Below are positions 1 through 64,000 of a stretch of 64,000 bases of DNA, piece after piece. Made by a program: the position numbers and the translations under genes. The notes under the pieces were generated by a model. It searched no databases. It was not told where the DNA came from and worked only from the letters and a program-made list of their open reading frames with translations. Position 1 is the first letter of the stretch, and each line of letters starts with the position of its first letter. This stretch comes from Thermoanaerobaculia bacterium (GTDB taxonomy: Bacteria; Acidobacteriota; Thermoanaerobaculia; Multivoradales; Multivoraceae): positions 4,480,001 to 4,544,000 of the forward strand of contig OY762911.1 in assembly GCA_963666565.1 (NCBI GenBank), in the 5' to 3' direction.

Positions 1-1
1 C

Positions 2-313
2 TGCTCGGACGGCCTGGCTCCCGATCCCGAAACCCATCGCTGCCCCGACAACGGCGCCAAAGTGGATCTCGGCGACTGCAGCATCACGGCCGACAGGGGG
101 GCGTCGGAGCTCGTCACGCTGTGGCGGGACCCGACCTTCAAAGCCGGGCAACACGCCTTCTACTACCTCCGGGCGCTGGAGAACCCCACCTGCCGCTGGT
201 CGACCTGGGATGCCGTCAAGGCTGGCGTCGATCCAAGGCCGGGGCTCCAGCCGACGATCCAGGAACGCGCCTGGTCGTCGCCGATCTGGATAGGCGGTCC
301 GCCGACCGAGTGA
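2..313 (+). CDS. DUF3604 domain protein, 3' end (truncated by window edge)
   Basis: Open frame from base 2: CSDGLAPDPETHRCPDNGA...FYYLRALENPTCRWSTWDA...IQERAWSSPIW, the characteristic DUF3604 C-terminus. Confidence 0.85.
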   Translation, partial: CSDGLAPDPETHRCPDNGAKVDLGDCSITADRGASELVTLWRDPTFKAGQHAFYYLRALENPTCRWSTWDAVKAGVDPRPGLQPTIQERAWSSPIWIGGPPTE

Positions 314-413
314 GGGAAAGTGCACCGCCGGAAGGACCCCGACAGGCGGCCCATATACTGCCGGCGGCCCCCGGCGACTCCAGCTTCTTCATCCCGAGTA
401 CCAGTACCCGATC

Positions 414-1664
414 ATGCGCAAGTGTCTGATTCCGCTCACGCTGAGCATCACCGTCGGCATTTCGCCCGCTCGCGCGCAAGGCGACGAGGAGAACGTTCCT
501 CAGGAGCCGGCGACGCTTGGACAGGCTATCCGCGACGCGGACGTGTCGCTCGGCCTCCGTTACCGCGTCGAACAGTCCGACGACGACGCGTTCGACGCCA
601 CGGCGCTCGCTTCGACCCTGCGCACCACCCTCAAGCTGGAGACCAAGGCCTACCGCGGTTTCTCCTTCCTGCTCGAGGCGGAGGACGTGACCCCGGTCGG
701 CAACGACCGCACCTATCGCAACCTCGGCCACGGCGGCCTCGACAACGGCGTCCGCGACCGGCCGATCATCGCCGATCCGGCGCTCACCGCGATCAACCAG
801 GCGGCGGCCCGCCTGGAGCGGGGGCCGGTAGCCTTCACCCTCGGCCGGACCGAGCTTCTGATCGGCGACCAGCGCTTCGTCGGCGCGGTCGGCTGGCGTC
901 AGCATCACCAGGCCTTCGACGCGGCCGCTCTCGACGCGGAGCTTGCCGCCGACTGGTCGCTGCGCTACGCCTTCCTGAACCGAGCCCACCGGATCACCGG
1001 CGCCGAGGAGCCCATGGGCTCCCACGTGATCTACGTTTCGGGCCCGGCGGGTCCCGGCAACCTGGCCCTCTTCGGCTACCTGCTGGACTACGACCGACCC
1101 GGCGCCGCAGCCAACTCAACCTCCAACTGGGGCGCCAGCTACAACGGTTCGCACGACGCCGGCGCGGCCTCCGTTCTGTGGGAACTCCAGTACGCGGTCC
1201 AATCGGACTGGGCGGACCACCCTGGCAGCGTCGACGTCTTCTACCAGAAGACCGGGATCGGCTTCACCCGCGGAGACGTCAGCGTGCGCGCCGTACGCGA
1301 GGCCCTGGACGGCGACGGCACGCACAGCTTCCGCACGCCGCTGGCCACCCTGCACGGCTTCAATGGCTGGACCGACAAGTTCCTCGGCACTCCCGCCCAC
1401 GGCCTGGTCGACCTGTACCTGCGCCTCGACCACAACCTGGGCACCTGGAACTGGACGGTCCGCTGGCACCGGTTCCGCTCCGCGGTCGGCAGCATGGACT
1501 ACGGCACCGAGATCGACGCGATGGCGGTGTGGAACACCCCCTGGAAGCAGGACTTCGGCATCAAGCTGGCGCAGTACAACGCGGACGAGTGGAGCACGGA
1601 CACGTTCAAGGTCTGGGTCTGGACGTCCTGGACCGTCAACCTGCGATCCGCAGGCGGCCGCTGA
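414..1664 (+). CDS. Alginate export family outer-membrane beta-barrel protein
   Basis: Signal peptide; LRYRVEQ, DQRFVGAVGWRQHHQAFD and FRTPLATLHGFNGWTDKFL motifs; aromatic-rich C-terminal strand. Confidence 0.8.
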   Translation: MRKCLIPLTLSITVGISPARAQGDEENVPQEPATLGQAIRDADVSLGLRYRVEQSDDDAFDATALASTLRTTLKLETKAYRGFSFLLEAEDVTPVGNDRTYRNLGHGGLDNGVRDRPIIADPALTAINQAAARLERGPVAFTLGRTELLIGDQRFVGAVGWRQHHQAFDAAALDAELAADWSLRYAFLNRAHRITGAEEPMGSHVIYVSGPAGPGNLALFGYLLDYDRPGAAANSTSNWGASYNGSHDAGAASVLWELQYAVQSDWADHPGSVDVFYQKTGIGFTRGDVSVRAVREALDGDGTHSFRTPLATLHGFNGWTDKFLGTPAHGLVDLYLRLDHNLGTWNWTVRWHRFRSAVGSMDYGTEIDAMAVWNTPWKQDFGIKLAQYNADEWSTDTFKVWVWTSWTVNLRSAGGR

Positions 1665-2058
1665 CGTCGACCGAGGCCTCGGCTCCTTCCGGCAGGGTCT
1701 CCCAGTCCGCCGCTTCGAGCAGGACCACCGGCGGCGACCGTTCGTAGAGTTCGCGGGCCACCGCGGCGCCCAGCGCCAGAATGCCGTCGAGCTCGCGCAG
1801 CACGACGGCGGCCGGCGCCGTGCCCAGACGAACGCCCTCCAGCAGCACCGAGCTCGAACTGCTCGACCCGCGCCCGTACGGCATGACCAGGACGCGGCCG
1901 GCGACACTCTCGCCGCAACGCGGATGCCGCCGGTCGATGATCGTCCCGGTAGCCGGATCGACGCCCCCCCAGAACGAAAGCGGCTCCTCGAGCCGGAGCA
2001 CCCGCCCGGCACCGGCCCCGGCCACCAGGACTCGCCCTTCAAGCGCCACGCCGCTCAC
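1636..2058 (-). CDS. Aconitase X swivel (small) subunit, DUF126
   Basis: PLSFWGGVDPATGTIIDRRHP and GRGSSSSSSVL motifs; GTG start overlaps the upstream gene's TGA (GTGA). Confidence 0.85.
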   Translation of the reverse strand: MSGVALEGRVLVAGAGAGRVLRLEEPLSFWGGVDPATGTIIDRRHPRCGESVAGRVLVMPYGRGSSSSSSVLLEGVRLGTAPAAVVLRELDGILALGAAVARELYERSPPVVLLEAADWETLPEGAEASVDVSGRLRIAG

Positions 2059-3464
2059 GGCCACAACTCCGGGTCGCGCCAGAGCCGGCCGGCCTGGGCG
2101 GAACGAACGCACTCGGCCAGGCTGCCAAAGACGACATCGAAGCCGACGTTGCCAGGCGCGTAGTGAGCGAACTTGCCCGAGTTAGTCATCAGCACGCCGC
2201 CCGCCGGCGTGCGCAGGATGGGCGCCACAACCACGCAGGTGTCGACGACGACCCGCACGCCCAGCGCGCGCAGCCGGGACAGCTCGCCGCTCCGTTCCAG
2301 GAAGTCGAGCGAAAGCCGGTTCGTGCAGACCACGAACTCCACGCTCTCCGCCGGAGGATGGCGCCGGACCAGGGGCAGCAGATCCCGGAACTCCCGCGGC
2401 GAGAAGTGGGGACTGCCGAGCGCCACGACGTCGATGGCGAGATCCCGCGCGCGGCCGTTCGCCGACGCCGGGTCCGCGCCGGGCCGGGCCGGCCGCCTCG
2501 AACCGGGAGGAGCCTGAGCCGCGGCTTCGCCCGTGGGCGGCGCAACGTCCGCCACCGTCGACAGCCGCCGCAAGGCGACCCTGAGATCGGCGGCCGTGAC
2601 CTCGATCCACTCCTCCGCTTTCCCGCCGCCCCGCGCCGGGTCATGCGAACCGAGCGCCGCTTCGAGCGTCGGCGCCTCGGGCGTGATGCCGACCGCGTGA
2701 AACAGGGCGACCGCGCCCGACGACGCCGCGGCCGCGCCCAGCGCCTTCAGGCCGTCCTCGTCGGCATCTTCCAGGCCAAGCAGCACCGGGATCCGGTTGC
2801 CGCAGCGCTCCCCGACCAGGTAGCCGATCGCCGGCAGCAACCAGGACGCCGACCGCAACGAAGGCGGCAGCGAACGCAGATCGAAGACGACCTGTCCGCA
2901 CCGGTTCTCCTCCAGGTGGAGCCCCACCGCCGGCGCGCGTCCGGCGATGGCGGCGCAGATGTCGATGAAGTCGCCGTAGCGATGGGTGCGGGCGCCGAGG
3001 ACCGAGTTCGCGAACACGATCGCGTTGCTCTCGGCCCAGGCGACCTGCTGGCCGAACGCCGGCCGCGGCGTCGTCTGGTAGGGCGCGCAGGTCCAGATCG
3101 TCCGGCAGCCCATCTCCTCGTAGCACTCCATCAGCCGCAGCGCCTTCGCCCGGCGCTCCGCCGTGCCGGCGAACTCGTTCGGATGCAGCAGGTCGAGGCC
3201 GCCGACGTTCAGCGTCGTCGGCACGCGGACGCGCGCGCCGCCGGCCACCAGGAGCTCCGCGAAGTCGACGCCCGAGTCGCCGTGGTACAGGCAGCCGTCG
3301 ATGTGGGCGCCCTCGATGTCGAGCAGCCGCTCGGCGCCGTAGACGCCGGCCATCGCGACCAGGATGCGCATGGCCGCCGCCGTGGCCTCGCCGAAGTCGC
3401 CGGCGAGCATGGAGCGGTCGCGGTCGGTCAGATCGACGGACCCGCGCATGTCCAAGCCAGCCAT
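2055..3464 (-). CDS. Aconitase X catalytic (large) subunit, DUF521
   Basis: AHIDGCLY, TCAPY, AWAESNA..FANSVLGART, LGSPH, DTCVV, MTNSGKFAHYAP motifs. Confidence 0.9.
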   Translation of the reverse strand: MAGLDMRGSVDLTDRDRSMLAGDFGEATAAAMRILVAMAGVYGAERLLDIEGAHIDGCLYHGDSGVDFAELLVAGGARVRVPTTLNVGGLDLLHPNEFAGTAERRAKALRLMECYEEMGCRTIWTCAPYQTTPRPAFGQQVAWAESNAIVFANSVLGARTHRYGDFIDICAAIAGRAPAVGLHLEENRCGQVVFDLRSLPPSLRSASWLLPAIGYLVGERCGNRIPVLLGLEDADEDGLKALGAAAASSGAVALFHAVGITPEAPTLEAALGSHDPARGGGKAEEWIEVTAADLRVALRRLSTVADVAPPTGEAAAQAPPGSRRPARPGADPASANGRARDLAIDVVALGSPHFSPREFRDLLPLVRRHPPAESVEFVVCTNRLSLDFLERSGELSRLRALGVRVVVDTCVVVAPILRTPAGGVLMTNSGKFAHYAPGNVGFDVVFGSLAECVRSAQAGRLWRDPELWP

Positions 3465-3510
3465 GGCCGGTCAGTGTAGCCACCGCCCGATGCGCGCCGC
3501 GTGCGCGCCT

Positions 3511-3648
3511 GGGTGCGCGGGTCTTCCGACCCGTATGCGGGCGGAGCCGCGGAGCGGCGTAGCCCGGACGACAGCGGCGCCGGCCTTATGGCCGGCACGT
3601 ACTTCTGGCCGCCTGCGGCGGCATGCGGGTCGGAAGACCCGCGCACCC
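3511..3648. repeat. REP-like hairpin doublet (inverted pair of GGGTGCGCGGGTCTTCYGACCCG units)
   Basis: Units at 3511-3533 and 3625-3648 in inverted orientation; same family recurs throughout the window. Confidence 0.8.
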
Positions 3649-3695
3649 GGCGCGCACCCGGCAGGCGCTTCGTTGCGTTTCGGCGGTGCAAGCTC

Positions 3696-5563
3696 CTAAC
3701 GAGGCTTCGCCTCAGACCGACGAGCATGTTCGCGGCGGTGGTCGGCCTCGGCCTTGGCGTCGATCGGACTCCGGTCGCTGCTTCAGCTGCGGAGTGAATC
3801 CGCCGTATTGTCGCTCTGCGGCGAAGGTGGCCTTAAGCTGGCCGGTGAGAAGCCCATCGACCGGAGTCCGCTGATGAAGGTAGCACGCACGGCAGCCGAG
3901 GTTCTTGAGGAGCATGTGTCGTTGACGCTGGAGTGCGTCGATCGGATGTACCTCAACGTCTACGTACCGGTGCTTCAGCGTGGCGCGGGCGCGGCCTGGT
4001 TCTTCCGGGAGGTGCGGGGCGCGCAGGTGCCGTCGTCGGTGCTGATGGCGCCGATGACGAGGCGGTTCGTGGCCGCGATCAAGGGCTACGCGCGGCAGCA
4101 TCGGATCGACATCGTCCCGTTTCGGCGCGGCGAGCGCAAGGACGACCGCACCCGCGAGTACCTTCGCCGGTGGCATGGAGGCGAGGGGGTGCTGTACGTC
4201 GGCAAGGCGCAGGAGAAGGCTCGGGTGCTGCGTACCGAGCGTCGTTACGACTCGGCGACCGACGCGGGCTATCCGTGGCTGGTGCACTCGACGGCGATGG
4301 TCAACCAGTACTACTTCTACGTGTTCGACGACGACTTCGGTCCGTTCTTCCTGAAGTTCTGCTCGTACTTCCCCTACAACGCCAAGCTGTGCATCAACGG
4401 ACACGAGTACCTCAAGCGCCAGTTGAGCAAGCGGGGGATCGAGTACGAGGCGCTGGACAACGGCATCCTGCGCTGCTCGGACCCGGAGGCGATGCAGCGG
4501 CTCGCCGACGGCCTCGACGCGGACAAGATCGACGCGCTGCTGCGCAAGTGGCTGGCTCGCCTGCCGCATCCGTTCTCCGCCGGCGACCGGCGGCGGGGCA
4601 TCCGCTACGCCGTCTCGATCCTCCAGGCCGAATTCGCCCTGACCCAGGTCTTCGACCGCCCGGTGCAGGGTCGGGTCTTCTTCGAGGAGGTGCTGCGCGA
4701 GCACCTCGACATGGGACGGCCCGAGCACGTGCAGTTGATCTTCAAGCGCCGCGTCACGCGACGCACCCCCTCGCGGTATCGCACCCGCGTCATTACCGAC
4801 GGGGTCTCCCCGTCGCTGCACGTCGACTACAAGCACTCGCGCATCAAGCAGTACCACAAGGAAGGGCGCGCCCTGCGCACCGAGACGGTGATCAACGACA
4901 CCTACGACTTCGATGTCGGTCGTTTGCTGAGAAACCTCGATGACCTCAAGAAGGTCGGCTTCGCCGCCAACCGACGCCTGCTCGGCGTCCAAACTCTCAG
5001 CCACGACTGTCTGCTCGGAGCCGAAACGCTCGACGATCTGCACCGTCCGCGGTGCATCTCGGGTCAGCGCGCTTCGGCGCTTCGCTTCGGAGACCGCAGG
5101 GTGCAGAGTCTCTTCGCCGCCCTGCTGCGCTTCAGCCTCCTGCCCAACGGCTTCCGCAACCGCGACCTGCGGCCCGCGGTCGCCAGTCTGTGCGGACTCA
5201 CGCCGGACCGCTACGGACCCTCCCGCATGACCTACGACCTGCGCCGACTGCGACTGCGGGGAATCGTCGAACGGGTTCCGCGCACCCACCGCTACCGGAT
5301 CACCGACTGGGGACTGCGCGTAGCGTTCGCCTACCACCGGACCCACGCCCGAGTGCTCGGCCCCGTCATGTCCGCCACCCTCGACCCGGAAGCCAACGCC
5401 CGGCTACGAAGAACCGTCGCCAGCTACGACCGCGAGGTCCAAAGAGCTTGGCGAGGACAGCGACTCGCAGCCTGAGGCCGACCTCCGTCACGCCGAATCG
5501 ACACGGACACCCCGAACCAAACTTGACTCAACTGTTAAGACGCCCCTTGTTCAAGGAGTCTAG
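3696..5563 (+). mobile_element. Putative unclassified IS-like element with one large ORF
   Basis: Single ORF unrelated to its neighbours, structured 5' leader, palindromic 3' end. Boundaries (CTAACG... to ...GAGTCTAG) are inferred; no terminal inverted repeats or target duplication seen. Confidence 0.5.
3874..5475 (+). CDS. Putative transposase / Rep-like protein with C-terminal winged HTH (533 aa)
   Basis: DRMYLNVYVP, YYFYVFDDDFGP, NGHEYLKRQL, YKHSRIKQYHKEGRALRTETVIN; C-terminal FRNRDLR...MTYDLRRLRLRGIVERVPRTHRY (wHTH-like); GGAG upstream of ATG 3874. Confidence 0.6.
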   Translation: MKVARTAAEVLEEHVSLTLECVDRMYLNVYVPVLQRGAGAAWFFREVRGAQVPSSVLMAPMTRRFVAAIKGYARQHRIDIVPFRRGERKDDRTREYLRRWHGGEGVLYVGKAQEKARVLRTERRYDSATDAGYPWLVHSTAMVNQYYFYVFDDDFGPFFLKFCSYFPYNAKLCINGHEYLKRQLSKRGIEYEALDNGILRCSDPEAMQRLADGLDADKIDALLRKWLARLPHPFSAGDRRRGIRYAVSILQAEFALTQVFDRPVQGRVFFEEVLREHLDMGRPEHVQLIFKRRVTRRTPSRYRTRVITDGVSPSLHVDYKHSRIKQYHKEGRALRTETVINDTYDFDVGRLLRNLDDLKKVGFAANRRLLGVQTLSHDCLLGAETLDDLHRPRCISGQRASALRFGDRRVQSLFAALLRFSLLPNGFRNRDLRPAVASLCGLTPDRYGPSRMTYDLRRLRLRGIVERVPRTHRYRITDWGLRVAFAYHRTHARVLGPVMSATLDPEANARLRRTVASYDREVQRAWRGQRLAA

Positions 5564-5639
5564 ACTCACCGCTTCGCCCACTCAGCAGACAAACACACGG
5601 ACGACGCCCGCTGCGCGCGGCGCCCGTGAAGAGGCCCGC

Positions 5640-7220
5640 ATGGCGATCGACACAGCACTGCAGGAACGACTCATGGCCGCCGCGCCCTACGGCATGGGCG
5701 TCTCGGTACATGCGGACGTGGCGCCCGACCGGATGGCCGTGCTGTCGAAGTTCGGCGGCCGAACGCTCGGCGAACTGAACGCCAACGCCAACCGCCTGGC
5801 CCGCGTGCTGCGGGCGCACGGCGTCGGTCCCGACGTCGGCGTCGCCCTGCTGTGCCGGAACCGGCCCGAGTTCGTCGAGACGATCGCCGCCTGCCAGCGC
5901 TGCGGCGGCCGCATGACGCCGATCAACTGGCACCTCTCGCCCCCCGAGGTCGCCTACATCGTCGACAACTGCGAGGCCCTGGTGCTGATCGCCGACGAGG
6001 CCTTCGCCCCGGCCGTCGCCGCGGCCCAGACCGCGTCGGGCCGCCTGCGCCTGACCCTGGCGGTCGGCGGCGAAATCGAGGGCGCCGAGGCCTACGCCGA
6101 CGCGCTGGCTGCCGAAGACGGCTCGAACATCGAAGACCCGATCCTCGGCGCCCCCATGCTCTACACCTCCGGCACCACGGGCCACCCCAAGGGCGTCTAC
6201 CGCAAGGCCGACGCAACGCCGACTCCGTTCCTGCTGGCTGTCCGCGAGTCGGGCGACTTCGAGCCGGACACGGACTGCTCGCTCGTCACCGGGCCGCTCT
6301 ACCACGCCGCCCCGCTGGGCCTGAACCTGGCGATGCCGATGGGCGCCGGCGTCGGCTCGGTGCTGATGGACAAGTGGGATGCGGAGGAAACGCTCGCCCT
6401 GATCGACCGCCACCGCGTCACCCACACCCACATGGTGGCGACCATGTTCCACCGCATGCTGGCGCTGCCGCGGGAGGTCAGGGACCGCTACGACGTCTCG
6501 TCCATGCGCTGGCTGTGCCACGGCGCCGCGCCGACGCCGGTCCACGTCAAGCACAAGATCATCGAGTGGTTCGGCCCGGTCGTCTGGGAGTACTACGCCG
6601 CCACCGAGGGCGGCACCTTCTTCATCGACTCGGAGGACTGGCTCACGAAGCCCGGCAGCGTCGGCCGCACAGTCGAGGGAACGAAGTACAAGGTGCTCGA
6701 CGACGACGGCGAACCGGTGCCGGCGGGAACCACGGGCACCGTCTACTTCCAGGCCGCGGAGAACCGTTTCGAGTACTTCAAGGCGCCCGACAAGACCGAC
6801 GCGGCGTACCGCGACGACTACTTCACGATGGGCGACATGGGCTACGTCGACGAGGACGGCTACCTGTTCCTGACCGGCCGCTCGGCGGAAACGATCATCG
6901 CCGGCGGCGTCAACATCTATCCCCAGGAGATCGACGACGTGCTGCAGCAGCATCCCGCGGTCTACGAGGTCTGCACCGTCGGCGTGCCCCACGAGGAGTG
7001 GGGCGAAAGCGTCAAGTCCGTGGTCGAGGTCGACGAGGGTTACGAAGCCGGCGACGACCTGGCCGAGGAACTCCTCGCCTGGTGCCGCGAGAACCTGCCC
7101 GACTTCAAGCGCCCGCGCTCCATTGACTTCGCCACCGACCTCCCGAGGATGCCCACCGGCAAGATCCAGCGCGGTCTGGTGCGGGCGCCGTACTGGAAGG
7201 GCCGCGAGCGACAGATCTGA
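5640..7220 (+). CDS. AMP-binding acyl-CoA synthetase
   Basis: MLYTSGTTGHPKGV, YYAATEG, GDMGYVDEDGYL, PRMPTGKI motifs. Confidence 0.92.
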   Translation: MAIDTALQERLMAAAPYGMGVSVHADVAPDRMAVLSKFGGRTLGELNANANRLARVLRAHGVGPDVGVALLCRNRPEFVETIAACQRCGGRMTPINWHLSPPEVAYIVDNCEALVLIADEAFAPAVAAAQTASGRLRLTLAVGGEIEGAEAYADALAAEDGSNIEDPILGAPMLYTSGTTGHPKGVYRKADATPTPFLLAVRESGDFEPDTDCSLVTGPLYHAAPLGLNLAMPMGAGVGSVLMDKWDAEETLALIDRHRVTHTHMVATMFHRMLALPREVRDRYDVSSMRWLCHGAAPTPVHVKHKIIEWFGPVVWEYYAATEGGTFFIDSEDWLTKPGSVGRTVEGTKYKVLDDDGEPVPAGTTGTVYFQAAENRFEYFKAPDKTDAAYRDDYFTMGDMGYVDEDGYLFLTGRSAETIIAGGVNIYPQEIDDVLQQHPAVYEVCTVGVPHEEWGESVKSVVEVDEGYEAGDDLAEELLAWCRENLPDFKRPRSIDFATDLPRMPTGKIQRGLVRAPYWKGRERQI

Positions 7221-7255
7221 CAGCCAGCTTCCCCAACTACATCTCAGAGGCAACC

Positions 7256-8230
7256 ATGAAGGCAGTTGTATGCAGCGCGTTCGGTCCCCCGGAGAACCTG
7301 ACGATCGAGGAGCTTCCCGATCCGGTCCCGGGGCCAGGCGAGGTCGTCGTCGACATCCGGGCGGCGGCGATCACCTGGCCCGACACGCTGATCATCGAGA
7401 ACCGGTACCAGTTCCGGGGAGAGCCGCCCTTCACGGTTGGCGGCGAGGTGGGCGGCACGATCGCGGCCGTGGGCCCGGATGTGGAAGGCCTTGCCGTAGG
7501 CGACGACGTGGTGGGCGGCGGCGGCACCGGCGGCTTCGCCGAGCAGGTGCTGCTCAAGGCGCCGCAGGTGCGCAAGCTGCCGCCGGGTCTCGGCCACGCG
7601 GAGGCCACGGGATACGGCTACGCCTACGGCACGGGCCACTACGCGCTGAAGTACCGGGGCGATCTGAAGCCCGGCGAGACGCTACTGGTGCTCGGCGCGG
7701 CCGGCGGGGTGGGCCTTGCCGCGCTCGAACTCGGCAAGGTGATGGGCGCGCGGGTGATCGCCGCCGCCTCGAGCGAGGAGAAGCTGGCGCTCTGCCGCGA
7801 ACGCGGCGCCGACGAGACGATCAACTACTCCGAAGAGGACCTGAAGAACCGGGCCAAGGAGCTGACGGGCGGCAAGGGAGTGGACGTCGTCTACGACGCA
7901 GTCGGCGGCGAGTACGCCGAGGCGGCGCTGCGGGCCACGAACTGGCGCGGCCGGTTCCTGGTCATCGGCTTCACCGCCGGCATCCCGCGCATGCCGCTCA
8001 ACCTGACGCTGCTCAAGGGCTGCGACGTCCTCGGCGTGTTCTGGGGGGCGTCGAGGATGCGCGAGCCGGCGATCTTCGAGGCGACGCGGGTGGAGACGGA
8101 GGCGCTGGCCGCTGAGGGCAAGATCCAGCCATACATCTCGCGGCGCTATCCGCTGGCAGAGGTGCCGCGGGCGCTGCGCGACATGATGGACCGGAAGATC
8201 GTCGGCAAGATGGTCATGCAGCGCGACTAG
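7256..8230 (+). CDS. NADPH:quinone oxidoreductase (MDR family)
   Basis: PGETLLVLGAAGGVG, GKGVDVVYDAVGG motifs. Confidence 0.9.
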   Translation: MKAVVCSAFGPPENLTIEELPDPVPGPGEVVVDIRAAAITWPDTLIIENRYQFRGEPPFTVGGEVGGTIAAVGPDVEGLAVGDDVVGGGGTGGFAEQVLLKAPQVRKLPPGLGHAEATGYGYAYGTGHYALKYRGDLKPGETLLVLGAAGGVGLAALELGKVMGARVIAAASSEEKLALCRERGADETINYSEEDLKNRAKELTGGKGVDVVYDAVGGEYAEAALRATNWRGRFLVIGFTAGIPRMPLNLTLLKGCDVLGVFWGASRMREPAIFEATRVETEALAAEGKIQPYISRRYPLAEVPRALRDMMDRKIVGKMVMQRD

Positions 8231-8252
8231 AGGCGCCAGAGGAGATCGGAAG

Positions 8253-9179
8253 ATGAAGTTCGGAGCACAGGTCACCGTCTACCGCAACACATGGGACAGC
8301 GTCCGGGAGGTCGCCGAGCTGCTCGACCGGGGCCCGTGGGACAGCATCTGGTACGCCGACCACTACCTGCCGCCCCCGGGGATCAAGGAAGAGGAACACC
8401 TCGCGGCGCAGGAGGCCTTCACGGTCGCGGCGGCGACCGCCAGCATCACGAAGAACCTGAAGATCGGCCACCTGGTTCTCGGCAACACCTACCGGAATCC
8501 CGGCCTGGTCGCCAAGATGGCGGGCACCCTGGACCACATCTCCCACGGCCGCTTCGTGCTCGGCATCGGCGCCGCGTGGTTCCAGCGGGAGCACGAAGCC
8601 TACGGCTGGACGTTCCCCTCGATGAAGGAGCGCCAAGACCGCTTCGAGGAGGCGGTCGAACTGATCCGGGCGCTCTTCCGGTCGAGCGAAGCCGTCGACT
8701 TCCAGGGCGAGTACTACCGGCTCGACTCGGCGCCGCTGTCGCCCGGCTGCTACGCCGACCCGATCCCGATCCTGATCGGCGGCACCGGCGAGAAGCGGAC
8801 GCTGCGCACCCTGGCCCGCCACGGCGACGTGATGAACCTGGACGGCTGGGCCCGCGGGCCGATGACCCGCGAGTACTTCCGGCACAAGGTTTCGGTGATC
8901 GAGCGGCACTGCGAAGACGCGGGCCGCGATCCCGGCGAGATCCGGCACACCGTGCTGATGCCGACCTTCGTGACCGACGACGAGGCGGCCGCCCGGCGCT
9001 TCATCGACGCCCGCGGCCTCGGCGAAGGCACGGCGGCCGGCCCGAAGAGCTACGTCATCGACCGGATCGGGGAGATGATCGACGCCGGCGCCCACGAGAT
9101 CATGATCGGCGGCATCCCGACGCACCGTCTCGACCACTACCGACTCGTGGCCGAAGAGATCATCCCGGCGTTCGACTGA
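8253..9179 (+). CDS. LLM-class flavin (probably F420)-dependent oxidoreductase
   Basis: WYADH, GNTYRNPGLVAKMAGTLDHISHGRFVLGIGAAW motifs. Confidence 0.88.
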   Translation: MKFGAQVTVYRNTWDSVREVAELLDRGPWDSIWYADHYLPPPGIKEEEHLAAQEAFTVAAATASITKNLKIGHLVLGNTYRNPGLVAKMAGTLDHISHGRFVLGIGAAWFQREHEAYGWTFPSMKERQDRFEEAVELIRALFRSSEAVDFQGEYYRLDSAPLSPGCYADPIPILIGGTGEKRTLRTLARHGDVMNLDGWARGPMTREYFRHKVSVIERHCEDAGRDPGEIRHTVLMPTFVTDDEAAARRFIDARGLGEGTAAGPKSYVIDRIGEMIDAGAHEIMIGGIPTHRLDHYRLVAEEIIPAFD

Positions 9180-9184
9180 GGCGG

Positions 9185-11233
9185 ATGTCCGGCGAGGCTC
9201 AGCCGGCACCCGTGGCGGCGCTCCTTGGCGCCGCACTTCTGCTGCTGGGCGTCGCCCAGATTCGGGCACAGGACACGGACTGGCCGACGATCACCGGCGG
9301 CAACGATGCTCGCCGCTACGCCGCGCTCGACCGGATCGACGCCTCCAACTTCGCGCGCCTCGAACCGGCCTGGCGCTGGGAACTGCCCGACAACGACCTG
9401 ATGGCGAACGACCCGCGCTTCGAAGACGGGTCGATGAAGCAGCGCACCCACGTCACGACGCCGATCAAGGTCGGCGACCGGCTCTACGTCGTCACGGGCT
9501 ACGGCATCGCCGTCGCCGTCGATCCGGCAACCGGCGCCACGGTCTGGCAGCACGATCCGCAGAGCTACGGCCACGGCCGACCCACGAACCACGGCTTCAC
9601 CCACAAGGGTCCGAGCCTCTGGCGCGACCCGGAGCGTCCGGACGCGCCGGGCCGGCTCATCTACGCCAGCACGGACGCCATCCTGCGCGCCGTCTACGCC
9701 GACGAAGGCACGCCGGTGCGCTCCTTCGGCAACCACGGCGGCGTCGATCTCACCGAGGGGCTGCACCGGGCCGTGGAACGCCGCAAGTACACCGTCAGTT
9801 CCCCGACGACCATCTGCCGCAATGTCGCGATCGTCGGCTCGTCCATCTCGGACGGTCCGCTGGGACCCGACGACGGCCCGCCGGGCGACGTGCGCGGCTT
9901 CGACGTCCGCACCGGCCGGCAACTCTGGACGTTCCACACCGTGCCCCAGGAAGGCGAGCACGGCACGGACACCTGGGAGGACGAGTCCTGGCGCATCGCC
10001 GGCGGCGCGAACGTCTGGGGCCTGATGAGCGCCGACGAGGAACTCGGGCTCGCCTACCTGCCGACCAGCACGCCGACGAACGACTGGTACGGCGGCCATC
10101 GCCGCGGCGACAACCTGTACGCGGAGAGCCTGGTCGCCGTCGACTGCGAGACGGGCGAGCGCCGCTGGCACTTCCAGGCGATCCACCACGGCCTCTGGGA
10201 CTACGACTTCGCCGCGCCGGCGGTGCTGGGCGACCTCGTCGTCGACGGTCGCACCGTCAAGGCGGCCATGCTGCCCGGCAAGCAGGCGTTCCTCTACGTC
10301 TTCGACCGGGAGACCGGAGAGCCCGTGTGGCCGATCGAGGAGCGGCAGGTCCCGCAGACGGGCATCCCCGGCGAGCGGACCTCGCCCACCCAGCCCTTCC
10401 CCACCAGACCGCCGCCGTTCGACCGCCAGGGCATGCAGCTCGCCGACGTGATCGACTTCACGACCGAGATCCGCGCCGAGGCGGAGCGCATCCTGACTTC
10501 GCGCCAGTACGGGCCGATCTACACGCCGCCCAGCGAGCGCGGCACCGTCGCCATGCCCGGCTTCGAGGGCGGCGCGAGCTGGCCCGGCGGCGCCTTCGAC
10601 CCGAACACGGGCAAGCTCTACGTGCCTTCTTTCACGGCGCCGATCCTGATCACCCTCCGGCGGCCCGACCCGAACCGCTCCTCCTTCGACTTCGTGGCAA
10701 GGGTGTCAGGCTTCCACGGCCCCTTCGACCTGCCGATCTCAAAGCCGCCGTACTCGCGGGTGACCGCCTACGACATGAGCCGCGGCGACATCGCGTGGCA
10801 GGTCCCGCTCGGCGAAGGCCCGCGACGCCACCCGAAGCTCGCCGACCTGGGCCTCCCGCTGCTGGGCTCGGGCGTCCGCGGCCACGCGCTCGTGACGAAG
10901 ACGCTGCTCATCGTGAGCTCCGGCCACTCGCGGTCCTTCCGCGCCCAGGAGGCGAAGGCCGAGCGTGAGTGGAACGAGCAGCCCGAGGAAGTCACCGGCG
11001 GCCTCGCCTGGACCGACCCCCGGTCGGCGGCGCGGGACGACTGGCGCTACACCGTGCCGATGCTGCGCGCCTTCGACAAGGCGACCGGCGAGCTCGTGGC
11101 CGAAGTCGAACTGCCGGCGCACTCCGACGGCAGCCCGATCACGTACCTGCACGGCGGCGCCCAGTACCTCGTCGTCTCCATCGGCGGCCGCGGTGAACCG
11201 TTCGAGTTGATCGCCTACCGGCTGCCGGGGTAA
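9185..11233 (+). CDS. PQQ-dependent dehydrogenase (quinoprotein glucose dehydrogenase-like)
   Basis: Signal peptide; GDVRGFDVRTG..LWTFHT, GGANVWG, WHFQAIHHGLWDYD motifs. Confidence 0.88.
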   Translation: MSGEAQPAPVAALLGAALLLLGVAQIRAQDTDWPTITGGNDARRYAALDRIDASNFARLEPAWRWELPDNDLMANDPRFEDGSMKQRTHVTTPIKVGDRLYVVTGYGIAVAVDPATGATVWQHDPQSYGHGRPTNHGFTHKGPSLWRDPERPDAPGRLIYASTDAILRAVYADEGTPVRSFGNHGGVDLTEGLHRAVERRKYTVSSPTTICRNVAIVGSSISDGPLGPDDGPPGDVRGFDVRTGRQLWTFHTVPQEGEHGTDTWEDESWRIAGGANVWGLMSADEELGLAYLPTSTPTNDWYGGHRRGDNLYAESLVAVDCETGERRWHFQAIHHGLWDYDFAAPAVLGDLVVDGRTVKAAMLPGKQAFLYVFDRETGEPVWPIEERQVPQTGIPGERTSPTQPFPTRPPPFDRQGMQLADVIDFTTEIRAEAERILTSRQYGPIYTPPSERGTVAMPGFEGGASWPGGAFDPNTGKLYVPSFTAPILITLRRPDPNRSSFDFVARVSGFHGPFDLPISKPPYSRVTAYDMSRGDIAWQVPLGEGPRRHPKLADLGLPLLGSGVRGHALVTKTLLIVSSGHSRSFRAQEAKAEREWNEQPEEVTGGLAWTDPRSAARDDWRYTVPMLRAFDKATGELVAEVELPAHSDGSPITYLHGGAQYLVVSIGGRGEPFELIAYRLPG

Positions 11234-11448
11234 CCCGACTGCCGACCAGCTCCTCATCCGCGCCCGATGACGGGCGCGGGACCGTCCACGACGGCTGCGG
11301 ACCGCACCACGGGCTCTCGCCGGTTGCCACCCGGGAAGACTGCCTCTCGGTGGTAGCCTGCGCTTCAACGAGGCCGGCGCCCGCAGCTTCCTCCCCGAGC
11401 CTTAGGCGGACCGTCGGGCAACGGCCAGCACGGAGCGTAGCCAGCCTC

Positions 11449-12789
11449 ATGAGAGCCGCCCAAAGACCGCTCGCCAAAACGCAGCGAAGCCTCTTCCCGT
11501 CGCCCGATCCCGTTCCCGCCAACCGGCAACGCGGCCGAACGGCCAAACGCGAGGACAGCACGTCGGGCAGCTTCGTCGGCAACATGAGCCTCCCGGTCCA
11601 TCGGTGGTTCCGCTACAGCGCCGGCTTCAGCGGGGCCTGGGTTGGCGATTTGATCTCCCGGGAGGCAAGGGGAAAGAACCTGCGAGTCTTCGACCCCTTC
11701 GCGGGAAGCGGTACGACACTCGTCGCGGCCGAACACTGCGGCGTCGAGTCCATGGGAATCGACTCACATCCTTTCGTCGCGCGGGTCGCCCAGGCGAAAC
11801 TCGCATACAGATCGTCTCCCACGGCCTACGCTCGGCAAGCAGCGCGCGTGTTCGACGGCGCACTCGCGGACCGCGGCTCATTGGAGCCGTACTCGCCGCT
11901 GATTCGCAAGTGTTACTCCGACACCGCGCTCGACCAACTCGATCGTCTTCGGCGCTCGGTCGAGAGCCAGTGCGGCGATTCAGAAACGGACAGACTGGTC
12001 TGGCTCACCCTGATTTCCATCCTGCGATCGACCTCGCAGGTCGGTACCGCAAACTGGCAGTACCTGCTGCCGAACCGCCGGAAAGCTCGCGTGCTCGAGC
12101 CGTTCGCGGCCTTCAGGCAAATGAGCCGCGTCATCCATGACGATATGCGGCTGTACGAACACCTCTCGGCACCGCGCGCCAAGTTCCACCTCGACGACGC
12201 CCGGACTTGTGCCGAGGCGCCCAGAGACTGTTTCAACCTGGTCGTGACGTCGCCTCCCTACCCAAACAACTACGACTACGCCGACGCAACGCGTCTCGAA
12301 CTCGCCTTCCTCGGCGAGGTCCGTAGCTGGGGCGACCTGCAGGGAGCGATCCGGCGCCACCTCCTCCGGTCCTGCACGCAGCACGTTCCTAACAAGGCCG
12401 TCGATCTGCCCCGCGTCCTGGGTCATCCGAAACTCGCGCCAATCGGGGACGAACTCCGCGCGGTGTGCGACGAGCTCGGCGAGATCCGCCTCACACGCGG
12501 CGGCAAGAAGACCTACCACAACATGATCGCGTGCTACTTCCTGGATCTGGCTCGCGTCTGGATCGCTCTCCGGCGTGTGTGCAGATCACCGTCCAAGGTC
12601 TGCTTCGTGATCGGCGATTCCGCGCCATACGGCGTGTACGTTCCCGTCGTCGACTGGTTCACCAGATTGGCCGGTGCCGCCGGCTTCGAAGCCGCCACGT
12701 TCGAGAAGACCCGGGATCGCAACACGAAGTGGAAGAACCGCAAGCACCGGGTCCCTCTATGTGAAGGGCGTCTATGGGTGGAAGGCTAG
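11449..12789 (+). CDS. DNA methyltransferase (probably N4-cytosine)
   Basis: VHRWFRYSAGFS; motif I DPFAGSGTT precedes motif IV TSPPY; start codon uncertain. Confidence 0.85.
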   Translation: MRAAQRPLAKTQRSLFPSPDPVPANRQRGRTAKREDSTSGSFVGNMSLPVHRWFRYSAGFSGAWVGDLISREARGKNLRVFDPFAGSGTTLVAAEHCGVESMGIDSHPFVARVAQAKLAYRSSPTAYARQAARVFDGALADRGSLEPYSPLIRKCYSDTALDQLDRLRRSVESQCGDSETDRLVWLTLISILRSTSQVGTANWQYLLPNRRKARVLEPFAAFRQMSRVIHDDMRLYEHLSAPRAKFHLDDARTCAEAPRDCFNLVVTSPPYPNNYDYADATRLELAFLGEVRSWGDLQGAIRRHLLRSCTQHVPNKAVDLPRVLGHPKLAPIGDELRAVCDELGEIRLTRGGKKTYHNMIACYFLDLARVWIALRRVCRSPSKVCFVIGDSAPYGVYVPVVDWFTRLAGAAGFEAATFEKTRDRNTKWKNRKHRVPLCEGRLWVEG

Positions 12790-12795
12790 AGGCTG

Positions 12796-13668
12796 GTGGC
12801 GCAGTCCCCCGCTCACCGGCTCGGCCAGATCGTCGGCGACCAACTCGAACTGGCACTTCGTAAGCCGCTCCAGGCGATGGCCGACGAGTTCGGCCTGTAC
12901 CTGGACTACAAGCACCCGCGACCCGCTCGGCGTGGAAGAAGGAAGGTCGCTTGGAGGGATTTGCACGGCAACGTTCACGATCTCGACTACGTGCTGGAGG
13001 AGGGTGGTTCCGAGGAGAAGATGGGCGAACCCGTCGCGTTCATCGAAACCGCATGGCGCAGGTACACCAAACACTCCCGAAACAAGGTGCAGGAGATTCA
13101 AGGCGCCATCATGCCCCTCGCAGAGACCTACGCGCGTCGGCAGCCGTTCTTGGGCGCCGTGCTCGCAGGCGACTTCACCGAAGGTTCCTTGACGCAACTT
13201 CAATCTCATCGCTTTCAACTGGCGCATTGCCCGTACGACACGATCGTGCAGGCCTTTGCCACGGAAGGCGCCGACATCTTGTCGGAGGAGAGCACCTCGG
13301 AGGAGGAACTCCAAGCCAAGGTCGAGGCGTTCAACCGGCTGACCCTGTCACAACGGGACAGAGTCGCGAGAGCGATTCGGAGGTTCCACGACGCGCAGTT
13401 CGGTGGCTTCCTTGGCGCGCTTCGCCGCAGTCTCGAACGGAGGGTGTCGGAGATCTTCGTGCGGACGCTCAGCGGTGCCTCGCGGAGCTTCCCGACGGTC
13501 CGCGACGCGATGCTCTTCGTCTCCGGGTACGACGAGAGCACACCCCAAACCGACTTCGTGCGCTACGAACTCAACGTTCGGCATACGAACGGCGACGAGG
13601 TGCGGGCAACCTTCCGCGACCGGGACCGCGTGATCGAGTTTCTCGAGTCCTTCGATCCGCGAACGTGA
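12796..13668 (+). CDS. Probable cognate restriction endonuclease (PD-(D/E)XK-like)
   Basis: Starts 6 bp after the MTase; HDLDYVLE...AFIETAWRRYTKHSRNKVQE resembles a D...E-x-x nuclease centre. Confidence 0.55.
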   Translation: MAQSPAHRLGQIVGDQLELALRKPLQAMADEFGLYLDYKHPRPARRGRRKVAWRDLHGNVHDLDYVLEEGGSEEKMGEPVAFIETAWRRYTKHSRNKVQEIQGAIMPLAETYARRQPFLGAVLAGDFTEGSLTQLQSHRFQLAHCPYDTIVQAFATEGADILSEESTSEEELQAKVEAFNRLTLSQRDRVARAIRRFHDAQFGGFLGALRRSLERRVSEIFVRTLSGASRSFPTVRDAMLFVSGYDESTPQTDFVRYELNVRHTNGDEVRATFRDRDRVIEFLESFDPRT

Positions 13669-13675
13669 AGGTCGC

Positions 13676-14917
13676 CTACTCAGCCGGCCAGGGCGTGCCC
13701 AAGTCCTCGTGCGGCACCGGCCGCATTCCGAGGTTCACGAACTTCTGGAGCCGCTTCCCCTCGTAGGTCTCGGTCGTGTAGATGTTGCCCCTGGAGTCGG
13801 TGGCGATGCTGTGGACGGCGAAGAACTGGCCGGGCTGGCGGCCGCCGTCGCCGAAGGCGTAGAGGACCTCCATGCTCTCGCGGTCGATCACGTGGACCTT
13901 CATGTTCTGGCCGTCGGCGAGGTAGAGGAACTTCTGGTCCTCGTCGGGCGAGAACGCCACGTCCCAGGTCGAGCCCTGGGCCAGGGTCTCGGGAGCGATG
14001 AACGTCTCGCCCACGAAGGTGCCGTCGCGCTGGAAGACCTGGAGGCGGTCGGCGGCGCGGTCGCAGACGTAGAGCAGGCCGTCGGCCGAGATGTCGGCGC
14101 AGTGGACCGGGCCGCGGAACTGGGTCGCCGGGGGATCGCCGGGAACGTAGGGGCCGAGGTCCAGTTCGTCGTCCGGGGCTTCGCCGTATGCGCCCCAGTA
14201 GCGCTTGAACTCGCCGGTGTCGGCGTCGATCACGACCACCCGGCGGTTGAAGTAGCCGTCGGCGACGTAGATCTCGTTCGCCTCCGGGTCGACCGACAGC
14301 TTCGCCACGCTGCCGAAGTTTTCCATGTCGTGGCTGTTGCGCACCCGCCGCGGTTCGTCCTCGCCGGCATCTTCGTTGATGCGGGCGTTCGCCTTCCCCA
14401 CCTGCATCAGGAACTGGCCGTCCCGGGTGAACTTGACCACGTGGGAATCGCCGCCGCCGTTGCCACCGATCCACACGTTGTCCATGTGATCGACGAGGAT
14501 CCCGTGGTTCGATGCCGGCCACTCGAACTCGCCGTTCTCGCTGGGACCTCCCCAGTGTCCGACCAGGTTGCCGTCGGGATCGAATTCCAGCACCGGCGGG
14601 GCCGGGACGCAGCACTCGGAGAGCGGCGGATCCTGCGCAGCGCCGATCTCGTTGAAGGCGCCGAAGGCGTCCGGCGTGTTCCGGTGGACGATCCAGACGT
14701 GGTCGCGCGAGTCGACCGCGACGCCGATGGCCGGTCCGAGGATCCAGTGGTTCGGCAACGGCCTGGGCCAGAACGGATCGACCTCGAAGCGCGGCGCCAT
14801 CGGACCGTCGCCGGAGGCGTCGGCGGCATCGGAACCGCCGTCGCCGCCGCAGGCGCCGAGAAGCAGAACGATGGCTGCGGCGCAGCCGAGAGCACAGTGG
14901 AGACGGTTCAACTTCAT
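13676..14917 (-). CDS. NHL-repeat beta-propeller lipoprotein (PAL/peptidyl-glycine lyase-like)
   Basis: Lipobox LLGAC; FEVDPFWPRPLPNHW, YVADGYFNRRV, PVHC, HSIATDSRGNIY. Confidence 0.8.
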   Translation of the reverse strand: MKLNRLHCALGCAAAIVLLLGACGGDGGSDAADASGDGPMAPRFEVDPFWPRPLPNHWILGPAIGVAVDSRDHVWIVHRNTPDAFGAFNEIGAAQDPPLSECCVPAPPVLEFDPDGNLVGHWGGPSENGEFEWPASNHGILVDHMDNVWIGGNGGGDSHVVKFTRDGQFLMQVGKANARINEDAGEDEPRRVRNSHDMENFGSVAKLSVDPEANEIYVADGYFNRRVVVIDADTGEFKRYWGAYGEAPDDELDLGPYVPGDPPATQFRGPVHCADISADGLLYVCDRAADRLQVFQRDGTFVGETFIAPETLAQGSTWDVAFSPDEDQKFLYLADGQNMKVHVIDRESMEVLYAFGDGGRQPGQFFAVHSIATDSRGNIYTTETYEGKRLQKFVNLGMRPVPHEDLGTPWPAE

Positions 14918-15041
14918 CGTCTGCCTTCCCCCGTTTCGGAGTAGGTCGTTCGGCGCGGCCGTGCCGTGGAATCTGGCGCTGACAAGGCGTCCAGGCAGTG
15001 TACAACGGCGGCATCGAGGTCCGGCGGATGCGCCGTCCGCC

Positions 15042-15175
15042 GGGTACGCGGGTCTTCCGACCCGCATGCCGCCGCAGGCGGCGGAAACCGTCACCGGCCT
15101 TTGGCCGTCCGCTGTCCTCCTCGGCTGACGCCGCTTCGCGCCGTCGCCCGGAGCGGGTCAGAAGACCCGCGCAAC
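15042..15175. repeat. REP-like hairpin doublet
   Basis: Inverted units at 15042-15064 and 15153-15175. Confidence 0.75.
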
Positions 15176-15203
15176 CAGTCCGGCGGCGGCTAGCATCTGT
15201 CCC

Positions 15204-16775
15204 CTGAACCGACTCCGTTCCAGCAGACGCCTTCGACTCGCCGGCGCCGGCGCGCGCTTCGCCGTCCTGCCGCTGCTCCTCGCCGCGGCGCCGTCGGCGG
15301 CTCACGAGGTGCCCGGCAGCGTCACGGTCCAGGTGCTGGTGAGGCAGCACGACGACCGCCTCCAGATCCTCGTGCGGACGCCTTTGGAGGCGATGCAGGA
15401 GATGCAGTTCCCGGTCGACGTGCGGGGCATTCTCGACCTGGAAGAGCTCCGATCGAGCGGCGCCCTGCTCGCGGCGGCGAATCGCTGGATCGTGCCCAAT
15501 CTCGACCTCTACGCCGGCCGCGACAGGCTGCCGGCCACGACCGTCCAGGCAGCCCGGCTGTCCATCCCGTCCGACCGCTCGTTCACGGACTTCGACCGCG
15601 GTCTGGCGCACGTCCGCGGACCGCCGCTGCCGCCGACGACGCAGCTCGTCTGGCGGCAGGCCCTCCTGGACGTGCTGCTGGAGACGCCGCTCGACGCCCC
15701 GCGAGCAGCCGAGGGTCGGCGCACCGGCACACCGGACCACGACGCCACTGGGGCAGCCGAAGGTCGGCGCACCGGCACACCGAACCGCGACGCCCCTGGG
15801 GCGGCCGAGGGTCAGCGCACCGGCGAACCGGACCGCGACGCCCCCGGGGCGGCCGAGGCGCGCCGCGTCGGCGACCGGGCCGGCCTCGACGCCGAGCCGG
15901 CGACCGAACGGCAGCGGCTCTCCATCGACCCCCGCTTCGGCCGGCTCGGCCTGCGCGTCCTGACCGTGATCCGCCACGAGTCGCCCGACGGCGACGCGCG
16001 CGTCCTCCGGCTCGCCGCCGAGCCCGGCCGGGTCCGGCTCGACCCGAACTGGGCGCAGGCTTCGATCCACTTCGTCGCGATAGGCTTCGAACACATCCTG
16101 AGCGGCCTCGACCACCTGCTCTTCCTGGTCTGCCTGGTGGCGCCGCTCCGGCGCCTGCGTCAACTCGTGCTCGTCGTCACGTCGTTCACGGTCGCCCACT
16201 CGATCACCCTGATCGCCTCGGCGGCCGGCCTGGCGCCGCGAGCGCTCTGGTTTCCCACCCTGGTCGAGGTGCTGATCGCGCTCTCCATCGTCTACATGGC
16301 GTTCGAGAACATCCTCGGAGTCGGCCAGGACCGCCGCTGGACCGCCGCCTTCGGCTTCGGCCTCGTCCACGGCTTCGGCTTCTCCTTCGCACTCAGCGAG
16401 TCGCTCCAGTTCGCGGGCGCTCACCTCGTCACGTCGCTGCTCGCTTTCAACGTCGGCGTCGAACTCGGCCAACTCCTCGTCCTGCTGCTGCTGATTCCCC
16501 TGCTGGACTTCGTCTTCCGCCGCCTCCCCAACGAGCGGCTGGGGACCATCTTCATCTCCGCCCTGATCGTCCATACCGCCTGGCACTGGACCGGCGACCG
16601 GGGCGCCGACCTGCTCCAGTACCGCCCACTGGCGCCGCTGCTGGACCCGATCCCCGACGGTGTCCTGCCATGGATTCTGGCGATCGCGGCGGCCGCGGTT
16701 CCCACCGGCCAGTGGTTGCGCCGACGACGATCTCAACCCAAGAGGAAGCCGGCCGATGGCCGGCTCGTTCCCTAG
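15204..16775 (+). CDS. HupE/UreJ family membrane protein with N-terminal domain
   Basis: GFEHILSGLDHLLFL, TSFTVAHSITL, FGLVHGFGF, LAFNVGVELGQ. Frame extends upstream of GTG 15309 through a signal-like FAVLPLLLAAAPSAAHEVP; start codon uncertain (CTG 15204?). Confidence 0.82.
   Translation: MNRLRSSRRLRLAGAGARFAVLPLLLAAAPSAAHEVPGSVTVQVLVRQHDDRLQILVRTPLEAMQEMQFPVDVRGILDLEELRSSGALLAAANRWIVPNLDLYAGRDRLPATTVQAARLSIPSDRSFTDFDRGLAHVRGPPLPPTTQLVWRQALLDVLLETPLDAPRAAEGRRTGTPDHDATGAAEGRRTGTPNRDAPGAAEGQRTGEPDRDAPGAAEARRVGDRAGLDAEPATERQRLSIDPRFGRLGLRVLTVIRHESPDGDARVLRLAAEPGRVRLDPNWAQASIHFVAIGFEHILSGLDHLLFLVCLVAPLRRLRQLVLVVTSFTVAHSITLIASAAGLAPRALWFPTLVEVLIALSIVYMAFENILGVGQDRRWTAAFGFGLVHGFGFSFALSESLQFAGAHLVTSLLAFNVGVELGQLLVLLLLIPLLDFVFRRLPNERLGTIFISALIVHTAWHWTGDRGADLLQYRPLAPLLDPIPDGVLPWILAIAAAAVPTGQWLRRRRSQPKRKPADGRLVP
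15693..15884 (+). repeat. 48-bp in-frame tandem repeat (3 full + 1 degenerate unit)
   Basis: Units start at 15693, 15741, 15789, 15837; encode DA(P/T)xAAEGxRTGxPxx. Confidence 0.85.
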
Positions 16776-16937
16776 GCCGCCTCCGGCGGGAGCGGGTCAG
16801 AAGACCCGCGCACCCAGAGACACCTCGTCTCCCTCCCCCCACTCTTTACTGGAACTGCGTCAATCTCGCTCTGAGCAGATGCCGGCCAGAAGGCCGGCGC
16901 ACCAACACACCGCACCGCGAATCGACGGTCCGTCCAG

Positions 16938-17133
16938 CCGACGAACGTCAAGCCCGTGGAGTGGCCGGGGGAGGGGTCACGGCGGGCTCTGAACGAGCGA
17001 CGCACGACGCCATGAACGGGAACCGACGCCGATCCGGAGCGAGTGAAGCGAAGCGAGCGCCAGCTTCTCATCTTCCGAGAGAGCGCGAGCGGCCGTCCGT
17101 GACCCGTCCGCCGGCCACTCCGCGGGCGGCTGC
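16938..17133. repeat. ~196-bp long-stem element, copy A
   Basis: Arms 16952-16985 and 17093-17127 are complementary; 107-nt loop shares blocks with copies B and C. Confidence 0.8.
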
Positions 17134-17153
17134 GCGCCGCCGACGCTGCGCCG

Positions 17154-18389
17154 CTACCGCACCGCTTCGGCGAGCGCCTCGACCAGCGCCGCGCGGTGGC
17201 GGCTGTACTCGGGATTGGTCGCGTGCGGCCAGGCGCTGTGGGTGACGATCACGACGTTGGACGACGGGTCCATCCACAGGAGCTGACCGAAAATGCCCCT
17301 GCCCGAGAACGGGCCGTCACCCGATAGCCACCACAGGTAGCCGTAGCCGTCGTATCCCTCGCTGGCGGTCGTCGACTCCTCCATCCAGCCCTCGGGCAGC
17401 ACCCGCGTACCGTCCCGCAACACGCCGCCGTTCATCGCGAAGATGCCAATCCGGGCGTAGTCCCGGAGCGTCGCGTTGATGCAGCAGCCGCCCAGTTCGC
17501 CGCCTCCGGGCTCGTGAAGCAGCCAGTTGGCGTCCGCCTCCATGCCGAACGGGCCCCAGATCTTGTGCTCCAGGTAGGTCGAGAGGTTGTTGCCGATCGC
17601 CGCCCGCAGCACGGCGCCGGCCATGTTCGTCTCGCCGGTGTTGTAGTTGAAGACCTCGCCCGGAGGATGGAGCTCCTCAAGCCCCGCCATGTACCGCGTC
17701 TGGTCGACGATCGGCCCCGGCAAGGTCGCCACGTCCGACTCGGGGTCCGCGTAGTCCTCGTTCCAGTCGACGCCCGATGCCATCTGCAGCACGTCCTCGA
17801 TCAACACCTCGTCGTAGCCGCCGCCAGCCAGCAGCGGCAGGTACTTCGTGACCGGATCGTCGACGCTGCCGATGTAGCCGTCGGCGATCGCGGCGCCGTA
17901 GAGCATCGAGACGACGGATTTGGCGATCGAGAACGAGATCCAGCGCGAGTTCTCGTCGTTGCCGAGGCCGTAGCGCTCGAAGACCACCGCGTCGTCCTTG
18001 ACCACCAGCAGACCCGCGATGCGCCGGTCGCGGATGTAGGCGTCGGCGGTGAAGGTCTCGCCCTCGACCTCGTAGGTCACCGCCGAGAGGTCCCGTGGCG
18101 CCGACGCCAGCGGGTACGGATCGTCGGAAGCCTCGAACCAGCGGGCGGCGCCGACGAGGTCCGCGTTCCGGTAGCCCGCGACCTGCTGCTCCGGCGTCCA
18201 GAACAGGACCTGGTCGCGCGGACCCAGGTTCTCCAGATCGGAACTCGCAGGCTCGGCCGGGGCGGTCTCCGCATCCGGCGCCGGTCCGGCGCAGGCGGCG
18301 AGCACCAGCAGGAGCGCCGCCGCCGCGACCGCCCGTCCACCAGCTGGCCGCCGCACCTTCAGGTTCCAGGTCGCTACATCTTGCGCCAT
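17154..18389 (-). CDS. Serine hydrolase, beta-lactamase / 6-aminohexanoate-dimer hydrolase family (lipoprotein)
   Basis: SFSIAKS (SxxK), FNYNT, YGYLWW, GIFGQ; lipobox LAAC. Confidence 0.88.
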   Translation of the reverse strand: MAQDVATWNLKVRRPAGGRAVAAAALLLVLAACAGPAPDAETAPAEPASSDLENLGPRDQVLFWTPEQQVAGYRNADLVGAARWFEASDDPYPLASAPRDLSAVTYEVEGETFTADAYIRDRRIAGLLVVKDDAVVFERYGLGNDENSRWISFSIAKSVVSMLYGAAIADGYIGSVDDPVTKYLPLLAGGGYDEVLIEDVLQMASGVDWNEDYADPESDVATLPGPIVDQTRYMAGLEELHPPGEVFNYNTGETNMAGAVLRAAIGNNLSTYLEHKIWGPFGMEADANWLLHEPGGGELGGCCINATLRDYARIGIFAMNGGVLRDGTRVLPEGWMEESTTASEGYDGYGYLWWLSGDGPFSGRGIFGQLLWMDPSSNVVIVTHSAWPHATNPEYSRHRAALVEALAEAVR

Positions 18390-18475
18390 CTCGTCCTCCC
18401 TTGATCGGAAGACCCGATCCTAGCGCCGACTGGCCCTCGCCCGGCGCGCCCCGGTAGGCTGACTCCTGGGCCGCC

Positions 18476-19555
18476 ATGAACGACGAACCGACCAGCCCAT
18501 CCGGCGCCGCGACCGCCGATCTCGCCTCGGTCCACGAAGTCGGCAACGAGGATGCCGTCCGGGACCTGTTCGAGTCCCGCGGCTGGACGGACGGCCTGCC
18601 CATCGTGCCGCCGACGCCGGAGCGGGTGGCCGCCGCGCTCGAAGCGGCCGTCATGACGCCCGCCCAGGTGCTGGGCGTGGAGACGGTCCGCGGCCGGGCG
18701 ATCACCGCCCGGAAGGCGGCGATCAACGCGGTGATGGCCGGCTGCCGGCCGCGCGACTTCGCGGTCGTCGCCGCGGCGGTCGAAGCGATGTGCGATCCGG
18801 CGTTCCTGCTGCACGGCGCGACCTCCAGCACCGGCGGCTGCGCCGTGCTGATCGTCGTCAACGGCCCGATCCGACGGGAACTCGGCATGACCGGGACGTT
18901 CAACGCGCTCGGCGGCGCCGACCGGGCCTCGCTCGCCATCGGCCGGGCGGTCCGGCTCATCCTGCGCAACCTGCTCAGCGTCCGGCCGGGAGAGCTCGAC
19001 CGCTCCACCCTCGGGCATCCCGGCAAGCTGAGCTACGTCCTCGCCGAAGACGAGGAGAACTCGCCCTGGCCGTCCCTGGCAACCGAGCGCGGCGCGCCCG
19101 GCGGCGCCTCGACCGCGACCGTCTTCGCCGCCGGCGCGCCCCGGCAGATCATGAACGAGTGGACGACGGAACCCGAGGCGATCCTGGACACCGTCGCGGC
19201 CGAGATGCGGGCGAACATGCTCCACTACTCCATCTGGGCGGGCAACCACTGCCTCGTCCTGCCGCCGCAGTTGCGGGCGAGCTTCGCCGCCGCCGGCTGG
19301 AGCAAGGCGGACATCCGGACCTGCCTCTACGAGCGAGCGCGCGTCCGCCGCGGAGACTGGGAACGGGTGGGCAAGGCCGCGGTGGTGAGCGACGCGAACC
19401 GGGATCGCGAGTACAGGGCGCTCCAGTCGCCGGACGACCTGCTCGTCGTCGCCGCCGGCGGACCGGCGGGCGGCTTCGCGGCGGTCGTCCCGCCGTGGTT
19501 CGGCGCCAAGTCGCGGGCCGTTACGGCCGGCGTCGGCTTCTGCCTGGAGTGCTGA
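18476..19555 (+). CDS. Conserved protein of the GWTDGLP family (often associated with UGSC proteins)
   Basis: GWTDGLPIVPPTPERV, AINAVMAGC, STLGHPGK, LLVVAAGGPAG; C-terminal CxxC. Confidence 0.7.
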   Translation: MNDEPTSPSGAATADLASVHEVGNEDAVRDLFESRGWTDGLPIVPPTPERVAAALEAAVMTPAQVLGVETVRGRAITARKAAINAVMAGCRPRDFAVVAAAVEAMCDPAFLLHGATSSTGGCAVLIVVNGPIRRELGMTGTFNALGGADRASLAIGRAVRLILRNLLSVRPGELDRSTLGHPGKLSYVLAEDEENSPWPSLATERGAPGGASTATVFAAGAPRQIMNEWTTEPEAILDTVAAEMRANMLHYSIWAGNHCLVLPPQLRASFAAAGWSKADIRTCLYERARVRRGDWERVGKAAVVSDANRDREYRALQSPDDLLVVAAGGPAGGFAAVVPPWFGAKSRAVTAGVGFCLEC

Positions 19556-19627
19556 AGCCGACCACGCGACGACAACCGGAAGCGGGTCGGAAGACGCGCA
19601 CACCCAGTACCGCCGCACGGCGCGTCG

Positions 19628-20224
19628 TCACGGGCGGCAGGGGGTGTCGAGCAGATCGGCCACTGCAGCGCCCGACACCAGCCCGCGGTAACGGCCGCAG
19701 ATCTTGCCGGCCTCGAGACGCAAGACGAAGACGGCGTCGGCACGGTCCTCGCCCTCGCCGTCCGAGCCGGCAAGTTCCCGCCAGGCGCCGGCGCCATCCT
19801 CGACGACCAAGTAGGACCCGTGCCGTGCGTCGGCCACCTCGCCCCGCAGCGTCCGCACGATCATGCGGCGGATGAAGCCGGGAGCGCCCTCGAGCACCAC
19901 GACGCTGTAGGTCGACCAGCCCGCGGCCCGCGGTTCGTCGTCGAGCGCGCTTCGCCACTCGCGCGCGCCGGCGTTGGCGGCGCGATGGAAGCTGACGACG
20001 AGCAGCGACCGGGGCCCGAGGTCGGCCGCCGAGACCTCCTCGCCCGCCAGCGTCACCGCGAGCGGATTCGCGTCGGCGGCAGCGGCCGCGACGGCGGCCG
20101 CGGCGGTGAGAAGAAGGCCGAGCGCGGCTGCCACGGCGCCGCGCCGCAGCGCGGTCGCCTCGCCGGTAACGGGCGGCGCGCCGGACCGACCCCACGCCAA
20201 GCGCCGCCGGGACGCGGCCCTCAC
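19628..20224 (-). CDS. Secreted hypothetical protein, possibly thioredoxin-like fold
   Basis: GTG overlaps the upstream MTase stop; signal-like hydrophobic stretch followed by a globular region. Confidence 0.55.
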   Translation of the reverse strand: MRAASRRRLAWGRSGAPPVTGEATALRRGAVAAALGLLLTAAAAVAAAAADANPLAVTLAGEEVSAADLGPRSLLVVSFHRAANAGAREWRSALDDEPRAAGWSTYSVVVLEGAPGFIRRMIVRTLRGEVADARHGSYLVVEDGAGAWRELAGSDGEGEDRADAVFVLRLEAGKICGRYRGLVSGAAVADLLDTPCRP

Positions 20225-21162
20225 GGGCCGCTCCGGAAGCGCATCACGCGGTAGCGCCGGCAGCGGGCGAACGCCTCGGGATCGAGCAGCCGGTCGAGCC
20301 GGTCCAGCCAGCGGGTCACCGGCCGCGCCAGCCGCCAGGCGGCGCCCGCCAGACGGGGGAACTGCCGCGTCGAGGCGTCGCGCAGCAGGCCCACGATGCC
20401 GCGGCCGTAGCGCTCCACGATCGCCTGTCCGAGGCGCAGCGTCGGCAGCACGGAAGCGGTCACGTCCTCGTCCAGCTCCAGCTCGAGCCCCGCCGCCTCG
20501 GCCCGCCTCAGAAATTCCTCGAGCGGGTGGCCGCTCCTCGGCCTGCCCTCGTCGGACGCCACCGTGAAGTAGTCGCAGAGCAGGACGCTGCCTCCCGGCG
20601 CCAGGGACCGCCCGACCGCCTCGAAGAACTCGTCGAGCCAAACGTACTGCGCCGATTCGCACAGGAACAGGATGTCGTACCGGCGGTCCGGCTCGAACTC
20701 CTGGAAGCGGCCCAGGTGGAAGCGCCGGTCCGGCAACCGCTCGGCGAACAGCTCGCCGTGGTACGGGTCGGGCGAGAGGCCCTCGACGTCGTAGCCCAGG
20801 GCGGCCAGCCGCTCGCCGATCGCGCCGGTGCCGCAGCCGACGTCGAGCACCGACGACGCCCCCGGCGGCAGCAGTTCGAAGAGGCGCGCCACCAGCCGCT
20901 CCTGGGCGCGGCGCAGGCCGGCCACGTCGAGCGGGTCCTCTTCGTTCCAGATCCCGAAGTTCAGGTACTCCAGGCCGACGATCCGGTGCAGGAACTGGAG
21001 CGAGAAGCTCGTCTTCACCTGGCGCGGGCTCTTGCCGTCCGCGGCCCGCCGGAACAACTGCCGGCCCTGGGGGCCGGGCCAGCGCCGCGGCGCCGCGGGA
21101 ACCTGAGCCGCCTCGGGCGCCGCCCTCTGGCGCGGAGGCGGCGTAGCGATGCGCAAACTCAC
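20221..21162 (-). CDS. Class I SAM-dependent methyltransferase
   Basis: YLNFGIW, VLDVGCGTG, LAPGGSVLLCDYF; start uncertain. Confidence 0.82.
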   Translation of the reverse strand: MSLRIATPPPRQRAAPEAAQVPAAPRRWPGPQGRQLFRRAADGKSPRQVKTSFSLQFLHRIVGLEYLNFGIWNEEDPLDVAGLRRAQERLVARLFELLPPGASSVLDVGCGTGAIGERLAALGYDVEGLSPDPYHGELFAERLPDRRFHLGRFQEFEPDRRYDILFLCESAQYVWLDEFFEAVGRSLAPGGSVLLCDYFTVASDEGRPRSGHPLEEFLRRAEAAGLELELDEDVTASVLPTLRLGQAIVERYGRGIVGLLRDASTRQFPRLAGAAWRLARPVTRWLDRLDRLLDPEAFARCRRYRVMRFRSGP

Positions 21163-21283
21163 CGGTCGGAGAGTGTACCGCCCTCCCGCGCACGGGGCGC
21201 GATAGGGTCGTTTCGCCTGAGACCGGATGAACCTGCGCCGCGGCGGCGGCGCAACGGTCGGCCGCGTGGCCCGAGGAGTCGCC

Positions 21284-23269
21284 ATGAGAAAGTCGCCCCT
21301 GACCATCGTCTTCGTCATTGCGCTCGCGACCGGGCTGCCGGCGCTGGCCGCGGACCATCCGCTCGATCCGCTCAGCGACGACGAGATCTGGCGGACCCTC
21401 GTCCTCCTGCGCGACGCGGGCCACATGGACAAGGACACGAAGTTCTCCCAGTTGACCCTGGACGAGCCGCCCAAGCGGCAGGTCCTGGCCTGGCGGCCCG
21501 GCGAACCGATGCCGCGGCGGGCCTGGGCGCTGCTGCGTCAGGACGACGACACGTTCGAGGCCGTCGTCGATCTGACGGCGGAGGAGGTCGTCTCCTGGGC
21601 GCGGCTCGAGGGCGCGGAGCCGAACTGGCACGGCGGCGAGTACGACTCGCTGAGCGACAAGGTGCTGGAACACCCGGACTTCCTGGCCGGGCTCGAAGCC
21701 CGCGGCGTGACGGACCTCACCTTCGTCGACTGCGGCGCCGGGCCGCGCGGCTACTTCGGCACGGAGGAGGAGCAGGGCCGGCGCATCGCGCACGTGACCT
21801 GCAGCGAGCCCGACGGCGTCGAGCGGCACGCGATCGAGGATCTGGTCGCGGTCGTGGACCTGGAAGCCGAGGAAGTGCTCCAGGTCATCGACGAGGGCGC
21901 AGGCCGCATTCCCGCCGCCCGGACCGACTTTCACGACATGCTGGGCGAGGAACGGGAAGTTCCCGGGCCGATGGAGACGCGCCAGCCGCTAGGCCCCGGC
22001 TTCGAGCTCGACGGCTACCGGGTCGCCTGGCAGAACTGGAGCTTCCACCTCCGGCCCGACCAGCGCACCGGCCTCGTCCTCTCGCTCGTGAGCTACCGGG
22101 AGAAGCCCGAGGCGGCGCCCCGCTCGGTGCTCTACCAGGGCTACCTGTCCGAGATCTTCGTTCCCTACATGGATCCGTCGTTCGCCTGGTACCGCAAGAA
22201 CTTCATCGACGTCGGCGAGTACGTCGCCGGCGGCCTGGGCAAGCCGCTGATGCCGGGCGACGACTGCCCCGACCGGGCCGTCTACGTCGATTCGACGAAG
22301 ACCGGCGCCAACGGCTATCCGCGCACCGTGCCGGGAACGATCTGCATCTACGAGCGCGAGACCGGCGACCCGTCGTGGCGCCACTGGTCGTCCGGAGGAC
22401 CCGAGAGCCGCAGGAGCCGCGACCTGGTGGTCCGGCTCGGAGGCGTCGTCGGCAACTACGACTACCTGGTCGACTGGATCTTCCGCCAGGACGGTTCGAT
22501 CGAGGTCCGGGTCGGCGCCACCGGCATCCTCGCCTACGAGACGACCGCCGCGGTCTCCGCCGCGCCGCCGGCGCCCGTCGCCGGACCGGCGAACGCGGCC
22601 GCGGCCGACGCCCTGACCGCCGGCGGCGGCGCGGACGCCTACGGCCGCTTCGTTCAGCCGAACGTCGTCGCGGTGAACCACGACCACTACTTCAACTTCC
22701 GGCTCGACATCGACGTCGACGGCACGGAGAACCGCTTCGTCGCCGACCGCCTGGTCGCCCGCACCCTTCCCGACGGCCATCCGCGGCGCAGCCTGTGGGT
22801 GCAGGAACCCCGGATCGCCTCGAGCGAACACGATGCCCGGCTCGACATGGACTTGAGCCGGCCGACGCTCTGGCGCGTGCAGAGCACGAGCCGCAGGAAC
22901 GCCGTCGGCTACCCGACCAGCTTCCAGGTGATGCCGGGACGCAACGCGAGCACGCTGCTGTCGGCGGACGACTATCCGCGCCGCCGCGCCGGCTTCATCG
23001 ACCACCACCTCTGGGTGACGCCGCAGCGGGACGCCGAGCGGTTCGCGGCCGGCGAGCACCCGACCCTGAGCGAGCCGGGCATGGGACTGCCGGAATGGAC
23101 GGCCGCCGACCGCCCGATCGAGGACACGGACATCGTCGTGTGGCACACGGTCGGCATGCACCACCTGCCGCGGGCCGAGGACTGGCCGGTGATGCCGACG
23201 CTGTGGCACGGGTTCGAACTGCGGCCGTTCGACTTCTTCGACCGGAATCCCGCGCTCGACCTGCCCTGA
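21284..23269 (+). CDS. tynA: Copper amine oxidase (TPQ), secreted
   Basis: HPLDPL, SEIFVPYMDP, catalytic Asp in NFIDVGEY, TPQ motif NYDY, copper ligands HDH and HHLPRAEDWPVMP; GAGGAG RBS. Confidence 0.92.
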   Translation: MRKSPLTIVFVIALATGLPALAADHPLDPLSDDEIWRTLVLLRDAGHMDKDTKFSQLTLDEPPKRQVLAWRPGEPMPRRAWALLRQDDDTFEAVVDLTAEEVVSWARLEGAEPNWHGGEYDSLSDKVLEHPDFLAGLEARGVTDLTFVDCGAGPRGYFGTEEEQGRRIAHVTCSEPDGVERHAIEDLVAVVDLEAEEVLQVIDEGAGRIPAARTDFHDMLGEEREVPGPMETRQPLGPGFELDGYRVAWQNWSFHLRPDQRTGLVLSLVSYREKPEAAPRSVLYQGYLSEIFVPYMDPSFAWYRKNFIDVGEYVAGGLGKPLMPGDDCPDRAVYVDSTKTGANGYPRTVPGTICIYERETGDPSWRHWSSGGPESRRSRDLVVRLGGVVGNYDYLVDWIFRQDGSIEVRVGATGILAYETTAAVSAAPPAPVAGPANAAAADALTAGGGADAYGRFVQPNVVAVNHDHYFNFRLDIDVDGTENRFVADRLVARTLPDGHPRRSLWVQEPRIASSEHDARLDMDLSRPTLWRVQSTSRRNAVGYPTSFQVMPGRNASTLLSADDYPRRRAGFIDHHLWVTPQRDAERFAAGEHPTLSEPGMGLPEWTAADRPIEDTDIVVWHTVGMHHLPRAEDWPVMPTLWHGFELRPFDFFDRNPALDLP

Positions 23270-23275
23270 CCCGCC

Positions 23276-23445
23276 GGGTGCGCGGGTCTTCTGACCCGCT
23301 CAGGGGGGTGCAGCGGAGCGGCGCAGCCCGGAAAGGACGGTCGCCGGCCAGAGGCCGGCGACCATAGGCAGCGGTACCGGGCCTTCGGCCCGGCGCGTTC
23401 TTCTGGCCGCCTCCGGCGGCAGCGGGTCGGAAGACCCGCGCACCC
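23276..23445. repeat. REP-like hairpin doublet (composite like 3511-3648)
   Basis: Inverted units at 23276-23298 and 23422-23445 with a similar spacer. Confidence 0.8.
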
Positions 23446-23671
23446 AGTGCGACAGTTCTGTCGTGCGGACTACACAGGACGACAGGATTGTCTGTCCAAG
23501 TCAAGCCGGTCGCCGTCCCGCGCGGTCGCGGCGCGCGTCCTCCCGACCGCGTCGCCCACTCCGCGAAACGCCGCCAACCCCTGCCGCCACGCGGGTTTGC
23601 GCCCGCGGCCGTGGCGCCGCGCCGACCCCCTGACCGGACGCCGCGACACGACCGCCGCGCATCCGTCCTCC

Positions 23672-23686
23672 TGGCACGATTCTGGA
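23672..23686 (+). promoter_or_regulatory. Possible sigma-54-type promoter for amtB-glnK
   Basis: TGGCACG matches the -24 box; the -12 box is imperfect (TGGA versus TTGC). Confidence 0.3.
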
Positions 23687-23821
23687 TAGCGGCTACAGGA
23701 CAAGCCCGGGCGTCAGTTCCGGAATCCTGACCTCGCCCGCGCCGTACAGGCAACGCGGGCCGAGACGACCAGCCGGGCGCATCGAACGATCAATCGACGA
23801 TCAACGAAGAGGAGGACTCGC

Positions 23822-25162
23822 ATGAGCTTCAGAACTCGCGGTCGGACCATCGGTCTGGGTTCGGCCCTGGGACTCACCTTGCTGCTGGCGCTGCTCGGCG
23901 CCGCGCCGGCGGCAGCGCAGGAGGGCGTGGACAGCGGCGACACGGCATGGATGCTGACCGCCAGCGCCCTCGTGCTGCTGATGACGCCGGGACTGGCGTT
24001 CTTCTACGGCGGGCTGGTCCGGCGCAAGAACGTCCTCTCGATCCTCATGCAGTGCTTCCTCTGCATGGGCCTGATGACGGTGCTCTGGGTCGTCGTCGGC
24101 TTCAGCCTGGCCTTCGGTTCCGACGCCCTCGGCGGCGTGATCGGCGGCGGCGACTACCTCCTGCTGGCCAACCTGGGCTACGACGCCTGGGACGGCACCG
24201 GCATTCCGGCGCCCCTGTTCATGATCTTCCAGGGCATGTTCGCGATCATCACGCCCGCCCTCATGATCGGCGCCTTCGCCGAGCGGATGAAGTTCAGTGC
24301 CATCTGCCTGTTCATGAGCGCCTGGCTGCTCGTGGTCTACGCGCCGGTCTGCCACTGGGTCTGGGGCGGCTCGGAGGGCTTCTTCGGCCTCGGCGGCGAC
24401 GGCGCGCTCGACTTCGCGGGCGGCACCGTGGTTCACATCAACGCGGGCGTCTCGGCTCTCGTCGCGGCGATGGTGCTGGGCAGGCGCAAGGGCTACCCCG
24501 ACCACGCCTCGCCCCCGCACAACCTGCCGTTCGCCGTGCTCGGCACCGGCCTGCTCTGGTTCGGCTGGTTCGGCTTCAACGCAGGCAGCGCGGTGGCCGC
24601 CAACGGTTCGGCCGCCAACGCCTTCGTCGTCACCCAGGTGGCCACGGCCACGGCCGCCGCGGCCTGGGGCCTGATCGACTGGATCCGCGACTCGAAGCCG
24701 ACGCTTCTGGGCGTCATCACCGGCGCCGTCGCGGGGCTCGTGGCGATCACGCCGGCCTGCGGCTCGGTCAGCGCCATCGGCGCCATCGGCGTCGGGGCGG
24801 GCGCGTCCGTCTTCGCCTACCTGGCGGTGACCTGGCTCAAGTCGAAGCTGGGCTACGACGACTCACTGGACGTCTTCGGCGTTCACGGCGTCGCCGGCAT
24901 GTGGGGCGCGGTCGCGGCCGGGCTCTGGGCCACGGCCGCGGTGCCCGGCAACGACACGGACGGCCTGTTCTACGGCAATGCCGCGCAGGTGGCCATCCAG
25001 CTCAAGGCGGTCGTCTACACCATCGTCTGGGCGGCGGTCGTGTCCTTCGTTCTGCTCAAGGTGATCGACCTGATCGTCGGACTCCGCGTCAGCGACGACG
25101 AAGAGCGGATCGGCCTCGATCTCACCGACCACCGCGAAAATGCCTACACCCTGGTCGACTAG
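23822..25162 (+). CDS. amtB: Ammonium transporter
   Basis: DTAWML..ALVLLMTPGLAFFYGG, FQGMFAIIT, DFAGGTVVH, LWFGWFGFN, DDSLDVFGVHG. Confidence 0.96.
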   Translation: MSFRTRGRTIGLGSALGLTLLLALLGAAPAAAQEGVDSGDTAWMLTASALVLLMTPGLAFFYGGLVRRKNVLSILMQCFLCMGLMTVLWVVVGFSLAFGSDALGGVIGGGDYLLLANLGYDAWDGTGIPAPLFMIFQGMFAIITPALMIGAFAERMKFSAICLFMSAWLLVVYAPVCHWVWGGSEGFFGLGGDGALDFAGGTVVHINAGVSALVAAMVLGRRKGYPDHASPPHNLPFAVLGTGLLWFGWFGFNAGSAVAANGSAANAFVVTQVATATAAAAWGLIDWIRDSKPTLLGVITGAVAGLVAITPACGSVSAIGAIGVGAGASVFAYLAVTWLKSKLGYDDSLDVFGVHGVAGMWGAVAAGLWATAAVPGNDTDGLFYGNAAQVAIQLKAVVYTIVWAAVVSFVLLKVIDLIVGLRVSDDEERIGLDLTDHRENAYTLVD

Positions 25163-25180
25163 GGCAGAAGGAGGAATGAC

Positions 25181-25522
25181 ATGAAGTACATCGTGGCAAT
25201 CGTTCAGCCCGACCGGATGCAGGAGGTTCTCGACCTCCTGGAAGAGAAGGAGATCCACCTGCTGACCGTCTCCAACGTGATGGGGCGCGGCCGCCAGCGC
25301 GGTGTCGCCGAGGTCTACCGCGGCCACAAGGAAGCCGGCGCCCTGCTGCGCAAGCTGAAGCTCGAGATCGCGGTCAACGACGACTACGTCGACGTCGTGA
25401 TCGACGCGATCACGCGGGGCGCGAAGACCGGCAACGTCGGAGACGGCAAGATCTTCGTCCTGCCGCTCGAAGAGACGATCCGGATCCGCACCGGAGAGAC
25501 CGGAGGCGTCGCGATCGGCTAG
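25181..25522 (+). CDS. glnK: P-II nitrogen regulatory protein
   Basis: GRGRQ, TGNVGDGKIFV, IRIRTGE; directly downstream of amtB. Confidence 0.93.
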   Translation: MKYIVAIVQPDRMQEVLDLLEEKEIHLLTVSNVMGRGRQRGVAEVYRGHKEAGALLRKLKLEIAVNDDYVDVVIDAITRGAKTGNVGDGKIFVLPLEETIRIRTGETGGVAIG

Positions 25523-25655
25523 GAGCGTTGACAGCGGTTCCGCTGCGCTGTCGCGCAGGGAACAGGGTCGCCCACCGGGTGCGCCGGCGTCCCCGCCGGC
25601 TGCCGCCGAAGGCGGCCAGGAAACCTTGCCGGCCAACGGCCGGCGACCGCAACCC

Positions 25656-25691
25656 AAGCGCGCCGGGGGCCTCGGTCCCCGGCGCGTTCTT
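25656..25691. terminator. Hairpin between convergent glnK and glnE, possible terminator
   Basis: CGCGCCGGGG...CCCCGGCGCG stem followed by TTCTT. Confidence 0.5.
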
Positions 25692-28600
25692 CATTCCAGG
25701 CCGTCGAACAGCCGCTCCAGGTCGCCCATCCGCTCGGCGATCAGGTCCCAGGCGCCCTCTTCGTCGGGCAACTGCCCCAGTCCGTGCAGCCGCCGCGCCA
25801 GGAACCGGAACTCGCTGGTCCGGCGATCCGGGATCACCAGGTCCTTGCTGTGGCCGCGGACGATCCGCAGGCAGTTGATCACCGCCCGCAGCAGCCGGTA
25901 GCCCGCCTCGACCCGCTCGAACTCCTCGCGGGAGACGTGGCCGCGGTCGTGCAACGCATGGATCGCGTCCTGGGTGTTCGTCTGGCGTACCTCCGGATCC
26001 TCCGCACCGGCCGCGATCTGCTTCACCTGGACGAAGTACTCGGCGTCCAGCAGGCCGCCGGCGCTGAACTTCGCGTTCGTCGTGCCGCGCGCCACCAGCT
26101 CCGATCGCTGACGGTTCCGCAGGTGGCGGATGCGGGCCAGGTCGTGGGGCCGCGGGTCGAAGACGTAGTCCGCCCGGTGCGCCTCGACGCGGGCGCGCAG
26201 ATCCGGATCGCCCGCGACCGTCCGCAGCCTCACCAGCGCCTGGCGCTCGTAAGGGTCGGCCTCGCCGTCGAAGCTGTAGTACGAGGCGAAGCGCTGGAAC
26301 GACGCCGCCAGGGGCGCCGACGAGCCGCCCGGACGCAGGCGCCAGTCCAGTTCGAAGATGCCGTCCCGCTTCGCCCGGATCAGCCGCGCCAGCCGGACCG
26401 CGGCGCGTTCGTGGAACTCGCCGGCGCCGGCCTGATCCGACCCGCCGGCGTCCCACACGAACATCAGCTCGATGTCCGAGGCGTAGCCGAGGTCGCGGCC
26501 GCCCCACTTGCCGAGCGCGCAGAGGCACCAGCCGCCGGGCGCCGCCTCGCCGCCGGCGACCTCGGCGACCGCCTCTTCGGCGGCCCGCGTCAGCACCACG
26601 TCGGAGAGCGTCGAGAGCTCGGCGCCGAAGTCGCTGAAGTGCTCGATCCGGCGCACCAGGTGCCGCATGTCGATCCGTCCGATCTCGTCGTCCTTGAACC
26701 GGTTGAGGGCGTCGTCGGGCCGCTCTTCGCCTTCGAGCGCGGCGTCCAGCCGGCGTTCCAGGTCCTCCCGGCCGGCGCCGAGATCGAGGTCCGCCACGTT
26801 CGCCAGGAGCGGCATCAGGTTCTCGTGCTGCCGGCGCAGGAACTCCTCCCAGAGGTACGTCCCGGCGCCGAGCACGCGCGCCAGTTCGTCGAGCGACGAG
26901 GTCAGGGCCTGGGTCGGGTCGGACACCTGCTCGCAGGCGGCGTCGATCAGGGCGCCGAACTGCCGCAGCGCCAGGTGCGGGTTCGGCGCGACGGCGAGCC
27001 GGCGCGCGAACTGCTTCATCAGGGTCACGGTCAGGCGCAGATTGTCGACGCCGAGCCGGTCCTCGATCTTCCCGCCCCGCCTGGTGGTCACGAACAGCCG
27101 GTCGCGCACCTCGCCGTCGACCGTGTCGAACTCCACCTTGTCGATCCAGTAGTCGCGGGTGGCGAGGACGTTGGCGAACTCGAACAGGAACATGAAGCTG
27201 TCGGGGCTGCGAATCTCCAGGATGGTGCAGCTCTCGTCCGACTCGTTGTCGACCGAGATGGAGATGGGCGGCAGGACCTCGTCCGCCTCGGCGTCCAGCT
27301 TCATCCGGCGGACCGCTTCCATGACGCGCAGCGTCACTTCCTCGTTGGCGCGGCGTTCCTCGCCCTTCTCGAGCAGGGCCAGCAGGCGGTTCAGTTCGCG
27401 CTCGAAGTCGACCCAGGAGGTGACCTCGTGGCGCCCGGCCGCCGCCGGCTGCACGTCCGCGGAGCAGACGATCCGGGTCGGTCCCTGCCGCGGCGGCCGC
27501 GGCGCCTCGGCCGGCTGCCGGTTGCGCCGGCGCTTGCGGCCGGGTCGCCGGCGCCGGGACCGCCGGGGCCGCCGGTAGATCTCCAGGTTGGCGACGTCGT
27601 GGTACGTGTAGGAACGGCCGCTCAGGATCGACTGGCCGTAGGCGGCGAGCAGGCCGCAGATCTTCGCGAACTCGCCCTGGTAGTCGTTGGCGACCACCGT
27701 CACGCGCCGCGTCGAGCCGACGTGGCGCACGTCCACCCGGCAGAGCCGCTCGCCGTCCAGCTCGTGGATCATCTTCACGTGCCGCGCCACCTCCTCGACC
27801 GGGAAGCTGAGGAAGTAGGCGCTCTCAAGCCGGCGAAAGTGCTCGTCGATGACCTCGGACGGCACGTCCGGGCAGAGCTCGCGGACCCGGTGCTTGCGCT
27901 CCAGGAAGTCGATCGTCTCGTCGAAGAACTCGCCGAAGATGCGCCGCACGACGGCCGCGGTCTCCTCGTAGCGCGCCGCCAGGTCGAGCGTGCTCAGAGG
28001 CTGCCGCAGGGCGAAGGCGACCCGCCACTGGAAGGTCGCCCACTGCTTCGGCTCGCGCGGAAGCTGCCGCACCGGGAGATCGCGCTCCAACTGGAGCACG
28101 TGCTCAACCACCCGCAGGAAGACGTACGCCTCGCGCAGGCGGTCGTGCTCGTCCCGGGTGATGACCCGGTGCGCCAGCAGCCGCGACATGGCCCGCAGCG
28201 TGTTCGGCGAGCGCAGGCTCGCGTTCGCCGCGCCGTGGTAGAGCTGCAGCAACTGGACGACGAACTCGATGTCGCGGATGCTGCCGGCCCCCAGCTTGAC
28301 GTTGCCGACCTCCGTGCCGCTTGTGCGAAGCGACTTCTCGATCATCCGCTTCATCTCGAAGACTTCACGCAGGAGGGTCTCCGGCGGCCGGTCCGGGTTG
28401 AAGACGAAGCGGCGCGTGCCGTCGATCAGCGCCTTCGCCGCCGCCTCGTCGCCGCCGGCGAAGCGTGCCTTGATCAGCGCCTGGAAGGTCCAGTTCATCC
28501 CGTAGCGCTCGTAGAAGCGCAGGTACTGGCCGACCGTGCGCACCAGCGGCCCCATCTTCCCCTCGGGCCGCAGCCGCATGTCGACGCGGAACACGAAGCC

Positions 28601-29173
28601 GTCCGCCGTGTTGTCCGAAATGAGGCGGATGAACCGCGGCGCCCGCCGCTGGAGGCGGTGCAGGGCCTCCTGGTCGACGTCGTCCGATGCGACGAAGAGC
28701 GCGTCGATGTCCGAGCTGTAGTTGACCTCCAGGCCGCCCCACTTGCCCATCGCGATGACCGCGAACGGTTCCCGGTCGAGCCCGGTGGCCTCGAGCGCGC
28801 GCTGGACGCAGACATCGGCGACGCGGGAGATCTTCTCGACCGTGGCGGCGAAGTCGTCGAGGCCGCTGAAGTCGGCGGCCGCGACCCGGATCAGCTCCCG
28901 GTAGCGCAGTACACGCAGCCAGCGCCGGATGTCCTCGTTCGGCCCGGGCCGCAGCGCCGCCATGCGCTCGTACTGCTCGTCGGCCGACTCCCGCTCGACC
29001 GGGAACAGCCCTTCCTCCGCCTCCGGGTGCGCGTCGAGCCAGCGCGTGTAGGCCGGCGCGTACTCACGCAGGATGTCGCGCTGCGAGAGGGCGAGCGTCT
29101 CCCGAGGATCCTCCGCGTCCTCGATGTCCATGGCCGCGAAGGCCTCGATCGCGTCTTCAAGGCGGGAGTTCAC
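25691..29173 (-). CDS. glnE: Glutamine synthetase adenylyltransferase with internal ACT-like domains
   Basis: Two NTase domains (MGKWGGLEVNYSSDID...RVDMRLRPEG; LGKWGGRDLGYASDIE...LDWRLRPGG) separated by ~350 aa with ACT-like segments. Confidence 0.88.
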   Translation of the reverse strand: MNSRLEDAIEAFAAMDIEDAEDPRETLALSQRDILREYAPAYTRWLDAHPEAEEGLFPVERESADEQYERMAALRPGPNEDIRRWLRVLRYRELIRVAAADFSGLDDFAATVEKISRVADVCVQRALEATGLDREPFAVIAMGKWGGLEVNYSSDIDALFVASDDVDQEALHRLQRRAPRFIRLISDNTADGFVFRVDMRLRPEGKMGPLVRTVGQYLRFYERYGMNWTFQALIKARFAGGDEAAAKALIDGTRRFVFNPDRPPETLLREVFEMKRMIEKSLRTSGTEVGNVKLGAGSIRDIEFVVQLLQLYHGAANASLRSPNTLRAMSRLLAHRVITRDEHDRLREAYVFLRVVEHVLQLERDLPVRQLPREPKQWATFQWRVAFALRQPLSTLDLAARYEETAAVVRRIFGEFFDETIDFLERKHRVRELCPDVPSEVIDEHFRRLESAYFLSFPVEEVARHVKMIHELDGERLCRVDVRHVGSTRRVTVVANDYQGEFAKICGLLAAYGQSILSGRSYTYHDVANLEIYRRPRRSRRRRPGRKRRRNRQPAEAPRPPRQGPTRIVCSADVQPAAAGRHEVTSWVDFERELNRLLALLEKGEERRANEEVTLRVMEAVRRMKLDAEADEVLPPISISVDNESDESCTILEIRSPDSFMFLFEFANVLATRDYWIDKVEFDTVDGEVRDRLFVTTRRGGKIEDRLGVDNLRLTVTLMKQFARRLAVAPNPHLALRQFGALIDAACEQVSDPTQALTSSLDELARVLGAGTYLWEEFLRRQHENLMPLLANVADLDLGAGREDLERRLDAALEGEERPDDALNRFKDDEIGRIDMRHLVRRIEHFSDFGAELSTLSDVVLTRAAEEAVAEVAGGEAAPGGWCLCALGKWGGRDLGYASDIELMFVWDAGGSDQAGAGEFHERAAVRLARLIRAKRDGIFELDWRLRPGGSSAPLAASFQRFASYYSFDGEADPYERQALVRLRTVAGDPDLRARVEAHRADYVFDPRPHDLARIRHLRNRQRSELVARGTTNAKFSAGGLLDAEYFVQVKQIAAGAEDPEVRQTNTQDAIHALHDRGHVSREEFERVEAGYRLLRAVINCLRIVRGHSKDLVIPDRRTSEFRFLARRLHGLGQLPDEEGAWDLIAERMGDLERLFDGLE

Positions 29174-29265
29174 GGCGGCGCCTCCTCTTTGCCGGTCCGC
29201 CGACGGCGGCGGCGAAGAGAGGATGCTAGCGGACGTGTATGCCGACGGTAACCGCGCCGCCTCCC

Positions 29266-29685
29266 TTACAGCGGTTCCCAGGGGCTGACGACATCGACGC
29301 CCAGAGCGCGGAAGTCCGCCACGTCTCTTGTCGCGACCACGAGATCGTGAACGGCCGCCGTTCCGGCGATCAGCGCGTCCGTCGGACTTGCGGTATGGCC
29401 CGACCTGCGAGCCCGTGCGCGCAGCTTGGCACCCTGCGTGGCCTCACGGCCGCCGACGGCGATCATGCGGTCCTCATGCTCCGCCTGGATCGCAGACAGG
29501 TACTTGCCCAACTGCCGCCTGCGCCGTCCCGGCCGCATCAGTTCCAGGCCGAAGTCCATCTCGTGGATCACGATCGCCGAAAGCCAAAGAGCCTGGCCTG
29601 AGTTCATGAACGCGACGACCTGCAGGTCGGGGGCGGGCCTGACGACTTCGGAGACGACGTTCGTGTCGAGGAGGAACCCTCTCAC
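29266..29685 (-). CDS. vapC: PIN-domain toxin
   Basis: FLLDTNVVSE, DALIAGTA, ATRDVADF; GTG overlaps the antitoxin stop. Confidence 0.9.
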   Translation of the reverse strand: MRGFLLDTNVVSEVVRPAPDLQVVAFMNSGQALWLSAIVIHEMDFGLELMRPGRRRRQLGKYLSAIQAEHEDRMIAVGGREATQGAKLRARARRSGHTASPTDALIAGTAAVHDLVVATRDVADFRALGVDVVSPWEPL

Positions 29686-29987
29686 TCCCAGTCCTCCCAG
29701 TTCCACTCGTCCCCCTGGAAGGGGATCTCGCGCTCCGGCTCCTCCTTCCGATCCGGCAACTCCAATTCGATCCCGCGAGGTGCATTCTCGACCAGCCACT
29801 GTCCCAACGGCATCTTCGGCTTCTCCCGCAGTTCCCACTCCCGCCTCGGCACCACGACGAAGGTGTTGCGCTTGCCGATCCGCTGAGGCCCTTCCTCCTC
29901 GGCCAGACGGAGGATCTCCGACAGGCGCGCCTTCGCCTCGGCGATGGTCCAGGTTCGTTCTCGTTCGGATGCGGAAGCGACGGTCAT
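29682..29987 (-). CDS. Phd/YefM-type antitoxin
   Basis: WTIAEAKARLSEILRLAEEEGPQRI; translationally coupled upstream of vapC. Confidence 0.85.
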   Translation of the reverse strand: MTVASASERERTWTIAEAKARLSEILRLAEEEGPQRIGKRNTFVVVPRREWELREKPKMPLGQWLVENAPRGIELELPDRKEEPEREIPFQGDEWNWEDWE

Positions 29988-30014
29988 GCGAAGCTCCTTG
30001 GGGCGGCTCGCCAT

Positions 30015-30035
30015 TGTGGTCCAACATAGACCACA
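30015..30035. promoter_or_regulatory. Probable TA autoregulatory operator
   Basis: TGTGGTC-N7-GACCACA perfect inverted repeat 28 bp upstream of the antitoxin start. Confidence 0.6.
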
Positions 30036-30098
30036 TCGAGGCAGGCGTCAACCGTTCACCCGGCGATAGGGTTCCCGGACACTGTCAGGAGAACCGCC

Positions 30099-32558
30099 AT
30101 GAGAACGACCGCCCGCATCGCCAGCCACGCCGCCCTGCTCGCGCTCGCCGCTTCCGCGACGGCGCAGGTTGGCGGAGGCCCTGGCGACGCTCATGTACCT
30201 GCCGGAGGCGGCTACCTCACTCCGCCGCGGGAGATCGTCGACATCCTCGACGCGCCGCCGACTCCCGGCGTGCTGGTGAGCCCGAACCGGGACGTCGTCG
30301 TGCTGACGGAGCGGCGAGCCATGCCGCCGATCTCCTGGCAGGCGCGGCCGCTGGAGCGTCTGGCGGGCTACCGGATCGACCCGCGGAACAGCGGACCGTG
30401 GCGGGCGCCGGAAACCGCGGCGCTGACCGTTCGCCGGCTGGACGGCAACGCGGACGACGCCGGCGTCCGGATCGACGCGCCCCGCGGCACGACGCTCGGC
30501 TGGCCGCGGTTCTCGCCGGACGGCTCGCATCTCGCCTATGCCGTCCTCCGCGACACGGGGATCGAGCTCTGGGTCGTCGACGTCGTGAGCGGCAAGGCGA
30601 AAGCGCTGACCTCGGCTTCGCTCAACGCCACCTGGGGCGCCCCGTGCGCGTGGCTGTTCGATTCGAGCGGCGTGCTGTGCCGCTTCCGGGCGCCGGCCAG
30701 GGGCGCGCCGCCTTCGCCGCCGCGGCAGCCCGACGGACCCAACGTCCAGGAGCACGACGGGCGGCTGTCGCCGGTGCGCACCTACCAGGACCTGCTCGCC
30801 AATCCGCACGACGAGGCGCTGTTCGAGTATCACTTCACGAGCCGGATCGAGACGGTCGATCTCGCCACCGGATCGAGGATCGCCATCGGCGAGCCGGGGC
30901 TCTACGCCGGCGTCTCGGGCGCTCCCGACAGCCGGCACGTGCTCGTGCAGCGGCTCGAGCGGCCCTTCTCCTGGCTTCACCCGGCGAGCCGCTTCCCGCG
31001 CTCGGTCGAGGTGTGGGACCGGGACGGCGGCAAGGTCGCGACGGTGGCGACCCTGCCGCTGGCCGACGCCGTGCCGATCGGCGGCGTTCCTACCGGGCCG
31101 CGAGGTCACCGCTGGAATCCCGCGGCGCCCGCCACGCTGGTCTGGAGCGAGGCGCGGGACGGCGGCGACCCGAAGGCCGAGGTCCCGCACCGCGACCACG
31201 TGTTCGCGCTCGACGCGCCGTTCGACGGCGAGCCGTGGGAACTGACGCGCACGGAGTACCGGTTCTCCGGAATCGCCTGGACGTCCGACGGCACGGCCCT
31301 GGTCAACGAGTTCGACCGGGAGACGCGCTGGACCCGCACGTCGCTGCTCGATGTCGGCGGCGACGAGCCGAGGACGCTCTTCGACCGCAGCGCCGAGGAC
31401 CGCTACGGCGATCCGGGCTTCCCGTGGCGCCGGCCGGGCGGCGGCGCGGCTGGCGCGACGATCTTGCAGGACGGCGATTCCATCTACCTGATCGGCCGGG
31501 GCGCCTCGCCCGAAGGCGACCTGCCCTTCGTCGACCGGCTGAACCTCGGCACGCTCGCGACGGAGCGGCTGTTCCGCAGCGAATCCGGGACCTACGAAAC
31601 GGCCGTCGCCGTGCTTGCAGCGGACGGCGGCTCGCTCCTGACCCGCCGCGAGAGCGCCACCGAGCCGCCCAACTACTTCACCACCGACGCCTCCACCGGC
31701 GACCGGCACGCCCTGACCGACTTCAGCGACCCGGCGCCGATCCTCCGTCAGGTCGAGAAGCGGCTGCTGACCTACGAACGGGCGGACGGCGTCGGCCTGT
31801 CGGCGACCCTCTACCTGCCGCCCGGCTACCGGGAGGGCGACCGGCCGCCGATGCTGCTCTGGGCCTATCCCCGCGAGTTCACCAACGTCGACGCGGCGAG
31901 CCAGGTGACCGGCTCCCCGCACCGCTTCACCACCCTGCGCGGCGCGTCCCACCTGCTCCTGCTGACCCAGGGCTACGCCATCCTCGACGGGCCGGCGATG
32001 CCGATCGTCGGCGAAGGCGAGACGGCGAACGATACCTACGTCGAGCAACTCGTCTCAAGCGCTGCCGCGGCCATCGACAAGGTCGTCGAACTCGGCGTCG
32101 CCGACCGCGACCGGATCGCCGTCGGCGGCCACAGCTACGGCGCCTTCATGACCGCCAACCTGCTCGCCCACTCCGACCTGTTCGCCGCCGGCATCGCCCG
32201 CAGCGGTGCCTACAACCGCTCGCTCACCCCGTTCGGCTTCCAGAACGAACGCCGCACCTTCTGGGAAGCCCAGCACGTCTACGCCGCCATGTCGCCGTTC
32301 TTCCACGCCGAGAAGGTGAACGAGCCGATCCTGCTCACCCACGGCGAGATCGACAACAACTCCGGCACCTTCCCGATCCAGTCCGAGCGCTTCTACCAGG
32401 CGCTCAAGGGCCACGGCGCCACGGTGCGCTACGTCACGATGCCTCACGAGTCCCACGGCTACGCCGCGCGGGAGTCGGTGCTACATGTCGTAGCCGAAAT
32501 GCTGAACTGGTGCGACCGCTACCTGGGCGATGGGCTGAAGGCGAGGACCTCGAAGTAG
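30099..32558 (+). CDS. S9 family peptidase (secreted)
   Basis: Signal peptide; GGHSYGAFMT nucleophile; DNNSGT and HESH triad regions. Confidence 0.92.
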   Translation: MRTTARIASHAALLALAASATAQVGGGPGDAHVPAGGGYLTPPREIVDILDAPPTPGVLVSPNRDVVVLTERRAMPPISWQARPLERLAGYRIDPRNSGPWRAPETAALTVRRLDGNADDAGVRIDAPRGTTLGWPRFSPDGSHLAYAVLRDTGIELWVVDVVSGKAKALTSASLNATWGAPCAWLFDSSGVLCRFRAPARGAPPSPPRQPDGPNVQEHDGRLSPVRTYQDLLANPHDEALFEYHFTSRIETVDLATGSRIAIGEPGLYAGVSGAPDSRHVLVQRLERPFSWLHPASRFPRSVEVWDRDGGKVATVATLPLADAVPIGGVPTGPRGHRWNPAAPATLVWSEARDGGDPKAEVPHRDHVFALDAPFDGEPWELTRTEYRFSGIAWTSDGTALVNEFDRETRWTRTSLLDVGGDEPRTLFDRSAEDRYGDPGFPWRRPGGGAAGATILQDGDSIYLIGRGASPEGDLPFVDRLNLGTLATERLFRSESGTYETAVAVLAADGGSLLTRRESATEPPNYFTTDASTGDRHALTDFSDPAPILRQVEKRLLTYERADGVGLSATLYLPPGYREGDRPPMLLWAYPREFTNVDAASQVTGSPHRFTTLRGASHLLLLTQGYAILDGPAMPIVGEGETANDTYVEQLVSSAAAAIDKVVELGVADRDRIAVGGHSYGAFMTANLLAHSDLFAAGIARSGAYNRSLTPFGFQNERRTFWEAQHVYAAMSPFFHAEKVNEPILLTHGEIDNNSGTFPIQSERFYQALKGHGATVRYVTMPHESHGYAARESVLHVVAEMLNWCDRYLGDGLKARTSK

Positions 32559-33802
32559 CGGTTCATTCGCTCGTAGTCGGTGGAGTCGAGGAAGGCCTTC
32601 ACCTCCGCCAGGGCCCGCTTCTCGATCTTCTCCGGCGAGGAGTCGAAGATGTCGGCTTCCGTCAGGAGAACCCGCCGGTAGAAGTACGGAAACGCGCCGT
32701 CCAACTCGAGGGGGAGGTTGCCTGGATCCACTCCTTGGACCGGGCTTCGCCGCATGAACCGGATCAGGCTCTTTACGGCTCCGCGTTCCTTGCCAGCTAC
32801 CCGAGCGCCCCCGAGCTTCACCGTCATGCTTCGGTGGGTGAACTCGAACCACCAACCCTGATCGCCGACACCCAGAGCGTTCATGCGCTTGAACCAGCCC
32901 TTCTCCCAGAACGACACCCAGGAAACACCGGGAGCTCCGCGCGCCTCCGTCTTGAACTTCTCGCCCTTCAGGTGCTCCTTGACGGCGTCACACAAGTCGC
33001 CTGGACGCTGGCGGAAGTCCCGCAGCAGGCTGTCGACTGCGATCTCATCATCCGGTGGTACGCCCCAGCACGCGGGGACGACGCCAGGCTTCCACTCGCG
33101 CAGCATCTTCTCGAGGGTTGGCCTTCGGTCCTTCAACAATCGTCGGAAGCCGTCAGAAGACGGCCCCAAGCCGAGGATGTTCCGGTCGACGATCTCGATG
33201 TACTGGCGGAGAAACGCCTCCACTTCCTCGGAAGAGACACAGCCCTGTTCAAGAAGCGAACCCACAAGGCACCGGACCTCGTGCCAGCTCAGATGGAGAT
33301 AGTCCTTGTGCTTCGGATCGCCGCTCTCCGAAGCGGTCAGCAGGACGCCCTGAACCCTGTACGAGGCGCCGTGCTTCTTGCACTGTTCCTTGACATAGCC
33401 ACGAAGCTGCTTCACATGCTCGGACGCGCGCCGGCACGGCTTGTTCTCGATGACGAGCTGGACCTTTGGCTCCTTCTCAAGAAACACCATCACGTCAACG
33501 CGGTCGCGTTCCCGTTCGACCCGGACATCCTCGGCAGCGAAGCCGGCCGCCATGTCGAGCCCCTTCAACTTGCCGCTGTGCTTCTTCTTCTGCAGGCACT
33601 CCCCGATCTTCCTGAGGAACGCGTCGCCTACGCCGTGTGTCTCGCCCGGCGTCAGCAGCCAGGCCAGCACGTTGCTGTGCCGGATCTCGTAGTCGCTGTA
33701 CCGGAGCACTTCGAACGCGTTGAAGTTCCGCTCCTTCATCAGGGCCGCGTAGTCCTTGAAGGCCCTGTCGTCGAGCAGTTCCCGCACTCGCTTCTTGTCC
33801 AT
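32519..33802 (-). CDS. PD-(D/E)XK nuclease family protein
   Basis: FNAFEVL...EIRHSNVLAWLLTP.ETHG.GDAFL...RE..RVD...VIENK. Confidence 0.8.
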   Translation of the reverse strand: MDKKRVRELLDDRAFKDYAALMKERNFNAFEVLRYSDYEIRHSNVLAWLLTPGETHGVGDAFLRKIGECLQKKKHSGKLKGLDMAAGFAAEDVRVERERDRVDVMVFLEKEPKVQLVIENKPCRRASEHVKQLRGYVKEQCKKHGASYRVQGVLLTASESGDPKHKDYLHLSWHEVRCLVGSLLEQGCVSSEEVEAFLRQYIEIVDRNILGLGPSSDGFRRLLKDRRPTLEKMLREWKPGVVPACWGVPPDDEIAVDSLLRDFRQRPGDLCDAVKEHLKGEKFKTEARGAPGVSWVSFWEKGWFKRMNALGVGDQGWWFEFTHRSMTVKLGGARVAGKERGAVKSLIRFMRRSPVQGVDPGNLPLELDGAFPYFYRRVLLTEADIFDSSPEKIEKRALAEVKAFLDSTDYERMNRYFEVLAFSPSPR

Positions 33803-33834
33803 CGCTGTTCCTCCCAGAACCGCTATTGCCGGTA

Positions 33835-34031
33835 CCGACGACCTCCAGTCTGCGCCGGGAGCCGGAGGGGAGGGTCCAGCGGGCTGGAGGCAAGCGACGG
33901 CCGACGACCTTCCATCAACCGACGCCGACGCGGAGCGCAGCCGACCGAAGCGAGCGCCTACATCCCACTCACCCAGAGAGCGCGAGCGGCCGCTGGGACC
34001 CTCCCCTCCGGCTCCCGGCGTGGACGGGTGC
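33835..34031. repeat. ~196-bp long-stem element, copy B
   Basis: Arms 33848-33882 and 33990-34025; 107-nt conserved loop. Confidence 0.8.
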
Positions 34032-35585
34032 CACGAACCGACGTGAGGCAGGAGTTGGGAGCAGGGCCGCGTCGGCGGATTCCTCGATGATCCGGTCGAG
34101 CTCCAGCTCGACGCTCTCCGCGTCGGGCGGCGTCTCGACCTCGCCCGTCGTCACGAGGTCGAGCAACCGGCCCTCCTCGTCGAAGGCGCGGAAGATCGAT
34201 CCTTCGTCGGACAGCTCGGCCATCCAAAAGTGGGGCTCGCTCGCCGAGCGCGCGATGTACCAGCGTTCCTCGGCGTCGACGGTCCGCGCGTCCATGCCCA
34301 TGCAGCCGTCGCCGAGGTAGAGCACGCCCTCGCCCTCCCCGACTACCTCTCCGAGCCGGATCGGATGGCTGCGCTTGAGGACGTGGTCGTGGTTCTCCAG
34401 CGCCACCGTCAACCGGCCCCGATGGAAGACCTCCTCCCACGCCTCCCGACCCGCGGCCGAACCCTCGTACGAGCGGTGGGCCGGATAGAGGGGGACGTGG
34501 TAGAGCGCGAGCCTGTTCGGCAGGTCCGCGTCGGCCTCCATGTGCGACGCCAGCCACGCCGCCTGGTCTTCGTGGGACACGATGTGGCCGCTGTCCAGCA
34601 CGTAAAGCGCCCCGGCCGCCCCGAGACCGCGGCGAAAGTACGTCGCGCCGCCGTCGTCCGAGATCGCGGCCGACGCGGGTCGAGGCGTTGCCGCCTCCAC
34701 CGTCCCGGCGACATTCTCGCTCGCAGGCGCCGTTCCGGCGGCCTGGTTCTGCGCGAACAGCCCGAAGAAGAACGGCGCCTTCCGTTCCGGCGGCGCCGAC
34801 GCGGGAACCCCGCCGTCGCGGCCGACGTTCACCTCGTGGTTGCCGATCGCCAGCACCAGCGGAACCGTGTGGCCTTCCGGCGTAACCAACGCCTCGGTGA
34901 CGTGCTCCAGCCACGTCCGCCAGCGCGGCCACCGCGAAACGAGCCCGTTCGCGTAAGCCAGGTCGCCGCCGATGACGAGCATGTGCGGCGACTGCCGCGC
35001 CGCCTCAGCCAGAAGCGCCAGCGATAGCGATTCCGTGCCGACGTCGCCGCCCGCCGCCAGACGCACCGGACCATCGCGCGGCACCGTGCGGAAGCTCCGC
35101 GTCTCGCCCACGGACCGCCCGTCGAGGAGGATCTCGAAGCGGTAGGTCCCGCCCGGCGCCAGACCGCGCAACTCGACGCGGGAAACGCGGACGCCCGGAA
35201 CGCCGGCGATCTCGGTCGCGTCCCCGGCGACCGACGACGTCTGTCCGTCCTCCCCCGCAGGGCGCCACTCCACGCTTGCCGACCGTGGCAGCCTCTGATC
35301 CGGGCCATCCGCCTCGACGACCAGGTTGACGGTCATCGTCGTCGACGTGTCGCCCTGCCAGGTCAGGTGGACCGAGTGCCAAGGCGGCTCGCCGCCGGAG
35401 CCGGAACATCCCGCAACGAGGAGCGCCGCGAGAACGACGGTCGATGGCGTGGAGAGCCTCAAGCGACGAACGCCAACGCGGAAGGCGGCGGCGGGCTCCG
35501 TCCGGCGCGCGTTTCTGGCCGCCCGCGGCGGCAGCGGGTCAGAAGACCCGCGCACCCAGGCAGGGGAGCTAGGGTGCGGCTTCAC
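33969..35585 (-). CDS. Metallophosphoesterase (purple acid phosphatase-like, FN3 domain), lipoprotein
   Basis: GGDV, GGDLAYANG, GNHE, YHVPLYP, ENHDH; true start is probably downstream of 35585 because the 5' part runs through a REP unit. Confidence 0.8.
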   Translation of the reverse strand: MKPHPSSPAWVRGSSDPLPPRAARNARRTEPAAAFRVGVRRLRLSTPSTVVLAALLVAGCSGSGGEPPWHSVHLTWQGDTSTTMTVNLVVEADGPDQRLPRSASVEWRPAGEDGQTSSVAGDATEIAGVPGVRVSRVELRGLAPGGTYRFEILLDGRSVGETRSFRTVPRDGPVRLAAGGDVGTESLSLALLAEAARQSPHMLVIGGDLAYANGLVSRWPRWRTWLEHVTEALVTPEGHTVPLVLAIGNHEVNVGRDGGVPASAPPERKAPFFFGLFAQNQAAGTAPASENVAGTVEAATPRPASAAISDDGGATYFRRGLGAAGALYVLDSGHIVSHEDQAAWLASHMEADADLPNRLALYHVPLYPAHRSYEGSAAGREAWEEVFHRGRLTVALENHDHVLKRSHPIRLGEVVGEGEGVLYLGDGCMGMDARTVDAEERWYIARSASEPHFWMAELSDEGSIFRAFDEEGRLLDLVTTGEVETPPDAESVELELDRIIEESADAALLPTPASRRFVAPVHAGSRRGGSQRPLALSG

Positions 35586-36435
35586 GGAGTTGCTCCATCA
35601 CGGTCTGCGCGTTCTCGGGCCGGCCGAGGTGCAGCCCCATCCCCGGCATCGGCGCCACCGGCACGAGGACGCGGGCGACACGCAGCTCGGCGAGCGAACG
35701 CAAACTCGACAGGTCCTCGCCGATGCCCGCGGTGATCTCGAGCGCGTCCGGGTCGCGGCCGTGCTCGGCGGCCACGTCCCGCGCGAGGCCGATCAGTTCG
35801 GCCGAGGCCCCGCGCGCGGGAAAGAAACCGTCGCCCAACCGGCCCGCACGTCGCGCCGCCGGCTTCGAGTGGCCGCCGACGACGATCGGCACGCTGCCGT
35901 TCACCGGTTGCGGGCGGCAGTACGCGGCCTCGAAACGGACGAACTCGCCGTGGTAGGTCGGACGCTCCGCGCCCCACAGCTCGCGCATGGCCTCGACGTA
36001 CTCGTCGGTCCGGCGCCCCCGGTTCGCGAAGGGCGCGCCGATCGCGTCGAACTCCTCCTTCAGCCAGCCGACGCCGATCCCCAGCAGGAGCCGGCCGCCG
36101 GTCAGGTGATCCAGGGTGGCGATCTGCTTGGCCGCCACCACCGGGTTGTGCTGGGGCACGATCAGGATCCCGGTGCCGAAGCGGATCCGCCGCGTCCGCG
36201 AGGCGACGAACGCCATCCAGATCAGCGGGTCGGGCAGAGGAAAGTCGTCCCTGCCGCCGGCCATCTTGCCGTCCGGCGAGTAGGGGTAGGCCGACTCGTA
36301 ACCGCCCGGGACGACCGTGTGCTCGACCGTCCAGATCGACTCGAAGCCCGCCTCGTCCGCGGCAACCGCCAACTCCACCGCCAGGCCAGGATCGACGAAG
36401 CGACCCGTGTTGCAGTACCTGAGTCCGAACCTCAT
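35569..36435 (-). CDS. LLM-class F420-dependent oxidoreductase
   Basis: WTVEHTVVP, LDHLTGGRLLLGIGVGWLKEEF, VGGHS..AARRAGRLGDG. Confidence 0.88.
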   Translation of the reverse strand: MRFGLRYCNTGRFVDPGLAVELAVAADEAGFESIWTVEHTVVPGGYESAYPYSPDGKMAGGRDDFPLPDPLIWMAFVASRTRRIRFGTGILIVPQHNPVVAAKQIATLDHLTGGRLLLGIGVGWLKEEFDAIGAPFANRGRRTDEYVEAMRELWGAERPTYHGEFVRFEAAYCRPQPVNGSVPIVVGGHSKPAARRAGRLGDGFFPARGASAELIGLARDVAAEHGRDPDALEITAGIGEDLSSLRSLAELRVARVLVPVAPMPGMGLHLGRPENAQTVMEQLREAAP

Positions 36436-36467
36436 AGGCCGCGCAGTGTAACCGTCCCTCCGCTACG

Positions 36468-37016
36468 ATGCCGGCGGTGCGCGAGGCTGCAGGCAAGGCC
36501 AAGGTCGCCGACATCGACTGGTCGTCCTGGCGCGCCGTCGACCGGGCAACCCTGACCTTCGTCGTCGAGGGCGACCGCGTCCTCCTGATCCGCAAGAAGC
36601 GCGGCCTGGGCGCCGGCAAGGTCAACGGTCCCGGCGGCCGCCTCGAGGCCGGCGAGGAACCGATCAATTGCGCGGTTCGAGAAGTCGAGGAAGAGCTCGG
36701 CATCACGCCCCTGGGACTCGAGTATCGCGGCGAGAATCTGTTCCAGTTCGTGGACGGCTACTCGATTCACGTCTACGCCTTCACCGCCTCCGGGTACCGG
36801 GGCGACCTTCGCGAAACGGACGAGGCCGCGCCGATGTGGACGGACCTGGACGCCATTCCCTACGACGAGATGTGGGAGGACGACCGGCTCTGGTTGCCCC
36901 ACTCCCTTGACGGTCTGGCGCCCCGAGGCCGCTACATCTTCGACGGCGACCGAATGCTGGACTGGGAGCTTGAAGTCGACGGGAAGTTCTACAGTCCGAA
37001 ACGGCCGACCGCGTAG
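36468..37016 (+). CDS. 8-oxo-dGTP diphosphatase (NUDIX, MTH1-like)
   Basis: KKRGLGAGKVNGPGGRLEAGE..CAVREVEEELG Nudix box; IPYDEMWEDD. Confidence 0.88.
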   Translation: MPAVREAAGKAKVADIDWSSWRAVDRATLTFVVEGDRVLLIRKKRGLGAGKVNGPGGRLEAGEEPINCAVREVEEELGITPLGLEYRGENLFQFVDGYSIHVYAFTASGYRGDLRETDEAAPMWTDLDAIPYDEMWEDDRLWLPHSLDGLAPRGRYIFDGDRMLDWELEVDGKFYSPKRPTA

Positions 37017-37021
37017 CGCCC

Positions 37022-37154
37022 GGTGCGCGGGTTTCCGGCCCGCTGCCGCCGAAGGCGGCGGCGACATCGTCGCCGGGCTTCGGCCGGCGGCTTCTTTCCG
37101 GGCTGCGCCGCTCCGCGGCGACGCCCGCGAGCGGGTCAGAAGACCCGCGCACCC
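37022..37154. repeat. REP-like hairpin doublet
   Basis: Reverse-oriented version of the composite at 23276-23445. Confidence 0.7.
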
Positions 37155-38392
37155 GGCTGGCGGAAACGCACCCAGCGGCCGTGGCGCAGCCGCTCTTCCG
37201 GCGGCACGAGCCCCAGCCAGCGCGCGAACCGCCGCCGGTCGGCGAAGCGCGAGACCTCCGCCAGGCGCACATCCACCGGCAGGAACCGCAGGGCCGCCAG
37301 TGCGGCCAGGGCCGCCTCGTCCGGCCCGGCCGCCTCGGCGGCGAACCGCAGCAGGAGTCTCCGCTCCAGCCGCTCGAACTCGGCCTCCAGTTGGTGCTCC
37401 ACGCGGAGCGCGGCGCCGCACGATGCGGTCGCCGCGCGCCGGAGCGGCTCGTACCGGGGTTCCACGTAGAAGTCGAAGCTGCTCGCGGAGAGTCCCCGAA
37501 GACGGCTGATCTCCCCCGCCGGCGGCGCCATCTTGACTCCGGGCGTCAGCGCCTTCCACTGCTCGAAGCTGACCGGCCGCGGTGCGCCGTAGTCCGGCTC
37601 GGGCGTCGGCACGTGAAGCGCCATCGCGACCACGATCCAGCCGCCCGCGGCCAACCCCGCCTCCAGGTCGCCCGCGGCGCGGACGCCCGTATCGTCCACG
37701 GCAGGAAACCCGTCGCTCAGCCAGAAGAGGAAGCAGGGCGGATCGGCGCAGCCCCGAGCGGTCGCAGCCGGCCCTGAAGACCGTTCGGCGGTACGCGCTT
37801 CCTTCGAGACGGCCTGCAGTCTCCCGCGTCCCGAGGTCTCCGCGAGCAGCCGATCCGCCGAGGCGCGCACCACCTCGCGATAGGACTCGAGCCCGGGCGG
37901 TCGGCTCCCGGACTCGAAGTAGGCATCGCGGCCGAGGTCCTCGCCGGCGATCTCATTCAGCGCGGTCTCGACGGCCCGCGTCTGCGTCGACGCGGCCAAC
38001 CGCCGCTCCACGCCGCCGGGGGCGCCGTCGTCCACCACGATCCCGACCGGCCCCAGCGCCGTCAACCGCGGCGCGTGCCGCGCCAGCGCCTCGACGCCCA
38101 GACGCACCGTCTCCGGCTTCGCCAGCACCGCGTCGACGTAGACGAGCACCGGACGCGGGTTCGCCTTCAGGTCGAGCGCCGACACGCCGGTCACGCCGCG
38201 ACGTTCGCCGGCGACCTCCACCACGAAGTCGCCGGGCTCGAAGTCCGACGGCCTGATCCTGCCCAGCCGGGGCAGTTCGATCGCGACCGACGCCTCGGCC
38301 ACGTCGACCGCGTCGGTGAACGTCCGGTCCGCCGGCGGCTGGGCCGGCAAGACCGCGGCAAACAGGACGAGCAAGGAGGACACGACCTTCAT
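37136..38392 (-). CDS. Secreted hypothetical protein (VWA-like)
   Basis: Signal peptide; FTDAVDV, VLVYVD, WLSDGF; stop codon lies inside a REP unit. Confidence 0.6.
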   Translation of the reverse strand: MKVVSSLLVLFAAVLPAQPPADRTFTDAVDVAEASVAIELPRLGRIRPSDFEPGDFVVEVAGERRGVTGVSALDLKANPRPVLVYVDAVLAKPETVRLGVEALARHAPRLTALGPVGIVVDDGAPGGVERRLAASTQTRAVETALNEIAGEDLGRDAYFESGSRPPGLESYREVVRASADRLLAETSGRGRLQAVSKEARTAERSSGPAATARGCADPPCFLFWLSDGFPAVDDTGVRAAGDLEAGLAAGGWIVVAMALHVPTPEPDYGAPRPVSFEQWKALTPGVKMAPPAGEISRLRGLSASSFDFYVEPRYEPLRRAATASCGAALRVEHQLEAEFERLERRLLLRFAAEAAGPDEAALAALAALRFLPVDVRLAEVSRFADRRRFARWLGLVPPEERLRHGRWVRFRQPGARVF

Positions 38393-38570
38393 GGTCTCGC
38401 CAGAGTACCGAGGCAAGGACTCCAGGAGACAAGGGGCAGGAGCACCGACGCACGACGAGTTCCGGGGCTATAGTCCCAACGATGCGGGCCGCGGGCCGGC
38501 CGATCCTCCGGGTCGCCGGGCCGGCCGCGACCCGGACCGGGCCGATGATCGAAGAAGGAGACACCTTCGA

Positions 38571-39809
38571 ATGGCGCACCACACCACGCGACGCGCATTC
38601 CTGGGCGCCGTCGGGGCGGCCGGCGGCGCCACCCTCGCCTGCGGTTCAGGCGTGACCGTCGGCGCCGCGGCGCCCGCCGCAAGCCACGAGCCGATTCCGC
38701 TGGACGCGCCGCTCCCGGTGGAGGACGTGCCGACGCCGGCGCTCCTCATCGACGTCGCGAAGATGGAACTGAATCTGGCGAAGATGGCCGCCCACGCGGA
38801 GGAGCGGAGCATCGGCCTGCGTCCCCACACGAAAACCCACAAGTGCCCGCTGCTGGCGAAGCGGCAGATCGAACTCGGCGCGGTCGGCGTCTGCTGCGCC
38901 AAGGTCGGCGAGGCGGAAGTCATGGTGGAGGCCGGAATCGGCGAAGTCCTGATCACGTCGCCGGTCGTCACCGACGACAAGATCGGCCGGGTCGTCGCTC
39001 TCTCCAGGCGAAGCCCCGAAGTCGCCCTGGTGGTCGATAATCTGCCCGCCGCCGAGCGGTTGAACGAAGCGGCCGCCGCGGCAGGGGCCACGCAGCGGGT
39101 GCTGGTCGACCTGGACGTCGGCACCCGGCGCACCGGCATCGCCACCGGCGAACCGGCGCTCGAGCTGGCGCGGGCCATCGACGGCCTGCCCAACCTCGAC
39201 CTGCGCGGCCTCCAGGCTTACGCCGGGCACCTGATGCACGTCCACGGCCACGCCGAGCGGCAGGCCCGGTCGCTCGCGGCGCTCGAAGCCGCGGTCGAGA
39301 CGAAGCGGCTGATCGAGGCAGACGGCATCCCGGTCAGCGTGCTGAGCGGCGGCGGCACCGGCACCTGGGACATCGACTCGGAGGTCGACGGGATGACCGA
39401 CCTGCAGGTCGGCTCCTACCTGTTCATGGACGAGCAGTACCTGCGGATCGGCGGTCGCAACGGGGATGTCTTCGACGACTTCGAGACCTCGCTCTTCGTC
39501 CAGGTGACGGCGATCAGCCAGCCCGTGCCGGAGCTGATCACGACGGACGGCGGCTACAAGGCGTTCGCCTCGGACGCCGACCGTCCCCAGCTCGCCGACG
39601 TCGGCGGCGTGGTCTACGGCTGGGGCGGCGACGAGCACGGCATCCTGCGGATCGCCGACGCGACCAGGCCGGTCCGGCTCGGCGACCGGCTCCGCTGCGT
39701 CACGCCCCACTGCGATCCGACGGTCAACCTCTACGACGTGTACTACCCGGTGCGGGACGGCCGGGTCGAGGAACTGTGGCCGATCGGCGCCCGGGGCAAG
39801 TCGCAGTAG
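38571..39809 (+). CDS. DSD1 / D-threonine aldolase family PLP enzyme with Tat signal
   Basis: TRRAFLG; TPALLID, LRPHTKTHK, SGGGTGT, HCDPTVNLYD. Confidence 0.88.
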   Translation: MAHHTTRRAFLGAVGAAGGATLACGSGVTVGAAAPAASHEPIPLDAPLPVEDVPTPALLIDVAKMELNLAKMAAHAEERSIGLRPHTKTHKCPLLAKRQIELGAVGVCCAKVGEAEVMVEAGIGEVLITSPVVTDDKIGRVVALSRRSPEVALVVDNLPAAERLNEAAAAAGATQRVLVDLDVGTRRTGIATGEPALELARAIDGLPNLDLRGLQAYAGHLMHVHGHAERQARSLAALEAAVETKRLIEADGIPVSVLSGGGTGTWDIDSEVDGMTDLQVGSYLFMDEQYLRIGGRNGDVFDDFETSLFVQVTAISQPVPELITTDGGYKAFASDADRPQLADVGGVVYGWGGDEHGILRIADATRPVRLGDRLRCVTPHCDPTVNLYDVYYPVRDGRVEELWPIGARGKSQ

Positions 39810-39927
39810 CGCCGATGCCGGCGCCGGCCCCGTTCATGCCGAGCGGCCACGGCGCCGACCACCCAGCCGCCGTGGCGGCCAGCACGCACCGGCGGCGCCC
39901 TCTCGGCGTCCTCCCGGATCCGAGCCG

Positions 39928-40491
39928 GTGACCGGGCGAGGCACGCCGCCGCCAGCGACGGTGTTTCGCCGGCCGATCGTGGGCGTGATGGGCTCGGGCG
40001 CGGAGAGTCACGAGGACCTGGCGGCGCCGCTCGGCCGCGCGGTCGCCGAGGCCGGCTGGCACCTGCTGACTGGCGGCGGCCGCGGCACGATGACGGCAGT
40101 GAGCCGCGCCTTTGCCGAGACGGATGGACGCCAGGGCCTGTGCCTGGGAATCGTCCCGCGCGAGCAGGACGGCGACGGCTCGCCGGACGGCTACCCGAAC
40201 CCGTGGGTCGAGGTCGTCGTCCGCACCCACCTGCCGCTGTCGGGAGCGTCCGGGACCGGCCCGTTCTCGCGCAACCACATCAACGTCCTCTCGGCCGACG
40301 CGGTGGTCGCGCTGCCCGGAAGCGCCGGCACCTGGAGCGAGATCGAACTGGCGCTCCGCTACGGCCGGCCGCTCGCTGTCTTCGACCGTCCGCCGGGCGA
40401 CAGCGAGCAGGCAACCCGCGCCGCCGCGGCCGGCGCTGCGGTCGTCACGGACCTCGAAGAACTGCTCGACTGGCTCCGCGGGACGCTCTGA
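39928..40491 (+). CDS. LOG/SLOG family (MoCo carrier-like) protein
   Basis: VGVMGSG, LLTGGG, SRNHINVLS, PGSAGTWSE. Confidence 0.8.
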   Translation: MTGRGTPPPATVFRRPIVGVMGSGAESHEDLAAPLGRAVAEAGWHLLTGGGRGTMTAVSRAFAETDGRQGLCLGIVPREQDGDGSPDGYPNPWVEVVVRTHLPLSGASGTGPFSRNHINVLSADAVVALPGSAGTWSEIELALRYGRPLAVFDRPPGDSEQATRAAAAGAAVVTDLEELLDWLRGTL

Positions 40492-40581
40492 GGCGTCATC
40501 CGCCGCGGGCGACTCGGCCATCCGGCCTGCACCCCTCACTCCGGCGCGCGGCCTGCCGTCAGCGGTTACCATCCGCACTCC

Positions 40582-41460
40582 ATGAACGGCGCCGTCCAGG
40601 AGATGATCGACCTGCTGCAGATGGAGCAGATCGAGGAGAACCTGTTCCGCGCGCAGAACGGCCCCGGCAACCACGTCTTCGGCGGCCAGGTGCTGGGACA
40701 GGCCATCGTCGCCGCCTCGAAGACGGTCGAGAACCGGCATCTTCACTCCATCCACGCCTACTTCCTGCGCCGCGGCGACCCGAAGCGGCCGATCCTCTTC
40801 GACGTGGACCGCATCCGCGACGGGAGGAGCTTCACGACGCGCCGGGTCGTCGGCATTCAGCACGGCCGGGCCATCTTCAACATGTCCTCGTCCTTCCAGG
40901 TCGAGGAAGGCGGCCTGGAACACCAGTCCGGCATGCCCGACGTGCCGCCGCCCGACGATCTGCCCTCCGACGGGGACATCTACCGCAAGATGGCGAAGGA
41001 CGACCCGTCCTACCGGCGCTTCGCCCACCGCTTCGAGGCGATCGACAGCCGCCAGGTCGAGGGCATCCAGATGCTGCCGCGCGGCGACCGCCCGGCCACC
41101 GAACCGCGCAAGAACACCTGGCTCCGCTGCCGGGAACGGCTGCCCGACGACCGCACCGTCCACCTCTCCTTCCTCGCCTACATGTCGGACCTCGACTTCA
41201 TGGCCGTCTCCATGCAGCCGCACGGCCCGTCGATGAAGGGCTACCGGATCCAGGGCGCCAGCCTCGACCACGCGCTCTGGTTTCACCGCCCCTTCCGCGC
41301 CGACGAGTGGCTCCTGTTCAGCAAGGAGAGCCCGACCGCCGCCGGCGCCCGCGGCTTCGTCCGCGGCCACGTCTTCAACCGGCAGGGCGAACTCGTCGCG
41401 TCGGCGAACCAGGAGTGCCTCATCCGCCTGCGGGAGCGAGAGCACAGCGTCGCGGGCTGA
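40582..41460 (+). CDS. tesB: Acyl-CoA thioesterase II
   Basis: VFGGQVLGQA, HSIHAYFLR, RDGRSF, ASLDHALWFH. Confidence 0.92.
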   Translation: MNGAVQEMIDLLQMEQIEENLFRAQNGPGNHVFGGQVLGQAIVAASKTVENRHLHSIHAYFLRRGDPKRPILFDVDRIRDGRSFTTRRVVGIQHGRAIFNMSSSFQVEEGGLEHQSGMPDVPPPDDLPSDGDIYRKMAKDDPSYRRFAHRFEAIDSRQVEGIQMLPRGDRPATEPRKNTWLRCRERLPDDRTVHLSFLAYMSDLDFMAVSMQPHGPSMKGYRIQGASLDHALWFHRPFRADEWLLFSKESPTAAGARGFVRGHVFNRQGELVASANQECLIRLREREHSVAG

Positions 41461-41461
41461 G

Positions 41462-41527
41462 GACTACCCCGACTACCCCGGTCTACTACCCCGACTACCC
41501 CGGTTCACTACCCCGACTACCCCGACT
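41462..41527. repeat. Short tandem repeat of ACTACCCCG
   Basis: Six 9-mer units plus a partial one, with two 5-nt interruptions, right after the tesB stop. Confidence 0.8.
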
Positions 41528-41589
41528 TTCGTCCCGCCTCGCCGACCGGGCTCGCTATGATCCGCGCTCCACGCGCTTCCCGGACTGCC

Positions 41590-43050
41590 ATGACAGATCG
41601 CACACGTCGCTCCGGCGACGCCCTTCTCGCCGAACTCGGCACCGCCCTCGGGGACGACGTCGTCCTCACGGGCGGCGACGTTTCGGCGCGGGCCGGCGAC
41701 GGTTCCGGGACCGTGCCGTGCGCGGCCCGCGCCGTGCTGCGGCCGCGGACGACGGAGCAGCTCTCGGCCGCCCTCGCGGCCTGCCACCGCTTCGGCCAGC
41801 CGGTGATCCCCCAGGGCGGGCTGACCGGGCTGGTCGGCGGCGGCGTCGCCGGCGACCTGGAGGTCGCGATCACGCTGGAGCGGATGAACGCGATCGAGGA
41901 GATCGATCCGGTCGGTCGGACGATGACGGTGCAGGCCGGGGCCGTGCTGCAGAAGATCCAGGAAGCGGCCGAGGCCGAGGACCTGCTCTTCCCGCTCGAC
42001 CTGGGCGCCCGCGGAACCTGCACGATCGGCGGCAACGTGGCGACGAACGCAGGCGGCAACCGGACGATCCGCTACGGCATGACCCGGGACTCCGTGCTCG
42101 GCATCGAAGCCGTGCTCGCCGACGGCACGGTGCTCTCCAGCCTGAACAAGATGGTCAAGAACAACGCCGGCTACGACCTGAAGCACCTGTTCGTCGGCTC
42201 CGAGGGCACGCTCGGGATCGTCACCCGCGTCGTGCTGCGGCTGGAGCGGCGGCCCCGCAGCCACGACTGCGCCCTGCTGGCGGTCCCGGGCTTCACCGAA
42301 GTGGTCGAGCTGCTGCGCCGGCTGGAAGAGGAGATCGGCGGCTCGATGAGCGCCTTCGAGGTCATGTGGCGCGAGTTCTACGAGCTCGTCACCGGCCCGA
42401 AGGCGAGGACGGCGCCGCCGATTCCGCACGGCGACCCCTACTACGTGCTGGTCGAGTCGCTGGGCGCCCGCCCCGAGCAGGACGCGGCGCAGTTCGAGGA
42501 GACGCTCGGCGAGTGCATGGAAGCCGGCCTGATCGGCGACGCGGTGCTCGGCCGGTCCAGAGCCGAGCGCGACGAGATCTGGGCGCTGCGCGACGACGTC
42601 GAGCAGCTCAACCACCTGGCGCCGATCTTCACCTTCGACGTCAGCCTGCGCATCGCCGACATGGAGAGCTACGTCGGCGGCGTCAAGACCGCCCTGACGG
42701 AACGCTGGCCGGAGAGCCGGTGCGTCGTCTTCGGCCACCTCGGCGACGGCAACCTGCACGTGGTCGTCGGCGTCGGCGATGGCTCGCCGCAAGCGCGCAG
42801 CGCGGTCGAGGAGATCGTCTACGGCCGACTCGAGCTGATCGGCGGCTCGGTTTCGGCGGAGCACGGGATCGGCTTCGAGAAGCGGGCCCATCTCGGGCGC
42901 AGCCGGACGCCGGCGGAGATCGAGTTGATGAAGACGCTCAAGCGCACGCTCGACCCGAAGGGCATTCTGAGCCCAGGCCGCGTGTTCGAGGCGGAAGGCG
43001 CGCCAGAGACGGGCGCTCACGCCGGCGCCAGCGTCCGGCTGCCGGCCTAG
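41590..43050 (+). CDS. FAD-binding oxidoreductase (D-2-hydroxyacid dehydrogenase family)
   Basis: PQGGLTGL, IGGNVATNAGG, GSEGTLG, FGHLGDGNLH, SAEHGIG. Confidence 0.9.
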   Translation: MTDRTRRSGDALLAELGTALGDDVVLTGGDVSARAGDGSGTVPCAARAVLRPRTTEQLSAALAACHRFGQPVIPQGGLTGLVGGGVAGDLEVAITLERMNAIEEIDPVGRTMTVQAGAVLQKIQEAAEAEDLLFPLDLGARGTCTIGGNVATNAGGNRTIRYGMTRDSVLGIEAVLADGTVLSSLNKMVKNNAGYDLKHLFVGSEGTLGIVTRVVLRLERRPRSHDCALLAVPGFTEVVELLRRLEEEIGGSMSAFEVMWREFYELVTGPKARTAPPIPHGDPYYVLVESLGARPEQDAAQFEETLGECMEAGLIGDAVLGRSRAERDEIWALRDDVEQLNHLAPIFTFDVSLRIADMESYVGGVKTALTERWPESRCVVFGHLGDGNLHVVVGVGDGSPQARSAVEEIVYGRLELIGGSVSAEHGIGFEKRAHLGRSRTPAEIELMKTLKRTLDPKGILSPGRVFEAEGAPETGAHAGASVRLPA

Positions 43051-43154
43051 GAGCTTGCGCCGCAGACGCTGCGAAGCGGCGTCGGACGCACTCGCCCGTC
43101 TTGGGTCAGGAGGTGTCGGCGCCCAGGTGACGCCAGGTTCGACCGGCAGGGACG

Positions 43155-44189
43155 TCAGGCGTACTCGGGGGCCAGTTCGTCCCGCAGGCGCTCGAGCAGT
43201 TCCTTCGTCTTCACGATTCCCTCTTCGGCGGCTATCCGGCCCTCGAACTCGATGCCGACCCAGCCGCGGTAGCCGGCGTCGAGGACGATCCGCATCATCT
43301 CCCGGTAGTCGATCGTCGTCTCGTCGCCGTTCTCGTCGAAGGCGTAGCTCTTGGCGCTGACGGCCTTCGCGAAGGGCATCAGGTCGGTGACGCCCTGGTA
43401 GCGGTCGTACCACTCCTCCGGCTCCTCGGAGACGCGGAAGTTGCCGAAGTCCGGCAGGGAACCGATCCGCGGATGCTCGACCATCGCCAGCGTGCCGGCC
43501 AGCCACTCGCCGTTGCTCGATATGCCGCCGTGGTTCTCGACCAGGACGTCGACGCCGTAGCCGTCGGCGTACTCGCACAACTGGCGAAGCCCGTCCGCGG
43601 CCAGCTTCTGCTGCTCCTCGAACGAGCCCGCGCTCGCCGCGTTCACGCGGATCGAGCGGCAGCCGAGGAAGGCCGCCGCCTCGACCCACTTGTGGTGGTT
43701 CTCGACCGTCTGAGCGCGCTCCGCCGCGTCCGGCGCGCCGATCGATCCCTCCGCGTCGCACATGATGAGCAGGCTCGTCACGCCCTCCCCGTCGCAGCGC
43801 GACTTGAGCTCGGCCAGGTACTCCTCGTCGCGGGCGCGGTCGAAGAAGAATGTGTTCACGTACTCGACCGCCTCGATGCCGAGGCCGCGGGCGCGGGCCG
43901 GGAAGTCGAGGTGGTCCAGTTCGCCCCGGTAGAGGGAGCGAGGGTCGCTCTGGAGAACGTCGCCGAACGAGCCGTCGGCCAACGCGCTCAACGACGGTCC
44001 GAACAGCTCCCGGAAGTACGACCACTCGGCCAGGGAGATGCGGTAGAGGGGCTCGGCGGCCGGCGACGCGGCAGCCGCGTCCTCGCCTTCAGGGGCAGGG
44101 CCGCCATCCATGCAGCCGGCCGCGGCAGCGGCGCCCAGCACGGCGCCCGTCTTGAGGAGATGCCTGCGGTCGATCTTCGCGTTGTACAT
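43155..44189 (-). CDS. Sugar phosphate isomerase/epimerase (TIM barrel) with Tat signal
   Basis: DRRHLLK; ISLAEWS, VENHGG, LPDFGNF, VSAKS, GIEFEG. Confidence 0.85.
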   Translation of the reverse strand: MYNAKIDRRHLLKTGAVLGAAAAAGCMDGGPAPEGEDAAAASPAAEPLYRISLAEWSYFRELFGPSLSALADGSFGDVLQSDPRSLYRGELDHLDFPARARGLGIEAVEYVNTFFFDRARDEEYLAELKSRCDGEGVTSLLIMCDAEGSIGAPDAAERAQTVENHHKWVEAAAFLGCRSIRVNAASAGSFEEQQKLAADGLRQLCEYADGYGVDVLVENHGGISSNGEWLAGTLAMVEHPRIGSLPDFGNFRVSEEPEEWYDRYQGVTDLMPFAKAVSAKSYAFDENGDETTIDYREMMRIVLDAGYRGWVGIEFEGRIAAEEGIVKTKELLERLRDELAPEYA

Positions 44190-44271
44190 GGCCGGAGAGT
44201 GTAGCGCCCCCCTGTCGTCACCGCTCGGCGGCGCGGGTCGCCCCGCGCCGGCCGGATGACCGGCGCACCGA

Positions 44272-44399
44272 CAGTTCGTGTGGACGTGCAGGTCGCCGAA
44301 CAAGGCCTGGCGGTCGGCGGGGGCGCCGGTTCCCTGCACGGACGCGTCGGCGGCGGTCGGAGCAGGTCCAGACGGTGTCGTGACCGGCGAAACCTCCAC
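44272..44399 (-). pseudogene. N-terminal remnant of a DUF3604 gene
   Basis: Encodes RQALFGDLHVHT, the DUF3604 N-terminal motif, then loses similarity. Confidence 0.55.
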
Positions 44400-44442
44400 G
44401 CTTCATCTCCGTAGTCCTGAGGCAGGAGGAGTACAACTCGAA

Positions 44443-44721
44443 ATGGAAGTCCTTGCCATCCTGACTCTCGGCGCCATCGCCCTCGGGCTGCTCGCCGTCT
44501 TCGCCGCCGTCGCCTTCGTCGCGAAGGTCGCGTTCAACATCGTCCTTCTGCCGTTCAAGGTCATCGGCTTCATCGCCGCCACGCTGCTGGCCGCCATCCT
44601 GATCCCGATCGCGATCGTCGCGCTGCCCGTGGCCCTTGCCGTCGGCGTGGTGATGCTTGTCGTCGGCGGACTGGTCGCGGCCATCTGCGCCGGATTCGGC
44701 CTGCTGGCCGCCGTCTTCTAG
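44443..44721 (+). CDS. Small hydrophobic membrane protein
   Basis: AGGAGGAG RBS; 92 aa, almost entirely hydrophobic. Confidence 0.7.
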   Translation: MEVLAILTLGAIALGLLAVFAAVAFVAKVAFNIVLLPFKVIGFIAATLLAAILIPIAIVALPVALAVGVVMLVVGGLVAAICAGFGLLAAVF

Positions 44722-44809
44722 GGGAGACGGCCTACGGCCGGCGCGACTTCCTGGCCGCCTTCGGCGGCAGCGGGTCAGAGGACCCGCGCACCGACAATGC
44801 GTCGTTCGG

Positions 44810-45004
44810 CCGACGCCGTTCAGCCAGTCCGGGCGCCTGTGGGACGGCTCCCGGCGGACTCGAAGCGAGCGACGCTCGACGCCAGTTCAACTACCGACGC
44901 CGAGCCGGAGCGAGCGGAGTGGAGTGAGCGCCGTCCTTACGTCCTCCTCCGAAGCGCGAACGGCCGCCGGGAGCCGTCCCACAGGCGCCCGGACTGGCGG
45001 ATGC
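44810..45004. repeat. ~196-bp long-stem element, copy C
   Basis: Perfect 35-bp arms 44823-44857 and 44964-44998; 106-nt conserved loop. Confidence 0.85.
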
Positions 45005-45016
45005 AGCCGCTTCCAG

Positions 45017-46411
45017 TCAGCGGACCAGGTGCCACTCGGTCTGGCGGCCGGCCAGGTAGAGCACCTGCTCGCCGTCGTAGACGGCGCTCTGTTCCAGCTT
45101 GATCTGGACGTCCTGGCCGCCCCACATCTCGAGCTCGACCTTCACGTTGCCTTCGATCGCGTAGCCGGTGTCGGGGTAGAGCGGCCAGTCGCCCCGGATC
45201 GGCGTCGGTCCCTGGTTGTCCCACATGCCGATGGTGGGTCCCGGGGCGTGGCCGAACGCGCCGAGCGGGTGCGTGTAGGTGCTGGAGCGCAGGCCCTCGT
45301 CGGTGGCGATGGAGATCGTGCCGGCCAGGATCTCGTTGCCCCTACGGCCGGTGCGGAACTCGCCGGTCAGGATGTCCTGCCAGCGGTTGCCGGCGGCCAG
45401 GGCACGCCGCAACTCCGCCGGCGCCTCGCTCTCGCCCAGGCGCAGCACGTAGCCCATCTCTTGCGTGTCGGTACACAGACCGAGGTAACAGATGCCCACG
45501 TCCGTGTGGAGGACGTCGCCGCGCTGGATGACGAAGTCGCCGCTGCCGCCGCAGAAGGGCTCGTCGGCGGCGCAGCCGCTGCCTTCGTCCGCGGCACGGC
45601 GCTGCGCGTTGACCGAGGGCAGGAACCAGATGTCGAGCCCGAGGTCCTCGAACCGTTGGGCGATAAACCAGACGACGTCGTCGGTCGTCGTCGCTCCCGG
45701 AGTGATCGTCCGCTCCGAGAACGCCTCCGCGATGACGCCGCGCGCCACGGAGACGATCCGCGGCCAGGCCTCAAGTTGCAGCGGGCTGCGCGTCTCGAGC
45801 CAGCGCACGACCAGCTCCTCGGCGCTGGTCACCCGCTCCTTGAGCTCCGGCGTCAGCACTTCGAGGAGCCGTTCGTGGAGCGCCGCCGACAGGCCGTCCG
45901 CGACGGGCCAGTGGCGCGACACGTTGACGCCGATCCGCTTCGGATCGCGCGCGGCGATCACCTCGCCCAGCCCCTGCCACTGCTCCTCCAGGTCGCCGCC
46001 CTCCCAGGCCGACTCGTAAAGCGCGTCGTACGGATAGCGGTTGACCGTCAGGAGTTCGAGGCCGCCGTTGTCCGGCCCCCGGTCGAAGAAGACGAGCATC
46101 GTCGTCCGCCGGGCGGCGAACACGGGCCGCGGCACCAGGCTGAAGAACACCGGGTCTTCGTTGTACTCCCGGTTGACGACGAGCCACATGTCGATGCCGG
46201 TCTCGCGCATCAGCTGCGGCAGGAGCTCGTTCAGCCGTTCTTCGAGCATGCGGTTGTAGGGCGCCACCCGGTCCCGATGCGGGAGCACGTGGCCGGGGCC
46301 GTCGAGTACCCGGCCCTGCTCGAAGCCGGCGCTCTGGGCGCCGGCGGGCGTCGCGGCGAGCGCGAGCAGACCGATCGCCGCAATCAGCCTGGGGACAACG
46401 AATCGCTTCAT
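45017..46411 (-). CDS. M24 family (Xaa-Pro) metallopeptidase, secreted
   Basis: REYNEDPVF, GDVLHTDVG...TDTQE, YTHPLG..GH, YAIE. Confidence 0.85.
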   Translation of the reverse strand: MKRFVVPRLIAAIGLLALAATPAGAQSAGFEQGRVLDGPGHVLPHRDRVAPYNRMLEERLNELLPQLMRETGIDMWLVVNREYNEDPVFFSLVPRPVFAARRTTMLVFFDRGPDNGGLELLTVNRYPYDALYESAWEGGDLEEQWQGLGEVIAARDPKRIGVNVSRHWPVADGLSAALHERLLEVLTPELKERVTSAEELVVRWLETRSPLQLEAWPRIVSVARGVIAEAFSERTITPGATTTDDVVWFIAQRFEDLGLDIWFLPSVNAQRRAADEGSGCAADEPFCGGSGDFVIQRGDVLHTDVGICYLGLCTDTQEMGYVLRLGESEAPAELRRALAAGNRWQDILTGEFRTGRRGNEILAGTISIATDEGLRSSTYTHPLGAFGHAPGPTIGMWDNQGPTPIRGDWPLYPDTGYAIEGNVKVELEMWGGQDVQIKLEQSAVYDGEQVLYLAGRQTEWHLVR

Positions 46412-47586
46412 GTTTCCAGTACCTCCAGGCGGCCTGCCACGACCGCCGTCCGAGCCGTCTCCAGCAGACGGCGACGAAAGCCGCCCGCCGTCTCGGCAAG
46501 CTGGGCTGCCTCAAGCGGAAGCTGACCGCCGCCGATCAGCCGGCGGACGACTTCAACTCCGGCGTAGCGGGCAACGAGCGCGCGGTCGACGCCGGATCCC
46601 GCGTCGTCTTCGTCTTCTTCGTCCTCCCGCCCTTCTCCGCCGGCCCTTTCCGAACCCGCGGCCGCCGCCAGGAACGCCGCGACGACCTCCTCCGGCTGCC
46701 CCGCCAGGAGCAGGTGGGCCAAGCCAGTTCCGATGTCGAACTCCGAGTCTCCCGAGCCGCCGTACTGCGGATCCACGACGCGCACGTCGCCGTTCGGCAG
46801 CACGAGCCAGTTCGCGGGATGGAACGCGCCGTGAACCAGGCTGGCGCCGGCGCCGAGGAAGCGGCTGCCCAGCTCGGCGACGGCCTCGCGGAAGCCGCGG
46901 TCCGCCCGCAGCGCGGCTGCCGCGCCGCCCAGGCCGGCCTCCACCGCGTCCAGCGCGGCGGCGTCCGGCGCCGGGCCGTCGGGACCGAAGCCGTTGCCCC
47001 CGGTCGCGTCCGAGCCAAACGGCGCGTCGAACAGCATGCGGTGGCTCAACGCCTTCATGCCGCCGCTCACGCCCTCCGCGTCCCCGTCGCCGCCGTGCGT
47101 GCCGAGCCGAAGCTCCCGCAGGAACCCGCCCAGGGACTCCGCGGCCCCCTCGCCGAGCGAACCGCCCCGGTAGAGCGACGCAAGGTTCGAAGCGCCGCGG
47201 AAGTCCTCAAGCAGCAGCAGGAACCTAGCTTCGTTGGCGGCCATCAGCCGCGGCATGAGAGCCGCCGCCCCGCGCACGCGAGCCACCTCCGCATAGAACG
47301 CGCGCTCGCTTCGCCAGCGATCGGCCGGCATGGCGACCGACTCGTCCCGCCGCAACCACGGCAGCGACTGCTTCAGCACCGCGGTGCGCCACCCCCCGCG
47401 CAGTTCCTGGAGTTCGACCCGCATGACGGTGCTGGACTCGCCACCGAGCGAACTGCAGGTAGTCACCTGCTCCTCGTCGCCCAGCCAGCCAACGGCGCCC
47501 ATCACCAAGTCCACTCGACCCGCCTGGTCGGCCGACAGGACGTGAACTTCGGGGTGTTCCGCCTCGAACTCGCCCCGCCGGTTCAT
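46408..47586 (-). CDS. Phosphotransferase (methylthioribose kinase-like), possibly degenerate
   Basis: VLKQSLPW, LLLLEDF, LVHGAFHPANW (usual HGD reads HGA), VVDPQY. Confidence 0.7.
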   Translation of the reverse strand: MNRRGEFEAEHPEVHVLSADQAGRVDLVMGAVGWLGDEEQVTTCSSLGGESSTVMRVELQELRGGWRTAVLKQSLPWLRRDESVAMPADRWRSERAFYAEVARVRGAAALMPRLMAANEARFLLLLEDFRGASNLASLYRGGSLGEGAAESLGGFLRELRLGTHGGDGDAEGVSGGMKALSHRMLFDAPFGSDATGGNGFGPDGPAPDAAALDAVEAGLGGAAAALRADRGFREAVAELGSRFLGAGASLVHGAFHPANWLVLPNGDVRVVDPQYGGSGDSEFDIGTGLAHLLLAGQPEEVVAAFLAAAAGSERAGGEGREDEEDEDDAGSGVDRALVARYAGVEVVRRLIGGGQLPLEAAQLAETAGGFRRRLLETARTAVVAGRLEVLET

Positions 47587-47816
47587 CGGCGCAAGCTATC
47601 ACCGGGCAGAGGCCGCCGACGCCAGCAAGGGAAGGCGCCGGCCTGACGGCCGGCCCGTACTCCTGGTCGCCTGCGGCGACAGCGGGTCAGAAGACCCGCG
47701 CACCGACACCCTGGCTGAACCGACAGCGAACGGCCAGTCGAAGATGTCCAGCCCGACCGGCGAGCGGCCATGACCGCCGCAGCCCCGCGGGGCGCGGATG
47801 CTCCTAGAATGCACCC

Positions 47817-48572
47817 GTGGACGGTGCTCGGAGCGCAACGAACCCGGTGCTGAGGATCGCGATGTGGTCCGGCCCCCGGAACATCTCGACCGCGATGCTG
47901 CGGGCCTGGGGGAACCGCGACGACGCCTTCGTGTGCGACGAGCCGCTCTACGCGAACTACCTGCTCGAACACGGGCTCGACCATCCCGGCCGGGACGAGA
48001 TCCTCGCCAACCACGACAGCGACCTGGAGCGGGTTGTGAGGTGGCTGACGGCGGAAGCGCCGGAAGAGAAGCCGATCTTCTACCAGAAGCACATGGCGCA
48101 TCACCTGCTGCCAGAGACGGACCGATCCTGGGTGGCGAGCCTCATCAACGTCTTCCTGATCCGCGATCCGGCGGAGATGCTGACGTCGCTGATCCACATC
48201 CTCCCGGAACCGAAGCTGTCCGACACCGGCCTGCCCCAGCAGCGGGAACTCTTCGACCTGGAACGGCAACGCCTCGGCCACGCGCCCGCAGTGCTCGACT
48301 CCGCCGACGTGCTGCGCAACCCCCGCGCCGGCCTCGAGAGCCTGTGCCGCGCCGTCGGCGCCGAGTTCGACGAGGCGATGCTGCACTGGCCGCCCGGCCG
48401 CCGCGAGACGGACGGCGTCTGGGCGCCGCACTGGTACGGCGCCGTCGAGAAGAGCACCTGTTTCGCGCCCTACCGGCCCAAGAACGAGCCGGTCCCCGAG
48501 TTCCTTGCCGACGTGCTCGAGAAGTGCCAGCGGCACTACGATCACCTCGCCGCTCATCGCCTCCTCTTCTGA
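47817..48572 (+). CDS. Sulfotransferase-like P-loop protein (partner of class IV aminotransferase)
   Basis: RIAMWSGPRNISTA, DEPLYA, QKHMAHH, WAPHWY. Confidence 0.8.
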   Translation: MDGARSATNPVLRIAMWSGPRNISTAMLRAWGNRDDAFVCDEPLYANYLLEHGLDHPGRDEILANHDSDLERVVRWLTAEAPEEKPIFYQKHMAHHLLPETDRSWVASLINVFLIRDPAEMLTSLIHILPEPKLSDTGLPQQRELFDLERQRLGHAPAVLDSADVLRNPRAGLESLCRAVGAEFDEAMLHWPPGRRETDGVWAPHWYGAVEKSTCFAPYRPKNEPVPEFLADVLEKCQRHYDHLAAHRLLF

Positions 48573-48589
48573 AACCAACCGAACCCGCC

Positions 48590-49489
48590 ATGCTCCAGAA
48601 GGCCAACCCCAGAAACCGGGATCTGCTGATCAACATCGACGGCGAACTGATCCACCGCGACCGCGCCGGGATCAGCCCCTTCGACTCCGCCGTCCAGGGC
48701 GGCGACGCGGTCTGGGAGGGGCTGCGCCTCTACGACGGCCGCATCTTCAAGCTCGAACAGCACCTGGACCGCCTCCGCCACTCGGCGCTGGCGCTGGCCT
48801 TCGCGGAAATCCCGTCGCACGAGGAGATCGTCGGCGAGATCCGCCGCACCCTGGAAGCGAACGGGATGCGGGACAACGTCCACATCCGCCTGACCCTCAC
48901 CCGCGGCGTCAAGATCACCTCCGGCATGGACCCGCGGCTCAACGTCGCCGGGCCCACCCTGATCGTCCTCGCCGAGCACAAGGCGCCGGTCTACGGCGCC
49001 CGGCCGATCCGGCTGATCACCGCCTCGATCCGCCGCTTCCCGCCCGACTGCATGGACCCGAAGATCCACCACGCCAACCTGATCCAGTCCATCCTCGCCA
49101 AGATCGAGGCGAACGCCGCCGGCGCCGACGACGCCCTGATGCTCGACCGCCAGGGCTTCGTCGCCGAAACGAACGCGACCCACGTCTTCCTGGTGCGCGG
49201 CGGCGTCGTGGCGACCAGCCACTGCCACGCCTGTCCCGAGGGAGTGACCCGCTCGACCGTGCTCGAACTCTGCCGGGAGAACGGCATTCCGCACGAGGTG
49301 GTCGACTTCACCCAGGCCGAACTCTACCGGGCCGACGAGGCGTTCTGCACCGGCACGATGGGCGAGCTCGTGGCGGTCGTCGAGGTCGACGGACGCCCGA
49401 TAGGTTGCGGCGACCGGCCGGTGCTGGCGCGGCTGCAGGCGCTGTTCCGGGACCTGACCGCGAGCAGCGGCTATCCCATCCTGGATTGA
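48590..49489 (+). CDS. Aminotransferase class IV
   Basis: GDAVWEGLR, KIHHANL, ETNATH, GVTR, ADEAFCTGT. Confidence 0.9.
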   Translation: MLQKANPRNRDLLINIDGELIHRDRAGISPFDSAVQGGDAVWEGLRLYDGRIFKLEQHLDRLRHSALALAFAEIPSHEEIVGEIRRTLEANGMRDNVHIRLTLTRGVKITSGMDPRLNVAGPTLIVLAEHKAPVYGARPIRLITASIRRFPPDCMDPKIHHANLIQSILAKIEANAAGADDALMLDRQGFVAETNATHVFLVRGGVVATSHCHACPEGVTRSTVLELCRENGIPHEVVDFTQAELYRADEAFCTGTMGELVAVVEVDGRPIGCGDRPVLARLQALFRDLTASSGYPILD

Positions 49490-49566
49490 CGCCGGCGGAC
49501 TTCGCAAGGCGCCATGCTCGGCCCCAGCCCCTCACCTCGCGAGAACGCAGCGTCGATTCCCGGAAG

Positions 49567-51642
49567 ATGACCGCGTCAGAGCCGCAGCCGGAAGCGACCC
49601 CCGCCCCGACCACGCGCCTGCAGAAGTGGCTGCTCGCGGCGCTGCTGCTGTGGGCGCTCGCCGCCCGGGTGCTCTTCAGTTGGCCAGACCCGACGATGAA
49701 CCGGCTCTGGGACGAGCGCTACAACGCCGGCAACGTCGCCACGGCGCTGGCGTTCGACCAGTGGCGGCCCCTCCGGACGCACTACCCGACGCTGTCCTAC
49801 ATGCCGCACACGGTCGTGCTCAAGCTGTACGAGGAAGCCCGTGCCCTGCCGCTGCTGGAAGACGCGCCGACGACGTTCGGCATCGCCCGCGACGGCCGCG
49901 CACACCTGACCCCGATCGCCGTGCGGGTCTGCCGCATCCTTCAGACGCTGGTGGGAACCGCCTCGCTGTTCGTCGTGTTCCTGATCGGACGGCGCCTCTT
50001 CGGCCCCTGGGTCGGCCTCGGGGCCGCCTTCCTGCTCGCGGTCGCTCCCTGGCACCTGCGCCAGTCCGGCGTGTTCAAGCCCGACATCATGCTCGTGCTG
50101 GCCGCGGTGCTGGCGCTGTACGCGATGCTCCGGGCGCGGCGCGCCCCTAGCGCCGGAAGCTACGCCGTAGCGGGCGCCCTGGTCGGCGCGACGGCGGCGG
50201 CCAAGTGGAACGGCGCCGCCCTGGCCCTGCCGCTGCTCGCCGCCCTCGTCCTGGGCGGCGTCTCCAGCCCCGGCCTGCTGCTCCGCCGCGCCGCGGCCGC
50301 GGCGGCGGCGGGCGCCGCCACGCTGCTGGCGCTGAACCCCTGGCTCGTCCTGGCGCCCGACCTCTACCGGCGCCACCTAGGCAACACCGTGAGCCACTAC
50401 CGGGAGCGGCTCGCCGAGGTCGGCGCGAGCCTCTTCGACCAGCCGCTCTCCGCCGTGACGAGTCTCGCCGGCGGCGTCTACTTCGGCCCGGTGCTGGGCG
50501 CGGCGGCCCTGCTCGGCCTGGCGTGGATGCTGGCGCTCGCCCTGCGCGCGGGGCGCGGCGTCGCGAGCGCGCTGCCGGGCACGGGACGAGGGGCCGCGGG
50601 CGAACCGCGCGGCGCGAGCGGCGGCGCCGCCGGCGCACTGCCAGACGCGGGCCGCGGCATCGCGGGCGGCGGCGCCACCGTCGCGGACGCGTGGATCCTC
50701 CTCGTCTTCTTCGGCGGCTACGTCGCTTCGCTGTGGGTCGTCACCCGCTACCCCAAGCCGCCGAACTGGCTGATCGTCGCCCCGGTCGTCGCTCTCGCCG
50801 GCGCCTGGTGCATCGGCCGGCTGCTCCAGGCCGCGCGTACGCTTCCCCGCGGGCCGATCCAGGCGACCGCCGTCGCCGTCCTGGCGCTCGCGGCGGGAGC
50901 CGCCGGACTCGACAAGGCCCGCTTCGTGCACGCCACCGTCTACGACACGAACGTGCCGCTGACCTCGGCCGCGGCGGCCCGGGCCGCGGGCAGCCCGAAG
51001 CCGCTGCGGGGCCGCACCATGTTCTCCGAACTGCCGCTCGGCAAACAGGACATCGACCCCCGCACCTGGGACGGCGCCTTCGTCCCCACGCTGATCCAGA
51101 CGGAAGACCTCGCCGCCGAAGCCAGCGCGGAACGCGACGCCGCCGACGTGCTGCTGTTCGGCGGCGCGCGGCTGGCGCCTGGAGAGGATCCGGTCTATCG
51201 CGAACTGGCGGCGCCCGATGGCGGCGTCGAGGTCCGGCGCTTCGACCCACGGCCGTTCCGGCTGCGCGGCGATTCGGTCGTCCTCGTCCGGCGTCCCTTC
51301 CTGGCCCTCGGCGGGCCGGAGGCGGCGCCCTTCGCCGCGGCCGGAGACGGCGTCCACGAGGTCGAGCCCGCCGCGCTGGAGGCCGGAGACGGCGATCCGG
51401 GGCCGGGGCGGCTCCTCGTTTCGCTCGAGGTCGCGGTGCGCGTGCCTGCGGCCGCGGCGGCCGACGTCGCCGTGGAGGTCGACGGCGTTCGCCTCCCCTG
51501 CCGCCACACCCAGAAGGGCCGCGCGCGCCGGCGCTGCCTGACGCCGCGCTTCGAGGCGCCGGAGTCGCCAGTACGGATCCTCGTCGAGCCGCCGCGCGAC
51601 GTGATCGACGTCACCGTCTTCCACTGGCGCCGGCCCGGCTGA
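49567..51642 (+). CDS. GT-C / family 39 (ArnT-like) glycosyltransferase
   Basis: WDE motif after the first TM helix, KPD, AAKWNG; many TM helices. Confidence 0.75.
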   Translation: MTASEPQPEATPAPTTRLQKWLLAALLLWALAARVLFSWPDPTMNRLWDERYNAGNVATALAFDQWRPLRTHYPTLSYMPHTVVLKLYEEARALPLLEDAPTTFGIARDGRAHLTPIAVRVCRILQTLVGTASLFVVFLIGRRLFGPWVGLGAAFLLAVAPWHLRQSGVFKPDIMLVLAAVLALYAMLRARRAPSAGSYAVAGALVGATAAAKWNGAALALPLLAALVLGGVSSPGLLLRRAAAAAAAGAATLLALNPWLVLAPDLYRRHLGNTVSHYRERLAEVGASLFDQPLSAVTSLAGGVYFGPVLGAAALLGLAWMLALALRAGRGVASALPGTGRGAAGEPRGASGGAAGALPDAGRGIAGGGATVADAWILLVFFGGYVASLWVVTRYPKPPNWLIVAPVVALAGAWCIGRLLQAARTLPRGPIQATAVAVLALAAGAAGLDKARFVHATVYDTNVPLTSAAAARAAGSPKPLRGRTMFSELPLGKQDIDPRTWDGAFVPTLIQTEDLAAEASAERDAADVLLFGGARLAPGEDPVYRELAAPDGGVEVRRFDPRPFRLRGDSVVLVRRPFLALGGPEAAPFAAAGDGVHEVEPAALEAGDGDPGPGRLLVSLEVAVRVPAAAAADVAVEVDGVRLPCRHTQKGRARRRCLTPRFEAPESPVRILVEPPRDVIDVTVFHWRRPG

Positions 51643-51810
51643 ATCGAGCCGGCGGCAAGGTCGCCGCTTCGCGGCGCGTTCACTTCAGAAGCCGGCGGGG
51701 ACGCCGGCGCACCCGGTGCGCGGCCCCGTTCCCTGCGCGACAGCGCAGCCTTACGGCTGCGCACGCTCGTGGCCCCTTGCCGTCAGCCCCGTTCTGTGCA
51801 ACCATGCTCC

Positions 51811-51838
51811 TGCTGCAATGCAGCAAGCAGTGCAGCAT
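51811..51838. promoter_or_regulatory. TGC-rich palindromic operator, PhaR-like
   Basis: TGCTGCA-A-TGCAGCA perfect inverted repeat plus a second TGCAGCA half-site, ~45-70 bp upstream of WS/DGAT. Confidence 0.55.
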
Positions 51839-51879
51839 AACCCTCCCCACTCGCGATCCGCCCCCGTTCTGGAGACGCC

Positions 51880-53478
51880 ATGGCCACGGAACTGAACCGA
51901 TTCCTGAGCCCCCTCGACGCCACGTTCCTCTACGTCGAGCGCCCCAACGAGACGATGCACATCGGCGGCTGCATGGTCTACGAAGGCGAGTTCTCGAAGG
52001 AGTACGTGATCGAACAGCTTGCCGCCCGCATGCACCTGCTGCCCCGCTACCGCCAGCGCGTGCTGTTCCCGCCCTTCCTCGTCTCGCATCCCGTCTGGGT
52101 CGACGACCCGGCCTTCGACCTGGAGAACCACGTCGAGGAAGTGTGGATCCCGGAAGACAGCGACCACCAGGTGCTCGGCCGCGCGGCCGCCGAGGCCTAC
52201 GGCGGCATGCTCGACCGCAACCGCCCGCTCTGGAAGGGCATCCTGCTGCGCGGCATCCCGGGGCACACCGCCATCGTCTGGAAGGTCCACCACGCGATGG
52301 TCGACGGCGTCTCCGGCGTCGATCTGTCCATGGTGCTGAGCGACTTCTCGCCCACCGACGAACTGCCGGCGCCGCCCGCCGAGACCTGGGCGCCGAAGCC
52401 CCTGCCCGACTCCCTGAGCCTGCTCCAGGAAGCGACGCAGCATCGTCTCGGGCAGCTCAACGAGTCCTGGACGAACGCCGCCTTCGACGCCATGCGCCCC
52501 AATCTGATGGCCGACCGCGCCCGGGAGCTGATGGCCGCCGGCGCCGCGACCCTGCCGGTCTCCTCGGCGCCCGCGCCGAGAACCGTCTTCAACCGGCCGG
52601 TGGGCAAGAAGCGGGGCTTCGCCTGGGCCCAGTTCTCCTTCCCGGCGATGCGGGCGGTCAAGTCGGCCCTGGGCGGCACGGTGAACGACGTCGTGCTCAC
52701 CGTGCTCGCCGGCGGCATCGGCCGCTACCTGCGCGAGCGCGGCCAGGACACGAGCCGGCTCGAACTGCGCGCCATGTGCCCCGTCAGCATGCGCGAGCAG
52801 GACGAACGCGGCCAGCTCGGCAACCTCGTCTCCAACATGATCGCCCCCCTGTTCGTCGGCGTCGACGACCCGGTCGAGCGGCTGGGCCGCCAACGCGACG
52901 CGATGAACAAGCTGAAGGAGGCCGGACAGGCGAAGGCCCTCTACCAGATGACCCGGTTCGGCGACCGGGTGCCGCCGCTGATGGCCGCGGCCGCCGCCAC
53001 GATGCCCTTCTCCCAGACCCTGTTCAACACGGTGTCGACGAACGTGCCCGGCCCGATGATCCCGCTCTACTTCGGGCCCCACAAGCTGGTCGACTGGCTG
53101 CCGCTCGGCATCGTCTCGAACAACATCGGGCTGTTCGTCGCCATCCTGAGCTACAACCAGCGCATCACCCTGGGCATGACGGTGGACGGGAAACTGATCC
53201 CGGACCCGTGGTTCCTCGCCGAGTGCCTGGAGGAGTCCTACGCGGAACTGCGCCAGACGGCCGGCATCGAGGAAGACGAGCCGACCGGCGCCCGCTGCTT
53301 CGCGGCCGCCGCGCCGCCGGCCCCCGCCGAGGCGGCCGAGACGGCCGAAGCGGCCGAGCCTGAAGAAGCGCCGGCCGAGGCGCCCGGAACGGCCGAAGCG
53401 GCGCCGGAACCCGCCACCGGCGCCGAGCCGCGCGCGGCCGCCGACTCCGGCGACGGCGCCCTGCGAGGAGTCGCCTGA
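51880..53478 (+). CDS. Wax ester synthase / diacylglycerol acyltransferase
   Basis: LDRNRPLW, catalytic HHAMVDG, GTVNDV, NVPGP. Confidence 0.92.
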   Translation: MATELNRFLSPLDATFLYVERPNETMHIGGCMVYEGEFSKEYVIEQLAARMHLLPRYRQRVLFPPFLVSHPVWVDDPAFDLENHVEEVWIPEDSDHQVLGRAAAEAYGGMLDRNRPLWKGILLRGIPGHTAIVWKVHHAMVDGVSGVDLSMVLSDFSPTDELPAPPAETWAPKPLPDSLSLLQEATQHRLGQLNESWTNAAFDAMRPNLMADRARELMAAGAATLPVSSAPAPRTVFNRPVGKKRGFAWAQFSFPAMRAVKSALGGTVNDVVLTVLAGGIGRYLRERGQDTSRLELRAMCPVSMREQDERGQLGNLVSNMIAPLFVGVDDPVERLGRQRDAMNKLKEAGQAKALYQMTRFGDRVPPLMAAAAATMPFSQTLFNTVSTNVPGPMIPLYFGPHKLVDWLPLGIVSNNIGLFVAILSYNQRITLGMTVDGKLIPDPWFLAECLEESYAELRQTAGIEEDEPTGARCFAAAAPPAPAEAAETAEAAEPEEAPAEAPGTAEAAPEPATGAEPRAAADSGDGALRGVA

Positions 53479-54389
53479 TGACGGCATCGGCACGGCGCCG
53501 GCCAACCGGCCCGATCTGGAGCGCGAACCCGCGCCTCCTGCGGGACTCGGTGCCGGCCGCCCTGCCGCTGTGGCGCGAGGCGTTCGCGGCCGCCGAGTTC
53601 TCGCTGCTGCCGTTCACGCCGATCTTCCACGGCATCGGCGCGGCACGCGGAGACGGCGCCGCGGTGATCGTGGTTCCCGGCTTCACCGGCACCGACGGCT
53701 ACCTGGCGCCGATGCGCGGCTGGCTCCGCCGCATCGGCTACCGGCCCTTCCGCTCCGGCGTCGGCCACAACGCGGACTGCCTCGACCGGCTCGGCAGCCG
53801 GCTGACCGGCACGCTCCAGGGCGCAGCGGACGAGACGGGACGGCGCGTCCATCTCGTCGGCCACAGCCTGGGCGGCATGCTGTCCCGCGGCGTCGCGGGC
53901 CTCCGTCCCGACCTGGTCGCGTCCGTCACCACGATGGGCTCGCCCATCCGCGGCGTCCGCTCGCATCCCCTGGTGATGCGGATGGCGGAGGCCGTGCGCC
54001 GCCGCGTCGTTGCCCAGGACGCCGACCGCGACCCCGGCTGCTTCTCGGGAGATTGCCGCTGCGACATCGTGCGCGCGGTGCAGAGTCCGTTCCCGGACGG
54101 CGTTCCGCAGCTCGCCATCTTCACCCGGCGGGACGGCGTCGTCGCCTGGCGCTACACCCGGCTGCACGATCCCTCGCAGAACCGGGAAGTGCCCGGCACC
54201 CACTCCGGCCTGGCCGCCAATCCGCTTGCCTACTATCACCTCGCCCGCTTCCTGAAGCGTCATCCGAGCCCCGGGCTCAGGCCGTCCGACGCCGCGCTTC
54301 CGGTTCCGCTGACGACGCCGAAGCGGACCTCCCGGGTTCGGCCGGCGCCTGCGCCCGAAGCGGAGAACGGCCGGGAGTCCGCGTCGTGA
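53478..54389 (+). CDS. Alpha/beta hydrolase (lipase/esterase)
   Basis: VPGF, GHSLGG, DGVVAW, THSGL. Confidence 0.85.
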   Translation: MTASARRRPTGPIWSANPRLLRDSVPAALPLWREAFAAAEFSLLPFTPIFHGIGAARGDGAAVIVVPGFTGTDGYLAPMRGWLRRIGYRPFRSGVGHNADCLDRLGSRLTGTLQGAADETGRRVHLVGHSLGGMLSRGVAGLRPDLVASVTTMGSPIRGVRSHPLVMRMAEAVRRRVVAQDADRDPGCFSGDCRCDIVRAVQSPFPDGVPQLAIFTRRDGVVAWRYTRLHDPSQNREVPGTHSGLAANPLAYYHLARFLKRHPSPGLRPSDAALPVPLTTPKRTSRVRPAPAPEAENGRESAS

Positions 54390-55783
54390 CCGCCGCCAAC
54401 GCGCCGCTCCAGGCGGACCAGGCAGTCCTCTGGAACCTGGAACGCCGCAGCCCCGGATTGCACGTCGCGGGCCTCGCGCTGGTGGACGGCGAGGTCGACC
54501 GGCGGGAACTCCTCCGCTGGATGACCCGGCTCCGCCGGCTCCCCCGCTTCGGCCTGCGCGTCGAGGCGCCGCCCTACGGCACGCCCCGCTGGCGCCCGGC
54601 CCCGTTCGAGCTCGAGGACCATCTCCACGTCGTGTCGAACGGCGACCCGGCGGCCGCGCTCGACGAAGCCCTGAGCAGGCCGCTCGATCCCGGCCGGCCG
54701 CTGTGGGAGCTCCACCTGGCGCCCGGCTACCACGACGGCGGCGACGCGCTGCTGGTGAAGTCCCACCTCATCGCGGTCGACGGCCTGGCGACGGGCGACC
54801 TGTTCCACGCCCTCTTCGCGAGCGGCACGGAAGTCGACGAGATGGAAGCCGCCGAACCGGCCGCCAACGGCGCCGGGACCGCCGCCGGATCGCTGCCGGC
54901 GGAGTGGGTCGAGAACTGGACCCGGACCGGCCAGGACCTGTTCGCGGGCCTCCGGCAGTTCGCCTCGGAGGACACCCGCACCGCCTTCCTGACCCTGAGC
55001 GAGACGATGCCCGACATCGGCCTCCCTCCGCTGCCCCTGCCGTTCAACCGGAAGCTGAGCGGGCGGCGACGCCTGATCCGGGCCGCCTTCCCCTACCACG
55101 ACATCCGTTCCATCCGCGCCCGGCTGGGCGGCACGCTCTCCGACGTCGTCGTCGCCCTGGCCGGCGGCGCGCTGGAGCGGTACCTGGGCGGCAGGGGAGC
55201 GTCGGTCCGCGGCCGCAGCCTGCGCGTCGCCCTGGCCACCGACCTCCCCGAGCGCGGCGGCAAGCGGCGGAGCCTGCTGCCCGTCGAGGTTCCCCTCGGG
55301 ATCGGCGCCGCCGAGCGGCTGCGTTCCGTTCATCAACTCGCGCGCCTGCTGCGCGCCGCCCGGGTTGCCGACGCACTGTCCCGCCTGACCGGCATGCAGC
55401 GGGCCGCGGGTCCGCTGGCCGCCGCCGCGCTCGCGACGACATCCTCCGTCCGGCCGCCCTTCCACCTCACCGTGGCCAACGCGAACGGCCCCCAGATCCC
55501 GCAGTTCCTGGCCGGCCGCCCCCTCGCCGGCTACACGCCGTCCTGGCCGGTCGGCCTGGGCCAGGGCCTCTCCTGCGCGTTCTTCGCCTACAACCAATCG
55601 CTGCACGTCGGTCTCACCGTGGACGAGGGCGCCTGCCCCGACGCCGGCACGCTGCCGCGCCTGCTCGCGGAGTCGTTCGACGAACTCCGCCGGGCAGCCG
55701 ACAGCGCGCCTCGCCGCCGGGCGCGCCGCGCTCCGTTCGCGGACCGAACCGCCGCAGTTCCACAGCCCGAGGAGACCCCATGA
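54386..55783 (+). CDS. Second WS/DGAT-family protein with degenerate active site
   Basis: LDPGRPLWE, KSHLIAVDG in place of HHxxxDG, GGTLSDV, NANGP. Confidence 0.78.
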   Translation: MTAANAPLQADQAVLWNLERRSPGLHVAGLALVDGEVDRRELLRWMTRLRRLPRFGLRVEAPPYGTPRWRPAPFELEDHLHVVSNGDPAAALDEALSRPLDPGRPLWELHLAPGYHDGGDALLVKSHLIAVDGLATGDLFHALFASGTEVDEMEAAEPAANGAGTAAGSLPAEWVENWTRTGQDLFAGLRQFASEDTRTAFLTLSETMPDIGLPPLPLPFNRKLSGRRRLIRAAFPYHDIRSIRARLGGTLSDVVVALAGGALERYLGGRGASVRGRSLRVALATDLPERGGKRRSLLPVEVPLGIGAAERLRSVHQLARLLRAARVADALSRLTGMQRAAGPLAAAALATTSSVRPPFHLTVANANGPQIPQFLAGRPLAGYTPSWPVGLGQGLSCAFFAYNQSLHVGLTVDEGACPDAGTLPRLLAESFDELRRAADSAPRRRARRAPFADRTAAVPQPEETP

Positions 55784-56160
55784 ACCGAGCGAACATCCCC
55801 AGACAGGCGCTCGACTTCCAGAAGCAGATTCTGGACTTCCAGAGAACCGCGTTCGAGAACGGCTACGACGCGATCGTCGCCCTCCAGCAGCGCCAGCTCG
55901 AACTCGCCGACCGGATGATGAACCAGGCGCCGAACCTCCCCGACGAGGCCCGCGAGCTGATCCGAACCTGGCGCGACGCCGCCGAGGAGAGTCAGCGCCA
56001 GTTCAAGACCACGGTCGACGGCTCGTTCGACGCCGTGACGGCCTACCTCGACCGCCTCGCCGGCGACTCCGGCGCGCCCGCCGCGCCCGCCGCGCCGAGC
56101 GATGAGCCGGCCGACCAGGCCTCGACCGAACCCCAGGCCCAAGAGGAGGCAGCCCAGTGA
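55780..56160 (+). CDS. Phasin-like / granule-associated helical protein
   Basis: KQILDFQRTAFENGYDAIVALQQ amphipathic helices; GGAG RBS; operon context. Confidence 0.6.
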   Translation: MNRANIPRQALDFQKQILDFQRTAFENGYDAIVALQQRQLELADRMMNQAPNLPDEARELIRTWRDAAEESQRQFKTTVDGSFDAVTAYLDRLAGDSGAPAAPAAPSDEPADQASTEPQAQEEAAQ

Positions 56161-56726
56161 ACGACATGGCGACCCGGTACCCGCGGACGGTCCGCCTCAA
56201 GAACCAGTCCTTCCAGTTCAGCCTCCTGAGACAGGAAGACCGCGATCACGTGCTCGCCTTCGCGCGCGCGCTGCCGGAAGAGGACCTCCGGTTCCTCCGC
56301 GTCGACATGACGGATCCGAAGGTAGTCGACAACTGGGTCGAAGGCGCGATGGCCGGCACCCGCGTCGCCGTGCTCGCCCTGAACGGCGACCGCGTCGTCG
56401 GCTACGGCAGCCTGAACCGGCGCGAGTCGTCCTGGATGAGGCACCTAGGCGAGATCCGGATCATGGTGCTGCCCGAGGTCCGCCAACTCGGCCTCGGCGG
56501 TCACCTGGCGCACGACGTCTTCAACCTCGCCCAGCAGATCGGGCTGACCAAGATCGTCGCCCAGATGGCCCGCGAACAGCGCGGCGCCCGTCAGATGTTC
56601 CAGAACCTGGGCTTCTCGGTGGAGGCCCTGCTGGCCGACTGGGTGATCGACCCGAACGACGCCACGCACGACCTGATCCTCATGTCGTACGACGTAACGG
56701 GGCTGGAGGCCGGGGCGGGAGCGTAG
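56157..56726 (+). CDS. GNAT family N-acetyltransferase
   Basis: VLPEVRQLGLG, FQNLGFSVE. Confidence 0.82.
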   Translation: MNDMATRYPRTVRLKNQSFQFSLLRQEDRDHVLAFARALPEEDLRFLRVDMTDPKVVDNWVEGAMAGTRVAVLALNGDRVVGYGSLNRRESSWMRHLGEIRIMVLPEVRQLGLGGHLAHDVFNLAQQIGLTKIVAQMAREQRGARQMFQNLGFSVEALLADWVIDPNDATHDLILMSYDVTGLEAGAGA

Positions 56727-56845
56727 GCCCGCGAATAGCGCAACAGCCGATCTTCCCCCGGGTCTCGAAGCTGCCGGCGCGCGGGTGCCGGGTACGCGGG
56801 CCTTCTGGCCCGCTGCCGCCGGGAAACTCAGCCGGAATCCGTCTT

Positions 56846-57344
56846 GGTCCATAGAGCCGCGTGGTCGGCTCGCGACGGTCCGCGCGACGCCGCGCGGCCG
56901 GCGTCTCATGTACCATCGTCCCGTTGCCGCGGTTTCCCCGCGCGGGGTGACTGCCGACGGGAGAAACGGAACGACGGCAACGGAATCGAAGACCGGGAGC
57001 ACCTCCTTCTTGACCGAATCGGACGCGGCAGCGCGGCTTGAAGCGATACGTCGCGAGATGCGCGCCGAGCGCGCCCGGGACCACGCCGAGTTGCGCGGCG
57101 AGATGGGCGAGCTGCGTGCCGAACTGCGCGGCGAGATGGGCGAACTCCGCGACGAACTGCGCGGAGAGATGAGCGAACTGCGCGGCGAACTCCGCGGAGA
57201 GATGGGCGAACTCCGCGACGAGATTCGCGGCGACATGGAGAAGCTGCGCGCCGACCTGACCTGGCGCATGCTGCTGGTGGTGGGGGCCCTGCTGGCTGCC
57301 GCGACGGCGCTGGATCGGCTGCTGCTGGCCTGACCGTCACGGCG
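56846..57344 (+). repeat. ~0.5-kb direct repeat, copy 1 (copy 2 at 59621-60108)
   Basis: Both copies run from GGTCCATAGAGCC through the coiled-coil gene to TGACCGTCACGGCG. Confidence 0.9.
56971..57333 (+). CDS. Coiled-coil protein with C-terminal TM anchor (DUF1640/CCDC90-like), copy 1; start codons read ACG
   Basis: LRGEMGELRAE repeats plus LTWRMLLVVGALL; both ATGs of copy 2 read ACG here. Confidence 0.55.
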   Translation, partial: TTATESKTGSTSFLTESDAAARLEAIRREMRAERARDHAELRGEMGELRAELRGEMGELRDELRGEMSELRGELRGEMGELRDEIRGDMEKLRADLTWRMLLVVGALLAAATALDRLLLA

Positions 57345-57369
57345 CCGCCGCGCCGACCTTGCGCACGGC

Positions 57370-57591
57370 TCAATCGGTACTCGGTTTCGACCCTGTGGGC
57401 GGCCGCAAGCCGGTGCCGAGGCCGCCGAACCACAGCTTGAACATCTCCTGCGGGTCGGCGTACTTCAGGTTGGCCGCCATGCGGTCGCGGAACTTCTCCA
57501 GCATCTCGTTCTGGATGCCGGCCAGATCGGGGAGGCCCAGGAAGGCCCGCGCTTCTTCGGGGGTGCAGTCGATGTCGAGCTTGATCTTCAC
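57370..57591 (-). CDS. DUF6489 family protein
   Basis: MKIKLDIDCTPEEARAFLGLPD. Confidence 0.8.
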   Translation of the reverse strand: MKIKLDIDCTPEEARAFLGLPDLAGIQNEMLEKFRDRMAANLKYADPQEMFKLWFGGLGTGLRPPTGSKPSTD

Positions 57592-57739
57592 GGGTTCTCC
57601 CTTCGCGCAACGGGTTGCAGGTCACGGGGACGGGCCGCCGCCGACCTGCCGGCCGAGCGTCTGCGCCGCGGACGGCGACTAGCATACGACCCGAACGCCG
57701 GGCCGCCTGCCCCGACGTTGAACCGAGAGGAGACGAAGC

Positions 57740-59536
57740 ATGAACCGGAGTCGCGCCACGCCGGGTCTACCGGGCCTGGTCTTGCTCGCCTGCCTGCTCG
57801 GGCCTGCCGGCGGGCTCCTGGCCCAGCCGCCCGCCACGGTCATCCAGGGCGCGCGCGTGTTCACTGGCGACGACGTGCTCGAAGAGGCGACCGTCCTGAT
57901 CCGCGGCCGCACGATCGAGTCAGTCACTCTGGACGCCCACGTTCCGGCAGGCGCCGGCGCCGACGCGGAGATCGTCGACGGCGCCGGCATGACCCTGCTG
58001 CCGGGGCTGATCGACAGCCATACGCACAACTTCGGACCGTCGCTCCAGCAGGCGCTGAACTTCGGCGTCACCACCGTTCTCGACATGCTCACCGGTGAGA
58101 ACATGGCTTCCCAGTGGCGCCGGCAGCAGGCCGCGGGCGCGGTTCCGGAGCGAGCCGACGTGTTCGCGGGCGGGGGCGTGACCGTGGCTGGCGGGCACGG
58201 CACGCAGTTCGGCATCTCGCTGACGACCCTGGACGATCCGGAGCGGACGGAGACCTTCATCGCCGATCGGGCCGCCGCCGGCGCCGACTTCATCAAGGTG
58301 ATCTACGAGCCGGGAATGGAAGGGCGGCCGTTGCCGACCTTGGCCGTCTCGACCCTGCCCCGTATCGTGGCCGCCGCTCGCACTCACGACCTTCTCGCTG
58401 TCTTCCACATCAGCACGGCGGAGGCGGCCGGGGAGGCCATCGCCGCGGGCGCCGATGGCCTGGCCCACATGTACTTCGACGGCGCGGGCGGCCAGGAACT
58501 CATCGAAGCGGCCCGCAATGCCGGGATCTTCGTCGTCCCGACGCTCGCGGTGCTCGAAACGGTCACCGGGACCGGCGGCGGCCGCGAGTTGGCGGCGGAT
58601 CCGCCGATCGCGCCGTTTCTCACGCCCGAGCAGCGGGGCGGTCTGGACCAGGACTTCGGCCAGGCGCCGGACCCCGAGGCAATGGCGACAATCCTGGCCG
58701 ACGTCGGCGCGCTGCACGCCGCCGGAGTGCCGATTCTGGCCGGCTCGGACGCACCGAATCCGGGCACCGCGCACGGCGCGAGCGTCCACCGCGAACTGGA
58801 GCTGCTCGTCCGCGCCGGTCTGACTCCCGTCGAGGCTCTGCGGGCCGCAACCGCCGTGCCCGCCGACACGTTCGGGCTGGACGACCGCGGCCGCATCGCG
58901 CCCGGCTTCAAGGCGGACCTCCTGCTGGTTCGCGGCGACGCGACCGCCGACGTGCTCGCGACCCGCGACATCGCGGCGATCTGGAAGGACGGAACGCGCT
59001 TCGAGCGCCAGACCGCCGAACTCCCGACCGACCGACCGCGTCTGGAACCCGCCCTGCTCGACGACTTCGAGGGCCTGGGCGCCGGCGCCCTGCCCCCCAA
59101 GTGGTCGCACTCGACCGACGCACTTGCCGGCGGCAAGTCGACGGTGACGAGCGTCGCGGCGCCCCGCGACGAGGGCGGCAGCGCGCTCCGGATCGAGGGC
59201 GAGATCAAGGAGGGCTTCGCCTTCCCGTGGTCCGGGGTCATGGTCCTGCTCGGTTCTCAGTTCAACGACCCCTTCGACGCCGGCGGTATCCGCGCCCTGG
59301 CCTTCGAGGCCCGTGGCGAGGGCGCGACCTACCAGGCGATGGCGTTCGCCGAGAGCCTGGGAATGCGGCCGGCGGCCGCGGCCTTCGAGGCCGGCGAAGA
59401 TTGGCGCCGGGTGGAGATTCCGCTGTCGTCGTTCCGCGGTCTCGACCCTTCGGGCGTCTGGGCGTTCTTCATCGGCGGCCCCACCGAGCACGGCGCCTTC
59501 TGGCTCGAGATCGACAACGTCGAGCTGGTCGAGTAG
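57740..59536 (+). CDS. Amidohydrolase with C-terminal CIA30 domain, secreted
   Basis: LPGLIDSHTH, ADFIKV, LAGSDAPNP, GRIAPGFKADLL; C-terminal STD..AGGKS...WLEIDNV. Confidence 0.88.
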   Translation: MNRSRATPGLPGLVLLACLLGPAGGLLAQPPATVIQGARVFTGDDVLEEATVLIRGRTIESVTLDAHVPAGAGADAEIVDGAGMTLLPGLIDSHTHNFGPSLQQALNFGVTTVLDMLTGENMASQWRRQQAAGAVPERADVFAGGGVTVAGGHGTQFGISLTTLDDPERTETFIADRAAAGADFIKVIYEPGMEGRPLPTLAVSTLPRIVAAARTHDLLAVFHISTAEAAGEAIAAGADGLAHMYFDGAGGQELIEAARNAGIFVVPTLAVLETVTGTGGGRELAADPPIAPFLTPEQRGGLDQDFGQAPDPEAMATILADVGALHAAGVPILAGSDAPNPGTAHGASVHRELELLVRAGLTPVEALRAATAVPADTFGLDDRGRIAPGFKADLLLVRGDATADVLATRDIAAIWKDGTRFERQTAELPTDRPRLEPALLDDFEGLGAGALPPKWSHSTDALAGGKSTVTSVAAPRDEGGSALRIEGEIKEGFAFPWSGVMVLLGSQFNDPFDAGGIRALAFEARGEGATYQAMAFAESLGMRPAAAAFEAGEDWRRVEIPLSSFRGLDPSGVWAFFIGGPTEHGAFWLEIDNVELVE

Positions 59537-59620
59537 CGGCCGGCGCGCGGAGCGACGACCCCGGAGACCGGAAGCAGGCAATAGCGCCCGCATTCACAGG
59601 GCGGCTGCCGGGCGTTTCTC

Positions 59621-60108
59621 GGTCCATAGAGCCTGACTGTCGGCTCGCGACGGTCCGCGCGACGCCGCGCGGCCGGCGCCTCATGTACCATCGTCCCGTT
59701 GCCGTGGTTCCGCTGCGCGGGGCGATCACCCAACGGGAGAAACGGAATGACGGCAATGGAATCGAAGACCGGGAGCACCTCCTTCTTGACCGAATCGGAC
59801 GCGGCAGTGCGGCTTGAAGCGATCCGTCGCGAGATGCGCGCCGAGCGCGCGCGGGACCACGCGGAACTGCGTGGCGAACTCCGCGCCGAGATGGGCGAAC
59901 TCCGCGCCGAGATGGGGGAGCTGCGCGGCGAATTCCGCGCCGAGATGGGCGAACTCCACGGCGAGATGGCCGAACTCCGCGGCGAGATTCGCGGCGACAT
60001 GGAGAAGCTGCGCGCCGACCTGACCTGGCGCATGCTGCTGGTGGTGGGCGCACTGTTGGCTGCCGCGACGGCGCTGGACCGGCTGCTGCTGGCCTGACCG
60101 TCACGGCG
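59621..60108 (+). repeat. ~0.5-kb direct repeat, copy 2
   Basis: Near-identical to 56846-57344 outside the variable coiled-coil repeat tract. Confidence 0.9.
59747..60097 (+). CDS. Coiled-coil protein with C-terminal TM anchor, copy 2
   Basis: GGGAGA RBS and ATG; ELRAEMG repeats; TM tail. Confidence 0.75.
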   Translation: MTAMESKTGSTSFLTESDAAVRLEAIRREMRAERARDHAELRGELRAEMGELRAEMGELRGEFRAEMGELHGEMAELRGEIRGDMEKLRADLTWRMLLVVGALLAAATALDRLLLA

Positions 60109-60367
60109 GCCGCAGCCGCGAGTTGGCGGCAGATCCGCCGATCGATCCCTTCCTCACGCCCGAGCAGCGTGGCGGTCTGGTCGAGGCTCGCAGGCCGCGC
60201 GTCGCTTCAGTGGGGCCGGCGCGCGCGCCGCGGAGACGTTGAGGACGTAGCGGCACCGACGCCCGCTTCAACGATGCCAATGGCAACCGAAAAGACTGCA
60301 CACTCGAGGAGACGCCGGTAGAGGTCGGGGCAGGCGTCCGGAGAACGCCGCAGGACTCCGGTGTCGG

Positions 60368-61575
60368 CGCTCAACGAAGGCCGGAGCACAAGCCCCGGCG
60401 ACAGCCGTCGATCAGGACGCCCGTGGTCTGAGAGAGCGACCGCTCAACGAAGGCCGGAGCATAAGCCCCGGCGACAGCCGGCCCAGTGATACGCATGAAG
60501 GACAACGTAGGGGTTCGCTCAACGAAGGCCGGAGCATAAGCCCCGGCGACAGAGGTCTCCTCGGGCGGCAGGTCGCTCAGGTCGATGCCCGCTCAACGAA
60601 GGCCGGAGCAAAAGCCCCGGCGACAGCCGCGGATGGACCTGGCCGAGTATCATGCTTGGCAGTGCGCTCAACGAAGGCCGGAGCAAAAGCCCCGGCGACA
60701 GTCGTTGAAGCCGTCCTGGAAGACGAACTGTTCCTCCGCTCAACGAAGGCCGGAGCAAAGCCCCGGCGACAGCCGGGGACCGTGCGTGGGGGGCCGGGGA
60801 CGGTGCGTCGCTCAACGAAGGCCGGAGCAAAAGCCCCGGCGACAGCAGGGCCGGCCGTAGTCACTGGTCAGGGCGCGAACCGCTCAACGAAGGCCGGAGC
60901 AAAAGCCCCGGCGACAGTCCGCGGCGATCCGGCGGTAGCCGTCGCCCCGCCGCGCTCAACGAAGGCCGGAGCAAAAGCCCCGGCGACAGTCCAGGCCGTC
61001 CTGGGCGCACTCGGCGTTCCCCACCGACGCTCAACGAAGGCCGGAGCAAAAGCCCCGGCGACAGTCGTTCGCGTGCGTTGACGATGCGCGCGCCCATTGG
61101 GCGCTCAACGAAGGCCGGAGCAAAAGCCCCGGCGACAGGAACCCCTCCGTCGAGGGCGCGTCGTAGCACTGGTACGCTCAACGAAGGCCGGAGCAAAAGC
61201 CCCGGCGACAGGTCCGGCAGCGCCGTGAGGCCCGTGCAGCCGCTCAGCGCTCAACGAAGGCCGGAGCAAAAGCCCCGGCGACAGGAGATCGAGCCTTCGC
61301 AGCTCGACATCCACCTGCCCGCTCAACGAAGGCCGGAGCAAAAGCCCCGGCGACAGCTGGATCAGCTTGCGCCGGGCGCTCAGGATCGACATCGCTCAAC
61401 GAAGGCCGGAGCAAAAGCCCCGGCGACAGCTGGTGGATCATGGGCATCGGGCTCGCGTACTCGATCGCTCAACGAAGGCCGGAGCAAAAGCCCCGGCGAC
61501 AGTGCCCGTACCCACGACGACCGCGGGCGAGGCTCCAGCGCTCAACGAAGGCCGGAGCAAAAGCCCCGGCGACAG
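60368..61575 (-). CRISPR. CRISPR array, 17 repeats / 16 spacers (35-38 bp); repeat CTGTCGCCGGGGCTTTTGCTCCGGCCTTCGTTGAGCG (37 bp)
   Basis: Repeats start at 60368, 60441, 60516, 60590, 60665, 60737, 60809, 60881, 60953, 61028, 61102, 61175, 61248, 61320, 61393, 61466, 61539; variant repeats cluster at the left (trailer) end. Confidence 0.98.
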
Positions 61576-61779
61576 TGCTAACGCTACAGAATTGTCCCGT
61601 TTCGCGCGATCTCGGCAGCACGGGGGTCGAAGACCTGACCAAACGACTCCAGTGTCCGTCGGTCCGGCCTTCTTCGCACACCAGATCGCCCCAAATCCCG
61701 CCGACCGAGCACCGGACGGGGACGCCGCAAGCGGGTTCACGGTCATTGGTGCCTGAATCACCGCGGGTTCGCACCAAGG
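61576..61779 (-). promoter_or_regulatory. CRISPR leader
   Basis: Non-coding gap between cas2 and the conserved end of the array. Confidence 0.7.
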
Positions 61780-62070
61780 TCAGACGAACCAGGGCTCCCC
61801 AGTCTCGCGCTGCTGTTCTCTGCCGAAGCGACTGCGGGCTTCCTCGATGGGCGCGGCGAAGCGATAGACGATCACCGAGTCCTGCCGGCTGTCGATCACG
61901 TCTTGCACCTCGCCGATCATGCGGGTCAGCCGCGTCGGCGACAATCGACACTCGAAAACGGACATCTGCACCCGCTGGCCGTACTTCTCGCAAACCTGCG
62001 CAACGCGCCGGAGACGCGAGGCGCCCTTGCCCTCCGTATCGGCGATGTCGTAGGTGACGAGGACGTCCAT
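61780..62070 (-). CDS. cas2: CRISPR-associated Cas2
   Basis: VLVTYDIA...RLRRVAQVCEKYGQRVQMSVFEC. Confidence 0.95.
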   Translation of the reverse strand: MDVLVTYDIADTEGKGASRLRRVAQVCEKYGQRVQMSVFECRLSPTRLTRMIGEVQDVIDSRQDSVIVYRFAAPIEEARSRFGREQQRETGEPWFV

Positions 62071-62073
62071 CGC

Positions 62074-63090
62074 TCAAGCCAGAACGAACGGCGGATACAC
62101 GGGGAGATCGCCTCGCAGGTGGCGCGCCAGCAGAGTCGCCTGAATCGACGGCAGCGCCCACCGGCCCACCCGCCGGCCCGACACCCGGTGGAGCACGGCA
62201 GTCTCCTTGTGGCGTTCCCACTCCTTGATCAGGCCTGCCCGGCCGTCGTCGCTCATGTAGACGCCGCCTCCCGGCGTGCGGACGAAGCTGTCGTGCCCCA
62301 CCTGTCGCCTCCGCACCAAGGACACGACGAAGCGGTCCGTGAGAGCACGCAGTTCCTCGGCAAGGTCGAGGGCCAACGAGGGCCTGCCGGACCGCGGCCG
62401 ATGGAAGAAGCCCATCTGGTAGTCCAGACCGACACTCTCCGTCGCGCCAATGAACTCAGTGACGAGAAGTCCGTAGCAGAACCCAAACATCGCGTTCACG
62501 GGATCGCGTGGCGGCCGCCGATTTCTCTTTGAGAAGCGGAGGTCGCACTTGGAGAGGGCCTGCCCGACTGCCCCGAAATAGATGCGGGCGGCGTCGCCTT
62601 CGACGCCTCGAACGTGGTCTGGGGTCTCCGCGCCGGCCAACCGCCCGACGCGATCTCCGATCTGCCTCGCCCGTTTCGCCAAACCCTCGGACTCGAAGGA
62701 GTCCCGTTCGTCGCGCGCCCAGCGTTCCACGACCTTGCGGCTGTTCTGGAGCTTCGCGGCCACGAAGGCCTTCGCCAGCGAGAGGGAATGAGCGGCATCC
62801 GAGACCGCACCATAGAGCGCCGACCGCAGGTGGACGTTGCCGCCCGTGACGCCGCCGACGACGAACCGCACTCTTCCCGACATCCCAACGGAACTGACCC
62901 GAACGCCGCGACGCACGCATGCCTCCAGCGCCTGGGTGGTTACCTGCGCACCTCCGATCAGAACGACCGCGTCGACCCCTTCAAGCGGGATCTTCCGGGC
63001 GCCCTCGGGAGTCGACACCAGAAGCGAACCGCGGCGAAACCGGACCTTGGCTCGGTGCTCGCGAACGTAGACGGAACTCAGGTAGCGCAT
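62074..63090 (-). CDS. cas1: CRISPR-associated Cas1
   Basis: RGVEGDAARIYF, RNRRPPRDPVNA, GFFH..RSGRPSLALDLAEE. Confidence 0.95.
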   Translation of the reverse strand: MRYLSSVYVREHRAKVRFRRGSLLVSTPEGARKIPLEGVDAVVLIGGAQVTTQALEACVRRGVRVSSVGMSGRVRFVVGGVTGGNVHLRSALYGAVSDAAHSLSLAKAFVAAKLQNSRKVVERWARDERDSFESEGLAKRARQIGDRVGRLAGAETPDHVRGVEGDAARIYFGAVGQALSKCDLRFSKRNRRPPRDPVNAMFGFCYGLLVTEFIGATESVGLDYQMGFFHRPRSGRPSLALDLAEELRALTDRFVVSLVRRRQVGHDSFVRTPGGGVYMSDDGRAGLIKEWERHKETAVLHRVSGRRVGRWALPSIQATLLARHLRGDLPVYPPFVLA

Positions 63091-63695
63091 CGAAACACAT
63101 GCCGCGCCACATAGCGCTCGATCCGAGCCGGCGCGGCCGTCACGTCGGGAAGGCAGTGGTAGTGAAGCTGACACTCCTTGCAGCGCTGGTCATTGGGCGC
63201 CTCGGGCAAGACGGCGTCGACAAGCTGGTCCCGGATCTGCTGCACGACTTCTGCTACCTGGCCCCGCAGCGCCACGGTGAACTCGACGCAAACCCGGCGT
63301 CGCGGCCCGCCGTACCAGACGAAGCCCTCCGGCACCTCGACGCTCAGCATCTCCTCGAGGCACAGAGCCTGGGCGCAAAGTTGCAGGTCGGCCGCCGAAC
63401 CGTGACGAACGCCCGACTTGTACTCCACCGGGCGCGCCGCTCCGCCCTCAAGCTCAACCGCATCGGCTCTGCCAGAGAGCCCCAACGCCTCCGACCACAA
63501 CGGGATCGCCCGGAGGACGAAGCGGCCTCGCTCCTGCCGGTGCTCGCCGCCATCCACCCGCCGGTGCGAACGCGATCCACGAACGGTATGGGCGTTGTCG
63601 GCCCAGACGCCGTCGCAGTGGATCAAGGCGCACTGTCGTGGGCAGTAGACGAAGTGCTCGATCGCGGAGATCGGGACGATGGGTTCAGAAGTCAC
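63078..63695 (-). CDS. cas4: CRISPR-associated Cas4
   Basis: ISAIEHFVYCPRQ, GRADAVE, PVEYKSG, QLCAQALCLEEM, CKECQLHYHC. Confidence 0.95.
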   Translation of the reverse strand: MTSEPIVPISAIEHFVYCPRQCALIHCDGVWADNAHTVRGSRSHRRVDGGEHRQERGRFVLRAIPLWSEALGLSGRADAVELEGGAARPVEYKSGVRHGSAADLQLCAQALCLEEMLSVEVPEGFVWYGGPRRRVCVEFTVALRGQVAEVVQQIRDQLVDAVLPEAPNDQRCKECQLHYHCLPDVTAAPARIERYVARHVFRCAT

Positions 63696-64000
63696 AGGGG
63701 CTCAGCCCCGAACCCTCTTGTGGGGTCCAGGTCAGCTCGGCGTTGAAACGCAACTGTGCGCCACGCCGCGTGGACACCCAAGCTCGGCCAAGCCTCTCTC
63801 GGCCCCGGCTTCCAAGCGTCCAGGAGCGCGTCGATCGCTCGGAAGTCAAGCAGTTGGCACCATGCGGGCCACACGAACTGGCGGTCCTTCCGATCTCTCT
63901 TCAGCCTCCAGCCTCTCTGTACCACGCCCGCCCGCCCGAACCGCTTCCCGTTCACAGCAACTCCCGGCCCACGAACCGGCAACAGCGCGAGACCAAAGAA
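63692..64000 (-). CDS. Cas effector gene, 3' end; probably type I-G large subunit (Cas8g2/Csb3-like)
   Basis: Frame open to the window edge (FFGLALLPVRG...QRGW...FVWPAW...AIDALLD); stop overlaps the cas4 start. Confidence 0.5.
   Translation of the reverse strand, partial: FFGLALLPVRGPGVAVNGKRFGRAGVVQRGWRLKRDRKDRQFVWPAWCQLLDFRAIDALLDAWKPGPREAWPSLGVHAAWRTVAFQRRADLDPTRGFGAEPL

Follow-up and report, generated by a model that had tools for sequence, protein, structure and literature searches.

The window analysed here, a 64,000-nucleotide stretch of the genome of a Thermoanaerobaculia bacterium, contains a lone open reading frame (ORF) for 533 amino acids (aa) in a repeated unit between two metabolic genes, with a REP doublet directly to its left:

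2055-3464, minus strand: AcnX gene, left neighbour
~3488-3549 (inverted) and ~3603-3670 (direct): REP doublet directly left of the element
3696-5563, plus strand: whole element, a repeat unit of 1,868 bp with a net insertion of 1,864 bp, delimited by comparison of 6 copies, empty sites and a contig joint
3874-5475, plus strand: candidate transposase gene, 533 aa plus stop
5641-7220, plus strand: gene for an AMP-binding enzyme, right neighbour

A multi-copy element with sharp ends

A preliminary description of the locus had noted the lone ORF, its metabolic neighbours and the adjoining REP doublet, and had proposed ends at 3696 and at 5560-5563. The gene arrangement is as described, the stretch of the REP doublet has 57 further matches in the genome and a very high contig depth, and the proposed ends proved exact. 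They could be fixed because a search for other copies, also advised in that description, revealed 6 in the 4.79-Mb genome, 5 of them identical in protein and ~100% identical in DNA and the sixth 98-99% identical. All 6 copies have positions 3696-5563 in common and diverge directly outside, giving sharp ends to a mobile element of 1,868 bp that coincides exactly with these positions. In sequencing run X1, contig depth is ~329 within the element versus ~57 in the flank. The element is real mobile DNA and has been recently active.

In same-genus relatives, the AcnX and AMP-binding genes lie <180 bp apart and the element is absent from all 9 of the orthologous loci examined. Single-copy syntenic conservation, which the preliminary description had named as evidence against mobility, was thus not seen.

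Target site and empty sites

The empty site in a same-genus relative (G009) reads ...GCTC-CTAG-ACTC..., and the occupied site reads ...GCTC-CTA|ACGAGG...GGAGT-CTA|G-ACTC. Of 6 sites orthologous or paralogous to that of the diverged copy, 4 are empty and read ...GCG-CTAG-TGGTAG..., so that the search for empty sites in relatives yielded 2 independent ones, both CTAG. Furthermore, one X1 contig, from the same organism, joins position 3695 to 5560 and skips 1,864 bp, with 3 letters at the joint fitting either side. The target, tentatively given as CTA(G) in the preliminary description, is CTAG on the basis of these sites and this contig. Two features are defined by the empty site and the joint:

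3696-3698, plus strand: left CTA, either target sequence (from CTAG) on the left side of the element or a crossover or nick core
5560-5563, plus strand: right CTAG, in which CTA comes from the element or core and G from the target

The net insertion amounts to 1,864 bp because CTA is common to the element and the target CTAG. The earlier statement that there is no target duplication stands in that only one CTAG is present in the empty site and 1,864 bp are inserted net, but it has to be qualified, since CTA flanks the element on both sides; from sequence alone, a nick after CTA is indistinguishable from a staggered cut with duplication of TA or CTA. The flank of copy L008 was matched in no relative, the alignment of L009 to relatives breaks near the site and conservation around L011 is limited to the distal flank, so that these copies gave no empty site. 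Copy L010 sits in multi-copy paralogous sequence, and in 4 of the 7 paralogues a 4-nt slot holds CCGG where this copy has the element plus CTAG; the slot is not a true empty site, but is compatible with insertion there. No circle junction was found among the contig joints listed, which come from assembled contigs, a material that drops rare forms.

Two unlike ends and ORF-less mini-elements

The ends of the element and the leader comprise the following features:

3696-3728, plus strand: conserved left end, CTA-R-CGAGGCT-NN-GCCTCAGACCGACGAG
3701-3713, plus strand: palindrome GAGGC-TTC-GCCTC of 13 nt, beginning 3 nt past CTA, a candidate hairpin or dimer binding site
3729-3873, plus strand: remainder of the 178-nt leader 5' of the ORF, dispensable in mini-elements
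5519-5563, plus strand: conserved right end, a AACTTGACTCA block, then ...TCAAGGAGT-CTAG

Both ends are conserved in Acidobacteriota, Pseudomonadota, Planctomycetota, Chloroflexota and Gemmatimonadota, and differ from each other in all lineages. In agreement with the preliminary description, no terminal inverted repeats were recognised: the 25 longest inverted pairs listed include no tip-to-tip pair, and the best pair linking the two ends is subterminal, with 75% complementarity. A set of 45 different 40-mers from left ends in many phyla is invariant at most of positions 1-23, with positions 1-3 and 5-10 being fixed by the collecting pattern itself. The palindrome stem is invariant in all 45 (its left arm partly fixed by the same pattern) and encloses the loops TTC (19 ends), TCC (15), five others (10) or a 4-nt loop (1); because the stem never varies, covariation lends the palindrome no support. 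Predicted single-stranded folding of the ends and of one natural junction was not better than that of shuffled sequences. Of 32 distinct right ends, 20 have a GACTCA block at a distance of 39 nt from the tip. The left end is CTAA or CTAG depending on the lineage, and among the groups with ends set by copy-to-copy comparison the right end is CTAG in all but one.

Mini-elements without the ORF co-occur with full copies. They retain ~34 nt of the left end (33-36 nt, as does a solo copy) and ~45 nt of the right end, from 5519 on; the joints seen in contigs connect 3729 or 3731 to 5519. The 178-nt leader contains nested inverted repeats, and neither an Rfam family nor a sigma-70-like promoter was found in the leader or element. 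Natural head-to-tail junctions (L046, L052/L053, L059, L029) have one CTAG or CTAA in common.

The CTA on both sides and the palindromic target would suit an insertion sequence with an unrecognised metal-dependent cut-and-paste transposase, which would make staggered cuts in CTAG and duplicate TA or CTA, its TBP-like fold (see below) only binding DNA. IS630 cuts CTAG in this staggered manner, duplicating TA or CTA, and terminal inverted repeats and DDE transposases are found in those IS630/Tc1-mariner and IS5-group elements whose target is CTAG. The present element resembles them in its target, but lacks both the inverted repeats characteristic of DDE insertion sequences (IS630, IS5 and others) and any match to a DDE or DEDD family in Pfam or NCBIfam. 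Without such repeats the ends do not offer two equivalent binding sites, and a left fourth base that is specific to the element (A or G by lineage) excludes a 4-bp duplication. Overall, we regard cut-and-paste transposition as unlikely.

We consider equally improbable a conservative site-specific recombination between a double-stranded circle and CTAG, in which CTA would be the crossover core and a new enzyme would follow the logic of IS110 or of tyrosine recombinases. The 3-nt core common to both sides would be expected under such a scheme, as would the precise empty sites and 1,864-bp skip, the single CTAG per head-to-tail junction, tips devoid of inverted repeats and the nested inverted repeats of the leader. 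However, the DEDD transposase and guide RNA of IS110/IS1111 were not detected (Pfam and NCBIfam for the protein, Rfam for the leader, and mini-elements that have no leader), nor was any tyrosine- or serine-recombinase family match; a guide is needless for a 4-nt target, and the predicted fold suggests a Rep_trans-type nicking enzyme.

A large family of hypothetical proteins

The family of the 533-aa protein comprises 11,019 representative clusters at 50% identity in many phyla, named only "hypothetical protein", and the ESM Atlas likewise returned "hypothetical protein" clusters only. The unit is multi-copy in many phyla. Homologues are present in 3 of 40 other genomes of the genus and, own genome included, in 30 of 401 genomes of the class, corresponding to 14 of 133 genera.

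The protein has no match in Pfam, NCBIfam or PDB sequences, including any transposase or recombinase, in line with the earlier failure to recognise a DDE, HUH, serine- or tyrosine-recombinase motif. Neither the Y1 HUH transposase of IS200/IS605 nor the Y2 HUH transposase with zinc-binding N-terminus of IS91/ISCR was detected with the same profiles. Assignment to a known IS family, which the preliminary description had listed as a finding that would overturn its proposal, was not obtained with Pfam or NCBIfam models; NCBIfam covers the ISfinder families and served as a proxy for them. Literature searches turned up no transposase of the Rep_trans-like type proposed below.

At the level of sequence profiles, membership in Rep_trans was not found either. 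PF02486 (Rep_trans) did not match the protein at E ≤ 1 or 27 family members at E ≤ 0.1, returned nothing in a six-frame search of the own genome, and had no matches in 21 relatives or in any of the 401 genomes of the host's class. PDB sequence searches with the single protein and with a profile gave no link to Rep_trans, and hhalign against a RepC alignment returned a probability of 0.09%, although this alignment is shallow (members 83-93% identical to the first sequence) because the 120 listed RepC homologues were 86-100% identical. DUF7845 (PF25227) is absent from the Pfam matches of the protein and 26 relatives. Phage records contained no match to the family, and PHROGs gave weak matches for 3 of 5 members, to the winged helix-turn-helix (wHTH) region or to proteins of unknown function.

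Predicted fold and conserved residues

The AF2 model of the protein (pLDDT 88, pTM 0.77) resolves two domains, the first of which contains the candidate nucleophile:

3874-5013, plus strand: N-terminal candidate catalytic domain, residues 1-380, a predicted double TBP-like beta-saddle
4852-4854, plus strand: codon of Tyr327, candidate nucleophile, in K325-Q-Y-H-K329, invariant in 27 sequences
5071-5373, plus strand: wHTH domain, residues ~400-500, PadR/MarR-like in the predicted structure

The preliminary description had recognised a C-terminal winged HTH, which the model places at residues ~400-500, and had recommended a Foldseek search with a predicted structure. The best PDB match in this search, for both models, is the Rep_trans initiator 4CIJ, and full-length structural matches among those listed are confined to TBPs and to 4CIJ and 4CWC, the two Rep_trans initiators with solved structures. 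The model shows the extended TBP-like antiparallel sheet of the Rep_trans catalytic domain. In a viral structure library, the top match (E 6.4e-7) was followed by TBPs and by the inovirus G2P replication protein at E 1.1e-2. A LAGLIDADG homing endonuclease was considered and rejected (Foldseek probability 0.03-0.08, TM ~0.1).

Across 27 family sequences, the most distant 29% identical, the five residues D23, E253, K325, Y327 and R335 are invariant, and conservation of K329 and E337 in the same set is at least 90%; E114 and D152 are further invariant acidic residues of the family. D23, E253, K325-x-Y327-x-K329 and R335-x-E337 each lie on a different predicted strand, the last two motifs within YKHSRIKQYHKEGRALRTETVIN (residues 319-341). 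Their order matches that of the RepC active site, D46, D142, R189-x-Y191-x-K193 and R212-x-E214 (PMC4797284). Based on order, strand position and motif likeness, Y327, D23, E253 and E337 appear to parallel the Rep_trans residues. The likeness to Rep_trans proposed in the preliminary description is thus upheld by the TBP-like fold, the 4CIJ and 4CWC matches and the residue order, but not by a sequence-profile match.

The fold also bears on the unlikely cut-and-paste scheme. Acidic residues for metal binding would be available in D23, E114, D152, E253 and E337, and TBP, a pure DNA binder, is a top structural match; against this, no RNase H-like chain is among the 50 rows listed for the N-terminal domain, nor in the other Foldseek listings. 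Even less credible, to the point of being very improbable, is that the protein serves in DNA-binding regulation, immunity or partition and that another, unlinked enzyme moves the element: no other long ORF conserved across phyla is present in the 1.87-kb unit, which occurs in multiple copies in many phyla, the conserved polar residues of the protein lie in the N-terminal domain and not in the winged helix alone, and ORF-less mini-elements beside full copies are as expected of a transposase acting in trans.

Relationship to known systems

The Rep_trans initiators and MOB_T relaxases (PF02486), such as pT181 RepC, pC221 RepD and pSTK1 RepSTK1 (PDB 4CWC, 4CIJ), have a catalytic domain of ~230-270 residues, whereas that of the present family spans ~380, with ~180 residues of insertions. 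The DNA-binding domain also differs, being here a true PadR/MarR-like winged helix according to the prediction, and the genetic context is a chromosomal multi-copy insertion sequence of 1.87 kb with two different ends and a 4-nt target rather than a plasmid, phage or conjugative element.

The architecture is shared with Rep-Arvir (DUF7845, PF25227), exemplified by RepSNJ2 of betapleolipovirus SNJ2 (PMC13107129): as in our model, an N-terminal TBP-fold catalytic domain, of ~300-380 residues in the two families, precedes a MarR-like wHTH. RepSNJ2 uses E25, D207, Y283 and E303, at nearly the same positions as D23, E253, Y327 and E337 here, and the Foldseek pattern given there is also the same, with weak matches in the PDB and matches to TBP and inovirus Rep in the viral library (PMC13107129). 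Rep-Arvir proteins are found in archaea, where they replicate viruses and plasmids (PMC13107129), whereas the present family is bacterial, IS-like and without a DUF7845 match in Pfam.

Among transposons, IS200/IS605 and IS91/ISCR/Helitron elements resemble the element in having unlike left and right ends, no terminal inverted repeats, no real target duplication, a short specific target beside the left end, precise empty sites and the same logic of the proposed mechanism. Their HUH enzymes have an RRM-like fold, in contrast to the TBP-like fold predicted here, and no HUH, Y1 or Y2 transposase match was obtained with Pfam or NCBIfam; the present element would be cleaved at CTA throughout, whether at its left end, its right end or the target. 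Moreover, no replication-strand bias was seen: 3 of the 6 copies are co-oriented with replication as judged by GC skew, and flank GC skew over 54 sites is -0.0015 ± 0.0066, both being small samples and crude proxies. On these samples, an obligatory single-stranded target on the lagging strand, as in IS608, appears less likely, and the lack of bias would also agree with the cut-and-paste scheme.

Proposed mechanism

The mobility, ends, target, family size, predicted fold and conserved residues of the element are demonstrated, and its only protein resembles initiators of rolling-circle replication and no recognised transposase. These observations are best explained by an autonomous insertion sequence with one two-part enzyme, which the structural model suggests to be a TBP-like beta-saddle of the Rep_trans/Rep-Arvir type joined to a PadR/MarR-like winged helix. 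We consider it likely that this Rep_trans-like tyrosine nuclease moves the element, nicking inside CTA|R at the left end, the right end and the target; that Tyr327 is catalytic, where exactly CTA is nicked and which intermediate forms are what we infer.

In the proposed pathway, the winged helix, probably as a dimer, would bind the left-end palindrome GAGGC-N3-GCCTC and the right-end TTGACTCA block. Tyr327, flanked by K325, K329 and R335 and helped by a metal held by D23, E253 and E337, would then nick one strand within or just after CTA, before the purine, at the left junction and the right tip, and would become joined to the 5' phosphate. Release or copying out of the strand would give a circle with CTA|R restored at its junction, and the same chemistry at a target CTA|G would lead to insertion. 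Such a nick-and-circle mechanism would account for the CTAG target with CTA alone being common to both sides, for a fourth base that on the left is the element's own (A or G by lineage), with CTAG on the right in all groups but one, and for the absence of inverted repeats.

Implications

The element probably belongs to a very large unannotated family moved by a type of enzyme not yet linked to transposition. With slightly more reserve than for the mechanism itself, we think it probable that it represents, as a founding-type member, a new prokaryotic transposon class in which the transposase is a TBP-fold, Rep_trans-like tyrosine nuclease with a winged helix, CTA|R is the minimal four-base nick and target sequence, and ~80 nt of ends are sufficient in cis. 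With one protein, ~34 + 45 nt of ends and a 4-nt target, the system is small and easy to test, and it could provide a compact tool for single-strand nicking or insertion. Having 11,019 clusters and no Pfam or NCBIfam model, the family is missed by genome annotation, by IS counting and in the diagnosis of assembly breaks. If our reading is correct, the enzyme would represent a further catalytic class of transposase, non-homologous to DDE/DEDD, HUH, tyrosine and serine recombinases and Cas1, driving one of the larger IS families in soil and marine bacteria, wholly missed by current annotation. Nucleases of the Rep_trans type would gain transposition as a fourth role beside plasmid replication, phage replication and conjugative relaxation, and rolling-circle-type transposition would have arisen at least twice, from the unrelated HUH and TBP-like folds.

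Copies, bounds and surroundings of the element

The insertion sequence occupies positions 3696-5563 of the window (1,868 bp). The preliminary description had placed a lone 533-aa ORF between unrelated metabolic genes and next to a REP doublet, in agreement with the arrangement of the locus.

Features at the locus (window positions)
2055-3464, minus strand: Aconitase X gene, left neighbour of the element
3488-3549 (minus) and 3603-3670 (plus): inverted pair of REP-like repeats (~50-60 nt), directly left of the element
3874-5475, plus strand: transposase candidate ORF, 533 aa
5641-7220, plus strand: AMP-binding enzyme gene, right neighbour of the element

The REP-like doublet has 57 further matches elsewhere in the genome and, in sequencing run X1 from the same organism, a contig depth of ~18,000 versus ~57 for the unique flank. 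The target CTAG of the element lies ~25 nt beyond the second REP-like unit. An antisense ORF of 544 aa (3712-5346, minus strand) covers most of the element and is most likely a compositional artefact of the 70% G+C genome.

The genome, a single 4.79-Mb contig, encodes the protein six times; five of these copies are 100% identical and the sixth 98%. The suggested copy search placed the bounds exactly where they had been proposed from the sequence (3696 and 5560-5563): the DNA common to all six copies spans 3696-5563 and nothing beyond, starting with CTAACGAGGC and ending with GGAGTCTAG, and all six flanks differ. Contig depth in the same-organism run is ~329 within the element versus ~57 in the right flank, which fits six copies. 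As initially noted, terminal inverted repeats are missing from the element: none of the 25 longest inverted pairs listed connects its tips, and the best end-to-end pair lies subterminally, with no more than 75% complementarity. The left flank of another copy (C1:3152276-3152977 in the same genome) is itself repeated at least 10 times at 85-89% identity, these repeats being paralogous genes or another repeat family. Single-copy syntenic conservation, the alternative to mobility, is contradicted by the six copies and by the same-genus relatives, in which the element is missing from all nine loci examined and fewer than 180 bp separate the two flanking genes.

Insertion into a single CTAG

The search for empty sites in relatives was successful, and their sequences bear out the CTA(G) target suggested earlier. 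The empty site in the same-genus genome G009, where the alignment continues across the insertion point, reads ...GCAAGCTC-CTAG-ACTCGCC..., and the occupied site in the window reads ...GCAAGCTC-CTA|ACGAGG...GGAGT-CTA|G-ACTCACC.... Similarly, 4 of the 6 sites orthologous or paralogous to that of the diverged copy read ...GCG-CTAG-TGGTAG..., with the element lying between CTA and G at the occupied site. A contig of run X1 joins 3695 to 5560, skipping 1,864 bp with 3 letters that fit both sides (depth 7.8); that material thus contains, besides the insertion, either an empty allele or a product of precise excision. Together, the empty sites and this joint indicate that a single CTAG gained 1,864 bp net and that CTA now stands on either side. 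A third copy resides inside a paralogous repeat, 4 of 7 paralogues of which have a 4-nt slot (CCGG) at the place occupied in this copy by the element plus CTAG.

The fourth left base belongs to the element, being A in all six copies and several other lineages and G in others, and the right side is CTAG in all but one of the groups with ends set by copy-to-copy comparison; a 4-bp duplication is thereby excluded. The pattern agrees with cleavage at CTA|R both at the target and at the two element boundaries, the left junction and the right tip; on sequence alone, the cut position within CTA is ambiguous. CTAG is approximately four-fold under-represented in the genome (1,299 observed versus 5,543 expected from trinucleotides), and the target is thus a rare word in its host. 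Element flanks are A-rich at −5 and −4, and T often follows CTAG. The otherwise empty orthologue of the diverged copy's insertion site in genome G005 reads CTAG-TG-CTAG-TGGTAG, a 6-nt CTAGTG duplication missing in other relatives, which may be a footprint left when an element inserted there and was later excised, or may have arisen by slippage.

End sequences, head-to-tail units and mini-elements

Comparing the copies with one another in each of nine genomes yielded the left end CTA(A/G)CGAGGC... and, in 7 of 9 groups, the right end ...CAAG-N4-CTAG or 1-2 flank bases further, the similarity breaking off earlier in the other two. The consensus of 45 distinct left ends is CTA-R-CGAGGCT-NN-GCCTCAGACCGACGAG, whose palindrome has an invariant stem (GAGGC/GCCTC) and a variable loop; since positions 1-3 and 5-10 were prescribed by the collecting pattern, their constancy is in part built in. 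Right ends carry a AACTTGACTCA block, whose distance from the tip is 39 nt in 20 of 32 distinct sequences, and a terminal CAAG...CTAG that is partly fixed by the search pattern.

At several loci in other genomes (L046, L052/L053, L059 and L029), a right end is followed head-to-tail by the next left end via a single CTAG or CTAA. L052/L053 contains a mini-element of ~93 bp consisting of the ends only; L052 and L053 themselves are duplicates of one larger segment, which holds the mini-element plus a full element. Contigs of X1, X4 and X5 (three runs from two studies) join 3729 or 3731 to 5519, corresponding to an internally deleted form of ~80 bp in which the left end retains ~34-36 nt and the right end 45 nt. 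One further candidate is present in the genome itself:

C1:1761758-1761894: candidate non-autonomous mini-element, ~137 bp, with a seventh left end of 33 nt identical to the element

Here, the left end is followed by ~100 nt of unrelated sequence and then ...CCAGGTCTAG. Because the mini-elements keep only the ends, the cis-acting parts seem to comprise ~34 nt of left-end and ~45 nt of right-end sequence.

Fold and candidate active site of the protein

Consistent with the reported lack of a recognizable transposase or recombinase motif, the 533-aa protein had no match among NCBIfam families, PDB sequences or Pfam families other than a single weak winged-helix hit (E 0.029). The C-terminal winged HTH described before lies at residues ~400-500. 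The AlphaFold2 model, built from a 27-sequence alignment reaching down to 29% identity, is confident (pLDDT 88, pTM 0.77), and residues 1-380 are predicted to fold into two repeats (strand-helix-four strands-helix) whose strands are long and curved. In Foldseek searches against the PDB, the full model matched best to the four chains of the Rep_trans initiator RepSTK1 (4CIJ; E 3.1e-3 to 9.3e-3, probability 0.69-0.85). The same structure again ranked on top (E 2.2e-3, probability 0.90-0.91) when residues 1-380 were modelled separately (pLDDT 80, pTM 0.80). In the viral library, the top match (E 6.4e-7) was followed by giant-virus TBPs and then by several unnamed proteins and an inovirus G2P replication protein (E 1.1e-2).

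The peptide quoted in the preliminary description corresponds to residues 319-341. D23, E114, Y147, H177, E253, K325, Y327, R335 and D345 are invariant in the 27-sequence alignment, and D152, K320, K329 and E337 are at least 90% conserved. D23, E253, Y327 and E337 map to four different predicted strands; K325, Y327 and K329 alternate along one of these, with R335 and E337 on the next, so that, judging from strand parity in the model, the five residues should share one face. Going by residue order, strand position and motif likeness, the RepC counterparts would be D46, D142, R189-x-Y191-x-K193 and R212-x-E214, described as metal ligands, nucleophile and religation residues (PMC4797284). In the 2026 Rep-Arvir (DUF7845) paper, archaeal RepSNJ2 is described with E25, D207, Y283 and E303 and, C-terminal to these, a winged helix of the MarR-like type (395-469); Y283, E25 and E303 were essential in mutagenesis (PMC13107129). 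This order, spacing and architecture closely resemble D23, E253, Y327, E337 and the winged helix of our protein, although Rep-Arvir proteins, as presented there, serve archaeal virus and plasmid replication, whereas the present protein belongs to a bacterial insertion sequence. HMM and profile methods yielded no link between the family and Rep_trans or Rep-Arvir.

A large family with patchy distribution

A word-indexed search returned at least 8,000 candidate relatives at E<=1e-3; among the matches listed, none of 120 has a Pfam domain and four carry a name, invariably "hypothetical protein". Many lie on contigs of ~1.8 kb, as with assembly-breaking repeats. An exhaustive search recovered 11,019 representative clusters at E<=1e-3, of which 1,236 reach E<=1e-30. 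In species-representative genomes, a relative is encoded at 596 of 601 pattern matches; the best 80 belong to Acidobacteriota, Gamma- and Alphaproteobacteria, Planctomycetota, Chloroflexota, Gemmatimonadota and others, and a genome often holds 2-7 copies. Occurrence is patchy: relatives are present in 3 of 40 other same-genus genomes and, at class level, in 30 of 401 genomes spread over 14 of 133 genera, counting the own genome. Matches were found in 27 plasmid records, all labelled "hypothetical protein" except for one distant "ArsR family regulator", and in no phage records. Our literature search, with most subscription journals outside its reach, found no description of an insertion sequence or other transposon whose transposase is Rep_trans-like or has a TBP fold, the nearest publication being the Rep-Arvir paper.

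Proposed transposition pathway

We propose that the winged helix would place a probable dimer on the end sequences, and that Tyr327 would nick a single strand at CTA|R, both where the element begins on the left and at its right tip, becoming linked to the 5' end. The strand would then be released or copied out and its ends joined, re-creating CTA|R at the junction, and the same reaction at a target CTA|G would integrate it. Such a pathway would explain the single-CTAG empty sites, the element-encoded fourth base and the missing inverted repeats, as well as the mini-elements and the tandem junctions, each right tip being itself CTAG. No orientation bias was found in small samples, with GC skew as a crude proxy: cumulative GC skew puts the origin near 0.88 Mb and the terminus at about 3.2 Mb, 3 of 6 copies are co-oriented with replication, and 54 flanks from other genomes have a mean GC skew of −0.0015 ± 0.0066. 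This tends to count against an IS608-like requirement for the lagging-strand template, and by analogy with RepC the enzyme may instead act on double-stranded, perhaps supercoiled, DNA.

Collectively, our results confirm the initial observation and, as far as computation goes, support its interpretation: the element is certain to be an insertion sequence, active now or until recently, from a huge family that lacks annotation, and is probably driven by a Rep_trans-like tyrosine nuclease.
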